NCBI GenBank assembly: GCA_047495785.1
Contig: JBLDXI010000032.1
Location: forward strand, 1,426,001 to 1,490,000
Direction of reading: 5' to 3'
From: Lepidodermella squamata
Lineage: Eukaryota > Animalia > Gastrotricha
DNA: 64,000 nt
The notes below the pieces were generated by a model. The model did not search any database, was not told the origin of the DNA, and saw only the letters and a list, made by a program, of their open reading frames with translations. Numbering within the stretch: the first letter of the stretch is position 1; each line of letters starts with the position of its first letter. Positions 1 to 64,000 of this stretch are shown here, piece after piece. Made by a program: the position numbers and the translations under genes.

Positions 1-986
1 GACTTGAGGAATTCATTACAAATGGCGCAACCCCAGCTTCAGATATCGAATTACCGTTAATTTTGAATATTTTACGAGCTATGGCGGCTGTTGGCTACGA
101 ACCTTGTGATTCAGTGTTGCTTGGCAATTCAGTCAGCGATGCGGTGATGAAGCAGTCGGCGGCGAATTCTAATGAAAATAACGCAGCTGTTTTAGCCACC
201 CTTCGAATCGGTTACCAATTGTCGGTTATGCAGTGCTATCCACCTAAATTGTTGGCTCATATCTTCAGCCCTCAATTTCTCGATCAAATCGATCAGCTAT
301 TGGTTGAAACTTCGGCTGGCTTATCGAGCTCGATTTCCTCATCCTATCGACAGCAATCGCCTCGAGCTACAAGGAACCGCAGAATTCACCTGCCGAATAA
401 CAATAATTACAGCATTGGAAGTCTACACGACCATATTCGTGAGACACTGATGCGCCTTAATCGAGCTGTTGTCCTCGAATGTCAAGATGTGACGTTTAAC
501 GGGGTCGATTCGATTCCCTGGTTCCATGGAAAATACCGAACCTCAACCGGGAGAAATTCTCAGCAAACATCAAGTCGAGAATGGGCCTTCAAGGAGCAAG
601 TTGAAAACTACGTGACGCAGATTGTTTCAACCAGGAGCGACTATTTCCTATTAACCGATCAATTAACCCCGTTTTACCACTGGATTGATTTTGAATTAAT
701 GCCAGTTTCCGACAACGCGCACATCACTCCGGTGAAATTTCCGTCGGTTAAGGTGGATAAACCAATAGCTGTTTTGCTGCTGTCTCACCGCCAATTTGTG
801 TCGTCAATCAAAGATTCGCCTCACCCGACTCGCCTTCGAGGTTCGGTCAAACAAGTCATGCGACAGGTTGAAATGCTGGGCTATCGATTGGTAACTCTGA
901 GCCCTAATCAGTGGGCCGCTTTTGAGACTAATAAAAACGAAACACCGATTCAAACTCGGTTGGAGCAGATGCTGTTTGGGAAGTGA
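1..986 (+). CDS. FAST kinase domain family protein (FASTKD-like, C-terminal RAP domain); 5' end outside the window
   Basis: C-terminus PIAVLLLSHRQF...LRGSVKQVMRQVEMLGYRLVTLSPNQW matches the RAP domain pattern; YPPKLLAHIFSPQFL and LMRLNRAVVLEC resemble FASTKD proteins; AATAAA at ~1087. Paralog not resolved. Confidence 0.75.
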   Translation, partial: LEEFITNGATPASDIELPLILNILRAMAAVGYEPCDSVLLGNSVSDAVMKQSAANSNENNAAVLATLRIGYQLSVMQCYPPKLLAHIFSPQFLDQIDQLLVETSAGLSSSISSSYRQQSPRATRNRRIHLPNNNNYSIGSLHDHIRETLMRLNRAVVLECQDVTFNGVDSIPWFHGKYRTSTGRNSQQTSSREWAFKEQVENYVTQIVSTRSDYFLLTDQLTPFYHWIDFELMPVSDNAHITPVKFPSVKVDKPIAVLLLSHRQFVSSIKDSPHPTRLRGSVKQVMRQVEMLGYRLVTLSPNQWAAFETNKNETPIQTRLEQMLFGK

Positions 987-1376
987 AGATGACGCTGACG
1001 TTGGTGAAGGGGTGCTCAATTTTAGAATAATTCTTTGTACAAATTCGAGTGATATAAATTTGTTGAGTTTATTGTTGTTTCAAACGATATTTTTAATTTT
1101 CAAGTAAATAAAACAGATCCAAGATAGTTTTCAATTTCATGCGCAAATAAAAAAAAACTTAAAATTTAAATTTTAAGGTGGAATTTTCTTAAACATTTTT
1201 GAATTATTTTGAGATGAAATGATTTTATGAAACCACTATTTTGGTTGAAAAATATCAAGTCCTATAAAACTTGAATTTTTCAGGTGATTATTCATCAGCA
1301 TTTTCGCAAGAATTCGGGCCAAATTTGTTAAAAATAATTTGATTATCAATTTCCATAGAATTTAATTTTAATTGTG

Positions 1377-4300
1377 ATGGAGACTAGCGGCGGGACGTCT
1401 TCATCAGTGACAACTTTCGAGCGAGTCGTCGATTTGCTGAACGATGCTGCTCTCGAAACCGATACCGAGAAGAAAGTTCTTCAACTTCATCAAGTCCAAG
1501 AGCTTATCGTCCACAAGGAGCCGAATTTACTCGACAATTTCTTGGACGAAATGCTAGCCTTCCAGTCCGATCAGGAAGCCGAGGTGCGAAAACTCATTGC
1601 TGGCTTCATTGAAGACGCGTTAAATGCGGACGAAGAGACAATTCCGAAGGTTTTAACCAGCTTAATGATGCTGTTGAGTGATCAAGCCGTTTCAGTTTCT
1701 AAACGCGCGATTCTAACAGCAGGCGCTGTTTTCGCGAAAACTTTCAAATGGCTAGCAACCTCGCGTAACTGCTCTGAAATGATGAAAGAGTGCTGGTCGG
1801 CGGTTAATAAAATGAAAAAGTCGATTTGCGACCGGATGGAGAGTGAAAATGAGGGCGTTAAAGCGCATATAATTCGGTATATTGAGTCGTTAATTCTATG
1901 CCTATCGCGGCCTGCGCCGAATCAAGCGGCGAATGACCAAGATTCGAAGCAAGATTCGAAACAAGACCAGCCCGCCGAGGTTTTATCGCTCGATTTAGTC
2001 AGCGATCAACACGTGGTGTTGAAATCGAAAAAATTGGAGGAGGAAGGCAGGCGGTTGTTCGAAATGCTTGTCCATTTCACGTCGTCTGAATCGATAACTA
2101 GTCAAACTTTGATGGCGATTATGACCTCGGTTAGTACGATTGCGAGTCAAAGGCCTGCGTTTATGCTAGCCGCAGTTGAGCTGCTCGAAGCTCTTCACGT
2201 TGATCTGCCGCCTAAACTCGGAAAATCGCAAGTTTCATCAGTTCGCAAGTCGTTGAAAATGCAGTTGATGAGACTGGCGAAGCGTGAATTAACGGCTGAT
2301 CTCGCTCATCGAATTGGGACCCTATTGAGTGATTTAGGCGCAACTCAGGCTGAAGTTATGAAGCTAATGCCTAAGCAAATTCCGACCCAGCAAATGCCAG
2401 CCGGACCTAGTAAGCGCAAAATCCCAGGCCCTGGCGCGTCCAGTGAACCGGAGCCGAAATTAGCCAGGCCGCCGATTTCAACTCGGGACGACGATGACGA
2501 TGAGCCGGAAGATCAGGAATCGCATGCTTTGACTTTTGTCGATAAGTTGGCAGATGAGTTGTTGCCGAGGTTGAATTTGCAGAATGTTGCCGATCTTGTC
2601 TTGGTGCAAATGGCGCAGTTGCCTGATATCATGCCAGCAGCTTTCCTAGCCACTTACACGCCTATCTCAGCGGCTGGAACTCCGGCTCAGGTAAACATTT
2701 TAAGGCGGTTTTAATATATTTTTCGCATTTTTTCACAATTCAAAATTAAATTAAAATTATAATTGAAAAATTGAAAATAATTTTTTTTTCAATTTTTCAG
2801 GTGCGTCACATGTCTCGACTCTTGGCAGCTCAAGTTTTGCAATCAGCAGTCGGTCGAGCGTATATTGCCCAGGCCGGTGGGGATGAATTGCGGCCGGGCG
2901 AAGCGGAGGAAGCTGAAAAGCAGGTCATTTCAACGGTTATTGGCGGCGCTTTGTCCGAGCCCAAGTCAGATACGCCGGTTGAATTGCCGAAATTGGGCCA
3001 ACGGCAGCCGCAAAAGTTGGCTAGGCATTACAAGTTGGCTGAGATGACACCTAGTGTGGTCTCGCAGGACGAACTCATGCAATCTGCTCTATTTTGCATC
3101 CGGCGGACGCTCAATGCAGAAGGAGTAAGTATTTTTATTCAATGGATTATCCCCGAAATGCCTAAATTACTGTGAAAAATTGAGGTGCAGATAATTAGTT
3201 TGAACGAATGAATCATTAAGAAAATATTAAGAAAAAACTTCAGGAAATTGCTCGCCGGTTTGCAGAGTTGCTCTTGACGAATCGAAGCGTGCAAGGCGCT
3301 GTTATCGTTGTGCTTTGAAATTCGTTCCTTGTCCGTCTTAAAATGGCTCCTAAGAATACTGAGCCAATGAAATGAGTCATTACCCAACATTGATCAATGA
3401 TGATGAAAGTTAGTCCACCGAAGCGCTTTGTCTGATGTTTTCTGAAATGCTTTTGCAATCGCTCTGGACGAATCCGCAAATTGCCGAAGCTAGAGTACAG
3501 CCGTTTACGTTAGTCGCAGCTACTCCTGAGACTGCCATTGTTGCAAAAGAACCGGGTCGTTGTCAATCAGCAGCAAGAGCTAGTTGAATAAATCGAGTGG
3601 ATTTCCCAGCGCTTCCTAGGCCGTGTAGAAGCAACTCTTGTTGATGATCAAGCAAAGTATCAATTGACATATCCTCAACTTGTCGCCCAAAAGGCGTTGC
3701 AAAAAAGCCCGTCCTTGTATGATGAATGCTCTGTGTTGATCTTCGGTGTAATTGAGCGCTTTTGAAATCTCATTTAGAGACGCTAAAACTGGAATCCGAA
3801 TTTCTGGCTGGCCAAGAGGGCTTTCCGGAACTTCGATGAAAGCGTCAATTTGGTTTCGTGTTTGAACCTTCGCTGTAGGTGTTACTGCTTGCTTGATACA
3901 AGCAATCATCTCGCACCAATTCCCCCAAGACAAGTACTTCATAGACTGATATCTTACGTGAAACGGCGAAAACGATAAAAAAAAATTTGCGATCATTGGG
4001 GAACGTGTCGGTTCCACGTTGAAATTTCTGTAGAAAATGTGGAATTACCACTTGGTTTTTGTTGTGATACCGAGTGGTGCAATGATTTTCATCGTCCGGA
4101 AGGCAGAGCCTCAGGCGGGACGGGCACGCCGTGCAGGCATAGAAAGTGTGCTTGCGGCAGATTACGCGATTGTAAAGACGGATCGCGACGGGCGACGGAG
4201 GAGTTCTTTCTCTGATTGTTCGGCCACCTCGGCTGGATCAGCTCGTTCGGCGACAGGATAAATGACACGGATATTTAACCCAATGACCCAGTAATGGCCG

Positions 4301-6745
4301 GGGAGCACAGGGTCGGCGTGGGAGGGAAGCTCAAAACTGCCTTCGGGAAAATCGACAGTAACGAAATATCGTCGTCGGCGCGTCAAACATGCGATAAAAT
4401 TAGACAATAAAGCTTACTTTTTTCCACTGGAACCGGCAGTGGAACCGACACCACCTCTGTTCTGCCGCGAAGATGCGGCGTACTGCCGCCATGTTTAGCG
4501 ACGCGGCTGATTTTGGGTTGCAGCAAGTTTGACAACTCTCTGTTTATTTTTGGCTGAGTAGCCAGCAGGCGTTGCAACTGAGGTATGCAGGTATAGAAAG
4601 TGTGCTTGCGTCAGATTACGCGATTGGAGCGTTTTACCTTCTCATCGAAGAGCATCATAATGTAGTTTTAGGACAAAGATAAAAGATAAAAGACGGATCG
4701 CGACGGAGACGTTCTTTCTCTGATTGTTCGGCCGCCTTGGCTGGGTCAACTCGTTCGGCGACAGGATATATCACACGGATATTTAACCCAATGACCCAGT
4801 AATGCCGAGGAGCACAGGGTCAGCGTGGGCGGGAAGCTCGAAACTGCCTTCGGGAAAATCGACAGTAGCGAAATGTATTGGCCTTGACATTGACATATCC
4901 AATGAAACAAACGCAGAATGTGGAAAGTAGTGGAACAGCAGTGTCGATAAAAATGAATTGTTTATCGAATTTATCTAAATATTTTCCAATTATTTTTGAG
5001 AAATTATTTAATTGTGTGTATTTTATTATTAGAATATGTCGAAAACCAAGCTGCATTCGGCGTGGATCAAACTGGTCGCCTGTCTCGGCTCAATGTTCGG
5101 CCCGGCGCACAAACAAGCCATGTTCGAGTTCGTATGCGAGGACCTTCGCGGCCGGTTCGACGTTACAATCGCCTGGCTTACACACGAATACGCAGTCGGC
5201 CGCGGCTACCTAGCGACATTCGGCTCCGAAAACGCCGGAGCCGCCGATCTCGGTGTCTACGACGAATGGCTGACGAAAGTCCTAGTCGCTGTCTACCAGA
5301 AAACAAGCCCGAAACTCGGCCTATTCGGCCAGTTGTTACTCCAAGCCCCATCGCTAACGCCCGGCGCTCTCGATGTTCTACGGCTGTATTGCCAGGACGA
5401 TAATTGCTCGTATCTAGGCATGGCAGTTCTGGCTGAGCTAGCAACAGACCGCCCGGCTGAGCGGCCGAGGTTACTGCCAATTCTTCTCGATTTCTCACTA
5501 CACGACAAGTCGGAAGTTCGAACAAACGCGCTGCGAGAGTTGCGCAAAATGTACATCAAATTCGACGACGAAACGCGGGCGTCTATCGAGAGTTTCGCCG
5601 TTGAAGCGCTACGGTCGATGAATCTGACCACAACACCGCCGAATTTGTTCGGAAAATCAGTCCCGTGGAATGAAGATCTGCAACGAACGGCCAGCGCGTT
5701 GTTTCTCACCCTGCTGCCCGTGAATGAGTCACTTTTGAACGTATTAGCCGAGGCCTACGTCGCTACCCATGTCGATTTGAAGAAACCTATGTTGAAATTG
5801 CTGGACACTGCGGTTAAGCAGTTAGGAATGAACTCTCAGGCCCTGCTCGATTTGATCGTCCAAGCCCCGAGAGGTGCTGAGACGTTAATCGCGAGAATTG
5901 TTCATATCCTGACCGGGGATGGCCAGCAAAGCCCGTCACCTGAGCTGGTATCTAGGGTGTATGCCCTCTACCGGACCCGGGTTGAAGACGTGAGGTTTTT
6001 AATACCGGTCCTACCGGGTCTTTCAAAGTCCCAACTCGTTTCGGTGTTGCCAGATATCGTTCGACTACCCGCCGGGGTTGTTAAGGAGGTGTTCTCGCGG
6101 GTTATGGGTAAAACCGGCCCGTTATCCCCGGCTGAGCTGCTCGTCGAACTTCACTCGCTCGACCCTAATAAAGTCGATCTCAAACTCGTTATTCGTTGCG
6201 TGAATGTGCTGCTGGCTGATAAGACCCATTTTTCGCAAGAGGTCCTAGCAGTCGCGTTGCAGCAATTGATTGATTTGAACCCGTTACCTGTCCTGTTGAT
6301 GAGGACCTTACTTCAATCACTGGCCATGTACCCGCGTTTGATTGGTCTGTCGATGAATATTATGCATAGGTTGATTCAGAAGCAAGTTTGGAAGCATCCG
6401 AGGTTATGGGATGGTTTCATCCGATGCTGCCAACAAACGAAACCGAGGTCTTTCGAGGTTCTATTCCAGCTACCGCCTGCTCAATTAAGGAATCTACTTT
6501 TGGTTAACTGCCCGGATTTACGAGCTCCGCTGATTGAACATGTTCAGGCGCTACCCGAGCAGCAATTAGCCTTGATTCCGCGGACGACTTTGGCGCTGTT
6601 GGAAGGCATCGCCTCGGGTCAGGTGACCACAGGAACGGATGAGGCGGAAGTGGCGCCAATTGTGACTGACGATGTGAAACCTGAGGCTGATCCGGTCGCG
6701 GAAACCAAAACTGAGGCGGATGTGATGGAAACTGCTACTGAATAG
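1377..6745 (+). CDS. SYMPK: Symplekin; exons ~1377-2690, 2801-3124, 5033-6745
   Basis: QVQELIVHKEPNLLDNFLDEMLAFQSD, QVSSVRKSLKMQL, YTPISAAGTPAQVRHMSRLLA, PLPVLLMRTLLQSLAMYPRL, LIQKQVWK are symplekin motifs; GT-AG junctions keep the frame (NAEG|NMSK). Confidence 0.95.
4133..4878. repeat. Diverged ~240-290 bp direct duplication in symplekin intron 2 (~4133-4369 and ~4587-4878)
   Basis: Shared strings atagaaagtgtgcttgcg, aagacggatcgcgacgg, acacggatatttaacccaatgacccagtaatg, aaactgccttcgggaaaatcgacagta; second copy carries a ~60-bp extra segment. Confidence 0.9.
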
Positions 6746-7787
6746 TCATTTTTTCGTACTTTTGAACAACAAAAATTTACCGATAATTGGAGGAACTTTG
6801 TTTCTTCTTGTGTATGATACAAAATAAAAATAATTTTCATGGAAAAAGTGCTTGTTTTTTGAGTGGCCAGATAGGGCAAAAGTTTGCAAGTCCCTTTCCC
6901 TGATATATTTGGTATTTGTCTCAAATTTCGTTTCGTGGCTTTTTTGATGTTTCAGTGAAATTCTGAAATCAGCAGAATATATCCCGAAATTATCGACTTT
7001 ATACGTGGGACAGCGTAGCAGCCAGGAAAAGGGAAACTTTGATTAGGAAAATGCGATTTTTGATTAGAAATCACAAGTAAAATTAAAGGAAAATTAGAAA
7101 AGTATTTAATTGGAGTAATATTTCGGTGTTTATTTAAACAGGTGTGATAAAATTAGAAACTGCAGATCATTTGCAATTAGCCCTTCAAAGAGGCTGCTCG
7201 CAACGGTACCCCATTAGGTTCTTTACCCTGCCAACTCCGAGTTTTGATGCGCCAAAGTCGCACCATTTCACTTCAGTGAATATCGGTATTTTTCGTTCCT
7301 GATTTTCCTCCCTCATTGGTCATCTCAGAAATAATCAACTTAAATTTTTTAATTTGCTGAAAGCGAAGTGCTGAGATTTCGGGAACATGTTAGCGCTTTT
7401 CCCGTATGTAAGAGACATAGGTACTAATTTTGCTTAACTTGCGTGGTCAGGTATATCTGAGGTCGATTGGAGTCGCTTGTGGCGATAAGCGCGCACCTCA
7501 GCGGCGCGTCACTGCGTGGCTTTGAGCGCGTCAATCTGTTTTGCGTTTCACCCCGCCAAACGATAAGGCACTCGACTTCCGCTTGTTTACGAGATTAACA
7601 ACTACGTATATTGCCCGCCCCTGTGCTATAATTGACAAAACCACCGCGCCTACACACTCGACACACCTGGTACCTGGATAATTTACCGAAAACGCGATAA
7701 ACGGTGTAAACAATTCGGAATGAGCCCGTAATAAACAAATTATTTTGAGCCACGAAATAGTAGAAAATAATCATTTTTTTGCCCAAA

Positions 7788-10700
7788 ATGCTGACTAATT
7801 TCGCAGCGCTTACACTACTAGTATCGGCTGCTTCATGCACTTGGAAAATCGCAGATCGGGTTATGAACGATCGAGTACTCCTCCAATGTGATTGGCAATC
7901 GGTACCTCAAAGTAATTCGACCAATTACACGGATCCCCTGCCTTCGGTCAAAGAATTCAAGTGCGAGTCGAAAAAAACTCATGTATCGCTACAATTCACT
8001 AAGAACGTTGACAACCCAGCAGATTGGAACGATCATTTCGATGACTTTGACTCGGCAGGCTCCGGTAGTGGGAAAATCAGTCCGAGCTCTAGCAGTATCA
8101 AAATTCAAATTTCGGGATCTGGAACTAAAAACGACCTCTTGTCTTGTCTTTTGATCGATTACTGCTTATTCGGTAGAATTCATAAGTTTAATTTTATTTT
8201 TTATTCTTCAAACAAATTAAGGCGAAGGTGCCTACATTTCGGTGAAAGCTCAGTTCGACCGCAGTGATTCATTAAAAAATGATGGCAGCAGTCGGGTTTT
8301 ATGGACTAGCCAATCGCTTCCTGAAGATAATCAGGTTCATCCTGGGGAGTGCCGCGAAATATTACTGACAATTCACGACGAAAATTCGGCACAATCGCTC
8401 TATGAAATCGTGCAAATGGTGAGTTGTTTAGCTGGTAATTTCCAAGCCTCAAGAAAAACGTCCGATTTCAGGCGATCGATACGAAGCTTCTTGGCGTTCC
8501 GAGCAGTTATCATTTCGATAAAATCTCGCTCTTTAGCGGCGCTTGTAAAGGTTAAGAATTTATAACAATTCTATCCGGTTCTTTCTGGATTGGTTATTTT
8601 TTACAGTTCGAGTAGAGGGAGATTATTTCCGAGATTACGAACAGCTTCAGTCTGGAAATCGTCACATGTTCGTAAAGGATCTTGATCACGGCGATTATTA
8701 TTTTGGAGCGGAAAATATTAAACCCGATTGGGAAAGCTTCACTTGGCCCAACTCTATCGTGCCATACTTCATTTCAACCGGGTCAGAAGCTTCCGGTTCG
8801 GAACTGCTGAACCGTGAAGCCGTTTTGATGGCTGCTTTTCGGAAAATCGAAGATTCAACATGTTTGAAATTCAGCCAAATGAAACCAACTAATTCAAAAT
8901 ACCTGAAAATTACGGATCACGGTGACGGGTATTTTTTTATTTTCCGGAATTTCAGCTACGATTTTGCGGTTTTTAGTTGTTTTACGCAGGAAGTCGGTTT
9001 CGGTCACTCGCGTCACGTTATTCTGAATCTAGGTTCAAATTGCTGGCAATCAAGTGTAATAATGCATCATATTATGCATGCTTTGTCATTCGGCCACGAA
9101 TCAAATCGAATCGATCGCGATTTCTACGTTAAAATTGACCGCGATAACATTCGAGATGGCAAGCTGTACGAATTCGATCGCCACAATCCAACGATTCCGT
9201 TAGCTCCTACTTTCAATCTTCCTTATGATTACCAATCAGTGACACATATGAAATCATCGGCATTTTCGAAGCTCATTTTCAACGCAAGCACGATATCGGC
9301 TATTGGAATTACCAACTTGACCCTGGGAAATTCGGTTTTATCCGAAACTGATGTAATAAAAATTATATCCCTTCATTGCAAGAAAGGTCAGTGAATGCAA
9401 AATTAAGATTTTTAAATTCCTTCAAATTTGATTGCTAGAACAAAAGCAATATCAGTGCATTTTCGATGATTGCCCAGCTGACTCGGTTTGTTTCGACCGG
9501 AGGTTTGGTTGCAAATGTATCACCGAAAAACAGGGATCGCCAGGATCTTGCTTGGGTGAATTTGCGTTAAATTGTACTTAATCTTGATTTTTTGAGGAAT
9601 TATTCAGCAATTATGGACCACTTTCCGTCATTGAATTGCGGAACCTCGTTTTCTTCTTTTGGCAAAGTCGTTGAGATCGGGCAGGCTGATTCAGCGCTTT
9701 GCATTTGCAAGCAAACTGGCTTCGCTACAAACGGAACTTGCACGGGGAACCACAACGACACCTCAATGATAGATTGGCAGCCAAATTTGCGCGACTTAAT
9801 TTCTTTCTTCGATTTGAGCCAAAGCGATACTTGCGATTTAGCATCACCGATTAACAAATGCGGACAGTTCGGAGAATGCGTTAGGCTTCCTGTTAATAAT
9901 TCAACCTATTGTAAATGCCGATTCGGGTATCGACAAATTCCCTCTGAAGGTGGTAGATTTCAATGCGAGCCAGGTATGAAAATATTTCTTATTTCAAAGC
10001 CGAGTTTGAATTTTTATTTTCAAGTTCCCGTCGCGATTCAAATCAAAATATCAGCGTTGTCTCTGTTATTGCCGACAAATTTGGCTGTGAATGCCAGCAT
10101 CACTCGATTGACAAATCTGAAATTTTACGAACAAATCGGTTGGTTGCCGGATTTCAATGATGAATCATCACTTCTATATTTGGCAGCTGTCAAAGCTGTG
10201 CGTTTTGAGGTTAATCTAAATTATTTAAAACTTTCCACTCTAAAATCATTCGATTTTTTCAGATTCTTCGGGCTTTGAGCTTGATTTATTACAGTGATGA
10301 CTCATTGCTTGTGAGAAAGTCTGCCTTTGAATTCTCATCGCTGAAGCAAGAACCATGGATAAACCCATTTGGAGCTGTTCAACTCAGGTGAGGTTTTAAA
10401 ATAACCCTAAAACTAAAAATTCAATAAAATTGTGTTATAGCGAGTCAAAATCTGGCCATTTTGATATCGAATCCGTGGTTTACTTCACGCAACCAATCTA
10501 CTATAGTTTAGTCTGGCTTCAGACGCGGTTGGAGAATGTTTTCGGCACAGACACGGCCGGACGTGATAACGGCTTCATTTTCATTCGAGATAAACGTGCT
10601 ATTCTCCTGGAAGGTTGAAAGTTTATCATTTTCACCGGTACTTTACCTCTTGTTTTCCTGTCCTAATTTTTAGAGAACCCGTGCAAAATATTTGCGAGAC

Positions 10701-11489
10701 CTCGGTGCCCTGCAGGGTCGGTTTGCCGGCAAGGTTACGCACCTGGGAATATTACAACTTGCTCGAGAAGTGACTTCACGAAACATGGCAATGATAATGG
10801 CAGAACTACTCAGGATGTTTTTTATTTCGACTTCGATCAACTAACCAACCCAGGAACTGACAAGGACGAGGGCGATAAAATTCTCGGATTTTGTAAGATT
10901 AAAAATTTTCCAGCTGGTAACCAGTTGAAATCTTGATTTGGATTTTCAGCCATCTTTGAACTTACTGTTACTTGCGTTGCGACTCTGTTGGCACTCATCA
11001 TACTGATTGCCGGAATGGTTCTTTTGACGCGAAGGGGCAGGTTGGGAATTAATTGAAAAAAAAGAATTAAATTATCTCCTCGTCAATTTTTTTAGGCGTA
11101 GATCTGATCAGAACTGTCGCGACTGTGGTACTTTTGAATTGTCCGTGGTAAATGCTAACAACCAGCGAGTCGAATCGGCGTACTTCGAACCGACTGTTGA
11201 GAGTAGTGAGCGCGATTCCAGTCCGCCAACAATTCATATAACTGGAAACAACACTACAGCTTCGAACAGAACATCAACAAGTGCAGGTATCATCGCGGTG
11301 CAGCCTCAATCGCCATCTGTCAGCGCTTGTATTGTTACCTCGCCATCATCTTCGCCAGTGCCGTCTTTTGCACCTTCACCGATTCCACCAGTAAAAGCGC
11401 AACGCGAATATGATAATAGAGCTTTCGAGTCGACGACAGATGGACCCAGCGCTGCAGAAAACGATTACTATGAGCCAGTTGCTTTCTAA
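7788..11489 (+). CDS. Multi-exon type I membrane protein: signal peptide, astacin (M12A)-like domain, EGF-like repeats, SEA-like domain, TM helix, Ser/Pro-rich tail
   Basis: Signal MLTNFAALTLLVSAASC; WPNSIVPYFI...IEDSTCLKF...HHIMHALSFGHESNRIDRDFYV...YDYQSVTHM; Cys-rich CGQFGEC...CKCRFGY; FNDESSLLY SEA-like; TM VATLLALIILIAGMVLL at ~10975-11025. Exon chain only partly traced. Confidence 0.75.
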
Positions 11490-11653
11490 CAGAAGAATTT
11501 GCATTAGCATTATTATTACTTCAGCTCAGTGCAATTCTCGCTAAATGACCTTCTATGCTATAATTGTTTGTCTTGAGAGTAATGTGTAAATAAACTGGAT
11601 GACTGCACGAGCCACACACGAGCCTTAAATTCATCATTGTTTATTGAATTGAC

Positions 11654-12400
11654 TCAAAACAACAGCAAAATTTTTGTTGGGTTCCATCGGCGATCAGCAA
11701 GACAAAAAATGTAGGAAGCGCATACAGCTAAGCAGCGAGCCAGAAATATAATTTTCAGACGAGAAAAATAGATGGAACGTATGACGTTTTTCATTTGATT
11801 TAACATGTTGAGTTTTGAGTTTTGGTCATGTTGCAAAGCCTCTTCGACATCATCTCACACTAGATCAGAACTTCGAGAACCGAGGAAACAACAGGAATAT
11901 GAAATCAATGGAACTGATTGTTCCCGATTCCACGCCCGAGAAAATTTCGATACAACCGTTCGCGCCCAAAAGCAAACACCAACAAACCGAGCCGTAAAAG
12001 TACCCCATTATAGCGTTTGGTGTCAGCTACCATCACTGAATGAATATTGCCAAGAGTGCAGTAATTGCATATGCAGGGCATTATAATTCACTGGGAACGA
12101 CAATGGTCAACGTTAATGCTTAAGCTGAGAAGTTCCCAGCAACACCAATTGCTTAGAGTATTCAGTGGAATACTAGTAGTCAAGAAAGCCGAAACATGTC
12201 ACAACACTCTGTGCAAAAAGAGTTCACATGCGTCGCTTTAGTTTTAAAACATTCACGGTTGGCAGTCAGTGGTTGTAAGTCAATCGATTCTCAGTGTCGT
12301 TTGGACAATCAATTGGCCAGATTGCAATTTGCTTACAAATTGGAACTTCAAGAGGCAGATACTTTTCGCCAACAGGAGATCACATAATGTTCGTTGAGCA
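11654..12400 (-). pseudogene. Possible decayed 7TM receptor fragment
   Basis: Stop-riddled hydrophobic minus-strand stretches; YNGVLLRLGLLVFAF resembles class C GPCR TM5. Weak. Confidence 0.2.
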
Positions 12401-14119
12401 AGTGAGTAAAAGCTTTTGAAGTCCACTGTTAACATCAACATTACGCGCTACGTGTTACGGTACATTAGACCTGCGTTACGTAACGAAGGGATTGGATTTT
12501 AAATCCGGCGATATCATCTCGAGCTTGCAATTGTTATTTTCAAAAATCAACTATAACAATGTTTTGTAAAAGAAAATATTGTTAAATATTTGAATCTGAT
12601 GACCTTCACTCAAATTTGTGAATTTTGTGACTTCGAGCCAGAATCAGATATTCTCAGTGTCCTCAGAGCCCTCAGAACTCAGCTGGTATCTTCTGTCATG
12701 TTGTGTGGAGTGTTTGTTTTTAGTGCGCGGTACGTGCTACTTCCTCTTCTTGTCTCCCTAGATATTTGAAATTGATGCGCTTTTGGATGTGCTTAATGCT
12801 GCAAACTCGCTGCCCATGTTCCGTTCGTGTGCCGCTTTTTTGGTAGTGGGTAGTGACTATCAAATGAGGCTACAATAGCTTAATGCATACACGATACTTG
12901 TATTCTCGATGATCGCGATTATCTTCCAGCAGCTTCATGGCTACTTTCAAGCTTTGCGTAAACTTGGAATGCATGCGTAGCCCAATCGCTTGCTGATCTA
13001 CTACTTCATGTACCAATTTGGTATCCATTTTGGTACAACGAAAGCCCATGTCCAAGCGATCTACAGTCTACAGTCTCTGAGCAAAATTATCTATTATATA
13101 ATTGTCAAGCCTACATCTTGCATATTAACTTGGTGTCTTGTTACGTTATTGCTATCTTCTCCTTTGCGGATATATGTAGGTATTGCTAATTGGAAGGTCA
13201 GCGTTTTGAAGAAGGAGGAGAGGGATACAAAGAATTTTAGGAAATCGACTGACTGAGTAATAGTCGTCAGTAAAAACGATTATATCTAGTCCCGACTAAC
13301 GAGTAACAGTTTAATCTGAATCCGCTTACACCTGGTTTTAATGGCCTCACTGATATAACTCTGCTGAATGAATTACTCGACCGACCGCAAGTAGTCGTGA
13401 GTCGTGGATTTGATACATTTCATGCCTTGCAATGAGCGTTTTGGAACACGCAAAGCTGACCTACTAATTCGGCTTTCCACGTGAATACTTGATGATTGTT
13501 AGGTGTAAAAAGATGTTAAAAACGAGACATCATTATATCGAACTCATATCTCAGTTACTTGATTGCGTAAGTGCTTGGGTTGGGTGTAAATATAAAATCG
13601 GTCTGTTCCACTTTTGGTTGGATGTTGGCTTATGTTCAATTTGCTGACTGTATTATTACCTGTATAATTTGGCACTTTACCTATATAATTTGGCTATGAA
13701 ATGTCTGGCGTAGTTTCTTCTCGTGCGCCTTTTTACTATTTTGCATTTCGCTTAGCTCGATTTTTCCCCAACGGTCTAATTTGCCCGTTTGCGATGAAAG
13801 CTTCTTGTGTTTCAGATGTGGTTCAGATGTCTTGAAGTTACTCGAGTCATTCGTGGAAAAGTCCATCTGCCTATCGATATCTGGCGAATATAGCTTATTA
13901 TTTATTTAAAAAAATAAGAATCCTTTCTTCGTGCAAATTCTTCCCATTTATGGCGAAAGACCGGATATTAATTAATCCTGTAATTGCCCCTTAGGTTTAC
14001 ACCTCTGTCTTGAATGCTGTTATTTTTGTCATTCATATATTCAATTTTTGGATTTGCTTATTCTAGATGGAATCCTTATCTGTATAATGTATGATTGATC
14101 CATCTCAACATCTACAACA

Positions 14120-17100
14120 ATGTTATCACGAAAAGAGGGATTCAGCAAGGCATTTAGCCGCGTGAAACAAAAAGTTGATCAAAATCTTGGCAGGTTTGTT
14201 TACTTATTTATTTTATTACACCTTTAGCTCATCATTTTGGCGTAGGGCTGAAGCGACTCGCGCACTAAATGATGATAGTCTAGAAGCGGAGCGCAGAATT
14301 GGCAATGTGCAGAAGGCTATGGAGCGGTTCAGCAAGGCCACTAAAGAATATACTGAACACTGTAATGTATGTTTATCCTCTCGATGATTGTTATCTATGG
14401 AAAACTGTCGATTATCTGTAACAGAAACCGCCGGAGGATATTCTTGTGAAAAGTTTTCAGAAGAATGGAGAGGCTCTTGGACAGCTGCGAGATTTAGGGT
14501 ATTAATACCACTAATTGATCACAATTATTTTGATGTTATTATTATGTCTGCAGTGACATTTGGCTGGGCGGCGCTAATGTTGAGAAGCAGCTGGCGATTG
14601 AGCGCGAGAATTTGCAATCCGTCATTAAATCGACAATAGACGATCGCTGTCGCCATGTCGAAGTATGTAGCCGCGTTAATTTGACACACGCGTGTCTTCA
14701 TGTTCCAATTAATATCGTGGTATGTATCTAAAACTGACTATTCATTCCTCGCAGGAACAACTCAGTAATGTGCGACGAATGCGGAAAGATCTGGACAATT
14801 ACATTCTGGACATGGATGCAGCTCGCCGGCGGTAAGTGTCTGTGTATCCAGCGCATTCAAGATTGTGTACTGTTGTTGCTCGCCAGACAGTGTGTAGCCA
14901 ATTAAATAATAAGTAGCCGGCGTGAATGAGCCAAGTGTGCCACTTATTGTGTGATAAAAGTATCTTAGCGATGCAGAAATAATACCGTCGTCGTATTATT
15001 TATGGCCGGTTAGCGTGAGTGTGATTATTGGCTATGCCTACCTGGCTAAACAACAACAACAGTGGCAATGAAGCATGAGATTATTGCTTGGGTTTAATTA
15101 CGAGGACGCGCCCTGATTTATTCATTCACTAATGCAGGTATACGCAGCTCATGCGCCAACAAGGTGGCAATGCAACAGGATACTCGACAGGCGCCCAGCA
15201 ATCGTCCTACGGTGACGGTAGCTGGTCTTCAACGGGAACCGCGCAGAGCCAACCAGATTATTCGGCTGAAGTCGCGTCTGCGTGGCAGAAAGTCGAATGT
15301 GCTCGGGTAAATTGACGGAAAAAATTGAAAGAAAATTGAGCAAAAATTGATAAATTTCATTTCAATTTCTGATTGATAAAAAAATTAAGGAGGATTTTTT
15401 TAATATTTTTTTCAGGATTCGCTTGAGGCTGAAATGAATGAAATCATCGCACATGAATACGAATACGGTGAAGTGGTGATTCAGTTTCTGGAGCAACAAG
15501 CTCAGTATCACGAGCGGTCTTTCCGCATTCTAAAATCGGTAATTCCGTCGCTGCGCGAGCGGTTGGACGACTCGGTTAATCGCCCGGTGTTTGGTCTAGC
15601 CCTCTCCGATCACTTGCGCTTGTGGCACCGCAAAATCGCCCTCGTCATCGAATATTGCTGCTTGCATTTGCTCAAATTCGGAAAAACTGAAGAGGTTAGA
15701 TCCTTCAATTCCTTTAATTTTTAGATGAATTATTTGTGAATTTTTTCAGGGCTTATTCCGTATAGCGGCAGGTGCTTCAAAAATCCGGCGATTAAAGTCG
15801 AAATTTAACAGCGGCCAGTTGAATAGTTACCAATGGCCGCCGAACGTACCTCAACTTCACGACTATTCCGGCACTTTGACCGACTCATCGGTGGGCCAAA
15901 GCAGCATGTCTTCATCGCCCGATTATTTCCTGCCCTCGACGGACCCGAACGACTCGGTTGAGTTCGACGTCCACGCCCTGGCCGGTGTTTTGAAGCAGTA
16001 CCTACGTGATTTACCCGACCCGTTGCTGACATCGGCGCTCGTTGACGAGTGGACGCAAGCCGCCGTGCTGCCCGAAGACGACCGCCTTGTCGTGATTCAG
16101 GCGCTTTTGTCGCGGCTGCCGGCCGAGAATTACGAAAATCTGCGATATCTCGTTCATTTCTTGTCACTTTTGACCCAGTTCGCCGACCAAAACCGAATGA
16201 CGCCAAGCAACGTTGGCATCGTCATTGGGCCCAGTATAATGCCATCGAGTGCTCGAATGGCCGAAAAGTGAGTCGGATTTTATACCTTAATTAGCTTTAT
16301 CAGAACCTGGCCAAATATTTTCGCAGATATTTATTGAAAATTCTGGAATTTTATTCAGGTCATTTTGCTAAATTTGTTGAATTTTCTATTTTTAATTCCG
16401 GTCAGTCGAGTGCTGTTGAGCTAGCTTGTTTACGCGAGGATAAAAGGCTCTCACAAGGCACAATAGCATCGATTTTCAGAGCTTATTATTATGATTATTT
16501 GTTAACCATTCGTTAATTTGTTTTCAAGTGCCGCCGCGGCCGCTGCTCTCGGAGCAAATATGCAGTTGACTCAGCCGGCGATAATTCTCCAGACATTCAT
16601 CGAACACGTTGACTTGCTGTTCCCAGGAAGTGAGTTTCTATCACACAAAAGCATTTTTTTGAAAATGATCAATAATAATAATAATAAATGGAGTCTGTTT
16701 ATTTATTCAAATGAGCACAATTCTATGAAATATTATGTAAATTGGGGGCTTATTACTTCCTTAATATTAACAACACCACGGCTTGCTATCAGCAGAAAAA
16801 TCTACCTTGAGAAAAAAATAACTCGCTCACGCCTCTTTTTTCTTTACTATTATAATTTGATTATCGTATTTGCCCACTGCCCACTCTATTAAGGAACCGC
16901 GTTTAAGCCGGAAGCAAATGCTTACCTGTACAACTCGAGTGAGAACAACAACAATATCGATCAGCGATCAAATCGCCTGCGAAGTTCGTCGCCGAAAGCG
17001 AGCTATCGAACGCTATCGCCGCCGCAAAATCACCGAAATGAACGCCGCTTTTCGAACAGCGGCTCGCTAGACGGGGTTCTCGACGACCAGGCCGTACCTG

Positions 17101-20100
17101 GCTCGGAACATTCGATCTCAGAAGAGCCGCAAATCACGGAATTTGTGGACGAAAAACCACCGATGAAACGCCACCCGGCCCTGCCGGCTAGCGGGGCGTT
17201 TTTAACCGACAAGGACGCTGTCGCTAAATCGCGTCAACAAAACGCCGCCATTCCTAATAATAATAACAGTAATAATAAACGTCAAAACGGCTCGGTGAAA
17301 GAGCATAGCCAGAAGTCGAAAGATCCGGTTGTTGCGGTGAAAAAATCGCAGCAGAACAACCACCACGGCTCGCCGCGGGTTGTAAAAGCGATTTTGAACT
17401 CGATCCGGCAAAATTCACACCACGAAACGCCGACGCATCCGCAATTCAATGCGTCTGATATGGAAATTACGGCCGGTAGTACGTTTCTACCGACTTTTAT
17501 TTCCGAAAATCGAACTATGGCTGAAAATGACGATGATAGCTATTACGATGAAGACGATACTGTAGCTGTGATGGATACGTCATCGATGAGACGGGTCACG
17601 AAAATCGTTGCTGAGCCGCAGAAGGATGCTGTACTAGCCGACGCGGCTATGCAACGGCAGATTCGGGCTGAAGTTCGGCGTTTGAAGTCGAAGGAATTGC
17701 GGAATAAATTCTTTTCCGACTCGTCGTCGTCGTCGGCGTCGTCGAATGAAACCCCGCGGCCGAATGAGAATAATTTGTCGGTTGTTGTATCGACGATTCC
17801 GAGAAACGTGCTGATTTTCCCACCGGTTGCCGATCAACCGAGTCCGATGACGAGTTATAACGATTCGTCGTCGAACACGCCGTCTGCCGCAGGTTTGTCC
17901 GGGCTCCTTATCAACCTCTTCTACCTTAAATACCTGTTTATAATACATACCTATTATAATATATACTTTACCGTGTTGTCGCGTGCAATTTTTCGTTTCA
18001 TTTCTTGTTTTCGTTCTGTTTTCTTTTCAATTTCGTGGGGTTTGAATGGGAGCGAATTGACGTCGTTCTTATTGATAACTGCTGCTATAACAATCGCACG
18101 CTATTTTTTCTTAATACTAACAATGCACGTATAACGTTATTTCCTGTAAAATAATGGCGAATCAGAGCAATATTTTTGTGTTATTGGGGCATTGAGGGTG
18201 ACGGAGCTTTGAATTTGAAGGCATAGGAATCCAGAACGATCTTATATTGCTTTGTTGGATTGGCTTGTTGGGCCTGAAAAGATTGGCTTTGACATCAGGA
18301 TCGGGGATTTGAATTTTGATTGTGGTTTGTGAATTTTAGCGCTATAGATTCCTAAAGTTGGGCTTTTCAATTTCTCCCATAAATAATTATGTCTATTTTG
18401 GCGTTTTTTCTCCGAGCCTTGGAAAATTGGAAGTTCGGAATTTCGCAATTTCACGACAACAGCATACAATTTTCCAGCTAGACGCAGCTGAGTGAGCCCT
18501 ATTCGATGGTCAAATTTCTTGAAATTATTCCCAAAGGGGTGCTTGCAATGCTCCTAGATATTTTATACTATATTATGCCCCACCCTTAAGGAGCCGAATT
18601 TTATCGATTTTTCGAGGAGAGATAGATCAGAAGCTATTCGCACGCAAAAATTGAACTCTTCGAACGAAAATTGAAGAAGTTCGCTATTTCTGAGTTTTAT
18701 TTAGCAACTTTGCGAATAAATTACGTAATATTAGGAAATTCAAATTAAAAGTTGTCCAGTACTTCTTTATTGACATTGGAATCTTTACGTAAGTTAGGCA
18801 CTAAATTTTGAATTTTGATACGCCTATTTTCATGGCATCAAAGTAACATCTTATTTTAAGGCAGAGGAATTCTCGATGAAGTTTTCTGGACTTTTTTGAA
18901 ATTTCGTGTAAATCCGTTATGGGGTCAAAGAATTCGGTTCCATCAACTTTGCGCAAAATATATTAAGGTGGAATTTTTAATTTTGCTCTGGTTCGATGCC
19001 TCATAATATTATTCCGATGTCTTTCACTCTTCTTTGGCATAACATGATGACATTTGATCAATTGTCTCATATTTTTTCTCGTGTTGTTGTTTATCATCAT
19101 CATCGTTGTTGACACGCTTCGTCGCTGCAGCTGGGTCGGAGCGGTTGAAGAACAACCAGCCGCGTAAATTATCGCACAAGTCATCGCTTGCTATACGCCC
19201 GGGCGGCGGCAACGTGATCTACAGTTGCCACGAGACGACTAACAGTAGCGCTAACTCGTCGCGACGTGTCTCGTCGAGCGAGCACTTGCATTTCGTCGAT
19301 GACGAGGCGTACGACCCGGCGCCGTTCGATTCCGGCTGCGATCACAAGGGCTTTGTGAAAAACACGCTGCATAGCAATGTCGGCGCTAACCGACGCAGCC
19401 GCAGCGAGGCTGTGTTGCGCCGCGCCGCCACTATCGAACGTTTTGGTTTGTTTTTGTTTGCATCGTCATTCGCCGTAAAAAACAAACAACCAAACCATCG
19501 TAAAATTGAATGAAAGTTGAAACCGCATGTCGAAAAATTGAAATAATGGAAGAGAAAAATAGCTATTACCTATTCTGCTTTCTAGCGTATAGAAATAGCG
19601 CTGAAAATAATTTCGGCCTTAACAATTATGGTGTCGTATCTATCTGTTAGTTGATAGAAATGCTTGAAATTACTAACTTGGCCTGCTCGCTTTTGATTTG
19701 ATCTGGATCTTGGGAAGGAATGGGTTAATTTTTTGTTTCATCGTAAATTTGTTGTGTTAAATTGATATGGTAACTAGCATGGGTATTTCTAGCGCAATTC
19801 ATACCTTGTTTGGTGTTTTTTTACATGATTTTTGTTAGAAAATCTACCCTAAATTTGCACTGATTTTATTCGCAGAATCTCCCGAAGTTCCTGAGCATTT
19901 AGGCGGTCACGATCAAGCAGTGCCGAGCCGGCCTAACATCCCGCCGCCGCCTGTACCACCTGTAACTGGTCACCAGCCGGTGCTAATGTCGTCGCTGAAA
20001 TCGAGCGATATCAGCCGACACGGCTCGACTGCTTCGAATGCGTCGGCAAATTCGTTGCCGGTCCAACCAACAATCTTGCCGGCGCTGAATAAATTGCCCG

Positions 20101-20811
20101 ATTTGGAAGTGGTCACAACGCCGAAGCATGCGTTCCAACAACAAGCTCCTTCGCCACAATCTCGTTAGTTGAATTTACATGCTAAAAATAAGGAACAATT
20201 TTGAACAGCGTGAAATTTGAAGTGCCAAAAATTGGATAAATAATGGTAAAAATTGAAAAATATGCGGGAAAATCAGCAATCACCATTGGTTCGAATTGCA
20301 GAATTCTTTGAGCAAAAAGCCTTTTTTAACTCCTGTAGCGGTTTTTAATTTCCACGTCTTTGAAATGTACCAAAAATGTGCAAATCAAATTCAAAATTAT
20401 TAAGGTGGATTTTTTATTTGGACGATTTTTTGTTATTCAGGTGGAGAAACACCTAATGGGTCGGTTCCGGGTGTTCCCAGGCGACGGGCGCCCTTGGCCC
20501 CGCCTCAGGTGCCTCCGCCGCCGCCCCCTCCCAGCACGCCACCAGCGAATGCCATGCCGCAACAACCGCCCTCACAATCACTCTACCAACAGCAGCAGCA
20601 ACCGGATGTCTATCAAAACGTTCCAAATCTACCGCCGCCGTTGGTCCCATCACCCGCTCAACAGGTGGTTCGAACTGCTAAAACTATAATAATATCGCAA
20701 ACAACACCGACGAACGGCGTTGATAATTCGATTCGAACTGGCGGCGGCGCTGAAAATGGCCAGAGTCGAGCGCGCAGTGATACTGGCGAAATGATAGTTA
20801 CCTCGCTGTGA
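14120..20811 (+). CDS. BAR-domain RhoGAP of the ARHGAP17/ARHGAP44 (RICH)/SH3BP1 family; many exons
   Basis: N-terminus KAFSRVKQKVDQNLG|RAEATRALNDDSLEAERRI; QQAQYHERS...RPVFGLALSDHL; arginine finger EEGLFRIAAGASKIRRLK; DVHALAGVLKQYLRDLPDPLLT; NRMTPSNVGIVIGP; Pro-rich C-terminus. Confidence 0.9.
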
Positions 20812-22169
20812 AAAAAAGAAACAAAAACACATAATTTTAATAAACCAATGAGAACATTTATAAAATAATAAGATGAAAAAATTGCGCAGAAATCAATAAT
20901 GTGCTGCTCTTCCTTGATGCATATATGGTCGCTCTTCTTGCTTTCAACGTGTTCTAAGATGATTCGCGTTTTCACAAGACTTCTATGCTGCTTCTATGCA
21001 ATTGTCTATCTCTCTCTCAAAGACATCGTTTCGTGAAACAATTTTCTGTCTTTTTTTCGCCTGCCGTCTCTTCACTTTGTGTCCTGCTCGTTGCCATTTT
21101 GCAGATTATCGAAGATAGTTGCAGCAAAACTCACAGACCGAATCGCTCGAATAATTATTGTCTTGTACCGTCGTTTCTTTTCTTCGCAATTTCTCGTTTG
21201 AAAACCCGAAAAAGCAGAGACAACAAATAATTTGTGTTGATTTTTTATTACCGCTGTTATTATTTTAATTGATTTATTTGTCGATGAAAATTAACCTCTT
21301 TATCATCTCTCTTGCGCGCGGCAGCTTTGCCTCACTAACCAATTTTGACGGAATCAAATACGCGAGTATTACGATGAAATATCAGAGTCGTGTGAAAATC
21401 GGTGTGTTATAAATATAAATTAGAAAAATTAGCAAAAATTATATATTTTTCTGCCGTAACTTTTGATTCCACGAGCTTTTGTAATAGCAATTTTGGCTTG
21501 CCTAGAAAGCAATCGAATGCATTTATTTGAAAACTATTGAGGTATTTAGATGTTGTGTGTTAATATTTAACTAAAAATGTGGTTAATTGTATAAAAACTT
21601 ATCGCCATGCTTGGTTTGTGCTCTTTTGATATATGTTAATACCATCTGTGTAAAATGTGTAGTATCTACCTGAAATCAGTAAGTGCCTGAGTAAAAATTA
21701 ATTACAAAGCGGAAGGAATGTATGCAATGAGAGCTCATTTCGATAGATTTTATAGTATCTATGATATAACACGACTAATTTCGCACTATTTTCGGCTGTT
21801 CTCCAGCAGTGTTTTCTTCGCGGTTTTTAATTTTCCTATTTTTCGAGTTGTAATACTTACCTGAAAGCAGTAAAGCTAGCCGGCTTTTCATTAGTATTAT
21901 ACGTAATTATTGATGTGTTTAAATAATATTGACCGAAAACTCCTATATAATTGTATAAAACTGCCACCAATTTGAATGATGGTGGCTATGAGTATATGAA
22001 TTGATCTTAAATTCGAAATGTTAAAGCTGTCGTATAATTTATTATGAGAAAACGCTTTGAATGCTTGAGCTGGTAAAATTTCCAATAAAAGATTGAACTT
22101 CAACAAAACTGTCTCATTTTTATGCTTGACAGCAAAACCGCTCCAAAATAAATATGAGGTTTCCCAATC

Positions 22170-23150
22170 ACAATAATAATAATAATAGGTAATCTCCAAA
22201 AAGCTCAGAAAAGTAAGCGGAATGATGAAATGGCCAATGAACAGTTTCATCGAAATTACTTAGAAGCATCATAGATTTCTCACCACAAGTATCAACATAA
22301 ATTCTAGTGGACACTTTCATGGACTGTTGACTAGTTGACATTTCCCAGGTCACCCACCTTCAGGGAATTACTTTTGTCAACACCGAGCTGCTGAATCGCG
22401 TCCGGGAGGATGGAATGGGACATCAGGTGACAATTATTGAAGCATCAATTCACGATTTGACCATGTCACTATTTGGCGTGGGGACTTATGACTAAAATAT
22501 CGGGCAAAACAAATTAGAAGTGTATGCTTCAATAGAGATGTAACAGTTTTAAATTGGCGTAGCGACATCACTGCCTAAAACAAATAGGCACTCTGCAGAA
22601 TCGTTGACATCTACTTTGACAATGTGCTGACAGCCTTCAGCGTCAGATTCGGACGAAGCGATTACCAAAGGATTCATTGTTAGTATTATTCTTCAACGTT
22701 TCGTTAAATTGTGTTCGAATTTGAGTCGACACGTTTCGAGAGATGAAAATTTGACGATTCTGGGGAAAATAGGGAAAGGTGGAGGTACTTTTACTTATTT
22801 TTATACCACCTCTCCGTCCTGCCTCGGACTATATTAAATAGTATATCTCGGTAATGTACTATACGCAAAATTACAACTACGGGGCAGTCCGAGCTTCAAA
22901 AACCTTCGTTCTCGGAAGTCACAAAAAACGGTGCAAAAGACCTGTGAAGAACGAAGAAGGAATCGCGCCAATTTCCTGTCAACCGCACGTGAAAAGAATG
23001 ACTCAATCAACATCCCACATGAACTTGATAATATCATCTCACATTCGTCTGAAATTTGTCGTATCAATGTCAAGGTTAAAAATGACCATTTTTCAAAAAT
23101 CCAAGACTCGGACCATTTTAGCATATGGCACATGTCATATGCCATGATCG
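22170..23150 (-). pseudogene. Decayed class A GPCR-like remnant (other copies at ~31930-32950 and partially ~23590-24245)
   Basis: SDECEMILSSSCGMLIESFFSRAVDRKLA resembles TM3 with a DRY-like motif and is conserved in copy B (SDEFQMILSSSCGLLIELGFSHAVD); frames otherwise broken. Confidence 0.4.
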
Positions 23151-26100
23151 ATGATTCTTACTAATTACCGTCAATCTGGTTTTGTTTTTTCGCATGTTTT
23201 TCACGCTCGCTGATAAATCTATAGGTAGCATTATAAGAATAATAAATTCTGTTTTTCACGCCATGCCGACCTCACTGACCTCACTGGCTCCGAGGGCACT
23301 GGCAAAAATAACCACGGTTCGCAGTTATGCCGAACGGTTTCATATGATTTGAACCTGTGATTGGTTTGACGGTGACCAACTTCTCCGAAGGAAGTGGGAG
23401 ATATTTTGACACATATATTTGCGGTTATTTTCACTTAGATGAGGCCTACCTCAAGATATAAACGATAAGGAATTTGATTAGTTTTCATTTCGAACTACAA
23501 CAGGGCGAAATTTGCACCCACCACGAAAGCAAAACGGTCTGGTCTGATTGGACAATTGAAATAATGATGAGGTTACAAGTATAGCAACTTTAACCAACAT
23601 ATTTTGGACGCCATGTGCTTTTCTCATTGCAAGTGTCTGAGTAAATTCTAGGCGACGTCGTTACGGACTGCTGACTTGACATTTGCCTGTCGGAGTCACG
23701 GACCTCTAGGTTATCAATGTTGTCCCGTTCCGGGAGTATGAATAATCGGACTAATGAAACACCCTACGATTGAGGCTAAAATGGAGTACTAATTTGGAAA
23801 TTGTTATCCTCTATGGAGAAGTAGAAGTTAACTAGCGATATTGCTGGAATTGTCTGAACTGTCCGAAAAAGGCCTAAATCAACGGACAGCCCCTAAAAGA
23901 CACTTTGACTTGAGACTAAAACGTTCAAAACCCTCTTCCTTGGCGCACGTGCACAAGGGGGAAAGGGGTGGGGGCTAAGGAACGAAAACTGGCTATAGCA
24001 ACGGGCGAGTCCCACAAAATACTTCCACTAAGTCGCAGTAAATAACCCGTGACGACCTTATTGCGCTCATTTCATGATAACCGCACGTGGATAGCCTTAT
24101 CCAAGAATCAACAACCAACATACTGTCATGTCATATATCCGCCGGAGCAACTTTTTGTACCAAAGCCAAGGCTGAAATTGACCACCCGTTTCAATATAAC
24201 CAAGACTCAAACATCTTGGCACATGTCATGATCAATGATTTTACTCAAACGAAATTTGTTCATTTACATGACCGCGCGTTGACAAATATAGCATTTCTGA
24301 AGACAATTAAATTCTGCTGTATGTTTTGGCATTAGTTGACCAACAAGTAAATCTACGAGTAAAGCGTCTTGTTTTCTCGGTACGAACTTCATAGACTTCC
24401 GAGGATGGTCGGTACCGAAAAAGAGTTAGAGTAGCCCAAATTTGAAGCAAGAATACTTTGTCGACAAAAAGCGCGATACTGCGCCTATTCTCGCGACGTA
24501 AATAACCGGAATAACAATTGGCGTTGACAGGAAAAAGGTTTACAGCAAATCGTGAAGAATCATGTGATACGTATCAAATTGCCTGGAACCATCCGAGTTC
24601 TGCGAAGATTTCACCAGATAAGCCATTGCTATTTCGTGAACGACAAACGGCATCCAGCACACAGTAGATGCTGACAGCATCAATGCCGTTGTGTTGTTCA
24701 ATCTCGCTAACTTCATCCTAGTGCGTCCACTCGACCGTGCGATAACTTGGTGGAAGCTGAAGTGGCAGATTATGATGAAAGTTACAGCTAGTAACGTGAC
24801 GATCAAAACCAGAAATTCGAAAGAGTATTCGTACAAGCTATGTGAGAAATTCGAGCACCAGTTCCAGGAGCTACTACTTTGAACCTCTGCGGCCATGAAT
24901 GCACTCAGGTAAACATCCAGCAAAGAGTCTATCGAAGTGTTCAAGTGGCATGATTCTGGCAGGTCTGATGTGAGGATGTTCAAATAGGAATGAAAAGACG
25001 ACGCGTTGTTGGGATCGATGAAGAACACGCCGTGATTGAAGTCTTTTAGCGAGGAATTGGTTTCCGGAGCTTGAGCTATCTTCAAAATCGACTCGTCGCA
25101 ATTCATGTATTCAACAGCTATCAGAGATTGTTGTGGCTGAGTCGGCTGGGATTCCATTTTCACAAATGGTAGCATCAATTCGAATAGCGCATGGTAGATA
25201 ATAGCTGTTAAACATTGTTTGAAAGGGGGCGAGCTGGAAAATAATTAGTCTTACTCGTTAGAATTACTCCAATCGCAGAAAGACATGGAGCTTGCTTCAC
25301 AAGAAAGTGATTCGAAGCGCGATTATATTGATGGGGATGCACCTGATTGAAAGGAGGTTCCAATGATTGTGTCACATCGCTAGAAGGAAAACTCACGATT
25401 CCGATAAAATGGTCGAAAAACATTCCGCAAAGATTGAGCAGAAAATACAGATAGCCTGCCATTTCGAGGCTATGCTCCAGTCTATGGGCGCATTTGTTCA
25501 TTTTGGCGTCAACTTCGCAGAACCAGAAGACTTTCGCTCTTAGTAAGGAAATCGCTCTCAGCCCGCAGATCCAGATCCCAGTGCCCAAAAGACTCGCAAG
25601 GAATAGTCTGTAGTTTCGCCGCCGAATTTGGCCTCTAATAACGCCTTCCATGGCAAACGAATTGGCGACTGCAGCTATGATGAGGGTAGCAATTTCCGCT
25701 ACTGCTTTGAAATCCATGTTTTCGCAAACTTCCTAAATTTGGAATAAAGTTAACACTGCTATCCAATATAAGATAACATTAACACGTCAGCAAGACTACT
25801 CATTTCAATGGACAAAGGCAATCGGTATGCAGCTGTCATGCTCTGATTTCTAGGCAGAATTCGTCGTAAATATCGTTCAGACGGCTGGCAAGAAGTTTGC
25901 AACTTAGGTAGGCGAATTGCTACGCAAACTATCTTTACCTTTATTGGTACTTATTGGTGTTAATCTGATGTCAGCAAACATGTACTCAATCCGATTCTAG
26001 CGCTTCAAGGGGTCTGGGGACCTCTTGAACCATGACAAGTGGCCGACTGCAGACACGTTTTTCCATGTTTGTGTGTCAGAACTCATATTATAATCATACA

Positions 26101-26250
26101 TCATCCGCCGCCCGATGTCACCTGTCAATGTGGATTTATTCATTACATAATTGATTAATGGAAAGAATTACCTAATTTATATTACATCATCTTGTTAAAC
26201 TTGACTGCGGGGTTATATATAATATATGACTCATTAGTTAGGATTCAAAT
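22250..26250. repeat. Local duplication copy A (paralogous to ~31927-34885)
   Basis: Colinear matches from cgaaattactt...aaattctagtggac...gtccgggaggatg through the GPCR gene to gactc(a/g)ttag...ttcaaatg; copy A has extra material at ~23200-24250. Confidence 0.9.
24426..25717 (-). pseudogene. Class A GPCR paralog A with premature TAA in TM7 (two ~50-bp introns)
   Basis: TM1 AEIATLIIAAVANS, TM3 LNLCGMFFDHFIGIVHP, TM6 VCWMPF; TAA at 24540-24542 aligns with TAC (Tyr) of paralog B and the frame continues FFLSTPIVIPVIY to a stop at 24426. Confidence 0.8.
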
Positions 26251-26439
26251 GCAGTGTGATTGCTAAGAACTGGTAAAAAAATCGTTTGCTTCTAGACTAT
26301 CGGACTTTTCGACGTATCCTTCGGCAATAGATAGGTAGATACAGTGTCCAGTAGTTGAGCACACTATAATGACGCATCCAGCTGTTTCTTTCGTTTGCCC
26401 AAGGGAAGGAAGCAAAACTGGTGGCAAAGAACAATGGTC

Positions 26440-27065
26440 CTTATCCCACTCCTAGTATCGGACATTTTTCAAAAAGATTGTTCCTTTTTTGGGCTCCTGG
26501 GCTATATAATGCCGGAATAAAAAATTGTGTGATTTTTGAGGAATTTTCGGAATTTTGTTTTCCACTCAGTCAACTGGCCAGAATTAGAGCGCTTGGTGCC
26601 CTAATATTTGGGCCTCCCCACGAATTGCCGCGAACTGGCGTTCGACTGGCAAATACCTGAAATTTGGTATCGTTAGATAGGTCTCGACGAGTAGAGTAAG
26701 GAAATCACTTAGGTATATTGCTCTGAAATTTCAAATTTCATGTCAGAAAAGAAGAAAAATAAGTGGATGAATGAATTCTTAATACAAAAGAGCTAAACCA
26801 GGAAAATGTCTTCACAGCTCACTCAGTTTGGCTCCAATTTTCAAATAACTTATACCACTGGATAGCCCATGAAAAATACCATGCAAAACCGTTTTTCAAC
26901 GAATTTTCAACGTGTTATTTTATGGCTAGACCAGTTTAAATTAGCTCTTTTTAATGGCTCAATAGATGCCAGATTTCGAATAAATATACTTATTCTGCAG
27001 CAATATGAAGGTAGATCCGGGTAGATATTTCGAAAACCACGTTTATGCCTCTTAGGAAGTAGGAA
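26440..27065. mobile_element. Probable non-autonomous repeat element, present here but not in duplication copy B
   Basis: Non-coding; motifs aaatttggtatcgttagataggtctcgacgag and ataccactggatagccc are of the kind seen in invertebrate non-autonomous DNA repeats; termini not defined. Confidence 0.3.
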
Positions 27066-27722
27066 GTGCTTTGCATCCTCTGGAGGCTAATGCTGCTCTG
27101 GAATTTTTCGCAAACTGGTTCTGATACATTTTTTCAGGGTGAAAGAGATGCGTTACTGGTGATTTTCCGCTGCTTATAAATATATCGGCGCAAACCTTCG
27201 AGTAGATGAAGTAAAAAAATGTTTCTTTGTTTCTTATGCGCAAAAGCCATGCGGAGCAAGAGAGGATGTCTCTTTTCGAAAGAGAAGGCCAACACTCCTT
27301 TCCTATGTTACGCGTCAATGCAGCCCTAAAATACCATTTCGACGGATTCGAAACAGCTTTCGGCAGTCCTAAGGACTGTCGCATGGTAGGTAGCAAAAGA
27401 CATCCGCAACGTATTGAGCGCAAAATAAAGATCAATATATATGTGCAATAAAATATCCCCAATATTTGCATAGTATGATGACGTCAGTTGGTTCTTATTT
27501 CGGTGTAATTGGCTTCACTCACCTTCAAGTTCGGTCACGTAGTTTCACCAAATTAGAACTCTCTCGTTACATGGGCGCCTTGAAATGCTAAAATCAGGCA
27601 AATAAATTAGATCGCTATGACGCTTTTACAATTAGCCATCGGGTCATAAGGACACAATTCCTAATGAAATTTTCACAAAGCCTAATATTTATTCCGATGA
27701 TACGTTGCCGCAAAAGTCTAAT

Positions 27723-30202
27723 ATGCTGAAGTTCGTTATAGCTATTTCTTTCTCCCTTTTCCAGGCTAGTGTGGCCATATGGAGTATCGATAGCCCGGTA
27801 CCTTCGCTGGTAAACTCGTCAACTTACACCGAAGTTCCATCAATTTCCATTAGCAACCGAACAGTCATTAAGATACCATTCTTTGTTGAGTATCATAGCC
27901 CAATTTTCTCAGTTGGTCCCTTGGGAACCCTCGCTGCTTCCTTTGCTTTGGAAAGACTTCGGTCCTTGCCTAATTGGTTGCCGAATTACGAGCTGCAACT
28001 CGAAATAAGCGACTCAAATGTAAGGCAGAAAAGTCCTCATTAACTCTTATAAATCGTACAATTTTAGTGTCTCGATGCTCCTGTTGTTTCGAAATTAATT
28101 GGTACCCTGGAGAGAATTCACGAAGCAAGTAATAGATTTCCACTTTTCGGCATCAATGATTGTTCAATGGATTCCCAGCGGCTGTCAGCCTTAATCATTG
28201 CAAATTACAATATGATTGGCATTAGTGTAACACCGCAACATGTCGATATTTGGAACAATAGACAGCGCTATCGAAATTACTTCGGCTTAGGAGAAAGGGG
28301 CGACTACATCAGCATCGGGTTAGCTAAATTCATCCAGAAAATGGGCTGGAAACGAGCTTCGATCCTTTCAGATAATGACGGCTTTGACACCATGCTAGAA
28401 GAGAGCTATGTCAAATGGTTTGAACACCACGGCATTTCTCTGGTGTATCTTGCCAGGTTTCGAATGTTCACTGAAGATGATTACGAATTATCTTCAGGCT
28501 TCAATGAACTCCAGGCTCGTCAACCACGCATCATTGTCACTCAAAGCCTGAGTACCGTAACTCTAGCCTGCTACATTCATAAATTCAAAATGTTCGGACC
28601 AAGTTACGTCATTATCATGGCAACGATTCATTACGACGAAACAGCTGAAATTCCGCCTTTTCTCGCCTCGTGGTGCTCTAAGGATATGATCATGGATGTC
28701 CTGAACAATGCCTTGAGTTCCGAGTCTTTTGGATCTTCCTTAACAGATGTTTACGGGCCAAGTTACAGAGAATTCACCGGTCTTAGAAACGACGAAATCT
28801 ATGCGTACGCAAAGTCTAAATTGAAAGATGTTTGGTTTTACAACAACTTCTTCCCTACGAGTTATGACAAAGTCCTGGCATTAGGATTACTCTTAAACCA
28901 GACTGAAGCTATCTTGAGGTCAGAGAACAAGACCCTATCACATTGGTTCACGAATTCAGAGAATTTTCGCAGAAATGGGTCTAAAATTGTCGAAATCTTG
29001 AAATTAGGACTGTACAGCCTGCCGTTTACTAGTGGAATGAAGGGAGATTTCGCTTTTGACCCGAAGACAGCGTGGTCAGTTGGCTCGATGCCAATATCGT
29101 ACAGACAGTTAAAGGTTAGCAAGATATCGGCGAATGGAAGTTATTCTGTTCAGAGAACAGTAATAGCCTACTACAAAAGTAATAATCCAGACCCGCTGAC
29201 TGTTTTATGGGATAGAGTGAAGTGGGAAACGCCCGATGGTAAGAAGCCAAGGGATGCCGTCGAAGTTATCCGTAGATCAGTACCTTCAACACGATTTGAA
29301 ATAATTGTGACCCTGCAAGTTATAGCCTCTGTTGAGATAGTTTTCCTAATACTTGCGGTAATCTATCTCTTGGTAAAAACGAGCAAAAGCTTCTTCCTTG
29401 TCTTTATGGCCGTCGGGCAAATTTTGATTCTTTCGAGTATTTTCATCATATCAAATTCCGATAAATCACCAGACTGGCAACTTAAATATCATTGTTTTTC
29501 GGTTTTAATCTTAATCTGGACGGGATTCTCAGTCGTTGTTATTTCCATTGAGGAACTGATCAATGACAAAACTTCGCCGCGATCAGGCTTTTCGAAACGA
29601 CAGATGGTTTCTGCTATCTTGTATGCAGTTTTACAGGCTGTTCTCATCTCTGCTAGTTCTCAAGGAGGAAACTTGAAAATCAGGGAAGTGATATTCCAGG
29701 TAGAATTTTCGCAATTAGATCCCAGTTTAGGCCATCAGCCTTTTCGCCATGAATGCGCTGTATTCGACACTCTGTTTTACGGTACGATCTATTCAAAAGT
29801 TTTGACGATCTTCGCCGGGTTGCTACAACTGATTATTCTCGCAAAAAGCTCGAAAACAGTACTGTTAGCTAATTTTCTCGCCGGGAATTCATCAGCTAAA
29901 CAGCTTCGATTGCTCTCCATATTTCTCTACGCAACCATCCTTGTCTTAGTTGGAGCTTTTTTCGTAGGGCTGCTGCGATCGGATGATTATGAATTTCTGG
30001 CTGTCCTCACCGAAATCATGTCATTACTTATCGGATTGGGTGTGATTGCGGTAGTAATCACACAAGGTAACATTTGGCACATTTCTAATTGCGCAAGTTT
30101 AACTATAGCTTCTATGACTTAGGAATGCCTGATAAGGCGCACAGACAACATGGATCAGGTCGAGCCTCATTCCTAGTAAACCGAGCTTTATCCAGGGGGT
30201 AA
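27723..30202 (+). CDS. Class C GPCR, divergent GABA-B receptor-like (Venus flytrap + 7TM); exons 27723-28019, 28068-30066, 30123-30202
   Basis: Signal peptide; WLPNYELQLEISDSN|C; KFIQKMGWKRASIL; KMFGPSYV; YDKVLALGLLLN; VKWETPDGKKPRD followed directly by TM helices with no cysteine-rich domain, as in GABA-B receptors. Confidence 0.8.
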
Positions 30203-30592
30203 AGAGGTGAAGTTAGTCCTACTTTGCTCAGGCTTGCTTTCTACTATCTTCGATCAATTCAATTCTTCATTATTTTTCAAGTTGTTTGTCCGCGGATAAA
30301 GTGGTTTTTTTCATTTCATTAATTTTTTTGAATGACGGAGTGACGAACTGACGAAATGACGAAGTAGCGAAGATACCACCACCTTAAAAGCTAGCGATTT
30401 TTTTATTTCACGAGGGTAAGCACAATTTGATCCTGCAAAACAGAAGTATAATCCCATAAAGTTGAATTACCCTCAGCTATCTCAGCTATTATCAACTTGA
30501 AAGAATTACATGAAGTCATGTGATGCATACGTTGAAGAGGAACCGCCGAACTGCGTACAGCAAGTCAAAACATTTTATTAGAAACAAGTTTA

Positions 30593-30999
30593 CCGAACTG
30601 CCCGAAACAATTACCAGCCTCAAATAAATGTCAGGGGTTAAAGGTAATTCGAAAAAATAAGTGTCAGGCCCGAAATAAATGTCATGTCATTTAGCCGCGA
30701 GTCAATTATCGCGCGCCACGCTGTAGTGTGCGTATTTCTTAATCCGCGTTGCGTAACATGTTTACCTACTAATGGTGGACGCGGGCTTGAGTCTCAAGGA
30801 CGCGGGTCGGTTTCTTGCTGTCTTCTTGTCTTCCTGGCGGCGGTCGTAAGGGATTATACGCTGATCTTGAGCACATTTTGTACGAGTGGGTCATAAAAGA
30901 GTTGCTTTGAAGAAGTAAATGTCAGGCCCGAAATAAATGTCTGAGGTTGGCCACCATTTGAAAAAAATAAATGTCATGGTTATTTTTCGGGCAGTACGG
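30593..30999. mobile_element. MITE with 15-bp TIRs and TA target duplication (Tc1/mariner superfamily-like)
   Basis: ta|CCGAACTGCCCGAAA ... TTTCGGGCAGTACGG|ta (1 mismatch); about six subterminal aaataaatgtc-type repeats. Confidence 0.85.
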
Positions 31000-31009
31000 T
31001 AGTCAAATC

Positions 31010-31330
31010 TAATCTTTTTGAGTATTGATAGAGGGCTTCTTCTCTTTGATCACCAGCATTTCCTGTACCAGGCAGTCAAATTTGAGTTACATGTAACTAC
31101 CACTTTGAAATAGGATTCGATTTGCTCCTCATCTTGTCCACAGGCTTGGTGATGGTATCCAACCTTGCTTTTCTTATGCTCTTCAGCGCGTTGGTGCAGA
31201 TGACGTGTCGTCATACCGACATAGCCCTTGACATAGCCTGGACCCGCTGGACACATTTATATTCGTACACATTAACTATTGATAAGAGGCAACTTAGGTT
31301 CCTTCGCTCCAAATCGTTCGATAATTTTCC
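31010..31330 (-). mobile_element. Penelope-like element fragment (GIY-YIG endonuclease), frameshifted
   Basis: VYEYKC...YVGMTTRHLHQRAEEH...FKVV, then FDCLVQEMLVIKEKKPSINTQ in the next frame: typical PLE GIY-YIG C-terminus. Confidence 0.85.
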
Positions 31331-31926
31331 CACTTCTAAGATTCGAAATTGACTGTATTACTTAGATCGCTAAGTTGTCGCCTGCCGGAATGTGATGACG
31401 TTTCGTCGATATCAGTTACTATAACTATCCTAATCGGTTGAGCTTGCAGTTATTCGCCTTAGTTTTTTATCCAAATATTTCGCAACTCATTTTCAAATTG
31501 ATTAGGGTATTTGAGTAATATTTTTCTAAGATGAGAGACTTCCGCATCCGTCGAAACGTCGGGCAAAACAATTGAAACAATCAAAAACAAGCTTATCTCA
31601 AAACGTCTTCTTATTCGGATAACTGAAGCCGACTAAACCTACAGCGTGTTTCTAACTGGTTCAATTTTACAACGTGGTGCAGCCGGAAAAACAGTTTTTG
31701 AACAGTTTTTTGCAAGACGGGAGCTGTTCAACTTTCGAATATCAAATTTTTTACCAAAAAAACGCTCGCTTAATTTGATAGGTCAATCGATAGGTCAAAT
31801 CCCGGTCAATAACCGATGCTGAAATCGATCCGTTCTGTACACGTAAAAACGATCTGGACGATGGTACGTGGGATAATAACTTGGCCGCATGAAAAAAACT
31901 AGGATGCTGATTCATCGGTCAGTTCC

Positions 31927-34885
31927 CGAAATTACTTGAAATTGAAAGCACCGTAGTTATCTCACCAAGTGTCAGAATAAATTCTAGTGGACGTTTTCAG
32001 TTTTCACAGACTGTTGACTTTACATTTCCTAGGTCGCGGACCGCTAGGTATTAAATTTCGTCCACGCCGAGCTGCTGTATCGTGTCCGGGAGGATGAATC
32101 GGAGATTAGGTGACAAGTATTCAAGCAGTTCACGATTCGACGATGTCACCATTAGTCTCTCTCTCTCTCTCTCTGTCGTCAACGATTTAAACTAAAATAG
32201 TGGGCAATACAAAGTTAAAAATGATTTTTAATTGGCGTAGCAACGTCACTGCAAATTTGGAATTACTGCCAGAAAGCAATGGCAGCCTAAATCAATTAGA
32301 CACTCTGCGCCACTATGAGAAGTTCAAGATCATTTAATTATAAGGGTCCACGTCAGGTCAAGCCGAAGTCGCACCAAAACTAAAACCGCTCTGACATGAA
32401 TACGGCGCTAACGATGGCGTGACTTCAGCGTCACATTCTGACGAAGCGATTACCACAGGATTCACTGTTATTCAAAGCACTCAATGTTTCATTACTTTTT
32501 TGAATCTGAGCCGACACGTTTCGAAAGATCGAAAATTTGACGATTTTATGGGGAAAATAGCCACGGTTGATATTTTGAGTATTGTATGCCACCTCTCCGT
32601 CCTGCCTCGGAGTATAATAATAATATCGGTAACAACTGGTTAACAATATATAAATACAAGCTGAATTATCACTACAATGGGGTCCAGATCCAAGCTACAA
32701 TATCCTGCGTTCTCGGAAGTAACAAATAACCTGTGAAGTAAAAGACCTGTGAAGGAAAGAGAGATCGCGCTCATTTTCCTGATGTCAACCGCATGCGAAA
32801 AGCCTAATTCAATCAACAACCCACATGAACTTGATAATATCATCTGAAATTCGTCCGAAGTTTGTCGTACCAAAGAATAGAAATTACCATTTTCAAAAAC
32901 CAAGATTCAAACCCTTCCAGCACATGTCATGATCAATGATTTTACTAATTTACAGCAATCCAGTTTCGTTTTCACATGATCGCGATACATCATGGTAAAG
33001 CGTCTGTTTTCTCGGTACAACAATATTCACTAGGTTACATTCTCGTAGATGAAATCGCGGTAACTTCTCATACCGTTTTTTACAGTACAAAGAAGTGTTT
33101 TTACAGTAGCCCAAATCTGAAGCAAGAATACTTTGTCGACAAAAAGCGCGACACTGCGCCTATTCTCGCGACGTAGATAACAGGAATAACAATTGGCGTG
33201 GAGAGGAAAAAGATGTACAGCAAGTCTTGAAGAATCATGTGATACGTCTCAAACTGTCTGAAATCATCCGAGTTCTGCAACAATTTCACCAGATAAGCCA
33301 TTGCTATTTCGTGAACGACGAACGGCATCCAGCATGCCGTAAATGCTGAAAGCATAATTGCCGTTGTCTTGTTCAATCTCGCCAATTTCTCCCTGGTGCG
33401 TCCACCCGACCGGCCGATAACCCGCCCGAAGCTGAAGTGGCAGATGATGATAAAATTCACTGCTAGTAACGTGACGATCAAAACCAGAAATTCGAAAGAG
33501 TATTCGTACAAACTATGTGAGAAATTCGAGCACCAGTTCCAGGAGCTACTACTTTGAACCTCTGCGGCCATGAATGCACTCAGGTAAACATCCAGCAAAA
33601 AATCTATCGAAGTATTCAAGTGACATGATTCTGGCAGGTCTGACATGAAGGAGCTCAGATAGGAATGAAAAGATGATGCGTTGTTGGGATCGATGAAAAG
33701 CACCCCGTGATTGAACTCTTTTAGCGAGGAATTGGATTCTTGAGCTTGAGCCCCGCCCATCTCCAACATCGACTCGTCGCAATTCGTGTACTCAACAGCT
33801 ATCAGAGATTGCTGCGGTCGAGGCAGCTGGGATTCCTTATTCACAAATGGTAGTATTAATTCGAATAGCGCGTGGTAGACGATAGCTGTTAAACATTTTT
33901 TGAAAGTAGACGAGCTATGGAAAATTTAGTTGATCTTACCCATTAGAATTACTCCAATCGCAAAAAGACATGGAGCCCTTTTCACAAGAAATTGCTTCGA
34001 AACGTGATTATATTGATGGGGGTGCACCTGGTTAGAAAACGACAACGCGATGAATATCACAGGGCTAAAAAGAAAGACTCACAATGCCTATGAAATGGTC
34101 GAAAAACATTCCGCAGAGATTGAGGAGAAAATACAGATAGCCTGCCATTTCGAGGCTATGCTCCAGTCTATGGGCGCATTTGTTCATTTTGGAGTCAATT
34201 TCGCAGAACCAGAACACTGCTGCTCTGAGTAAGGAAACCGCTCTCATACCGCAGATCCACATCCCAGCGGCCAAGAGACTCGCGAGGAATAGTCTGTAGT
34301 TTCGCCGGCGAATTTGCCCTCTAACAACGCCTTCCATGGCGAATGAATTGGCAACCGCAGCAATGACGAGGGTAACAATTTCCGCTACTGCTTTGAAAGC
34401 CATGTTTTCGCTGTTTTGAATAAAGTTTACACTGTTGTCCAATATCAGCATAAATATATGAGCTAATGATTAGCAAGGCTACTAATTGCCTTGGACCAAG
34501 GCCCAAGGCAATCGGTATGCAGCTGTCATGCTTTGATTTCTAGGTTGAATTCGTCATAATTATCGTGCAGATAGTTAGCTAAGTGTTTGTAACATCGGCA
34601 GGCGCATAACTTCGCAAACTCTCTTTGCTGTCCATATTGGTTTTAATCTGTTGTCAGCAAATTAGGTACTCAATCCGCTTCCGGCGCTTCAAGGGGTCTG
34701 CGTGGACCTTTGCAGACAACTTTTTCCATGTTTGTGTGTCAAAATCCATATTAATCACACGTCATGCGCCCTAATCACCTGCCTATGTGGATTTATTCAT
34801 TAGATAATAGACTTATAGAAATTATTGCCTGATTTATATTACGCCATTTCTTAAACTGCGACTCGTTAGGTAGGCTTCAAATGTC
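31927..34885. repeat. Local duplication copy B (paralogous to ~22250-26250)
   Basis: See copy A; includes a short (CT)n tract at ~32156-32173 absent from copy A. Confidence 0.9.
33101..34403 (-). CDS. Class A (rhodopsin-like) orphan GPCR paralog B, apparently intact, two short introns
   Basis: Seven hydrophobic segments; DHF at the DRY position, ACWMPF, TPIVIPVIY; the splice atgg|gtaag...tttaacag|ct restores the frame. Alternative ATG at 34451. Confidence 0.85.
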
Positions 34886-34888
34886 TGT

Positions 34889-35090
34889 AAGTCCAATTAT
34901 CATCTTCCCAGTAGCTTGCTCTAAAAGTGATCGCGAGACCAGCAGTGAAGATCAAAGCGAAAGCGATATTTCTAGCACCGTCAATTTGCATTAGTCCCCT
35001 TTCTGTTAAAATCTATGCAGCTAATGAACGTAAACAAACGTAGGATCACAAAGACCATGGTGATTGCAGACATTAACAATGGGCCGAGTC
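34889..35090 (-). pseudogene. Short decayed copy of the GPCR pseudogene segment at ~48006-48220
   Basis: Exact shared string aagatcaaagcgaaagcgatatttctagcaccgt plus colinear flanks. Confidence 0.8.
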
Positions 35091-35306
35091 GTTCCCATAA
35101 ATAAAGTTGGGAGAAATATTAATTTTTTTATTTTAAATCGGCGACAAGGTGAATTTACCTCAGAACGCGATAGAAACTGAAAAAATCCCGAAAAACTACG
35201 CCAAATATTCCAAATTTATTACTCGATTAGCTAATTAGTCACCGAGCAAATCCGTAAATTGAAAGTATAACGAAAGTCATTTTTAAATGAAAGTTTTCGC
35301 CATTCA

Positions 35307-37148
35307 TCAAGCAGCAGCCGGTTCGTTCGCGGCAACAGCGCCAGCGCCAGTCGGCGGCAGGGCAGTCGACAGATTCGCGAGGACATTGGCCGCAAATTCA
35401 GGATGAATCGAGGCAATGCGATCGACAACCACATTCAACCGAGCGCACAACTGCTGAATCTGCAAATCACACTCGGCAACGACGTCGCGCACCTCGAAGT
35501 ACACCAACCCATCGATTTGATCGATTTTGCCGTACAACCGACCCTCGGATATCATTTGAACAGCCACGTTTTCAGCCAGCTCGGGCGAAACCCCGCCCAA
35601 CACGATGCCGAGTTGCGCGAAACTGATGTTCTGGTAGATTCGGCTGACTGCCAGCAGGTTATGCTCGATAACGGCCCGTTCGACCAGGGTGACCGACCGG
35701 CCGCCCATCGACACGTCCTGGGACCGATGTCTAGGCAGTAGCAACGCGTCCAACGGGGCTAAATCGGCCGGGCGGAGGAGTCGCTCGAGGTAAAGGGATT
35801 GCAATAAGCTGTAAACAGCCATTCGATGGGTTCTATCGTCCTTAACCAGCGAGGCTAGGACCCTCTGGCGTTGCGGCCCGGCCGGGGCGAGGGCCGCGCA
35901 GACTATAGCCCGTTGTAACGCGTCGATTCTCTCGGAATCAGAAACGCTAGGGCGGAGTGATAATTCGGCGTAACGTTGGGCTGATTCGATGAATTTGCGG
36001 TTGAAATCGAGGATTTGCGCGTAGCAGGCTTGGTATTTGTTGAGTAGGGCTTGTTGCTTTACGTCGGACTGGAAGTGGTAGGCGCGTTTAACGATGACAT
36101 CGGCTTGTTCGTAGTTACCGCCGGCCATGTACAACTGCGCGATTCGAATCAGCAGACTCATTTTGTCCTCGCCAGAGTACTGCCTGAAAAATGAGAAAAA
36201 TGGGAATTGATTCGCTCATAGAGCTTAGAATGATATTATTCTATCCTCTGTATTTTGTGATCTTTACCGACTTTCCAAATCTCGAATTTTCTTTTGGATC
36301 TTATTGCATTACCAGCCCATTATTAGTTGTTTTATTTGTTTGTTTTCTGTATCAGAAGAGCAAGATTTGATATGGTTTAACAAATTCATCGGTCGCCAGC
36401 TTCGAAAATTTCATCATCATGATATGGCTTAACAAAGGGAATGTGTACTAAGTTCGCTAAATTCGAAGCCGGTGAAAAATATTGAGCAGGCGGTTGCGTC
36501 AATTTTTCTCGCAGCTAAAACCGGCCTAATATTATCAACCAGGGCACGCTAATTGCTCATGTGGCTTATTAATACCACCCACTACAAGTCGTTTATAGAC
36601 ATCTTCCATCAATCTAACGAGTATCGAAAACTTAATTTGTTACTTATTTTACTTGAAATAATAGCTTACTTTTGACCATCCAAAGGTATTTTAACCAAAA
36701 CATCAGCCGCTTTCAAAAAATTGGATTCCGATTCGTAAATTCCGGCCATCACGTGGCAAGCCGCAGTAACAGGTTCTTCGTATGACATCAGCTTGAACTT
36801 GGATTTGTCGAGGAAAAATTCGCCGATCGGGCCAACGATTTCCGGCGGATAGCGGGGGAAACGCGCGACGACCTCGGCGATCATCTGCTTGCAAACAGCG
36901 GAGGAAACGAGACCAACTTCACGCTGCTGTGCTGAATCATCAAAAACAGCCGTGATTATCGTTTTCAGCTGCTCCTCTAACGCAGGGCCAGAAGTGGCCA
37001 TCGAGTTCAAAAACGCCGCAATCCTAAACGAACTCGACAATTATTTGAAGATTTGTTTGTGCAATTTATTCAACCTTTCTTGGCTGTTCCCTTTGCCACC
37101 TGTTTGATACAGCAAGCTTTCAAGAGATTCTCTGAATCGGTCTGCCAT
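35307..37148 (-). CDS. COPS4: COP9 signalosome subunit 4; three exons
   Basis: SYEEPV...AADVLVKIPLDGQK|QYS, CYAQILDFNRKFIESAQRY, APAGPQRQRVLASLVKDDR, ERAVIEHNLLAVSRIYQNISF, GKIDQIDGLVYFE (PCI domain). Confidence 0.95.
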
Positions 37149-37428
37149 TTTTTCACCTCAAAAAGCCTATTCACGGGAGAAAAATACCACTTGAAAATAT
37201 AATGAAAATAATTGCTCAATTCATTTTATTCAAATAAAAAACTAAATTGGATGCGAGATTGAGAGAAACTATTCCTTAAAAAAAGGTGCAATAAAATTGG
37301 TCACAACTTGAATAGTCCACACGCAAAAATATATTCGAAGAGTATCGAAAGAAATATTTCACAAAAAACCGGTTGAAGAGAGATTATCTTGTTAATTTCA
37401 CGAGAAATACGTCATTAGATTGATTGTA

Positions 37429-37785
37429 TTACGCCTCCTTGATTGCGGCCAGAGATTGTCGGTGTAGGAAAATACGGCCGAGTTGAACGAAACCAGTCGT
37501 AGCAACAAATATATTGACGGCCACCAGCAGATAGCTACGAGGTATGATAACCATGGAGTAACGGGACCAAATCGTTCCGGTGCAGGCTAAAGCTGCTGAT
37601 TGAGATGGGCTGAGTTTGTCAGCTGGGCGAGCTAAATCGCTGAGACCAGCAACAACAAGGCTCCATTTGAAGACAGGGGCCCAGAAGAAAACAGTTTTCG
37701 GACCAGCAGCGTGATTCCACAGAGGTTGTAATTTTGCTGGAACTAAGCGGTCCAAAGAGGAAATAGCAGTTCGAACAAGAGCCAT
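37429..37785 (-). CDS. MPC2: Mitochondrial pyruvate carrier 2
   Basis: PLWNHAAGPKTVFFWAPVFKWSLVVAGLSDLARPADKLS...IWSRYSMVIIP. Confidence 0.95.
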   Translation of the reverse strand: MALVRTAISSLDRLVPAKLQPLWNHAAGPKTVFFWAPVFKWSLVVAGLSDLARPADKLSPSQSAALACTGTIWSRYSMVIIPRSYLLVAVNIFVATTGFVQLGRIFLHRQSLAAIKEA

Positions 37786-37989
37786 GCTTAATTAACAAAA
37801 TTACAACCTAAAAATAAATACACTCGCAATAAAATTTCATTGCATAAATTGCATTGCATAAATCCAGTCCTCACCCCCTAAATGGGACTTGGTACCCCGC
37901 CGAATCAGAGCGACCTTTACAATTATTCCGACTGTTTCTTACATTTTCTCGATTTTCCAGCTAACTTAACAGTTGGTTAAACAATATCC

Positions 37990-38225
37990 GCTCGATTCCG
38001 CATACTGACCCTCTGCGTCCTATGAGCTTCCATGCCATGGACTCGGAAATGATGATCCGATGCAACGGTCCGAATCCGCTGAAAGCCAACGGCATCATCG
38101 AAGATGCTCTCGATGAGAATTTTGGCAGCCGAAACACCTGGAGCTTTGAAGTGACACAGTCAAGTGTAGGCTGCAGTCGAACCTACAAGAGTTGTATGGA
38201 CGAGGAGTTCGAGTTGGACTGCTAG
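37990..38225 (+). mobile_element. Remnant of a hAT-type transposase C-terminus
   Basis: LR.MSFHAMDSEMMIRCNGP resembles the R.sl....l.alm.i..NGP end of the hAT dimerization region; only weak CAG..CTCACCC termini at ~37865 and ~38434. Confidence 0.45.
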
Positions 38226-40534
38226 GAACGCTTTTCAATAATATCTTCATTCATCGAAACCTCGTGGTTTCTTGCTATCAAAATCTCGGTTTTTTTGTTC
38301 TACAACTGTTAAAATGACTGATCATTGACATTGCAAGGGCAAATGAGATAGCGCAAAAGGCAGAAGGCCAGTTCTAGAGAATACGACTTTTGGATACAAC
38401 TTAAGCGGAAAAACGCTTGGGTGAGATAAAGCTGAAAATAAATTGCTACACTGCCCCCCGAACCACGGGACATGGGAAGAACAATATATAGATATTGATT
38501 CTGCGACTTCTCAGCCCGTTGGAACAGCCGCCTATGGCGAGGACAGCTGTCTTCGAAATCGCATTAAGCAACGTAGAACTTGGAGCACCGTCAACAACAA
38601 CAACAACCGTCACAACTTACGCGACCCCCCTCAGGGTCCATGTCAGCTGCGAGAAAAAAATGGGCAAAAATGTTTTTGGCGCGCGACTCTTAGTGTCAAG
38701 GCCGCGGTAGAAAATAAAAACCTACAACTGTTATGCTGTTAATATTTGCATTTGGATCCATTCATTAAATTTCACGTTTTAGCGCCCTTGACGAGAGTTT
38801 AGGCGGCACGCGCGCGTTTTTTTGTTTGTTTGAATAAATCCTCTTCAAGTCATCCTCCTTTGCGCGTCGGCTTCGTTCGCCAAAGGCGACATAGCAAGAA
38901 TGACGCGGTGGCGGGTTGCGACCCACGTCACTTCGAATCGGATGCGGTTCTTCTCGGGGAAACTTGAACCACCAGCCCCTTAATGGCGATTTTGTCATGA
39001 ATGTTCGTGTTAGCAACGTCACCAGAATGTATTCGTCTACGTGGGCAGCCGTGCAGTCCGGGCTGTGGTCGACGTCGTTGGCGTCCACCCACAAGTGGAG
39101 GCCAGTTTCACTGTATCGAGACGCTGCCTGTACAGAAAGATGAAAATTGATGGCTAACTTTGAACAGCTTTGCAACAGCTTTTCAATGCGCTTACCGAAT
39201 TGTTGGTTCAGAGATCCGGATAGTGCAGCCGTTGAAGAGCCCTAGCAGCCCCGGCCTTTTGATGACAACTGAAACTGTGCCAGTCTCATCGTTGAGAACG
39301 ACTGCAACTTGCGAGCCGCCGGCGATTTTTGCGGAGCTCCCTGCACGACGCCTTGTAGATAAAAGGTGAAGTCGCCTTGCCAGAGATCAGCGTTGGTTTG
39401 TCTTTCCATGTTAAGTTGAGAGTTAGGGAAGATGATCTTGATGTGTGGAATAATTGGAGGAAATATGAAATTACGATAGGAACATCACGAATCGAACGAA
39501 TTGAGACGAGTTTCAATTTAGCCTTTTACTGCTATTATTTACATGGACGTCAATCTTCCACCGCAAGAGCTAATTAAACCTTGAGTTTGCTGGAAGGAAT
39601 TTGAATGATTACGCACTATTATGACGTCAGCTCGAGCTACTGAGTTTTGAAGAAGGAAGCCAGATAATAAATGCAACGGAGTTTCAACAATTCTTGCGCT
39701 CTGTACAGAAGAAATTATGCTGTTGTGGGCTGTTGTGGGAGGAGGGGGCACCGTCGCAACCCCTATCATAGAAGCAAGACCACATGCCGTCAGGTAACAA
39801 CTATTCATGTGGAAGGCGTTGCGTTGAAACCAACCGTTTTAAATACCACGCGAAAACTGGCGAACCGATCGTCGATGCAAGCCTGGCTTAGATCACCGCA
39901 GACCAACTGCGACGCCGGAACCGTAGTCCCATGGTTGGACATTTTAAACTTCACGAAGAGGAAAAGTGGGATGAGCTCTCATTTTGACACTCATGCTAGT
40001 TCGATGGCAGAATCATGCTCGTGCTGAGCCGGCTCAGCGTTGTCCTTCATAGACTCGAGCAAGTCGCGAAGTAAAACCATTACTTGAAGCAAGCAGGCAG
40101 ACCATTTGCTGGAACAATTCATCCGAGTACTAAGACATCGTAGAATCGGCACGAGGATGAGCGTTATGATCGACATTCGACTCCGCAATAGAAACTACCA
40201 TAACTCCCGAGTATACATTCAGATGGTAACGGATATACTTGGAGCATTTATACTGTGTGCGCAGCTTGGTCGCTCCGGCTTCATAGCCAGAAGCGATAAA
40301 ACTAAAAAACCAGAATAATGAGAACATGACGACGGCGACGAAGACAAAAATCAACAAAAATCGCACGAAGTACCATCTTTACCGATTTTAAGCTGATAGG
40401 TTTTAGGACTAAGATATTGAGTCGTATGATAAGTTGCAAATTTAGCATACAATTATTTGTGAATTACCTACTATCAAAATTTAATTTTACTCAATTTCTA
40501 AATTTTAGTTTTTTTACTTTGAAATTCTTCGGAA

Positions 40535-41119
40535 ATGGCTCAAACTTTCCCACTGGGTCGACTCGAAAGAGAATCTACGGTGCTCATGATGTGTGATATG
40601 CAAGAAAAATTCAAGCCAGCGATTTTTCACTTCAACGAAATAACGGAAGTCGCACGTCGATTGGTGACTGCCGGAAAAATCATGAAAATTCCTCTGTTGA
40701 TCACTGAGCAATATCCTCAGGGCCTTGGCTCAACCGTTGCTGAACTAACCGCCGAAACAAATGGTTACGCTACGTGCGTTGTTCCTAAAACTAAATTCAG
40801 CATGGTGCTGCCGGAAATTCTACCGCATCTTGAAAAGGCTAAAACGATCGTACTATTTGGCGTGGAGGCGCACGTTTGTGTTCAACAAACTGCCTTGGAT
40901 TTGATTAAACTGGGCAAGGAGGTGCTAGTTGTTGCTGATGCGACTTCATCTAGGGCACCGGTTGATCGAAAATACGCCTTTAAACGCCTGCGTCAGTCTG
41001 GGGTGCTGGTTACTACTGCTGAGAGTATTATTTTCGAGCTGCTGGGCGATAAAAATGACGAAAATTTTAAAGCTGTTTCCGCTATTGTTAAGACTGGTGC
41101 TCCAGATACTGGGCTGTGA
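40535..41119 (+). CDS. Isochorismatase domain-containing protein (ISOC1/ISOC2 family)
   Basis: CDMQEKFKPAI, TEQYPQGLGSTV, KTKFSM, LFGVEAHVCVQQTALDL, VADATSSR, ESIIFELLGD. Confidence 0.93.
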   Translation: MAQTFPLGRLERESTVLMMCDMQEKFKPAIFHFNEITEVARRLVTAGKIMKIPLLITEQYPQGLGSTVAELTAETNGYATCVVPKTKFSMVLPEILPHLEKAKTIVLFGVEAHVCVQQTALDLIKLGKEVLVVADATSSRAPVDRKYAFKRLRQSGVLVTTAESIIFELLGDKNDENFKAVSAIVKTGAPDTGL

Positions 41120-41257
41120 AATACGTTGTGAAACTAAATTATTCGAATATTGAGAGCTTGCTGATGACGCTTCCAAATAATTACTTGCCATTTGAGATTA
41201 AAAAGCTAAAAGCTTTCATTTATCGCAATTGTTATAGAGTTTCTTGGTTTTATAAAA

Positions 41258-43226
41258 ATGTCGTTAGCGGACGAACTCTTGGCAGATTTGGAGGAACCGG
41301 CGCCTGATGAGGCAGAAATGGAGGCTGATGATGGCGATGACAACGAAATCGAAGATATCGATGTTGATGCCATTGCAGAATCGGTCAAAAAAGGAAACTC
41401 AGTCCATTCAATAGCTAAATTGACCCAAAGCAAGATGGTTAGAAATTGGCTGATTTTATTTTATTTTTCTATAATTGTATCATTATTTTAGTACAAAGAA
41501 ATCCTGACCAAAATCGACCACTATGTTTCACGGCCGCCTCGAACTAAGAGTAAATGTCCAGCTTTTAGTATTTTCTTTTTTAATTTGTTTCCTCGTTGCA
41601 GTGGTTGGAACGGTCGAAGCTGACCCAGAGTACCAGCTTATCGTCGAAGCTAACAATTTGGCGGTTGATATTGATAACGAAATCAGTGAGTTGTGATTTT
41701 TAATTGATTTAAATCGATTTTTCAATATTTCTAATTGCTTCTAGATATTATTCACAAATATGTGCGGGACCACTATGCCGAGCGTTTTCCCGAGCTCGAG
41801 TCGCTGATTGTGAGCCCGATGGAGTACATGATTACAGTCAAAGAGCTGGGCAATTCGATTGATCGGTCGAAAAGTAACAAAACGCTGCAAACTTCGTTGA
41901 GCCCGGCTACAATCATGGTTGTTAGTGTTACTGCATCGACTACTCAAGGGTACGTTGACTATAAAACAGAATTTTTTTTGGAAAATTCATGACTTGAATA
42001 TTAACCTGCTTTCGGATGTTGAGAATTAGTTTTTCATGAAAAATTCTGAAATTTCAGAAGAGTAAAATTTTTCTTACAGATTTCGAGAACATTTCAATTC
42101 AAAATGTTTTTAGCTTGAGAAAATCGTGATTATCGGCATTAAAACTTCAGGATAATTAGAAAAGTTGAACGATGAAATTTTGATTTGATACGTTTGAAAT
42201 TGAATAGAATTGCCAAGGCTTGAAGTTTTTGGTTTTTCCTCATTTAGAAAAGAAATCTCGCAAGAAAAGCTGGACCTAATCATTGAAGCGTGCAATATGG
42301 CTATGGGCCTGAACGATGCCAAGCTGAAAATTTACGCCTACGTCGAAACTCGCATGTCCTTCATCGCCCCGAACCTATCAGTCGTGCTGGGCTCGTCAAT
42401 TGCCGCTAAATTGATGGGTATTGTCGGCGGTTTGACGAATTTATCTCGCGTACCAGCCTGCAATATTCTAGTCCTGGGTGCTCCTAAGAAATCACGCACT
42501 GGCTTCACTACCGCTGCGGCTAACCCGCATCACGGATTTGTGTATCAGACCGATCTGGTCATCAAGGTCCCACCTGATTACAGAACTAAGGCTGCTCGGC
42601 TGGTCGCGGCTAAGACCGCTTTATTAGCCCGGATAGACAGCTGTCGAGAGGCGGTTGATGGCTCTCAGGGCCAGAGGCTTCGCGACGAAATTATTCGAAA
42701 GCTGGAAAAGGCTCAAGAACCACCGCCGGTTAAACTGATCAAGCCATTGCCAGCCCCGATTGAAACTACCCGGAAGCGCCGAGGTGGTAAACGGGTTCGA
42801 AAAATGAAAGATCGTCTTGCGATTACCGAAGTTCGAAAAGCAGCTAATCGGATGAATTTCGGTGAAATTGAGGAGGATGTGTACCAGGAGGATCTGGGTG
42901 TCACCCTGGGTACCCTGGGCGCTGGCGGGGCTGGTGGCTCCGGTCGTGTTCGTCAATTACAGGCCGATTCTAAAACAAATGCTCGTCTATCGAAGGCTCT
43001 TCAGCAAAAGCTGCATAAGCACAATCAAATGGCTGGTGGTATGGCGACGTCGGTTCAAAAGCACGTGGCTGGTACAGCCTCGGTCGCCTTTACCCCGGCG
43101 CAGGGTCTTGAAATCGTGAATCCAATGGCTAATGAGAAAATCCGGGATGCGGCGAGCGGTACAATGACCAACCGATATTTCGGATCTGCAACGCCTTTCA
43201 TGAAAGTCAAAAAGGAGGACAAATAA
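41258..43226 (+). CDS. PRPF31: U4/U6 snRNP protein Prp31; several short introns plus one ~300-bp intron
   Basis: MSLADELLADLEE, VEADPEYQLIVEANNL, RFPELESL, RMSFIAPNLS, RKRRGGKRVRKMK, SVAFTPAQGLEIVNP. Confidence 0.97.
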
Positions 43227-43518
43227 CGTTGTGATGTTTTTTACACTGCTGTTTCTGTCAATAAAATCGAACCGAGTTTTGAAGTCACAAAAATAGTTTA
43301 TTTTCAATAATTATGCTGCATAGCAAAACACTGAAACAGCAACAAGGACATTCAATTTTGAGAGCTTTGTTCCAGCGGTTTGTTATTTTTGTTCATGAAA
43401 AGCAACGCGAGGATGAGAAATGAAGGGTGATGTGAGATCGCATCAACTGCCGTGCTACGAAAATATATAACTAAAAAAATCAAATTAATCTGTGACCGAG
43501 GGTTCGAGTGGAACAAAA

Positions 43519-44004
43519 TTAGGGGCCGTTTTTCTGTGTAAGACGTTGCGGTGAACCGGCGTTAACGATACTAGATTTTAGGCGTTCGATTTCTCTATCT
43601 TTTTTGTCGCATTCCATTTTGTACTCGGTTATGAGGTCGAGCAAAAGCTCGATTTTGAAGTGAAGTAGGTTGTTCTCCTCGGAAATGGTCTGCTTGTCGT
43701 GCCGCAGCTGTTGGGCTCGCTGATTGGCTTGCTGTAACAACTGATTCGAGTTTTCTGAACAAAAAATGAACTATGACACCGAATAAAAGCAAAATATTTA
43801 TTAATTACCAATATTCCATTGGCCATCTTGGTCCAAATGAAGCGCAGCTCCGCCTAAATTTAAGCTTATTTGACGAGGCAATTGCTCGAATTCTCTCGAT
43901 CGGTCTGTAACTGCAAGGCCGTTATTTGCTAGCCACTGTGAGTTCTTTCTCGGCTCCGCTGACTTCTTGCCAGAAAGCTTGGCAAAAAATGACGGCATAG
44001 GCAT
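43519..44004 (-). CDS. CBY1: Chibby family protein; two coding exons
   Basis: PRK...ISLNLGG...DGQW and coiled coil EENNLLHFKIELLLDLITE. Confidence 0.85.
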
Positions 44005-44371
44005 TTTAGCAGTCACAGACCTAATGAAATAAAAGATATAAGTAAAACAGCATGTCTGAAGTCGAGAGAGATACTTAGAGGGTGTAAGAGATTAGAAATG
44101 TTATGCAAAATATTTTTGAACGTGAGAATTCGTTCCTCTGATAGCTAAAATTCCTCCAAGCGGAGAGAAGACCTAAATGCCCGCCCAAAACAATATTACA
44201 GCGTTCACTCACGCCTTCAGCTTAAAAACGAGGCTCTAGATCTTTGACCATGAAGATTCTTAAATAATATATTCACATTTTTTCTCATTTTCACCCGATG
44301 CAATGTATTCAGACCTTGCAATGTAAATGTTTTCTACATTCCACACTTTCGGCGAGTTGCTACAAGTATGT

Positions 44372-45234
44372 TCATCGGTTGATTTTGTAAAACTCGTTTT
44401 TTCTCTTCGTCGCATTACTCATGGCAATTTCTTGTAAGTATTCAGTTTGTAAGCGTCTCGAAAATGTTAAATGGACCGAGTTCGAAAGAATAGTGTTCAA
44501 ACAATTGACTAGATGTCCAGAACAACACACAACTGGCCATGGCTTTTGAAGTTTTGAAGTTGGCAGAATTTCAACCTCGCACCTGCAGACCGACAAATTG
44601 CAAAATGTTGATGATAAGCTCATCATATACATAGAGAACAAAGCGATCACTCCGACTCCGTTCACCATGTCACCATAGCTAAAAAATAGCTTCAGAATCT
44701 ATTGGTACTTTGACGGTCCACGTTAGCTGCAGGCATAAGGCATATATTCATTTATCATATTTTTCCAAGCTGTACGACCCATGGAGGGCGGCTCCTCCAA
44801 TTATCGATAGCCTCATTTGAAAAATGAACACACAGGACGGTTTCTGATGGCATCTGAAACTTGCATGCCAATACACAGTAGATAGGGAATAAATTAAACT
44901 CGAGTATAACGCTTTTAATCGCAAGCCGAAGCCCGCAGCCGAGACCATAATCCCTCCTAGAATATCACTATAGCGGCAGTAAAAAGTAATTATAAGGTGT
45001 ATTGCATCAAACTGAGATTGGAGATTGGCTGCTAACAGTAGTTGAAAATTGAAGTAACATAAGCGATAAACCGCCCCATGAGAAATGAGTAAATGAGTAG
45101 TCCCTGAGGAGTAAAAGGAGTAAATGCTTATTGCTCAGAGCACCAGTAGTACCAATATTCAGAGCAGTGAGTGCATAGCGCATAGACACACCGATGTTTG
45201 ATGTTTGTGTCCACAACAGGATGCCAAAACGCAA
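44372..45234 (-). pseudogene. Possible decayed multi-TM (receptor-like) gene
   Basis: Three consecutive short hydrophobic minus-strand ORFs in shifting frames; no diagnostic motif. Confidence 0.2.
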
Positions 45235-45471
45235 GCAGCGCGTAGCTTTAGACGCTCTTTAATTAACTACAATTAATACATTACTTTATACATTATAATG
45301 ATTGAGAACTATTCCAGTTATGTTTTACTAATATAAAGTTGAAGAAAATAATTTTGGCGCTATATTGTTTGAAACAGCGTGAAAAAGCCGGTCAGCTTGC
45401 GTTCGCGGTTTTGCTCGACCTCATTGTGGACAGATTTCGAGCATCACGAAAATCGACTCTACTCGCTTACG

Positions 45472-46502
45472 ATGGTTAGCTTTTTGGAAACCGATAATCG
45501 ACGAAAGTCGAGATGGTACTTCGGGGGATTAGGAAGTGCTGGCGCTGCTTGTGTAACCCATCCATTAGATCTGATAAAGGTTTGTCAATTTATCTCGAAG
45601 TTTTGCGGTAATTATCATTGTCTACATATCAGGTGCATCTTCAAACTCAACAACAAGGAAATATGCGAATGACTGGCATGGCAGTTCACATTATCAAGAC
45701 ACAGGGTGTTCTCACGCTCTATAATGGTATCAGCGCGTCCCTTCTACGTCAGCTGACTTATTCTCTTGCCCGATTCGGTATCTATGAGCAGATGAAAAAT
45801 CAAAGCGGCGTTCCCGAGAAAGACCTCAAGTTTTACCAGCGAGTTTGGTATGCTGGATTCTCCGGTTTGATTGGTGGTGTTGTTGGCACTCCGGCCGATA
45901 TGATTAACGTTCGAATGCAGAATGATGTCAAGTTGCCTCTTGAGCAGCGAAGAAATTACTCTCATGCTCTTGATGGTCTTTTTCAAGTTGCAAGAAAAGA
46001 AGGCCTTCCCCGTCTTTTCTCCGGTGTGACCATGGCAAGTAGCCGTGCTGTGTTGATGACTATCGGGCAGATCGCTTTCTACGATCAGATCAAGCAGATC
46101 ATGATTGCTTCAGGATATTTTCGGGATAACATCCTGACTCACTTTTCATCCAGCATAACCGCTGTAAGTAACAATTTAAAATTTTATCATTGAAATGTTA
46201 TCCTTATGGTATGGTTTTAAATTCATTTTCATCTGATTTTTTTTTCATAGGCTGGTATTGCTACGGCCCTCACACAGCCCGTTGACGTTGCTAAAACTCG
46301 ATTAATGAATGCCAAGCCAGGGCAATACTCAGGCATTAGCTCTGTGTTTGTCGAAATGGGTCAAAAGGGTCCAGCAGGATTTTTCAAAGGCTTTGTGCCA
46401 GCTTTCATTCGTCTCGGTCCTCAAACTGTTCTAACTTTCGTGTTCCTCGAGCAACTTCGTGTTCGTTTCGGTTATTTGCCGGAAGATTCGAAGAAAAACT
46501 AA
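45472..46502 (+). CDS. SLC25A10: Mitochondrial dicarboxylate carrier; three exons
   Basis: SRWYFGGLGSAGAACVTHPLDLIKVHLQTQQ, LRQLTYSLARFGIYE, GTPADMINVRMQND, FFKGFVPAFIRLGPQTVLTFVFLEQLR. Confidence 0.95.
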
Positions 46503-46899
46503 TACAATTGCTGCCCAAGAACTGGAAATAGTGATAACTTTTCGATGATAACTTTATTAGTCAAACGAAGTACCTTATTCCTTTACAGTTTATCATAGTA
46601 TTATTGATACCATTATTTGTGTAGCAGTTAGAAGTTGTGCATTGGTGATAGAATATTTGAGCTGGTGAGTTGATATTGTTGCCGATTAACTTAAGATGAA
46701 ATTTCTTACTGTTTTCTGACCTGAAGTCGGCTATATTTTGTAAACTTGAGATTTGAAATTAAATTAAAGTATCGAGTCACTGAAATTTATTCCCTGTATT
46801 TTTTCAAAAAGTAATCCACCTTATATTTCAGGACAAAAATAACTTGATTCGCGGCTTTCGCCGAATGATCTGAACCTATTGCATTGTTTTACGATCGAA

Positions 46900-48423
46900 C
46901 GTAAAGATATTTTGCATACTCAAGCAACCGGTCGATCTCAGTGCCTGTGGCCGAATTCTCGAAAGAAGTGGAGGTACTCTGACGCATAGTTGCGAAGATC
47001 GGGTTATTTTCACGTAGATGCCCTGCCTCAAGATAATTTCCGTTATAAATGAAATAAACTAGCCCAGGAAATTATAGGTATGAATATTTTTCAAGTTGAA
47101 TAACAAGAGAAAAAACTTTCACGCACTGCGAAAGCAGAATGGTGGTCCTTGAAAACTGTGGAGACGCAATTTTCAATACTAAAGCGTTTTGCTAAAGGTA
47201 ACCAAATTCAACAAGCCCAAACACCAAAATTCAATAAGTTATGGGTAAAACGGTTCTAAATACTCAAGGGATCAGGTGTTACCATGGTTTTCCATTTCGA
47301 AAATATCAGTGAAACCTTGTGTGTCCAACCAGGTCTGATCAGGTCTGACGAAGATTCTACTATTGCTTACACATAGATGCCAATCACGCCGACCTTATGC
47401 AGCCAGCTTGAGGAATGACGCGGCCCAAAGTCGATATAGAAAATTTCAAAGGTGACGGCAGAAAATGCGGGTGTGTATGACCGATTGCTGTGCGAAAAAA
47501 ATGTCACGGTTTCGCCATTCATCCAGCTTGATCGATCGACCCCAAGCCCTTCCATTAACACTGCCAGTACCTGTACAGGAACTAGCCTACATTTTCTACT
47601 TGGCATCTCGAATGCTTCGAAAAATGCTGTGGTAATTGTTAGCTAGGAAAGATACTGGGATAAGTACGGCTGAAGCTTAAAACATGAACAAAAGAAAACT
47701 TGAATCAAGATCACCAACCAGCCTATACTGGAAGCCAGCACAAATCCAAGCTGGGTTGCCATCGTTCAACCCATCGATCTCAATCAGTTCACTCCGCCAG
47801 ATTTGACGAGGCCAGATTGCAATAAAGATACAGATGTCAGTACAAAAGCAGTAGAGAGAGACAGCCCACACAAGAAGCCGTTTAGTACTAGCCTGATGGT
47901 TTGGTCTGTTTGATAGGATGCAAAGACGGCGTTCGTATGAGATCAAAGCGTTCATGTAAGTTCCAAAAGCCCCATGAACATATTGAATCAAAAATATGGC
48001 CGGACAAGTCCAATCATCAGCTTCCCAGTAGCCTGTTCTATTAAAATTGATCGCAAGAGCAACAGTAAAGATCAAAGCGAAAGCGATATTTCTAGCACCG
48101 TTAATCGCAACTAGCTTAGAAAATCGCGTTTAGTCCCCCTTTTGTTCAAATCTATGCAACTAATGATCGTTACTAGAATCACAAAGACCATGATAATTGC
48201 AGACATCAAAAATTGGGCGAGGAGGCTGTTGATCGTAGTCGAGATCATGGAACCAGCCGATGAATTGGGGTCTCGCGGTTTCGTAACCTGAGTTGGGCAA
48301 ATAAACCTGAATACAGCCACCATTGATCAGTCTTGCTTTCAAACATGAAGAGTTGCCTTGCTTTCCGAGTGGCATCATTCCATTTGTTACTGAACTGTTT
48401 AATGTTGAAATATTGCAGCTCAT
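46900..48423 (-). pseudogene. Class A GPCR pseudogene (several frameshifts and stops)
   Basis: N-glycosylation-rich N-terminus, TM1 in a second frame, then W...TC...MNALISYERRLCI (ECL1/TM3) in a third; downstream frames broken. Confidence 0.7.
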
Positions 48424-48539
48424 TTTTGAATGAGAGTGCAGTCAAATAACTGTGAGCTCACAATTTCATCTGTCAGTGTTTTAGTTTTAGACAAGTCCGG
48501 GTGGAAAATAAATCAGTTCTATACGCGTAATGTCACGTC

Positions 48540-48670
48540 TCCTTTTTGCAAATTAGGCGATGATTTTAGAGAAGATCAAAACCCGCCTTGCAAACGTGGA
48601 ATATGCTGTTCGACCAATCAATGCGAATGCAATGCCGGCTGGACTGGACCTTTTTGCAGCAACCGTAAAT
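48540..48670 (+). pseudogene. Isolated EGF-like exon or fragment
   Basis: CKRGICCSTNQCECNAGWTGPFC followed by a GT donor; no complete gene traced. Confidence 0.45.
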
Positions 48671-49419
48671 TTACTTAATTACTTATACTTTTTCGTGCTT
48701 CAATAAGTGAAAAACGGGAGCTTGGAGCGTAAGTTTCTCATCATTTTAGATCAAATGGGATATCAACAGCGACTGTTTCATTTCAGCCATATGCGACTGT
48801 ATTGATGCAAAGCGATGCCTGATAAAGCCCTCAAACTGCCCCGATGGCACTCCAACGCTACGACTGCAACGAATTTCGATCATTTAATCGCTAAAAGTTG
48901 AACCTCAAATTAAGCATTGACGACAAAAGGGCAATAAAAAATTATCTCTCGCTATTCGGAATAATAGTAATTCGCCTTGTTATCCATTATTAATAACTCG
49001 AAATTTGAAAGGAGCGAAAGAGGTGGAAGTCATCGTATTTTATTTTGTTTCTCGACGAATCAAGCAAGTAACTTGCAGAATTGATAAAGAGTAGGCGACT
49101 ACTATACAAAATGGCCACGTCATAATACAGAATAATAAATGCATAATAACACCATGCTGCGATTTTGAAAGCAAGCAAAACATGAAACGGCGCGCAATTT
49201 TTCTTCTTCGTTATTTTACGGCTGAAAGAAGCAGCAGTTGAACAATGTATATTGCCAAATAATTGATGAATATTCTCTCGACGTTATATTTAAAACAAGC
49301 AGCGTAGAAATGGGCGGAATTTTTCGTTTGCGTTGGTCAGGCTAGACTTTACTCAATCATAACTTATAGAAATAACAGTGAAATTAAAGGCAATCAGTCC
49401 GATACACATTTTCCAAGTT

Positions 49420-50623
49420 CTAAATTCGTAATGTAGCCATCGACTGTTCCAGGGTTCGCCAGTTCCAAATCACGATTTGCCCGTCGAGTCCACTCGTCGA
49501 GAAAAATGAGACGTCATTGCCGCTTTTCGAATGTGCCACTATGGATGTTATCGTATTTTGATGCACCGTTTTTAGCTCAACGTCCTTCGCCTCGGCCTGA
49601 GCTCGAGAGTCCATACCGCGGAAGGCTGTTAAGGTGGCTGAAAAATTAGCCGTAGAACCGTTGTCTGACGAGCCATTGGTATCGCTCTGCTGCTGTGTAT
49701 CGACACATCGCGGGCCGGTCAGCTTACCAGAAGCAGCTTCGTAGGTGAAAACGTAGGGTGCGCAGTTATAGCCAGCCGCAATTAAGGTGGTTTCATTAAG
49801 CCACAGACAGCATGTAAATGGAAGCAAATTTGTTCGCACTGATGCGATTCTATAATAACAAAATGTTAGGATTTAACAAAAGGTAATGAAGTACAACTCA
49901 CGATTTTGGATTTTGCGCAGACACGACGCAAATTGTCGCATCGTGGCTGACCCAGGCCAATGAGTCACCAGATGGCGAGAACGAAACATCGTGAATCCAA
50001 GAGCCGCCGGTACCTGGGGTCTCAAACTCGGCCACCACATCGGAGAATCCGACCTGGGCACCAGCTGCCCAAGGTCCCGGGTTCGTGTTCTTGTCGTCAA
50101 CCTCCTTGATCATCGACGAGAAAATGCGAACTTTCTTATCGGTCGAGCCACATGCAAGCAAGACATCGTTCGGGTGCCACGATAAACAAGTTGCAGTTGA
50201 CTTGATCGGTTTCTTGATGTGTTTACTAATCCAGAAGTTATGTTGTTCGTCGAGATAACAGACAGAAATAAGTTTAGAGCCGGTGGCTACGGCGAATTTT
50301 CGTTCGGTCGGCGACCATTTGCAGCAGGTAGCGGCACGATTAACGCGGAGCGCAACGAGAGACGGTTTCCATTTACCAGATTCTAGCGCCCAGACAAAAG
50401 CGTTTCTGTCGGAGCCGCATGTTACGATTTTATCATCCTTCTTGGACCAATCGATGCAATTGACACGTTGGGTATGCTCGGTCAACAAATGCTCCAATTG
50501 GCCGGTTTTAGCGTCGTAAATATGGACCTCAGCATTGTTTGGTGATAGAGCTATTTTGGTTCGGCCAGCGTTCCAAGAGTGCGTTTGAAGCGGCTCAGAA
50601 ACATAGTTGAAAGGACTAGCCAT
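49420..50623 (-). CDS. ARPC1: Arp2/3 complex subunit 1 (p41, WD40); one ~50-bp intron
   Basis: HSWNAGRTKIALSPNN, IVTCGSDRNAFVW, NRAATCCKWSP, WISKHIKKPIKST, LAWVSHD, TVHQNTIT, FSTSGLDG. Confidence 0.96.
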
Positions 50624-51226
50624 AACTGATTTTAATAAACGTCAACTACAGTCAGTAAACATGCAAACTCAATCTTTTAAAAAGCATTGAGAGAAGGTAC
50701 ATAGTACGTCCCAGTTAGGAAACAGGAAACTGCTCAAGTATTCAAGTAACTAGGACTGTCATACAAATGGAAGAAAACTCGTCACTCGTCAAAGCTTTTC
50801 GAGTGGCTTTTCTCAAAGGTAGCCCCGCTTCCCGCTTCAAGGCTTCAAGGATAGAAGCGTAAGGAGTCCGCTGTTAACCTAGCTAGTAGCTCGCATGTCA
50901 CAACACTCAAAGCGGCACCTAAGTGGATGGGGAACAGGGGTCAGCCGTGGGACAGTAAGCGAGCAGGCATCTTGAAAATGTTGAAACCGGCTTCCAAATC
51001 AACCCCCCCTGTTCCTAGATCATCTCAAAAACGCTGCACGATTTGCGGCGGTATTTGGTTTTCACCCAAATTTAAGACTCACAAATTGCAAAATTCTAAT
51101 AAAAAATCTGCCAAATGTAGCTATTCGCCCGACGCAGCGCAATAAATATCAATTATATTTTAATGACCTTCACCAGCTTGATTGGCGCGAAATGGAAATC
51201 GCCTGATTCATCTTTCAGGTTGGCAG

Positions 51227-51766
51227 ATGTCCATCACACGCGAAAAAGAAGATCACCAACAAGTTGACAGCCTATTTGTGTCTGGATTGGGCGCTACCTC
51301 CCCTACGGACTTTATCGATCAGGTGAAAGCCCTGGCGATTGACGAAGATATCAAAAACGCTCTAACATCGGACGTCGTGGAAAAAGTTATTCATCTCCCC
51401 CCGCGACAAGGCCAAACTCGCCCAACAGCTACAGTTGTGTGTTACACCAAGTTGTCTGACGACAATCGGCGCAAAATACTCGATCGCTCATCCTTCCCCA
51501 AGCTAGCATTGGGTGGGCTCAAAGTCTACCCTTCCAAAGGACCAATGGAGAGATCCACTCGTGCTGCCCTCGCAGCCAAGAAGAAATCTCTGATGGAGCA
51601 ACACAATGCAGCACTTACGTACGCGGACATTGTGGCAAACCGGCTGTTCACCAATCTTGGTAACTATCAATATTGCTTTGTTACAGGATTGATCGTGCCT
51701 GCTACGGGCCCGGCCGAGAACCATGTTCCCCCATGGCGGGCACCAGGTAATGAAATGTCGCAATAG
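51227..51766 (+). CDS. LINE ORF1 C-terminal part (RRM/CTD-like); the ATG is supplied by the target site
   Basis: DSLFVSGLG...RPTATVVC...LKVYPSKGPMER resembles LINE ORF1 RRM-CTD; ATG 51227 lies inside the 5' TSD. Confidence 0.65.
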   Translation: MSITREKEDHQQVDSLFVSGLGATSPTDFIDQVKALAIDEDIKNALTSDVVEKVIHLPPRQGQTRPTATVVCYTKLSDDNRRKILDRSSFPKLALGGLKVYPSKGPMERSTRAALAAKKKSLMEQHNAALTYADIVANRLFTNLGNYQYCFVTGLIVPATGPAENHVPPWRAPGNEMSQ

Positions 51767-54700
51767 GTTTTGCTGAAAACTAGTGACTGGAACTTTTCTA
51801 TTTTGTTTTGGAACATTCATTCGGGTCTTAAAGCTGAAAACCACATGAAAACCCTGAAACAATTCTTAATCTTTGCCTTGGTCGAAACCTTCGGTACGGA
51901 ACCAAAGTCTATATCTGGTTACGCAATATTCTCCGCCCCTCCTGTTCGTGACATCAATACCAAAAGTATTAGTGGCGGCATGACCGTCGCTATTCGTAAA
52001 GACTTGAAACCATCCTTACTTTTCTCTAATGAATCGATAATTCTAGTTAGAGTCCAGGCAAAATTGTTACGTGGCGTGAATACCATCATGGGACTCTTTA
52101 TCGTCTATAATCGACCATACTCGGCTACCAGTCAAATTCAAGTTTTAGAAAAAATAACTAGTTTACATGACACTTATTCATCGACTTATGACGTTCCTTT
52201 GTTAGTCGGAGACTTCAACATAAGAATAGGCAATCAGTCGGAAACCTTAACTGATGACGAAGCTTTCTACCCACTAGCGCCTCGCAGATCCAAGGACACT
52301 AGTGTATCCACCTCTAGCGTGGTCAAACATTTTTTCTCTATGTGTAATCATATGTCCTGTTATGTCGCGAATGGTCGCTGCAGTGGCGACCGTCAAGGCG
52401 AATTCACCTTTGTTGGCCACAACGGTCAATCCGTGATCGATTACTGTCTCCTTCCTCCAGATTTGCTGGCGAGCAAATTCTCAACTTTTTCTGTTCGCCA
52501 GGATATCATTAACTCTGACCACTTTCCCATAGCATACTATTTGAAATCAGATGAGATCACATTTAAGCAGACTAGCGCTTCCACGTCTTATACTAAGGTG
52601 CACTTCGATTCAGGTGCGTTCCATAATCACCTTTTAAATACTGACATCGACTCATTTGCGGATAACTTACCTCAAATGCCTAACGATGCTTTGCGCTCTA
52701 CGCTAGATCTTATCAGTAATTTTGCCACTAGAGGCCACATCCCTTATGATACTAAAATTATCGAGGCCGACTCGACCCGCCCGGATGTCGGGGATCATGT
52801 GAATTTTTGTTTATACAGAAAACAAGCTAACGCCTCGCGCAAAATGCGCCGCATATTAAATCGTAACAAGGAAATATCAGTAATCAACAGCGATAAAACT
52901 AAACGTTCTCTCTGGGTGGCTTTCAAAACAGCGCCTCTTTCTCCCCAAAATCAACCGCAGATGCACGAATGGGTCGAATTTTTCGGGGAGCTCTACCGAA
53001 ATCGGAATGTTGTCTCACCCCCACTCGAACTCACAACATCAGACCCAATACTGGATGCTCCTTTGACTATTGACGAAGTCAAAATGGCCATAGAACTTCA
53101 AAAAGCAGGTAAGGCGCCCGGCCCGGATGGTATTACAGCTGAATTCATGCAACACAGTGACCTGAATGTTTCTTTTTTCAGCAAGACGCTCTTTAAAATT
53201 TTTGAACCGTGTTTCCTTAGCTACACCCTGCCATCGGGACTAAATTTGTCTCTGTTTTGCACCTTGTTCAAAAAAGGTGACTCCTCTAAGCCGGACAACT
53301 ACCGGCCATTATCTCTTTTATCCGTAATATACAAAACTTATTCTACTATACTGAAATTGAGACTGGAAAAGTGGTGTAGAATTCACTCGATCATACCTGA
53401 AGAGCAGTTTGGTTTCGAAAAAGGATTATCGCGCTTACACGCGGCTTTCGTCCTTCAGTCGTTGGCGACGTACCAAATCCACGTTCGCGGTAGAATGCTC
53501 TTTATATGTTTAATCGACTTTACTAAAGCTTTCGACTGCGTTCCTCACAACCGTCTTATATGGAAATGCCAGCGATTAGGTATCTCATCTTCCTTTGCCA
53601 AGAGATTGAACTCTCTCTATTCCGACGCTAAAGCCAAAGTGCGAGTTGGCAGCAAACTGTCTATTGCAGACATCGCCATTGAACGCGGTGTTAGACAGGG
53701 TGACGTCTTAGGTCCCCTAATGTACAATCTGTATACCGCCGATTTGCCTCTTCATCTGGCTGAGAATGCCAAAAATCTATCAGACATTCCTAAGTTACTT
53801 TCTACCAAGGTACTTTGCGTATTATATGCGGACGACTCCACACCCACTGCAACTAACGCGGTGGATTTGCAAATACAGATTGATGCTATGTCGACGTATT
53901 CTACTAGAGAAGGGCTCAGCCCTAACCCCGGTAAAACGAAAGTTATCATTTTTTCCCAAGCTCCTGTTTCACCTGACCGTTACTCCTTTAATATGAACGG
54001 CGTACCTCTCAAAGTTGTAAAATCTGATTTCTACCTAGGCGTACCGATATCCAGCGACTTGAGCTGGTTTGAAGCTATTGAAAATGCGCTTACACGTGGC
54101 AATAGCTGTTACAACGCTCTTTCCTCTCATAGGATCAAATTGAGTATGATAGAACGCAATAACTTGGATACACTATTTTGTAGCAAAATTGAAGCGGCGA
54201 TGCTTGCAGGCTCCGAACTCTGGGGCCTCTTCGCCCCTAGCCGTGTTGCTAAATTGGACAGCGTCTGTTATAAGTATTATAAAAGAGCGCGCGACATTCC
54301 GTACAATGCGTCTAGTTTATCAACTGGTTTTGTTATGGGACTTATTCCCCCTAGCCTAAAGGCGAAACTCAATGCAGTCAAGTTTACATGTGAGCTGACG
54401 AAATGTGCCAACCCCTTAGTGAATGATGCTTTTTCTTTTTACTTCCATTCTCGTCCGAAGATGGGTGTCTTAAATCCCATCCACGCAACTCGTAAATTTC
54501 TATTATCCTACAATCTGCCTCCCGACTTCTGGTTTATGCGTGACCCGGCAGTCATGGAGCAATTTTTCAACCTAGTCAAAGACTGCTATGTTTCTGAACT
54601 ATCTGTCAAATTTCATAATAAATATAATGCCAGCTACCTATTAGCCAGGGACGGTTACTTTGGCATTAGTAAGATATTCGAAAATTATCCACCTGACCTT

Positions 54701-55091
54701 AGAAATACTGCTCTGCGAGTCGTCACGAACACCGTCTTTCGCCGTATCGAACATTTTATTTTCAGAATTGATGATGTTACATGTATGTTCTGTGGTAACG
54801 TTACTCCTCTGAGCCAGTTAGCCTACCATATTTCTTACGACTGTTTATCTGTTGCTGGCCACGACCCTGCAAGGCTGCTTAGTGCTGACAATAGAATTGT
54901 AAAAAATACCTTAATTTTCTTCAAACGTCTGGAGAAAATAGTTAGCACAGCCATTCAAACTACTGTCTGAGGATTGGCAAATTACCTTTGACAATAGGGC
55001 TTTCCTCTGCCCAATGATCTAATTTGCTTTCTAGGGATCCTGAGGTTCCCTAGTTATGAGGGCAGGCAGGCAGGCAGGCAGGCAGGCAGGC
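51234..55091 (+). mobile_element. Non-LTR retrotransposon (APE-RT-CCHC), truncated within ORF1, with (GGCA)n tail and 13-bp TSD
   Basis: TSD TGGCAGATGTCCA at 51221-51233 and 55092-55104; (GGCA)7 at 55061-55088; hairpin at 55031-55053. Confidence 0.93.
51767..54970 (+). CDS. LINE ORF2: AP endonuclease, reverse transcriptase, C-terminal CCHC
   Basis: WNIHSG, VET, VGDFN, SVIDY, SDHFP (APE); KAPGPDG, NYRPLSLL, QFGF, DFTKAFD, GVRQGDVLGP, YADD (RT); CMFC...H...C. Uninterrupted over 1066 aa. Confidence 0.97.
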   Translation, partial: VLLKTSDWNFSILFWNIHSGLKAENHMKTLKQFLIFALVETFGTEPKSISGYAIFSAPPVRDINTKSISGGMTVAIRKDLKPSLLFSNESIILVRVQAKLLRGVNTIMGLFIVYNRPYSATSQIQVLEKITSLHDTYSSTYDVPLLVGDFNIRIGNQSETLTDDEAFYPLAPRRSKDTSVSTSSVVKHFFSMCNHMSCYVANGRCSGDRQGEFTFVGHNGQSVIDYCLLPPDLLASKFSTFSVRQDIINSDHFPIAYYLKSDEITFKQTSASTSYTKVHFDSGAFHNHLLNTDIDSFADNLPQMPNDALRSTLDLISNFATRGHIPYDTKIIEADSTRPDVGDHVNFCLYRKQANASRKMRRILNRNKEISVINSDKTKRSLWVAFKTAPLSPQNQPQMHEWVEFFGELYRNRNVVSPPLELTTSDPILDAPLTIDEVKMAIELQKAGKAPGPDGITAEFMQHSDLNVSFFSKTLFKIFEPCFLSYTLPSGLNLSLFCTLFKKGDSSKPDNYRPLSLLSVIYKTYSTILKLRLEKWCRIHSIIPEEQFGFEKGLSRLHAAFVLQSLATYQIHVRGRMLFICLIDFTKAFDCVPHNRLIWKCQRLGISSSFAKRLNSLYSDAKAKVRVGSKLSIADIAIERGVRQGDVLGPLMYNLYTADLPLHLAENAKNLSDIPKLLSTKVLCVLYADDSTPTATNAVDLQIQIDAMSTYSTREGLSPNPGKTKVIIFSQAPVSPDRYSFNMNGVPLKVVKSDFYLGVPISSDLSWFEAIENALTRGNSCYNALSSHRIKLSMIERNNLDTLFCSKIEAAMLAGSELWGLFAPSRVAKLDSVCYKYYKRARDIPYNASSLSTGFVMGLIPPSLKAKLNAVKFTCELTKCANPLVNDAFSFYFHSRPKMGVLNPIHATRKFLLSYNLPPDFWFMRDPAVMEQFFNLVKDCYVSELSVKFHNKYNASYLLARDGYFGISKIFENYPPDLRNTALRVVTNTVFRRIEHFIFRIDDVTCMFCGNVTPLSQLAYHISYDCLSVAGHDPARLLSADNRIVKNTLIFFKRLEKIVSTAIQTTV

Positions 55092-55190
55092 TGGCAGATG
55101 TCCAAGAAAAGCTGGGCTCCTTGGCGACGAAGAAGATGTCGAAGCCAGAATACGTCTATCATCTGCGGCCTTCGGTAAAATGAATAAGCT
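55092..55190 (+). pseudogene. Older decayed RT fragment that served as the LINE insertion site
   Basis: With frameshifts reads WQMSK/KLGSL/LGDEEDVEARIRLSSAAFGKM, the KxLGS...I..RI..A..AF motif that follows the RT core in RTE-type LINEs. Confidence 0.65.
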
Positions 55191-55605
55191 AATAATGAAT
55201 TTATTTTACTTGTGATGGCGGCTAATCCAGTTGCTTTGCAAACCTGCATTTCACAACTCTTATTATGTTTTATGTTGTAAGGCATTTCGTGGGTTTTCCC
55301 GCAACGACTGACTTGCTATACAAAAGTATCTCGGGATTTTAACAGAACGCAACGAGCGTCGCGCATTTCCATTTTTAATTATCACTTCCACGAGTCTTAT
55401 CTTCAGTGGCATCTATGTTGTTGCTTGTTGCAGCGTTACGCGTGGCATGATATCTGGTGGATTCGATTTTCAATTTGTTTAGATTATCTCAATTGCATAT
55501 GGAGTACTCATCATTGGTTAATTTCTAACTTCAGTACTTGATATCTTAACTTGGCCGCCCCTTAGTGCGTTACATTGTTGTATTTTGTATTCCGTTGGCT
55601 GAAAC

Positions 55606-57284
55606 ATGGCTGCACCATTGCCGTTGGCTGTCGTTGCGGTGGGAGTTGGTGGTGCAATTGTTGGAGCTGCGGCCTTAATCTCTGGTGCTACTGTAGCTAC
55701 GATTGCATTGGTGAATTTGATGAATCCTTTCCATCCTGATGAAGAAGATCTTGTCGCTAATTCGAGTGACCAGCCTGATTTGTGTGACATCAATTTATAC
55801 TTCGTTCAGCTGAAGTTCTCCAGATCTGCCTTCTTGCACACTGCGCTCTACGTTGAACGCAGTTCATCAGCTGATGCACGTAAAATTCGTTATTTCTACG
55901 AAGTCAACGGCGCTGATGCTGGCATTTGCGAAGTGTTGCATGCTGTTAACGAAAAGGTGGAGAGTATTCTGAGTGAAAAAATCCTGATTGCTTCCTTAGC
56001 AGATTACTCATGGAACATGTTCCTGTCTCGCTTTCTAAAAAAGCAACGCCTGCCATTTTATTCGTTGTTTGATCAAAATTGCAGTCATTTTTGTCTGCGC
56101 ATCTTGGATTCGATGAAAAATGATTTGAAAAGTGGTGTTAATTTGGAAAAGGTCGAGGAAGTGAAAACGTTTTTGCTGAAAACAATGGGTAGAGATAACA
56201 TAGCCCGAGGCGCATTTTATCCACTAGCTACTGCACTCAATCGTTCAGATGCTTCGAAGGGCTTTGGTGGTTCAAGCAAAAAATTATTACCCGTTACATC
56301 CGCGAGCGTTGTCTTCCATTTCTGCCTGAAGGTCGACTCTTTTGACGCCGACATAAAGAATCGCCCGAAGTTAATGGTAGATAAGGCAAATGCTGATCTA
56401 GTCGGTAAACTGAAGAAGTCTCTGATCACCGATTTTTCATCACTACTCCCTCCGTCTTACTTCAATTGCTGTGATAATGAGCAATCATGCGACTGTCCGA
56501 AAAAAGTTCTGGTCAGACTGATAGAAAGCGGCTCGGCAAATGGAGTTCTATTGTTCGGACCCCCAGGCATAGGAAAATCAGCCCTAATTGCTGCTAGCTG
56601 CGCCGCTGTTTCGAACGATTTCGTCGTCTTCAAAATCACGAATAGCCTCATTGAATACTCCATGTCCGACGCAAGAGACCGTATTCAGCTTTTGCTGGAC
56701 ATGGCTCAGTGTTATGCCCCATCAATCCTAATTTTTGACGACGTTGAGGACCTACTAATGGACCCTCAGACTGCTTCTATACTGCGAAGCCGCCTTGACT
56801 TGTTACAATCTGAGTCGCATCGTGTTGTTATTTTGGCGAGTTCGACTAGTCCTTGGAGCCTAGAGCACGCTCTACTGACCAGATTTATTCCTGTTTATTT
56901 GAGGTTTGATCGTCTTTAATTGCATTCAACTCATTTATCTCTAGTTTTCCTAATTTTAGATTGCCTTCGCCAGTTAAAAGAGCTAAAATGCTGAAAGTAT
57001 TCACTTCGAAAACTCGTGCTGACGACGAGCTCTCATTCGAAGATTTATCCGATTTGCTGAAAGAGTATTCACCACGTGATCTTGCAAATTTATGCAAACT
57101 GGTCAAAGCTTCCGTCAATCCGCCAGATTTTATGAAAGCATCTGATTTTCACGCTGCTGCTCGCATCGTCAAGCCTACTATTTCGTCCAGAATGCGAGGA
57201 GTTTACGACCAGTGGGCTGAGAATCGTGACACGTCTACCTTATTGGACATTCCTGAAAAGGCTGGAAATCCGCCTCCTTATTAG
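55606..57284 (+). CDS. Hydrophobic N-terminus + H-box/NC (LRAT/PPPDE-like) domain + Vps4/spastin/katanin-type AAA ATPase; intron 56904-56959
   Basis: FLHTALYVE (H78), YSLFDQNCSHFC (C159); Walker A GVLLFGPPGIGKS; Walker B ILIFDDVE; VILASSTSPWSLEHALLTRF; Vps4_C-like DFHAAARIVKPTIS...YDQW; ends NPPPY. Confidence 0.8.
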
Positions 57285-57480
57285 TGATTTCTAACTTACC
57301 ATGACTTCTTTTCTTCCTTCAATCAGGGTGATATATAATCATATTTATTCCTGTCTTCCTCCTTGAAACTTACAATTTTGGAGTATTTTTTTGTTTGATC
57401 GCTGATAAAATCAATTATTTGCTGATTGCTGAGATGTTTTACCAATAAAATTGTTGGAATATCAGATTTTAGACCACCGA

Positions 57481-59897
57481 ATGGCGAATTTACTAAATAT
57501 TGTAACATTGGCGTTCCTGTTTTGCAACTCAATATTTGCCGAAGATGCGGTAGAAGAAGGAAGTACTCGCATGCCAACTCTTTGTGAAGGTATAAAAATG
57601 CTTAAAAACATTCGGTTTTGAGGAAAATTTATTATTTTTCAGTCTGCAAGCACTTTACCCATGAACTAACGGATCGGCTCGCCGAAACCGGAAAAACATC
57701 TGAAGTTTTACGTTCTGGTCACGGTTTAGACGCGAGTAAGCGGCAAAAAGCTGTTCAATACAAGAAAAGCGAGTTGCGATTGATTGAATCGCTTCACGAG
57801 CCTCATATCTGCGACCGGTTTCTAACTTACGATGTTCACAAGGAAAAACAAGGCAGCCACCGGTACTCGCGTGGGCGAAGTGAAACTATGCAAACCCTTC
57901 ACGACCTTGTGTAATTTATTCTCAACTTTAATAAGCAAGCAAGCAATGTTTTATTCGATCAAAAAAGCAGACTAGCACCGGCCACCGGCTTTGGGCGCGT
58001 CCTGGAATATTTTCGAATCAACATAATAAATACAGACAAATATATATGTATACATACACGTGCATAACATATAGTTACAATATAAGTTATAATACATAAT
58101 ATAAGGTTATAATACAGATAGTTCTAATCATGACGTGGGAATTCTAAATGAATTGGCGAAGACAGAAAAGAGAGGACAGGAAAATTACGCATTAATTGGG
58201 GTCCCCTACGAAGCAGAAGGCTTCAAAGCAGGGTAAACGCACTAAACAGTCTTCCCAGTAGGCGCTCAGGCTTAGCCTCTGATTTTCAACCAATGGACTA
58301 ACATGATGGTCTGCTATTCTAGCTTTCCACACCAAAATTTGAGGAACGTATGTCATGAAAACTCCGTAATGTAGCTCAGACCTCAATTTGGTCGAAAAAG
58401 TCGTTTTTCGAAATTTTTCCAAAATTCATAAGCCGGGCTCTTAAAGTTATGATGAGCCCATATGCAGAAAATTACGCAGAATTTTATCGTAATTAATTCG
58501 ATTTATTGTTGCGTGGCGTTTGCACCGCTTTTCGGGTTTATATTGCTTTGAAGCCTTTTACTCTGTGGGGGACCCATTAATTGTTATTACTGTTAGGGTA
58601 GACGTGTAATTTAAGAGCGAGTCGGTAGTTAGAAGTTATATGTAGTTGAGATGTGTGACAGTGCGATATTGTTGACGGATTTGCAAGTTACTATGGATTC
58701 GATAATTGAATTGACAAAATTATTAACATTATGATTGATACTATCGAACGAGGCTAGTTGTGTTGGAGGAGTGTGGTTCGGGATAAATTTACATTCAATA
58801 TAGAGGTGGCATATTAGATCTATAGTATCTTGGAAATTTCTAATAGGCGTAGCTAGCGAATCACCATGTTTAAGACAGAAAATGCATTTTAATCCTAAGT
58901 TATTGATATAGCAAAAGGGTTTATGAAGAGAGTTTGTCCTAATCATACTGAGTATCCTAATACTTATTTTTCACCGACCAAAAAGCATTTTGAGCATTAG
59001 AATATAGCAGCAATTTGTCGAAATTTTCGTCTGTAAAAACAGGATTTTGGTATGTAGTTTTTAAATCATTAGCTATAGATTTTGTTGTTGTTTGTTATCC
59101 ACACTTCGTACCACTTTCCAAGATGAGCCAAACCCTCAAATTGAGAAGTGGCGGTGAAGATGTTGGCGCCCCCAAGTTTTTCGACATCACTTTGTAAATG
59201 TTTGAAAATATGGCGATATACATTTTAATTTGCGTCAATAATGTCAAAGGCAGTTTTGATAAGCACATGCTCGTTCTCAAACTTGAGTCGTAGAAAATAC
59301 CTGACGGCTGATTTTGTGAGGACTAGTTCAGGTGGATCGAGGTAGAATTCGCGATTTACTAGTTCATTCCTGGCAGAGGTTGGAATTCGACAAATTTGTT
59401 TCACGAAATGGGTGTTAAATGAGAAAATTTTATTCTTTTTTGTCTGGCCCCGGAGGCCACTGGCATAAGTGTAGTTGCCGATGACGTATGAGTTGTGTAA
59501 AATATTAAATGTTTAAATACTTATCTTCCAACTTTAATAATCCATAATCAAAATCTATTTCTGAATAGGAAGCGTGGAACTAAGGTGGATATTGGCATTC
59601 CTTACGAGTTGTGGGACAAGCCTTCAGTTGAAATCACCCACCTTCAAAAGCAGTGCTATCGCTTAGTCGAACAACACGAAGATGATCTCGAAGAGTGGTA
59701 CATGGATCATTACGACGACGCCTCGGACAATAGCCAAAAATCACTTCTCGAATGGCTTTGCCGAGATCGGGTCTTGCGAAAAGGCGATTCAAGTATGAAA
59801 AATATCAGTTATTTATTTTCATTTATCAATTGAATATATTTTAGGCTGTCTCGTTGAACCGGAAGATGAGGAGAAAACAAAAAAAGGCGAACTCTAG
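57481..59897 (+). CDS. Canopy family ER protein (CNPY3/CNPY4-like); exons 57481-57589, 57643-57910, 59569-59792, 59845-59897
   Basis: Signal peptide; CE|VCK...ETGKTSEV...YKKSELRLIE...HKE...SETMQTLHDLV|KRGTKVDIGIPYELWD...LQKQC; C-terminal KGEL (KDEL-like). Confidence 0.92.
57935..59528 (-). mobile_element. 5'-truncated decayed LINE in CNPY intron 2 with 12-bp TSD
   Basis: TSD CAACTTTAATAA at 57923-57934 and 59529-59540; minus strand YTYASGLRG...KQICRIPTSARNELV...AVRYFLRL and CIFC...HLYIEC; 3' end AATAAA then (TTGC)3. Confidence 0.85.
58191..58581. mobile_element. MITE-like element with imperfect ~40-bp TIRs nested in the LINE 3' UTR
   Basis: attaattggggtcccctacgaagcagaaggcttcaaagca versus reverse complement of the right end attaatgggtcccccacagagtaaaaggcttcaaagca; TTAA at both ends. 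Confidence 0.7.
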
Positions 59898-62800
59898 TGA
59901 CTTATTATCATGTACCTATTGTTGATTTTGATCTCTTCCTAGCTCAGTTGCGAAAAAATAGATCTTTCATGCCGGCATTTTAGTACGAATTTGATGAATA
60001 AACAACACTTGATAGCTTTTTTCAAGTATCGTCCGTGTTATTTTCCGAGTGTTGATTGATTGCTGATGAGTTCAAAATCTCAAATTGCGCCATATCGAGT
60101 AAACAAATAATATTCAGATTTTTTAATGGCCCACCTTAATTTTTTCAATTTAAAAATTCAAATTTTTAATCAAGTTGGCAATATTTTTTGTTGTGTAAAT
60201 CACCAAGAGAAATATTTTTCCGAAAAATATTACGTAATGACTCTTAGGCTATTGAATTGAATGCGCAACAACAAAATGGTGCTAATAGTACAAGTGTGAA
60301 CATCGGAAATTGAGCGCACCTGTAAAATACGCGCGCGCGCGCTCATCGGCGCATTTTCTACTCCGCATATAAGAGCCGAGAGCGAGAGAGTAAATTGTCT
60401 CGCCTATTATCGGACCGCATGTCACCATACATTGAAGCATACTGTATTATGTAGCTTCGCTCTTACTACTGAAATGTTTTGCCGCAAACAAATAAATAGT
60501 CGCACCTAGCGAATCAAGCGGCTAAACACATCAGCCATTTCGCAGTGCAACTCTGTAATACAGTAATATATTGTTGTAATTTGCAGCGATTACTACGCTT
60601 AATTTTTTGACCTTTTACCTGATAGCTGCATGTTACCTATGTTTATTCGCAGCCGTGTTTGTTCCTATCGACGCTGCGTCTTGTTGTTGGATAAATTGTT
60701 GTTGTGAAAATAAACAGCACAGCATGGTAAAAACCGCCTCGGAATATCTTCAAAAATCATTAGCCAGCTAAAAATCGACTGTTTTTCGTTTCGACACGTT
60801 TTTCATTTCATTGTTTGTTTTCATTGCATCGGCCAGGAATAATATTGCCCCCTAAAAAAAATTTCACAAGTCCTCTGAGTAATTCGCGCCGGACTTTGAG
60901 TTTAGTCAGGGCAGCGTTAACAAGTGGCCGCGGCATCAAAAAATAATCACATTTTTACCTAATTTCTATGTACGAGGTTTTCTAGGGTGTAGTGGTTGTA
61001 AAACAGGACGGCGGCGCGGCTAGTTTTTCGGAAAAAGTGCGGCTATTTTTAATGTGCGCAAATTGGCGGGCCAATATGTGTCGCGCGCCGTTTTGCATTA
61101 TTTAGATCACGCACGCTCTTTGGCGCAGAATTGCATGCGAGCAAAACACTTTCGGCCGCCATTCACTATATGCGGCTAAAAAGCGCACACGTTTCGCGCG
61201 CGGCCCGTTTTACTGCTGTTTTGCCTCTGCCAACAGAAATTAGGCACCCTCGTGAAAATAATAAATATTATTACTCAGCGATTAAATCAGTCTCGCAACT
61301 CGCTCATTTTCTACCTCATTTTCTCTGTCCACCTTCTAATTTTCAAGAAAGAGCCAATTTTAGTCACTCCACTATTTTCTTTACTTTTGTCCAGGCGAGA
61401 CAAACTTTGAAATTACTACAAAAAACGCCACACCTGATGGTTTAAAGCATAACAAAGCTTAACTTAATTTCTAGCCTTTAATGTATTATTTTTAAAATTA
61501 TAATTTTTATTAGAAATCCCACTCAACACCACAATATATTTGGCGTGGGAATTGTTTAGACAAAATTTTGCAATTACTCGAAGAAAAAACACGTTTACCC
61601 CGGAAATAAATTCTCTGATCAAGAGATTGAAGTTTAATAGGTAATTTCGATTTTAAGTCCATCTTATTTTTTTCTAAACGGGTGCATGTCGTAAATCAGT
61701 GAAATTCATTGTTTCCAATACGCTCAAAAATATTCCGATTTTGTTACTTTTCTCTTGACCATCGGTACAAATTAGGCGTATTATTTTTCTAGAAATTAGA
61801 ACGAACTTGATTTAGGTAAGGATTCGATTAGCTGGCCATCGCTTAGCAAAAGAGGCCCATGAGTATGTCCCTAAAGTTTTTCAGTGTAGGCTAGCTCTAA
61901 CGGCGTACCTCTTCAGCTCGTTTCGTCAACTTCTAGAGTTAAGGACACACAAAACATCTTAACAACGTACCTAATTTGTCGAATACTACAACTATCATCG
62001 ATTTTTCAATTATTACACAGAACTCTTGGCATTCGTATTTATTAATAGGTAATGTGTTGTTATTAATAAATTTCGGCCCCAGCAGCAGAAAACGTGCGAT
62101 GAGTTTGTCGTGGAGTAGCGAATAATTTTGAACACGCATCCTCGGCGTTGTATAGGTATATAAATACACAATATTAATAAATAATCGTATGAAAATCGCC
62201 ACGCGCGCGAGTCGAAAAGGTGTTTTATGGCAGGGGCGCGGCGCGTCTCGCCACTGGCCAAAGGGCCAAAATTTCATCGGCGACGGCGGCAGCGGCGGCG
62301 CTTGTAGTAGTATGCTTTTTAACTTTCGATGACCACACTCACGCGCACGGGAGAGATACGCCTGCTATAAAGTTATGTCGCTGTGCTGGCACTCGAGGTG
62401 ATTTTTCGGCCACTCAATAATTTTACAGGCCCTACAGCGCCGGAGTAATCAAAGGTTGACCGCACGCGACGCCACGTCGGCTCGCCCTTTTCTTCACCAC
62501 TTGTCTTGCATAACGAGCTGCTGTTAATCGCAAAAATAATTTTTCATCCATCTTATTATTTTTATTAAGCTGTTTTGCAAATTTGCGATTTCCTGTTTTG
62601 AGCAAAAACAATCAGGCCTTAGTGTTTTTCATCGTGGCTAGTAATAAAAAGTCGGTAGTAGGTCACGACCTGTCTGCTGTGCGCGTGCCACGGTGAGTTG
62701 CGGCTACTAATAAAATGAAGATGATGAGTCGTTTCTCATCTTTGCCCTCATCTTTTGTGACCGCGCGTAGATACACCCATTTTCGCGTCCATTCCGCTTG

Positions 62801-64000
62801 TTGGTAGCTTACCAAGAATGATGATGATGATAATGTATCATTATTATCAAATTATGGAGCAGCCAGCAGCTTCTGTTGTTCAGGCTCCACTCGAACATAG
62901 AGCTATAGCTAACAACAAGGAGGCTTTTTGCTCAACAGTCTGCTGGCGCATCTTCATCGTCGCCGTCGCCATTATGGTTATATAGTATATTTACTCCCCC
63001 TACTCCCCCTTGCACTATTATTATTATTTACTGCTTCACTCTCGGTTTTTATTACGGCTCGCCTCTGATTTCCTATCTGCCTCTCTCGCTCGACAATTAG
63101 TGAAAAATTTATAATAATGTTTGCGCCCTGGCGGTCATTGCCCGCCGCCTTAATCAAATTCCTTTTGTGTGAGTGAGACGACGGCTGGGTAGAGACAATG
63201 CGCGGCGCATCTTCTCGAGAATCAAAAGTTCACATCGGCGTTATAATCTAGTTTCCTCGCCCTATATCTTGTCATCATCGCGTATTATTTGCCGAACTTG
63301 GCTAAACGTTTCGCCCTCATCATCAGTAGTGCACTGCTCGAGTCAACAGTCGGCCGAAATTTTCTAGGAGGCTGAAAAATTTCAATTTTCGCTATTTATT
63401 TGTTAATTGTTTATAAGATGTCGCTTAATAATTTTGCTGCGCGCTGCTAATACTTGACGGCGTAAATAATAATAACAATAAATGATTTTTATTTATTTAT
63501 TTTGCCGTCTTATTGTGGTGAGAAAAAATCGACTAATAAAGAAAGCGCTCACTTACCTAATATTTGTTGTTATTGCTCAGCTATTTTTGTGCACCTGTAT
63601 ATTTGCCACACCCCAATTTTTCGCGGAAAACACTTAAGCGCCTGATTAAGTTTAGCGCCTAGCGTAATGACCCAGATTTGAATTTTTGCTATTTTACGAA
63701 ACCTCTAGATCGACCATTGTTATAGTATACCCGTTTTAAAATTTTATGATCGCTCGGTTGAGTAAAAAAATCTCCATTGTTAACCCCTATTGATCGCTGC
63801 TTAGCGGCACCAATCTAGTGCCTGGGGCTTGATTTAATGTCGGTGCCAGTTTTTTTTGGTAGCTATAGATCGACTTGAGGTGAAAGTTGTTCAACAATGT
63901 AGCAGCGTCTTTATTATCGCCTTCGGTGACGTTATTTGTCATTCGATAGCGTTTTGTATACATTGGTATTAAATTAATTTTCTTGCACTGCTGGAATAAC

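Follow-up and report, generated by a model that had tools for sequence, protein, structure and literature searches.

An expressed gastrotrich gene that joins a putative NlpC/P60-type thiol domain to a degenerate Vps4-like AAA module

A gene of the gastrotrich Lepidodermella squamata encodes, on one polypeptide of 540 residues, a predicted membrane anchor, an enzyme-like domain with a His...Asn-Cys signature (the N-domain), an AAA ATPase module and a C-terminal PPxY motif. It occupies positions 55606-57284 of the + strand in the window, by which we mean the whole 64,000-nt stretch that was analysed (GCA_047495785.1, contig JBLDXI010000032.1, positions 1,426,001 to 1,490,000). The domain order given in the original prediction (TM anchor, H...NC domain, AAA, PPxY) is supported by the sequence. 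The best explanation, which we hold with about even confidence, is that the gene is an expressed, lineage-restricted fusion of a divergent membrane-anchored NlpC/P60-type thiol domain with a degenerate Vps4-like module.

Gene model. The coding sequence comprises 540 codons and a stop, taken from 1623 nt (55606-56903 joined to 56960-57284, + strand), and its translation has 0 internal stops. The coding part of exon 1 (55606..56903, +) accounts for aa 1-432 plus two bases of codon 433 and is defined by the open reading frame, its translation and the tiling of contigs from a public run, X1. The ATG at 55606 opens the + strand reading frame, which without splicing ends at the stop 56917-56919. The start is fixed by an in-frame TGA at 55600-55602, so an N-terminal extension is excluded. 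Translation thus confirms the spliced gene of ~540 aa that had been described: the product has 540 aa and every motif listed for it is present. An exact look-up of the 437-aa open reading frame returned no record.

The locus is present in two public runs. Run X1 is not recorded as RNA and was treated as RNA from its behaviour. In the 240 nt that precede 55543 its depth is ~3, as against 60-400 over the gene. The neighbouring gene has a 53-nt GT..AG intron (57587 to 57641) that is missing from two X1 contigs. The intron of the gene itself (56904..56959, +; 56 nt, GT at 56904 and AG at 56958-56959) is crossed in the same run: two contigs that end at 56903 run on into 20 letters identical to 56960-56979, which is the predicted exon junction. 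An intron allele with a 1-nt deletion at 56938 is tolerated in X1. X1 contigs that overlap one another also tile 56172-56636, where the N-terminal region gives way to the AAA module. The transcript therefore spans the fusion, both by this tiling and by the joining of exon 1 to exon 2, as expected if the single gene originally predicted is correct. The enzyme-like domain and most of the AAA module are encoded without interruption in one exon, which makes the fusion independent of splicing; the intron separates only the AAA lid from the rest. X1 coverage is absent from 57163 to 57405, which leaves the last ~40 codons (~120 nt), PPPY included, without RNA support. The gene is real and expressed.

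At the 5' end, a loose end of X1 before 55564 marks an AG splice acceptor in the 5' UTR (55564..55565, +). Upstream of this acceptor, the X1 contig beginning at 55565 bears 25 non-local letters, which come from either a spliced leader or a distant 5' exon. This 25-nt leader was found neither within the 64-kb window nor in literature searches. The run contigs also show low-depth opposite-strand joints upstream of the gene, and no inverted repeat that would explain them was found.

Constraint. Both runs contain a second haplotype or copy of the gene, ~6% different (14 differences in 215 nt). The listed coding differences (n = 33) divide into 21 synonymous and 12 non-synonymous over 377 synonymous and 1243 non-synonymous sites, giving a pN/pS of ~0.17; these constraint figures come from the listed differences only, and 48 further differences lie outside the list. 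Within aa 300-540, 9 of the listed haplotype differences are synonymous and 4 are non-synonymous, and none introduces a stop or a frameshift. Indels between the two versions, among those listed, are confined to the intron, at 56938, and to 57419, which lies downstream of the gene. This is the difference pattern of a constrained coding gene in both halves.

Anchor, linker and PPxY motifs. A hydropathy scan finds a single membrane-type segment in the protein, at aa 1-39. It corresponds to a Gly/Ala-rich hydrophobic stretch (aa 2-39; 55609..55722, +), the sole segment with a Kyte-Doolittle value >1.6, and the protein P0001, the relative described below, has an anchor at the matching place. The flank after the anchor is acidic, with a net charge of -6. 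By the positive-inside rule this charge argues against a cytosolic location for the bulk of the protein, whereas ATP use and the PPxY motifs argue for one. Between the N-domain and the AAA module, a linker of no known family (aa 177-300; 56134..56505, +) has no Pfam match and is common to P0001 up to the residues C-D-C (295-297). A motif scan of the linker picks out a CC pair at 288-289 and PPSY at 282-285 (56449-56460), a second PPxY that was absent from the original list. The C-terminal PPPY (aa 537-540; 57270..57284 with the stop codon, +) is read from the genomic sequence, beyond X1 coverage. Neither PPxY motif is conserved in P0001; both are possible WW-ligand sites.

AAA module. The large subdomain (aa 301-430; 56506..56895, +) is recognised by Pfam AAA, by phmmer against the PDB and by the NCBIfam profile CdvC. 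Pfam AAA (PF00004) matches aa 314-427 at E 2e-15 (57.9 bits against a cut-off of 21.2). By these sequence matches, AAA identity is certain. PDB sequence searches return ATPases of the classical clade: Afg2, Cdc48/p97, NSF, katanin, Vps4 and spastin. CdvC, the archaeal Vps4, is the top NCBIfam match of both halves of the module, with E 9.5e-9 for the large subdomain and E 7e-6 for exon 2, whose match covers profile positions 273-367 of 370. Exon 2 encodes the AAA lid and a Vps4-type C-terminal helix (aa 433-520; 56960..57221, +). On its own it matches katanin-like 1 and four archaeal Vps4 entries of the PDB at E 2e-4 to 7e-4, and these alignments take in a Trp-containing helix beyond the lid (E 4e-4 to 7e-4 for archaeal Vps4). 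The second region of homology (SRH) reads A-L-L-T-R-F-x3-Y-L-x-L-P, the short RRF type without a P-G-R insert; Cdc48, FtsH and the proteasomal ATPases have an SRH of the form R-P-G-R-F-D. Membership of the Vps4/katanin/spastin clade is thus likely from sequence, and the Vps4/spastin-type module named in the original prediction gains support from the CdvC top matches and from the lid and helix alignments.

Several motor motifs depart from those of the clade. Walker A is an intact G-x4-G-K-[ST] (GPPGIGKS, aa 318-325; 56557-56580, +). Walker B reads ILIFDD (56725-56742, +), with D378-D379 instead of DE, so that Asp379 replaces the catalytic Glu. Arg426 (ALLTRF; 56881-56883, +) is the sole Arg of the SRH, the second being missing. 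In place of the pore loop 1 motif K-[YW]-x-G-E stands IEYSMSD, in which the Tyr is shifted by one position and there is no Gly. In an alignment to Afg2 the sensor-1 position is Thr414, not Asn, and the segment preceding Walker A is shortened. The altered Walker B, the lack of a recognisable pore loop and the single SRH Arg had been noticed at the outset and are seen in the translation. So is the lack of an MIT domain borne out by Pfam, which returns no MIT match at E <= 1. From degenerate motor motifs of this kind one would expect a module that binds nucleotide, hydrolyses it slowly or not at all, and does not thread substrate in the canonical way.

N-domain sequence. The core of the N-domain (aa 60-176; 55783..56133, +) is a putative permuted NlpC/P60-type thiol enzyme, an assignment drawn from sub-threshold Pfam matches, P0001, an AF2 model and shape matches. 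FLHTALYVE holds H78, the His of the H-box (codon 55837..55839, +), and YSLFDQNCSHFC holds C159, the Cys of the NC motif and the candidate nucleophile (codon 56080..56082, +). Glu99 (codon 55900..55902, +) is the candidate third triad residue: it is invariant in P0001 and lies on a modelled strand next to the His strand, and TseH uses Glu-His-Cys.

The only Pfam matches of the core are Peptidase_C97/PPPDE (E 0.015), Lnb_N (0.019) and LRAT (0.025), and those of P0001 are Peptidase_C97 (E 0.036) and TseH (0.055), all of them below the gathering score. We take these four families to belong to one superfamily, the papain-like/NlpC-P60 enzymes in which His precedes Cys. Peptidase_C97 is both the best and the longest match of the core, covering 74 residues at 15.6 bits against a cut-off of 29.2 (14.4 bits for P0001). 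The LRAT profile reaches 15.3 bits against a cut-off of 24.3 and matches aa 152-166 alone (15 residues). TseH and Lnb_N are likewise below their cut-offs (15.0 against 22.2 bits and 13.8 against 27). Those Pfam matches that take in the NC helix all align on it. The LRAT/PLAAT residue pattern, following the published definition of the H-box/NC motif (PMC5217272), is present as the H-box H78, N158-C159 and Y152 upstream of NC, all invariant in P0001. Lnb_N and TseH are His-first NlpC/P60 enzymes with the triads Asn66-His49-Cys148 and Glu81-His64-Cys172, respectively (PMC11573676). Searches of PDB sequences gave nothing relevant, whether the query was the N-domain by itself or a profile of it. 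An hhalign comparison with E. coli YiiX (Peptidase_C92), a bona fide permuted enzyme, was not significant; its one aligned stretch paired a His-containing segment of YiiX with the H-box of the query.

Relatives. A HMMER search with aa 45-300 against 1.84 billion representative proteins gave one match, P0001 (273 aa, E 2.8e-8), which comes from eukaryote-like metagenome contigs that also bear Tudor-domain genes. It is laid out alike: a hydrophobic anchor at the N-terminus is followed by an acidic linker, the domain and a tail. Six residues (H78, E99, Y152, N158, C159 and F162) are invariant between the two proteins at ~30% identity over the core. The chance that six chosen columns would all be invariant, given ~30% invariant columns, is ~7e-4 by our own estimate from this one comparison. 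Conservation of H78 and C159 in homologs, on which the original prediction had staked its reading, thus holds in the one homologue found; the N-domain family consists of two known lineages, and conservation of the triad rests on a single comparison. Word-index homologue searches gave no match with either the N-terminal 300 aa or the AAA part. A profile built with P0001 retrieved P0001 alone, and pattern scans of JGI metagenomes and IMG/VR yielded no further relatives. By sequence, the N-domain appears to be nearly an orphan.

Predicted fold. An AF2 model of the N-domain from a three-sequence alignment (pLDDT 60.5, pTM 0.56) has five strands followed by helices. Strand 2 begins with H78, strand 3 ends with E99, and a long helix has C159 at its N-terminus; pLDDT is <50 in the region around C159. 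A first AF2 model of 190 aa was too poor for use (pLDDT 46.9), and its Foldseek matches, to the Hsp70 substrate-binding domain, were discarded as meaningless. Foldseek with the trimmed model gave no match at E <= 0.001. In a shape search of the ESM Atlas with the low-confidence model, the first row was an Lnb_N cluster (TM 0.54 over 99/119 residues); feature searches of the same atlas reached a top score of 0.79 and provide leads only. In a second look at shape comparison against the PDB (987 chains), TseH came first and PPPDE1 (3ebq, 91 residues) eleventh. These two had the longest aligned lengths among the 987 chains. In an earlier shape comparison, unrelated folds reached an equal Z.

We consider a permuted NlpC/P60 fold probable for the N-domain. 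No single test is significant, and the assignment is favoured because two independent kinds of evidence, sequence and modelled shape, keep returning the same small set of families. Of the NlpC/P60 identity first proposed, then, a leaning towards the superfamily in Pfam and shape searches stands, while no match reached significance. Within the superfamily, an isopeptidase of the PPPDE type and an acyltransferase of the LRAT/Lnb type are both candidates for the domain. With so short a tether to the membrane, a substrate close to the membrane is favoured for either subfamily.

Origin of the fusion. Similarity to P0001 extends to C-D-C (aa 295-297). P0001 ends 2 residues further on, and in the gastrotrich protein the AAA fold begins a few residues further on. 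We considered a split-gene arrangement, in which the AAA module would be encoded next to P0001, and rejected it as no AAA gene lies beside P0001: there is no AAA sequence within 4.6 kb downstream. Since P0001 is without the AAA module, the fusion would be lineage-specific and not a conserved machine. The comparison of the two sequences is most simply explained if an AAA module was fused, in one lineage, to the end of a P0001-like gene; alternatively, the AAA module may have been lost in the P0001 lineage. A protein of the same architecture was not found among the 1.84 billion representatives or in the JGI metagenome and IMG/VR scans, and literature searches gave, among the papers listed, no description of a PPPDE or permuted-papain domain fused to AAA. 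The claim that no described protein has this architecture agrees with both the protein and the literature searches. We read the protein as a new domain architecture built from known domains.

Known systems. The closest systems on the ATPase side are Vps4, CdvC, katanin and spastin, which share the single AAA module, the lid with an extra C-terminal helix, the RRF-type SRH and the best profile matches. The gastrotrich protein differs from them in having no MIT domain, a DD Walker B, no K-[YW]-x-G, one Arg and a Thr at sensor-1, and in its shortened AAA N-terminal region and its added N-terminal anchor and enzyme-like domain. Msp1/ATAD1 resembles it in having an N-terminal anchor ahead of a single AAA module, which belongs to a related clade; its matches to the lid are weak. 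In the gastrotrich protein, however, 260 residues that include the thiol-enzyme-like domain lie between anchor and ATPase; the motor motifs of Msp1 are intact, and it is not known to carry an enzyme domain.

On the enzyme side, PPPDE/DeSI proteins (Peptidase_C97) share the order of His before Cys and a helix start of the form Y-x5-N-C-x2-F, but the match is below the Pfam cut-off and leaves the His region outside the aligned stretch. PPPDE proteins are soluble, and we know of none fused to an AAA domain. TseH, a permuted NlpC/P60 hydrolase, and Lnb_N (DUF4105), a lipoprotein N-acyltransferase, gave the best shape matches and share with the gastrotrich protein a residue order of His, an acid or amide residue ~20 positions on and a Cys 80-110 positions on. 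Unlike the gastrotrich protein, they are bacterial, periplasmic or secreted, and have no AAA module. Lnb is membrane-embedded and acts on lipids (PMC11573676). LRAT/PLAAT (H-rev107) proteins share the H-box and the NC motif with its upstream Tyr, and are membrane-anchored lipid enzymes; the match to them is limited to 15 residues. In LRAT/PLAAT proteins the anchor sits at the C-terminus, and the third member of the triad is a His ~12 residues after the first. Picornavirus polyproteins, 2A(H-box/NC)-2B-2C, present an H-box/NC domain, a membrane segment and a P-loop ATPase in the same order as caliciviruses. In norovirus, a single translation product carries these three parts (calicivirus NS1-2 + NS3; PMC5217272). 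The viral likeness is one of analogy only: the polyproteins are cleaved, the ATPase is a superfamily-3 helicase, not a classical AAA, and the membrane segment lies between the domains.

Proposed mechanism. We infer the fold, catalysis, substrate, topology, oligomerisation and PPxY function in the following scheme. The ancestor would have been a small membrane protein composed of an anchor, an acidic linker, a thiol-enzyme domain and a helical tail, whose C-terminus was joined to a single AAA module of the Vps4/katanin/spastin kind. The anchor would keep the thiol domain ~20 residues from the membrane. Through the candidate triad His78-Glu99-Cys159, this domain may hydrolyse or transfer an acyl, isopeptide or amide group, with a lipid or a membrane-bound protein as substrate. 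Because Walker A is intact, the AAA module probably still binds ATP. The features of an unfoldase that it has lost (the Walker B Glu, the pore loop, one Arg finger and, with Thr, the usual sensor-1 residue) make it most likely to act as a nucleotide-dependent oligomerisation or regulatory module and not as a processive translocase. For the two PPxY motifs, a possible role is the recruitment of WW-domain ligases of the NEDD4 type.

The main competing explanation, which we regard as appreciably less likely, is that the N-domain is not NlpC/P60 at all. The H...Y-x5-NC-x2-F pattern would then be a chance or structural motif on some other fold, and the protein an anchored, divergent Vps4/Msp1-like AAA with an orphan domain. 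That every family and fold match falls short of significance fits this view, as do the low confidence of the model and the unrelated folds of equal Z. It has more difficulty with the fact that the weak matches, from two methods and two proteins, all fall in one superfamily, with the invariance of all six motif residues where only ~30% of columns are invariant, and with a predicted topology that sets the Cys at a helix N-terminus. A different doubt concerns the other half. The AAA module could be a decaying, functionless remnant on a recent chimera whose N-terminal protein is functional, given that its catalytic motifs are degenerate and that P0001 manages without it. We think this improbable: the listed differences in aa 300-540 favour synonymous changes (9 against 4) with no stop or frameshift, Walker A is intact and the intron is correctly spliced into the lid exon.

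At the other extreme, the original prediction can be read as an active machine, a hexameric Vps4/spastin-like unfoldase joined on one membrane-bound chain to a PPPDE-type deubiquitinase or deSUMOylase and recruited by NEDD4/ESCRT, in which membrane proteins are extracted and at once stripped of their modifier. The 74-residue Peptidase_C97 match (E 0.015, the best in Pfam), the presence of PPPDE1 among the structural matches, the Vps4-type affinity of the AAA module and the two PPxY motifs all lean this way. Yet the Walker B Glu is replaced, pore loop 1 and one Arg finger are missing, the N-terminal part of the AAA fold is shortened and there is no MIT domain; moreover, P0001, the sole homologue, is without the fusion, and nothing ties the gene to ubiquitin or ESCRT. 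We judge this machine unlikely, and its ESCRT/ubiquitin scenario is speculation. We give similarly little credence to the broader form of the idea, one anchored polypeptide, recruited through PPxY and NEDD4, in which a thiol enzyme for deconjugation or deacylation is combined with a Vps4-like ring driven by ATP. If true, it would unite the extraction or remodelling of membrane substrates with modifier or acyl removal in one machine, a fused counterpart of the Rpn11-Rpt or Vps4-AMSH partnerships.

Under the preferred reading, an anchored thiol domain with a degenerate Vps4-like module, the reach of the finding is limited to one animal lineage and a protein with degenerate motor motifs. It would nonetheless offer a clear example of a fusion in which the join lies at an ancestral gene's stop codon. 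If the N-domain is an active thiol enzyme, the gene would be, as far as we have found, the first natural case in which a permuted NlpC/P60 enzyme is fused with a Vps4-type AAA module, and would represent a new, very small eukaryotic branch of the NlpC/P60 superfamily. The protein may then serve as a compact case for work on degenerate AAA rings as regulators or scaffolds of an enzyme attached to them at a membrane.

The gene joining the putative thiol-enzyme domain to the Vps4-like AAA module lies on the forward strand, and a non-LTR retrotransposon sits directly 5' of it. The element retains an intact 1066-aa ORF on the same strand (51770-54970), which encodes a reverse transcriptase (RVT_1, E 4e-27) as well as a domain of the endonuclease/exonuclease/phosphatase type. 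A (CAGG)n microsatellite (55060-55095) is visible in the sequence between the element and the gene. Also in the 5' intergenic sequence, at 55340-55506, opposite strands are joined in three contigs from X1, the public sequencing run that behaves as RNA, at a depth of about 3; no inverted repeat of at least 12 nt was found in this region.

At the 5' end of the transcript, one X1 contig carries a 25-letter leader joined at an AG acceptor (55564-55565) located 41 nt before the ATG. The leader is non-local, being absent from the 64-kb window, and the string was not found in the literature searched. A spliced leader is one possible source, a distant 5' exon another. At the other end of the gene, X1 covers the more upstream part of exon 2, but depth is zero across 57163-57405, an interval that takes in the end of the CDS (~120 nt) and the first part of the 3' UTR. 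A filter, divergence above threshold or an alternative 3' end could each account for this gap.

Both public runs (2015 and 2024), which carry different organism and study labels, share one pair of locus versions that differ by about 6% over 55565-57600. Fixed heterozygosity, a recent duplicate and a sister lineage are each possible explanations.

P0001, the sole homologue of the N-terminal domain, is flanked in its metagenome contig by Tudor-domain genes (PF00567, E 3e-25 and 1e-6; metagenome contigs L002, 325-5220, and L001, 2348-2983).

Downstream, also on the forward strand, lies a canopy/MIR-interacting saposin-like gene (57483-57587 and 57641-57914; Pfam DUF3456, E 6e-16), whose 53-nt intron is borne out by two X1 contigs. 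Its ATG falls only ~200 nt past the stop codon of the AAA gene and ~30 nt past an AATAAA; the two genes therefore show tight, operon-like packing.
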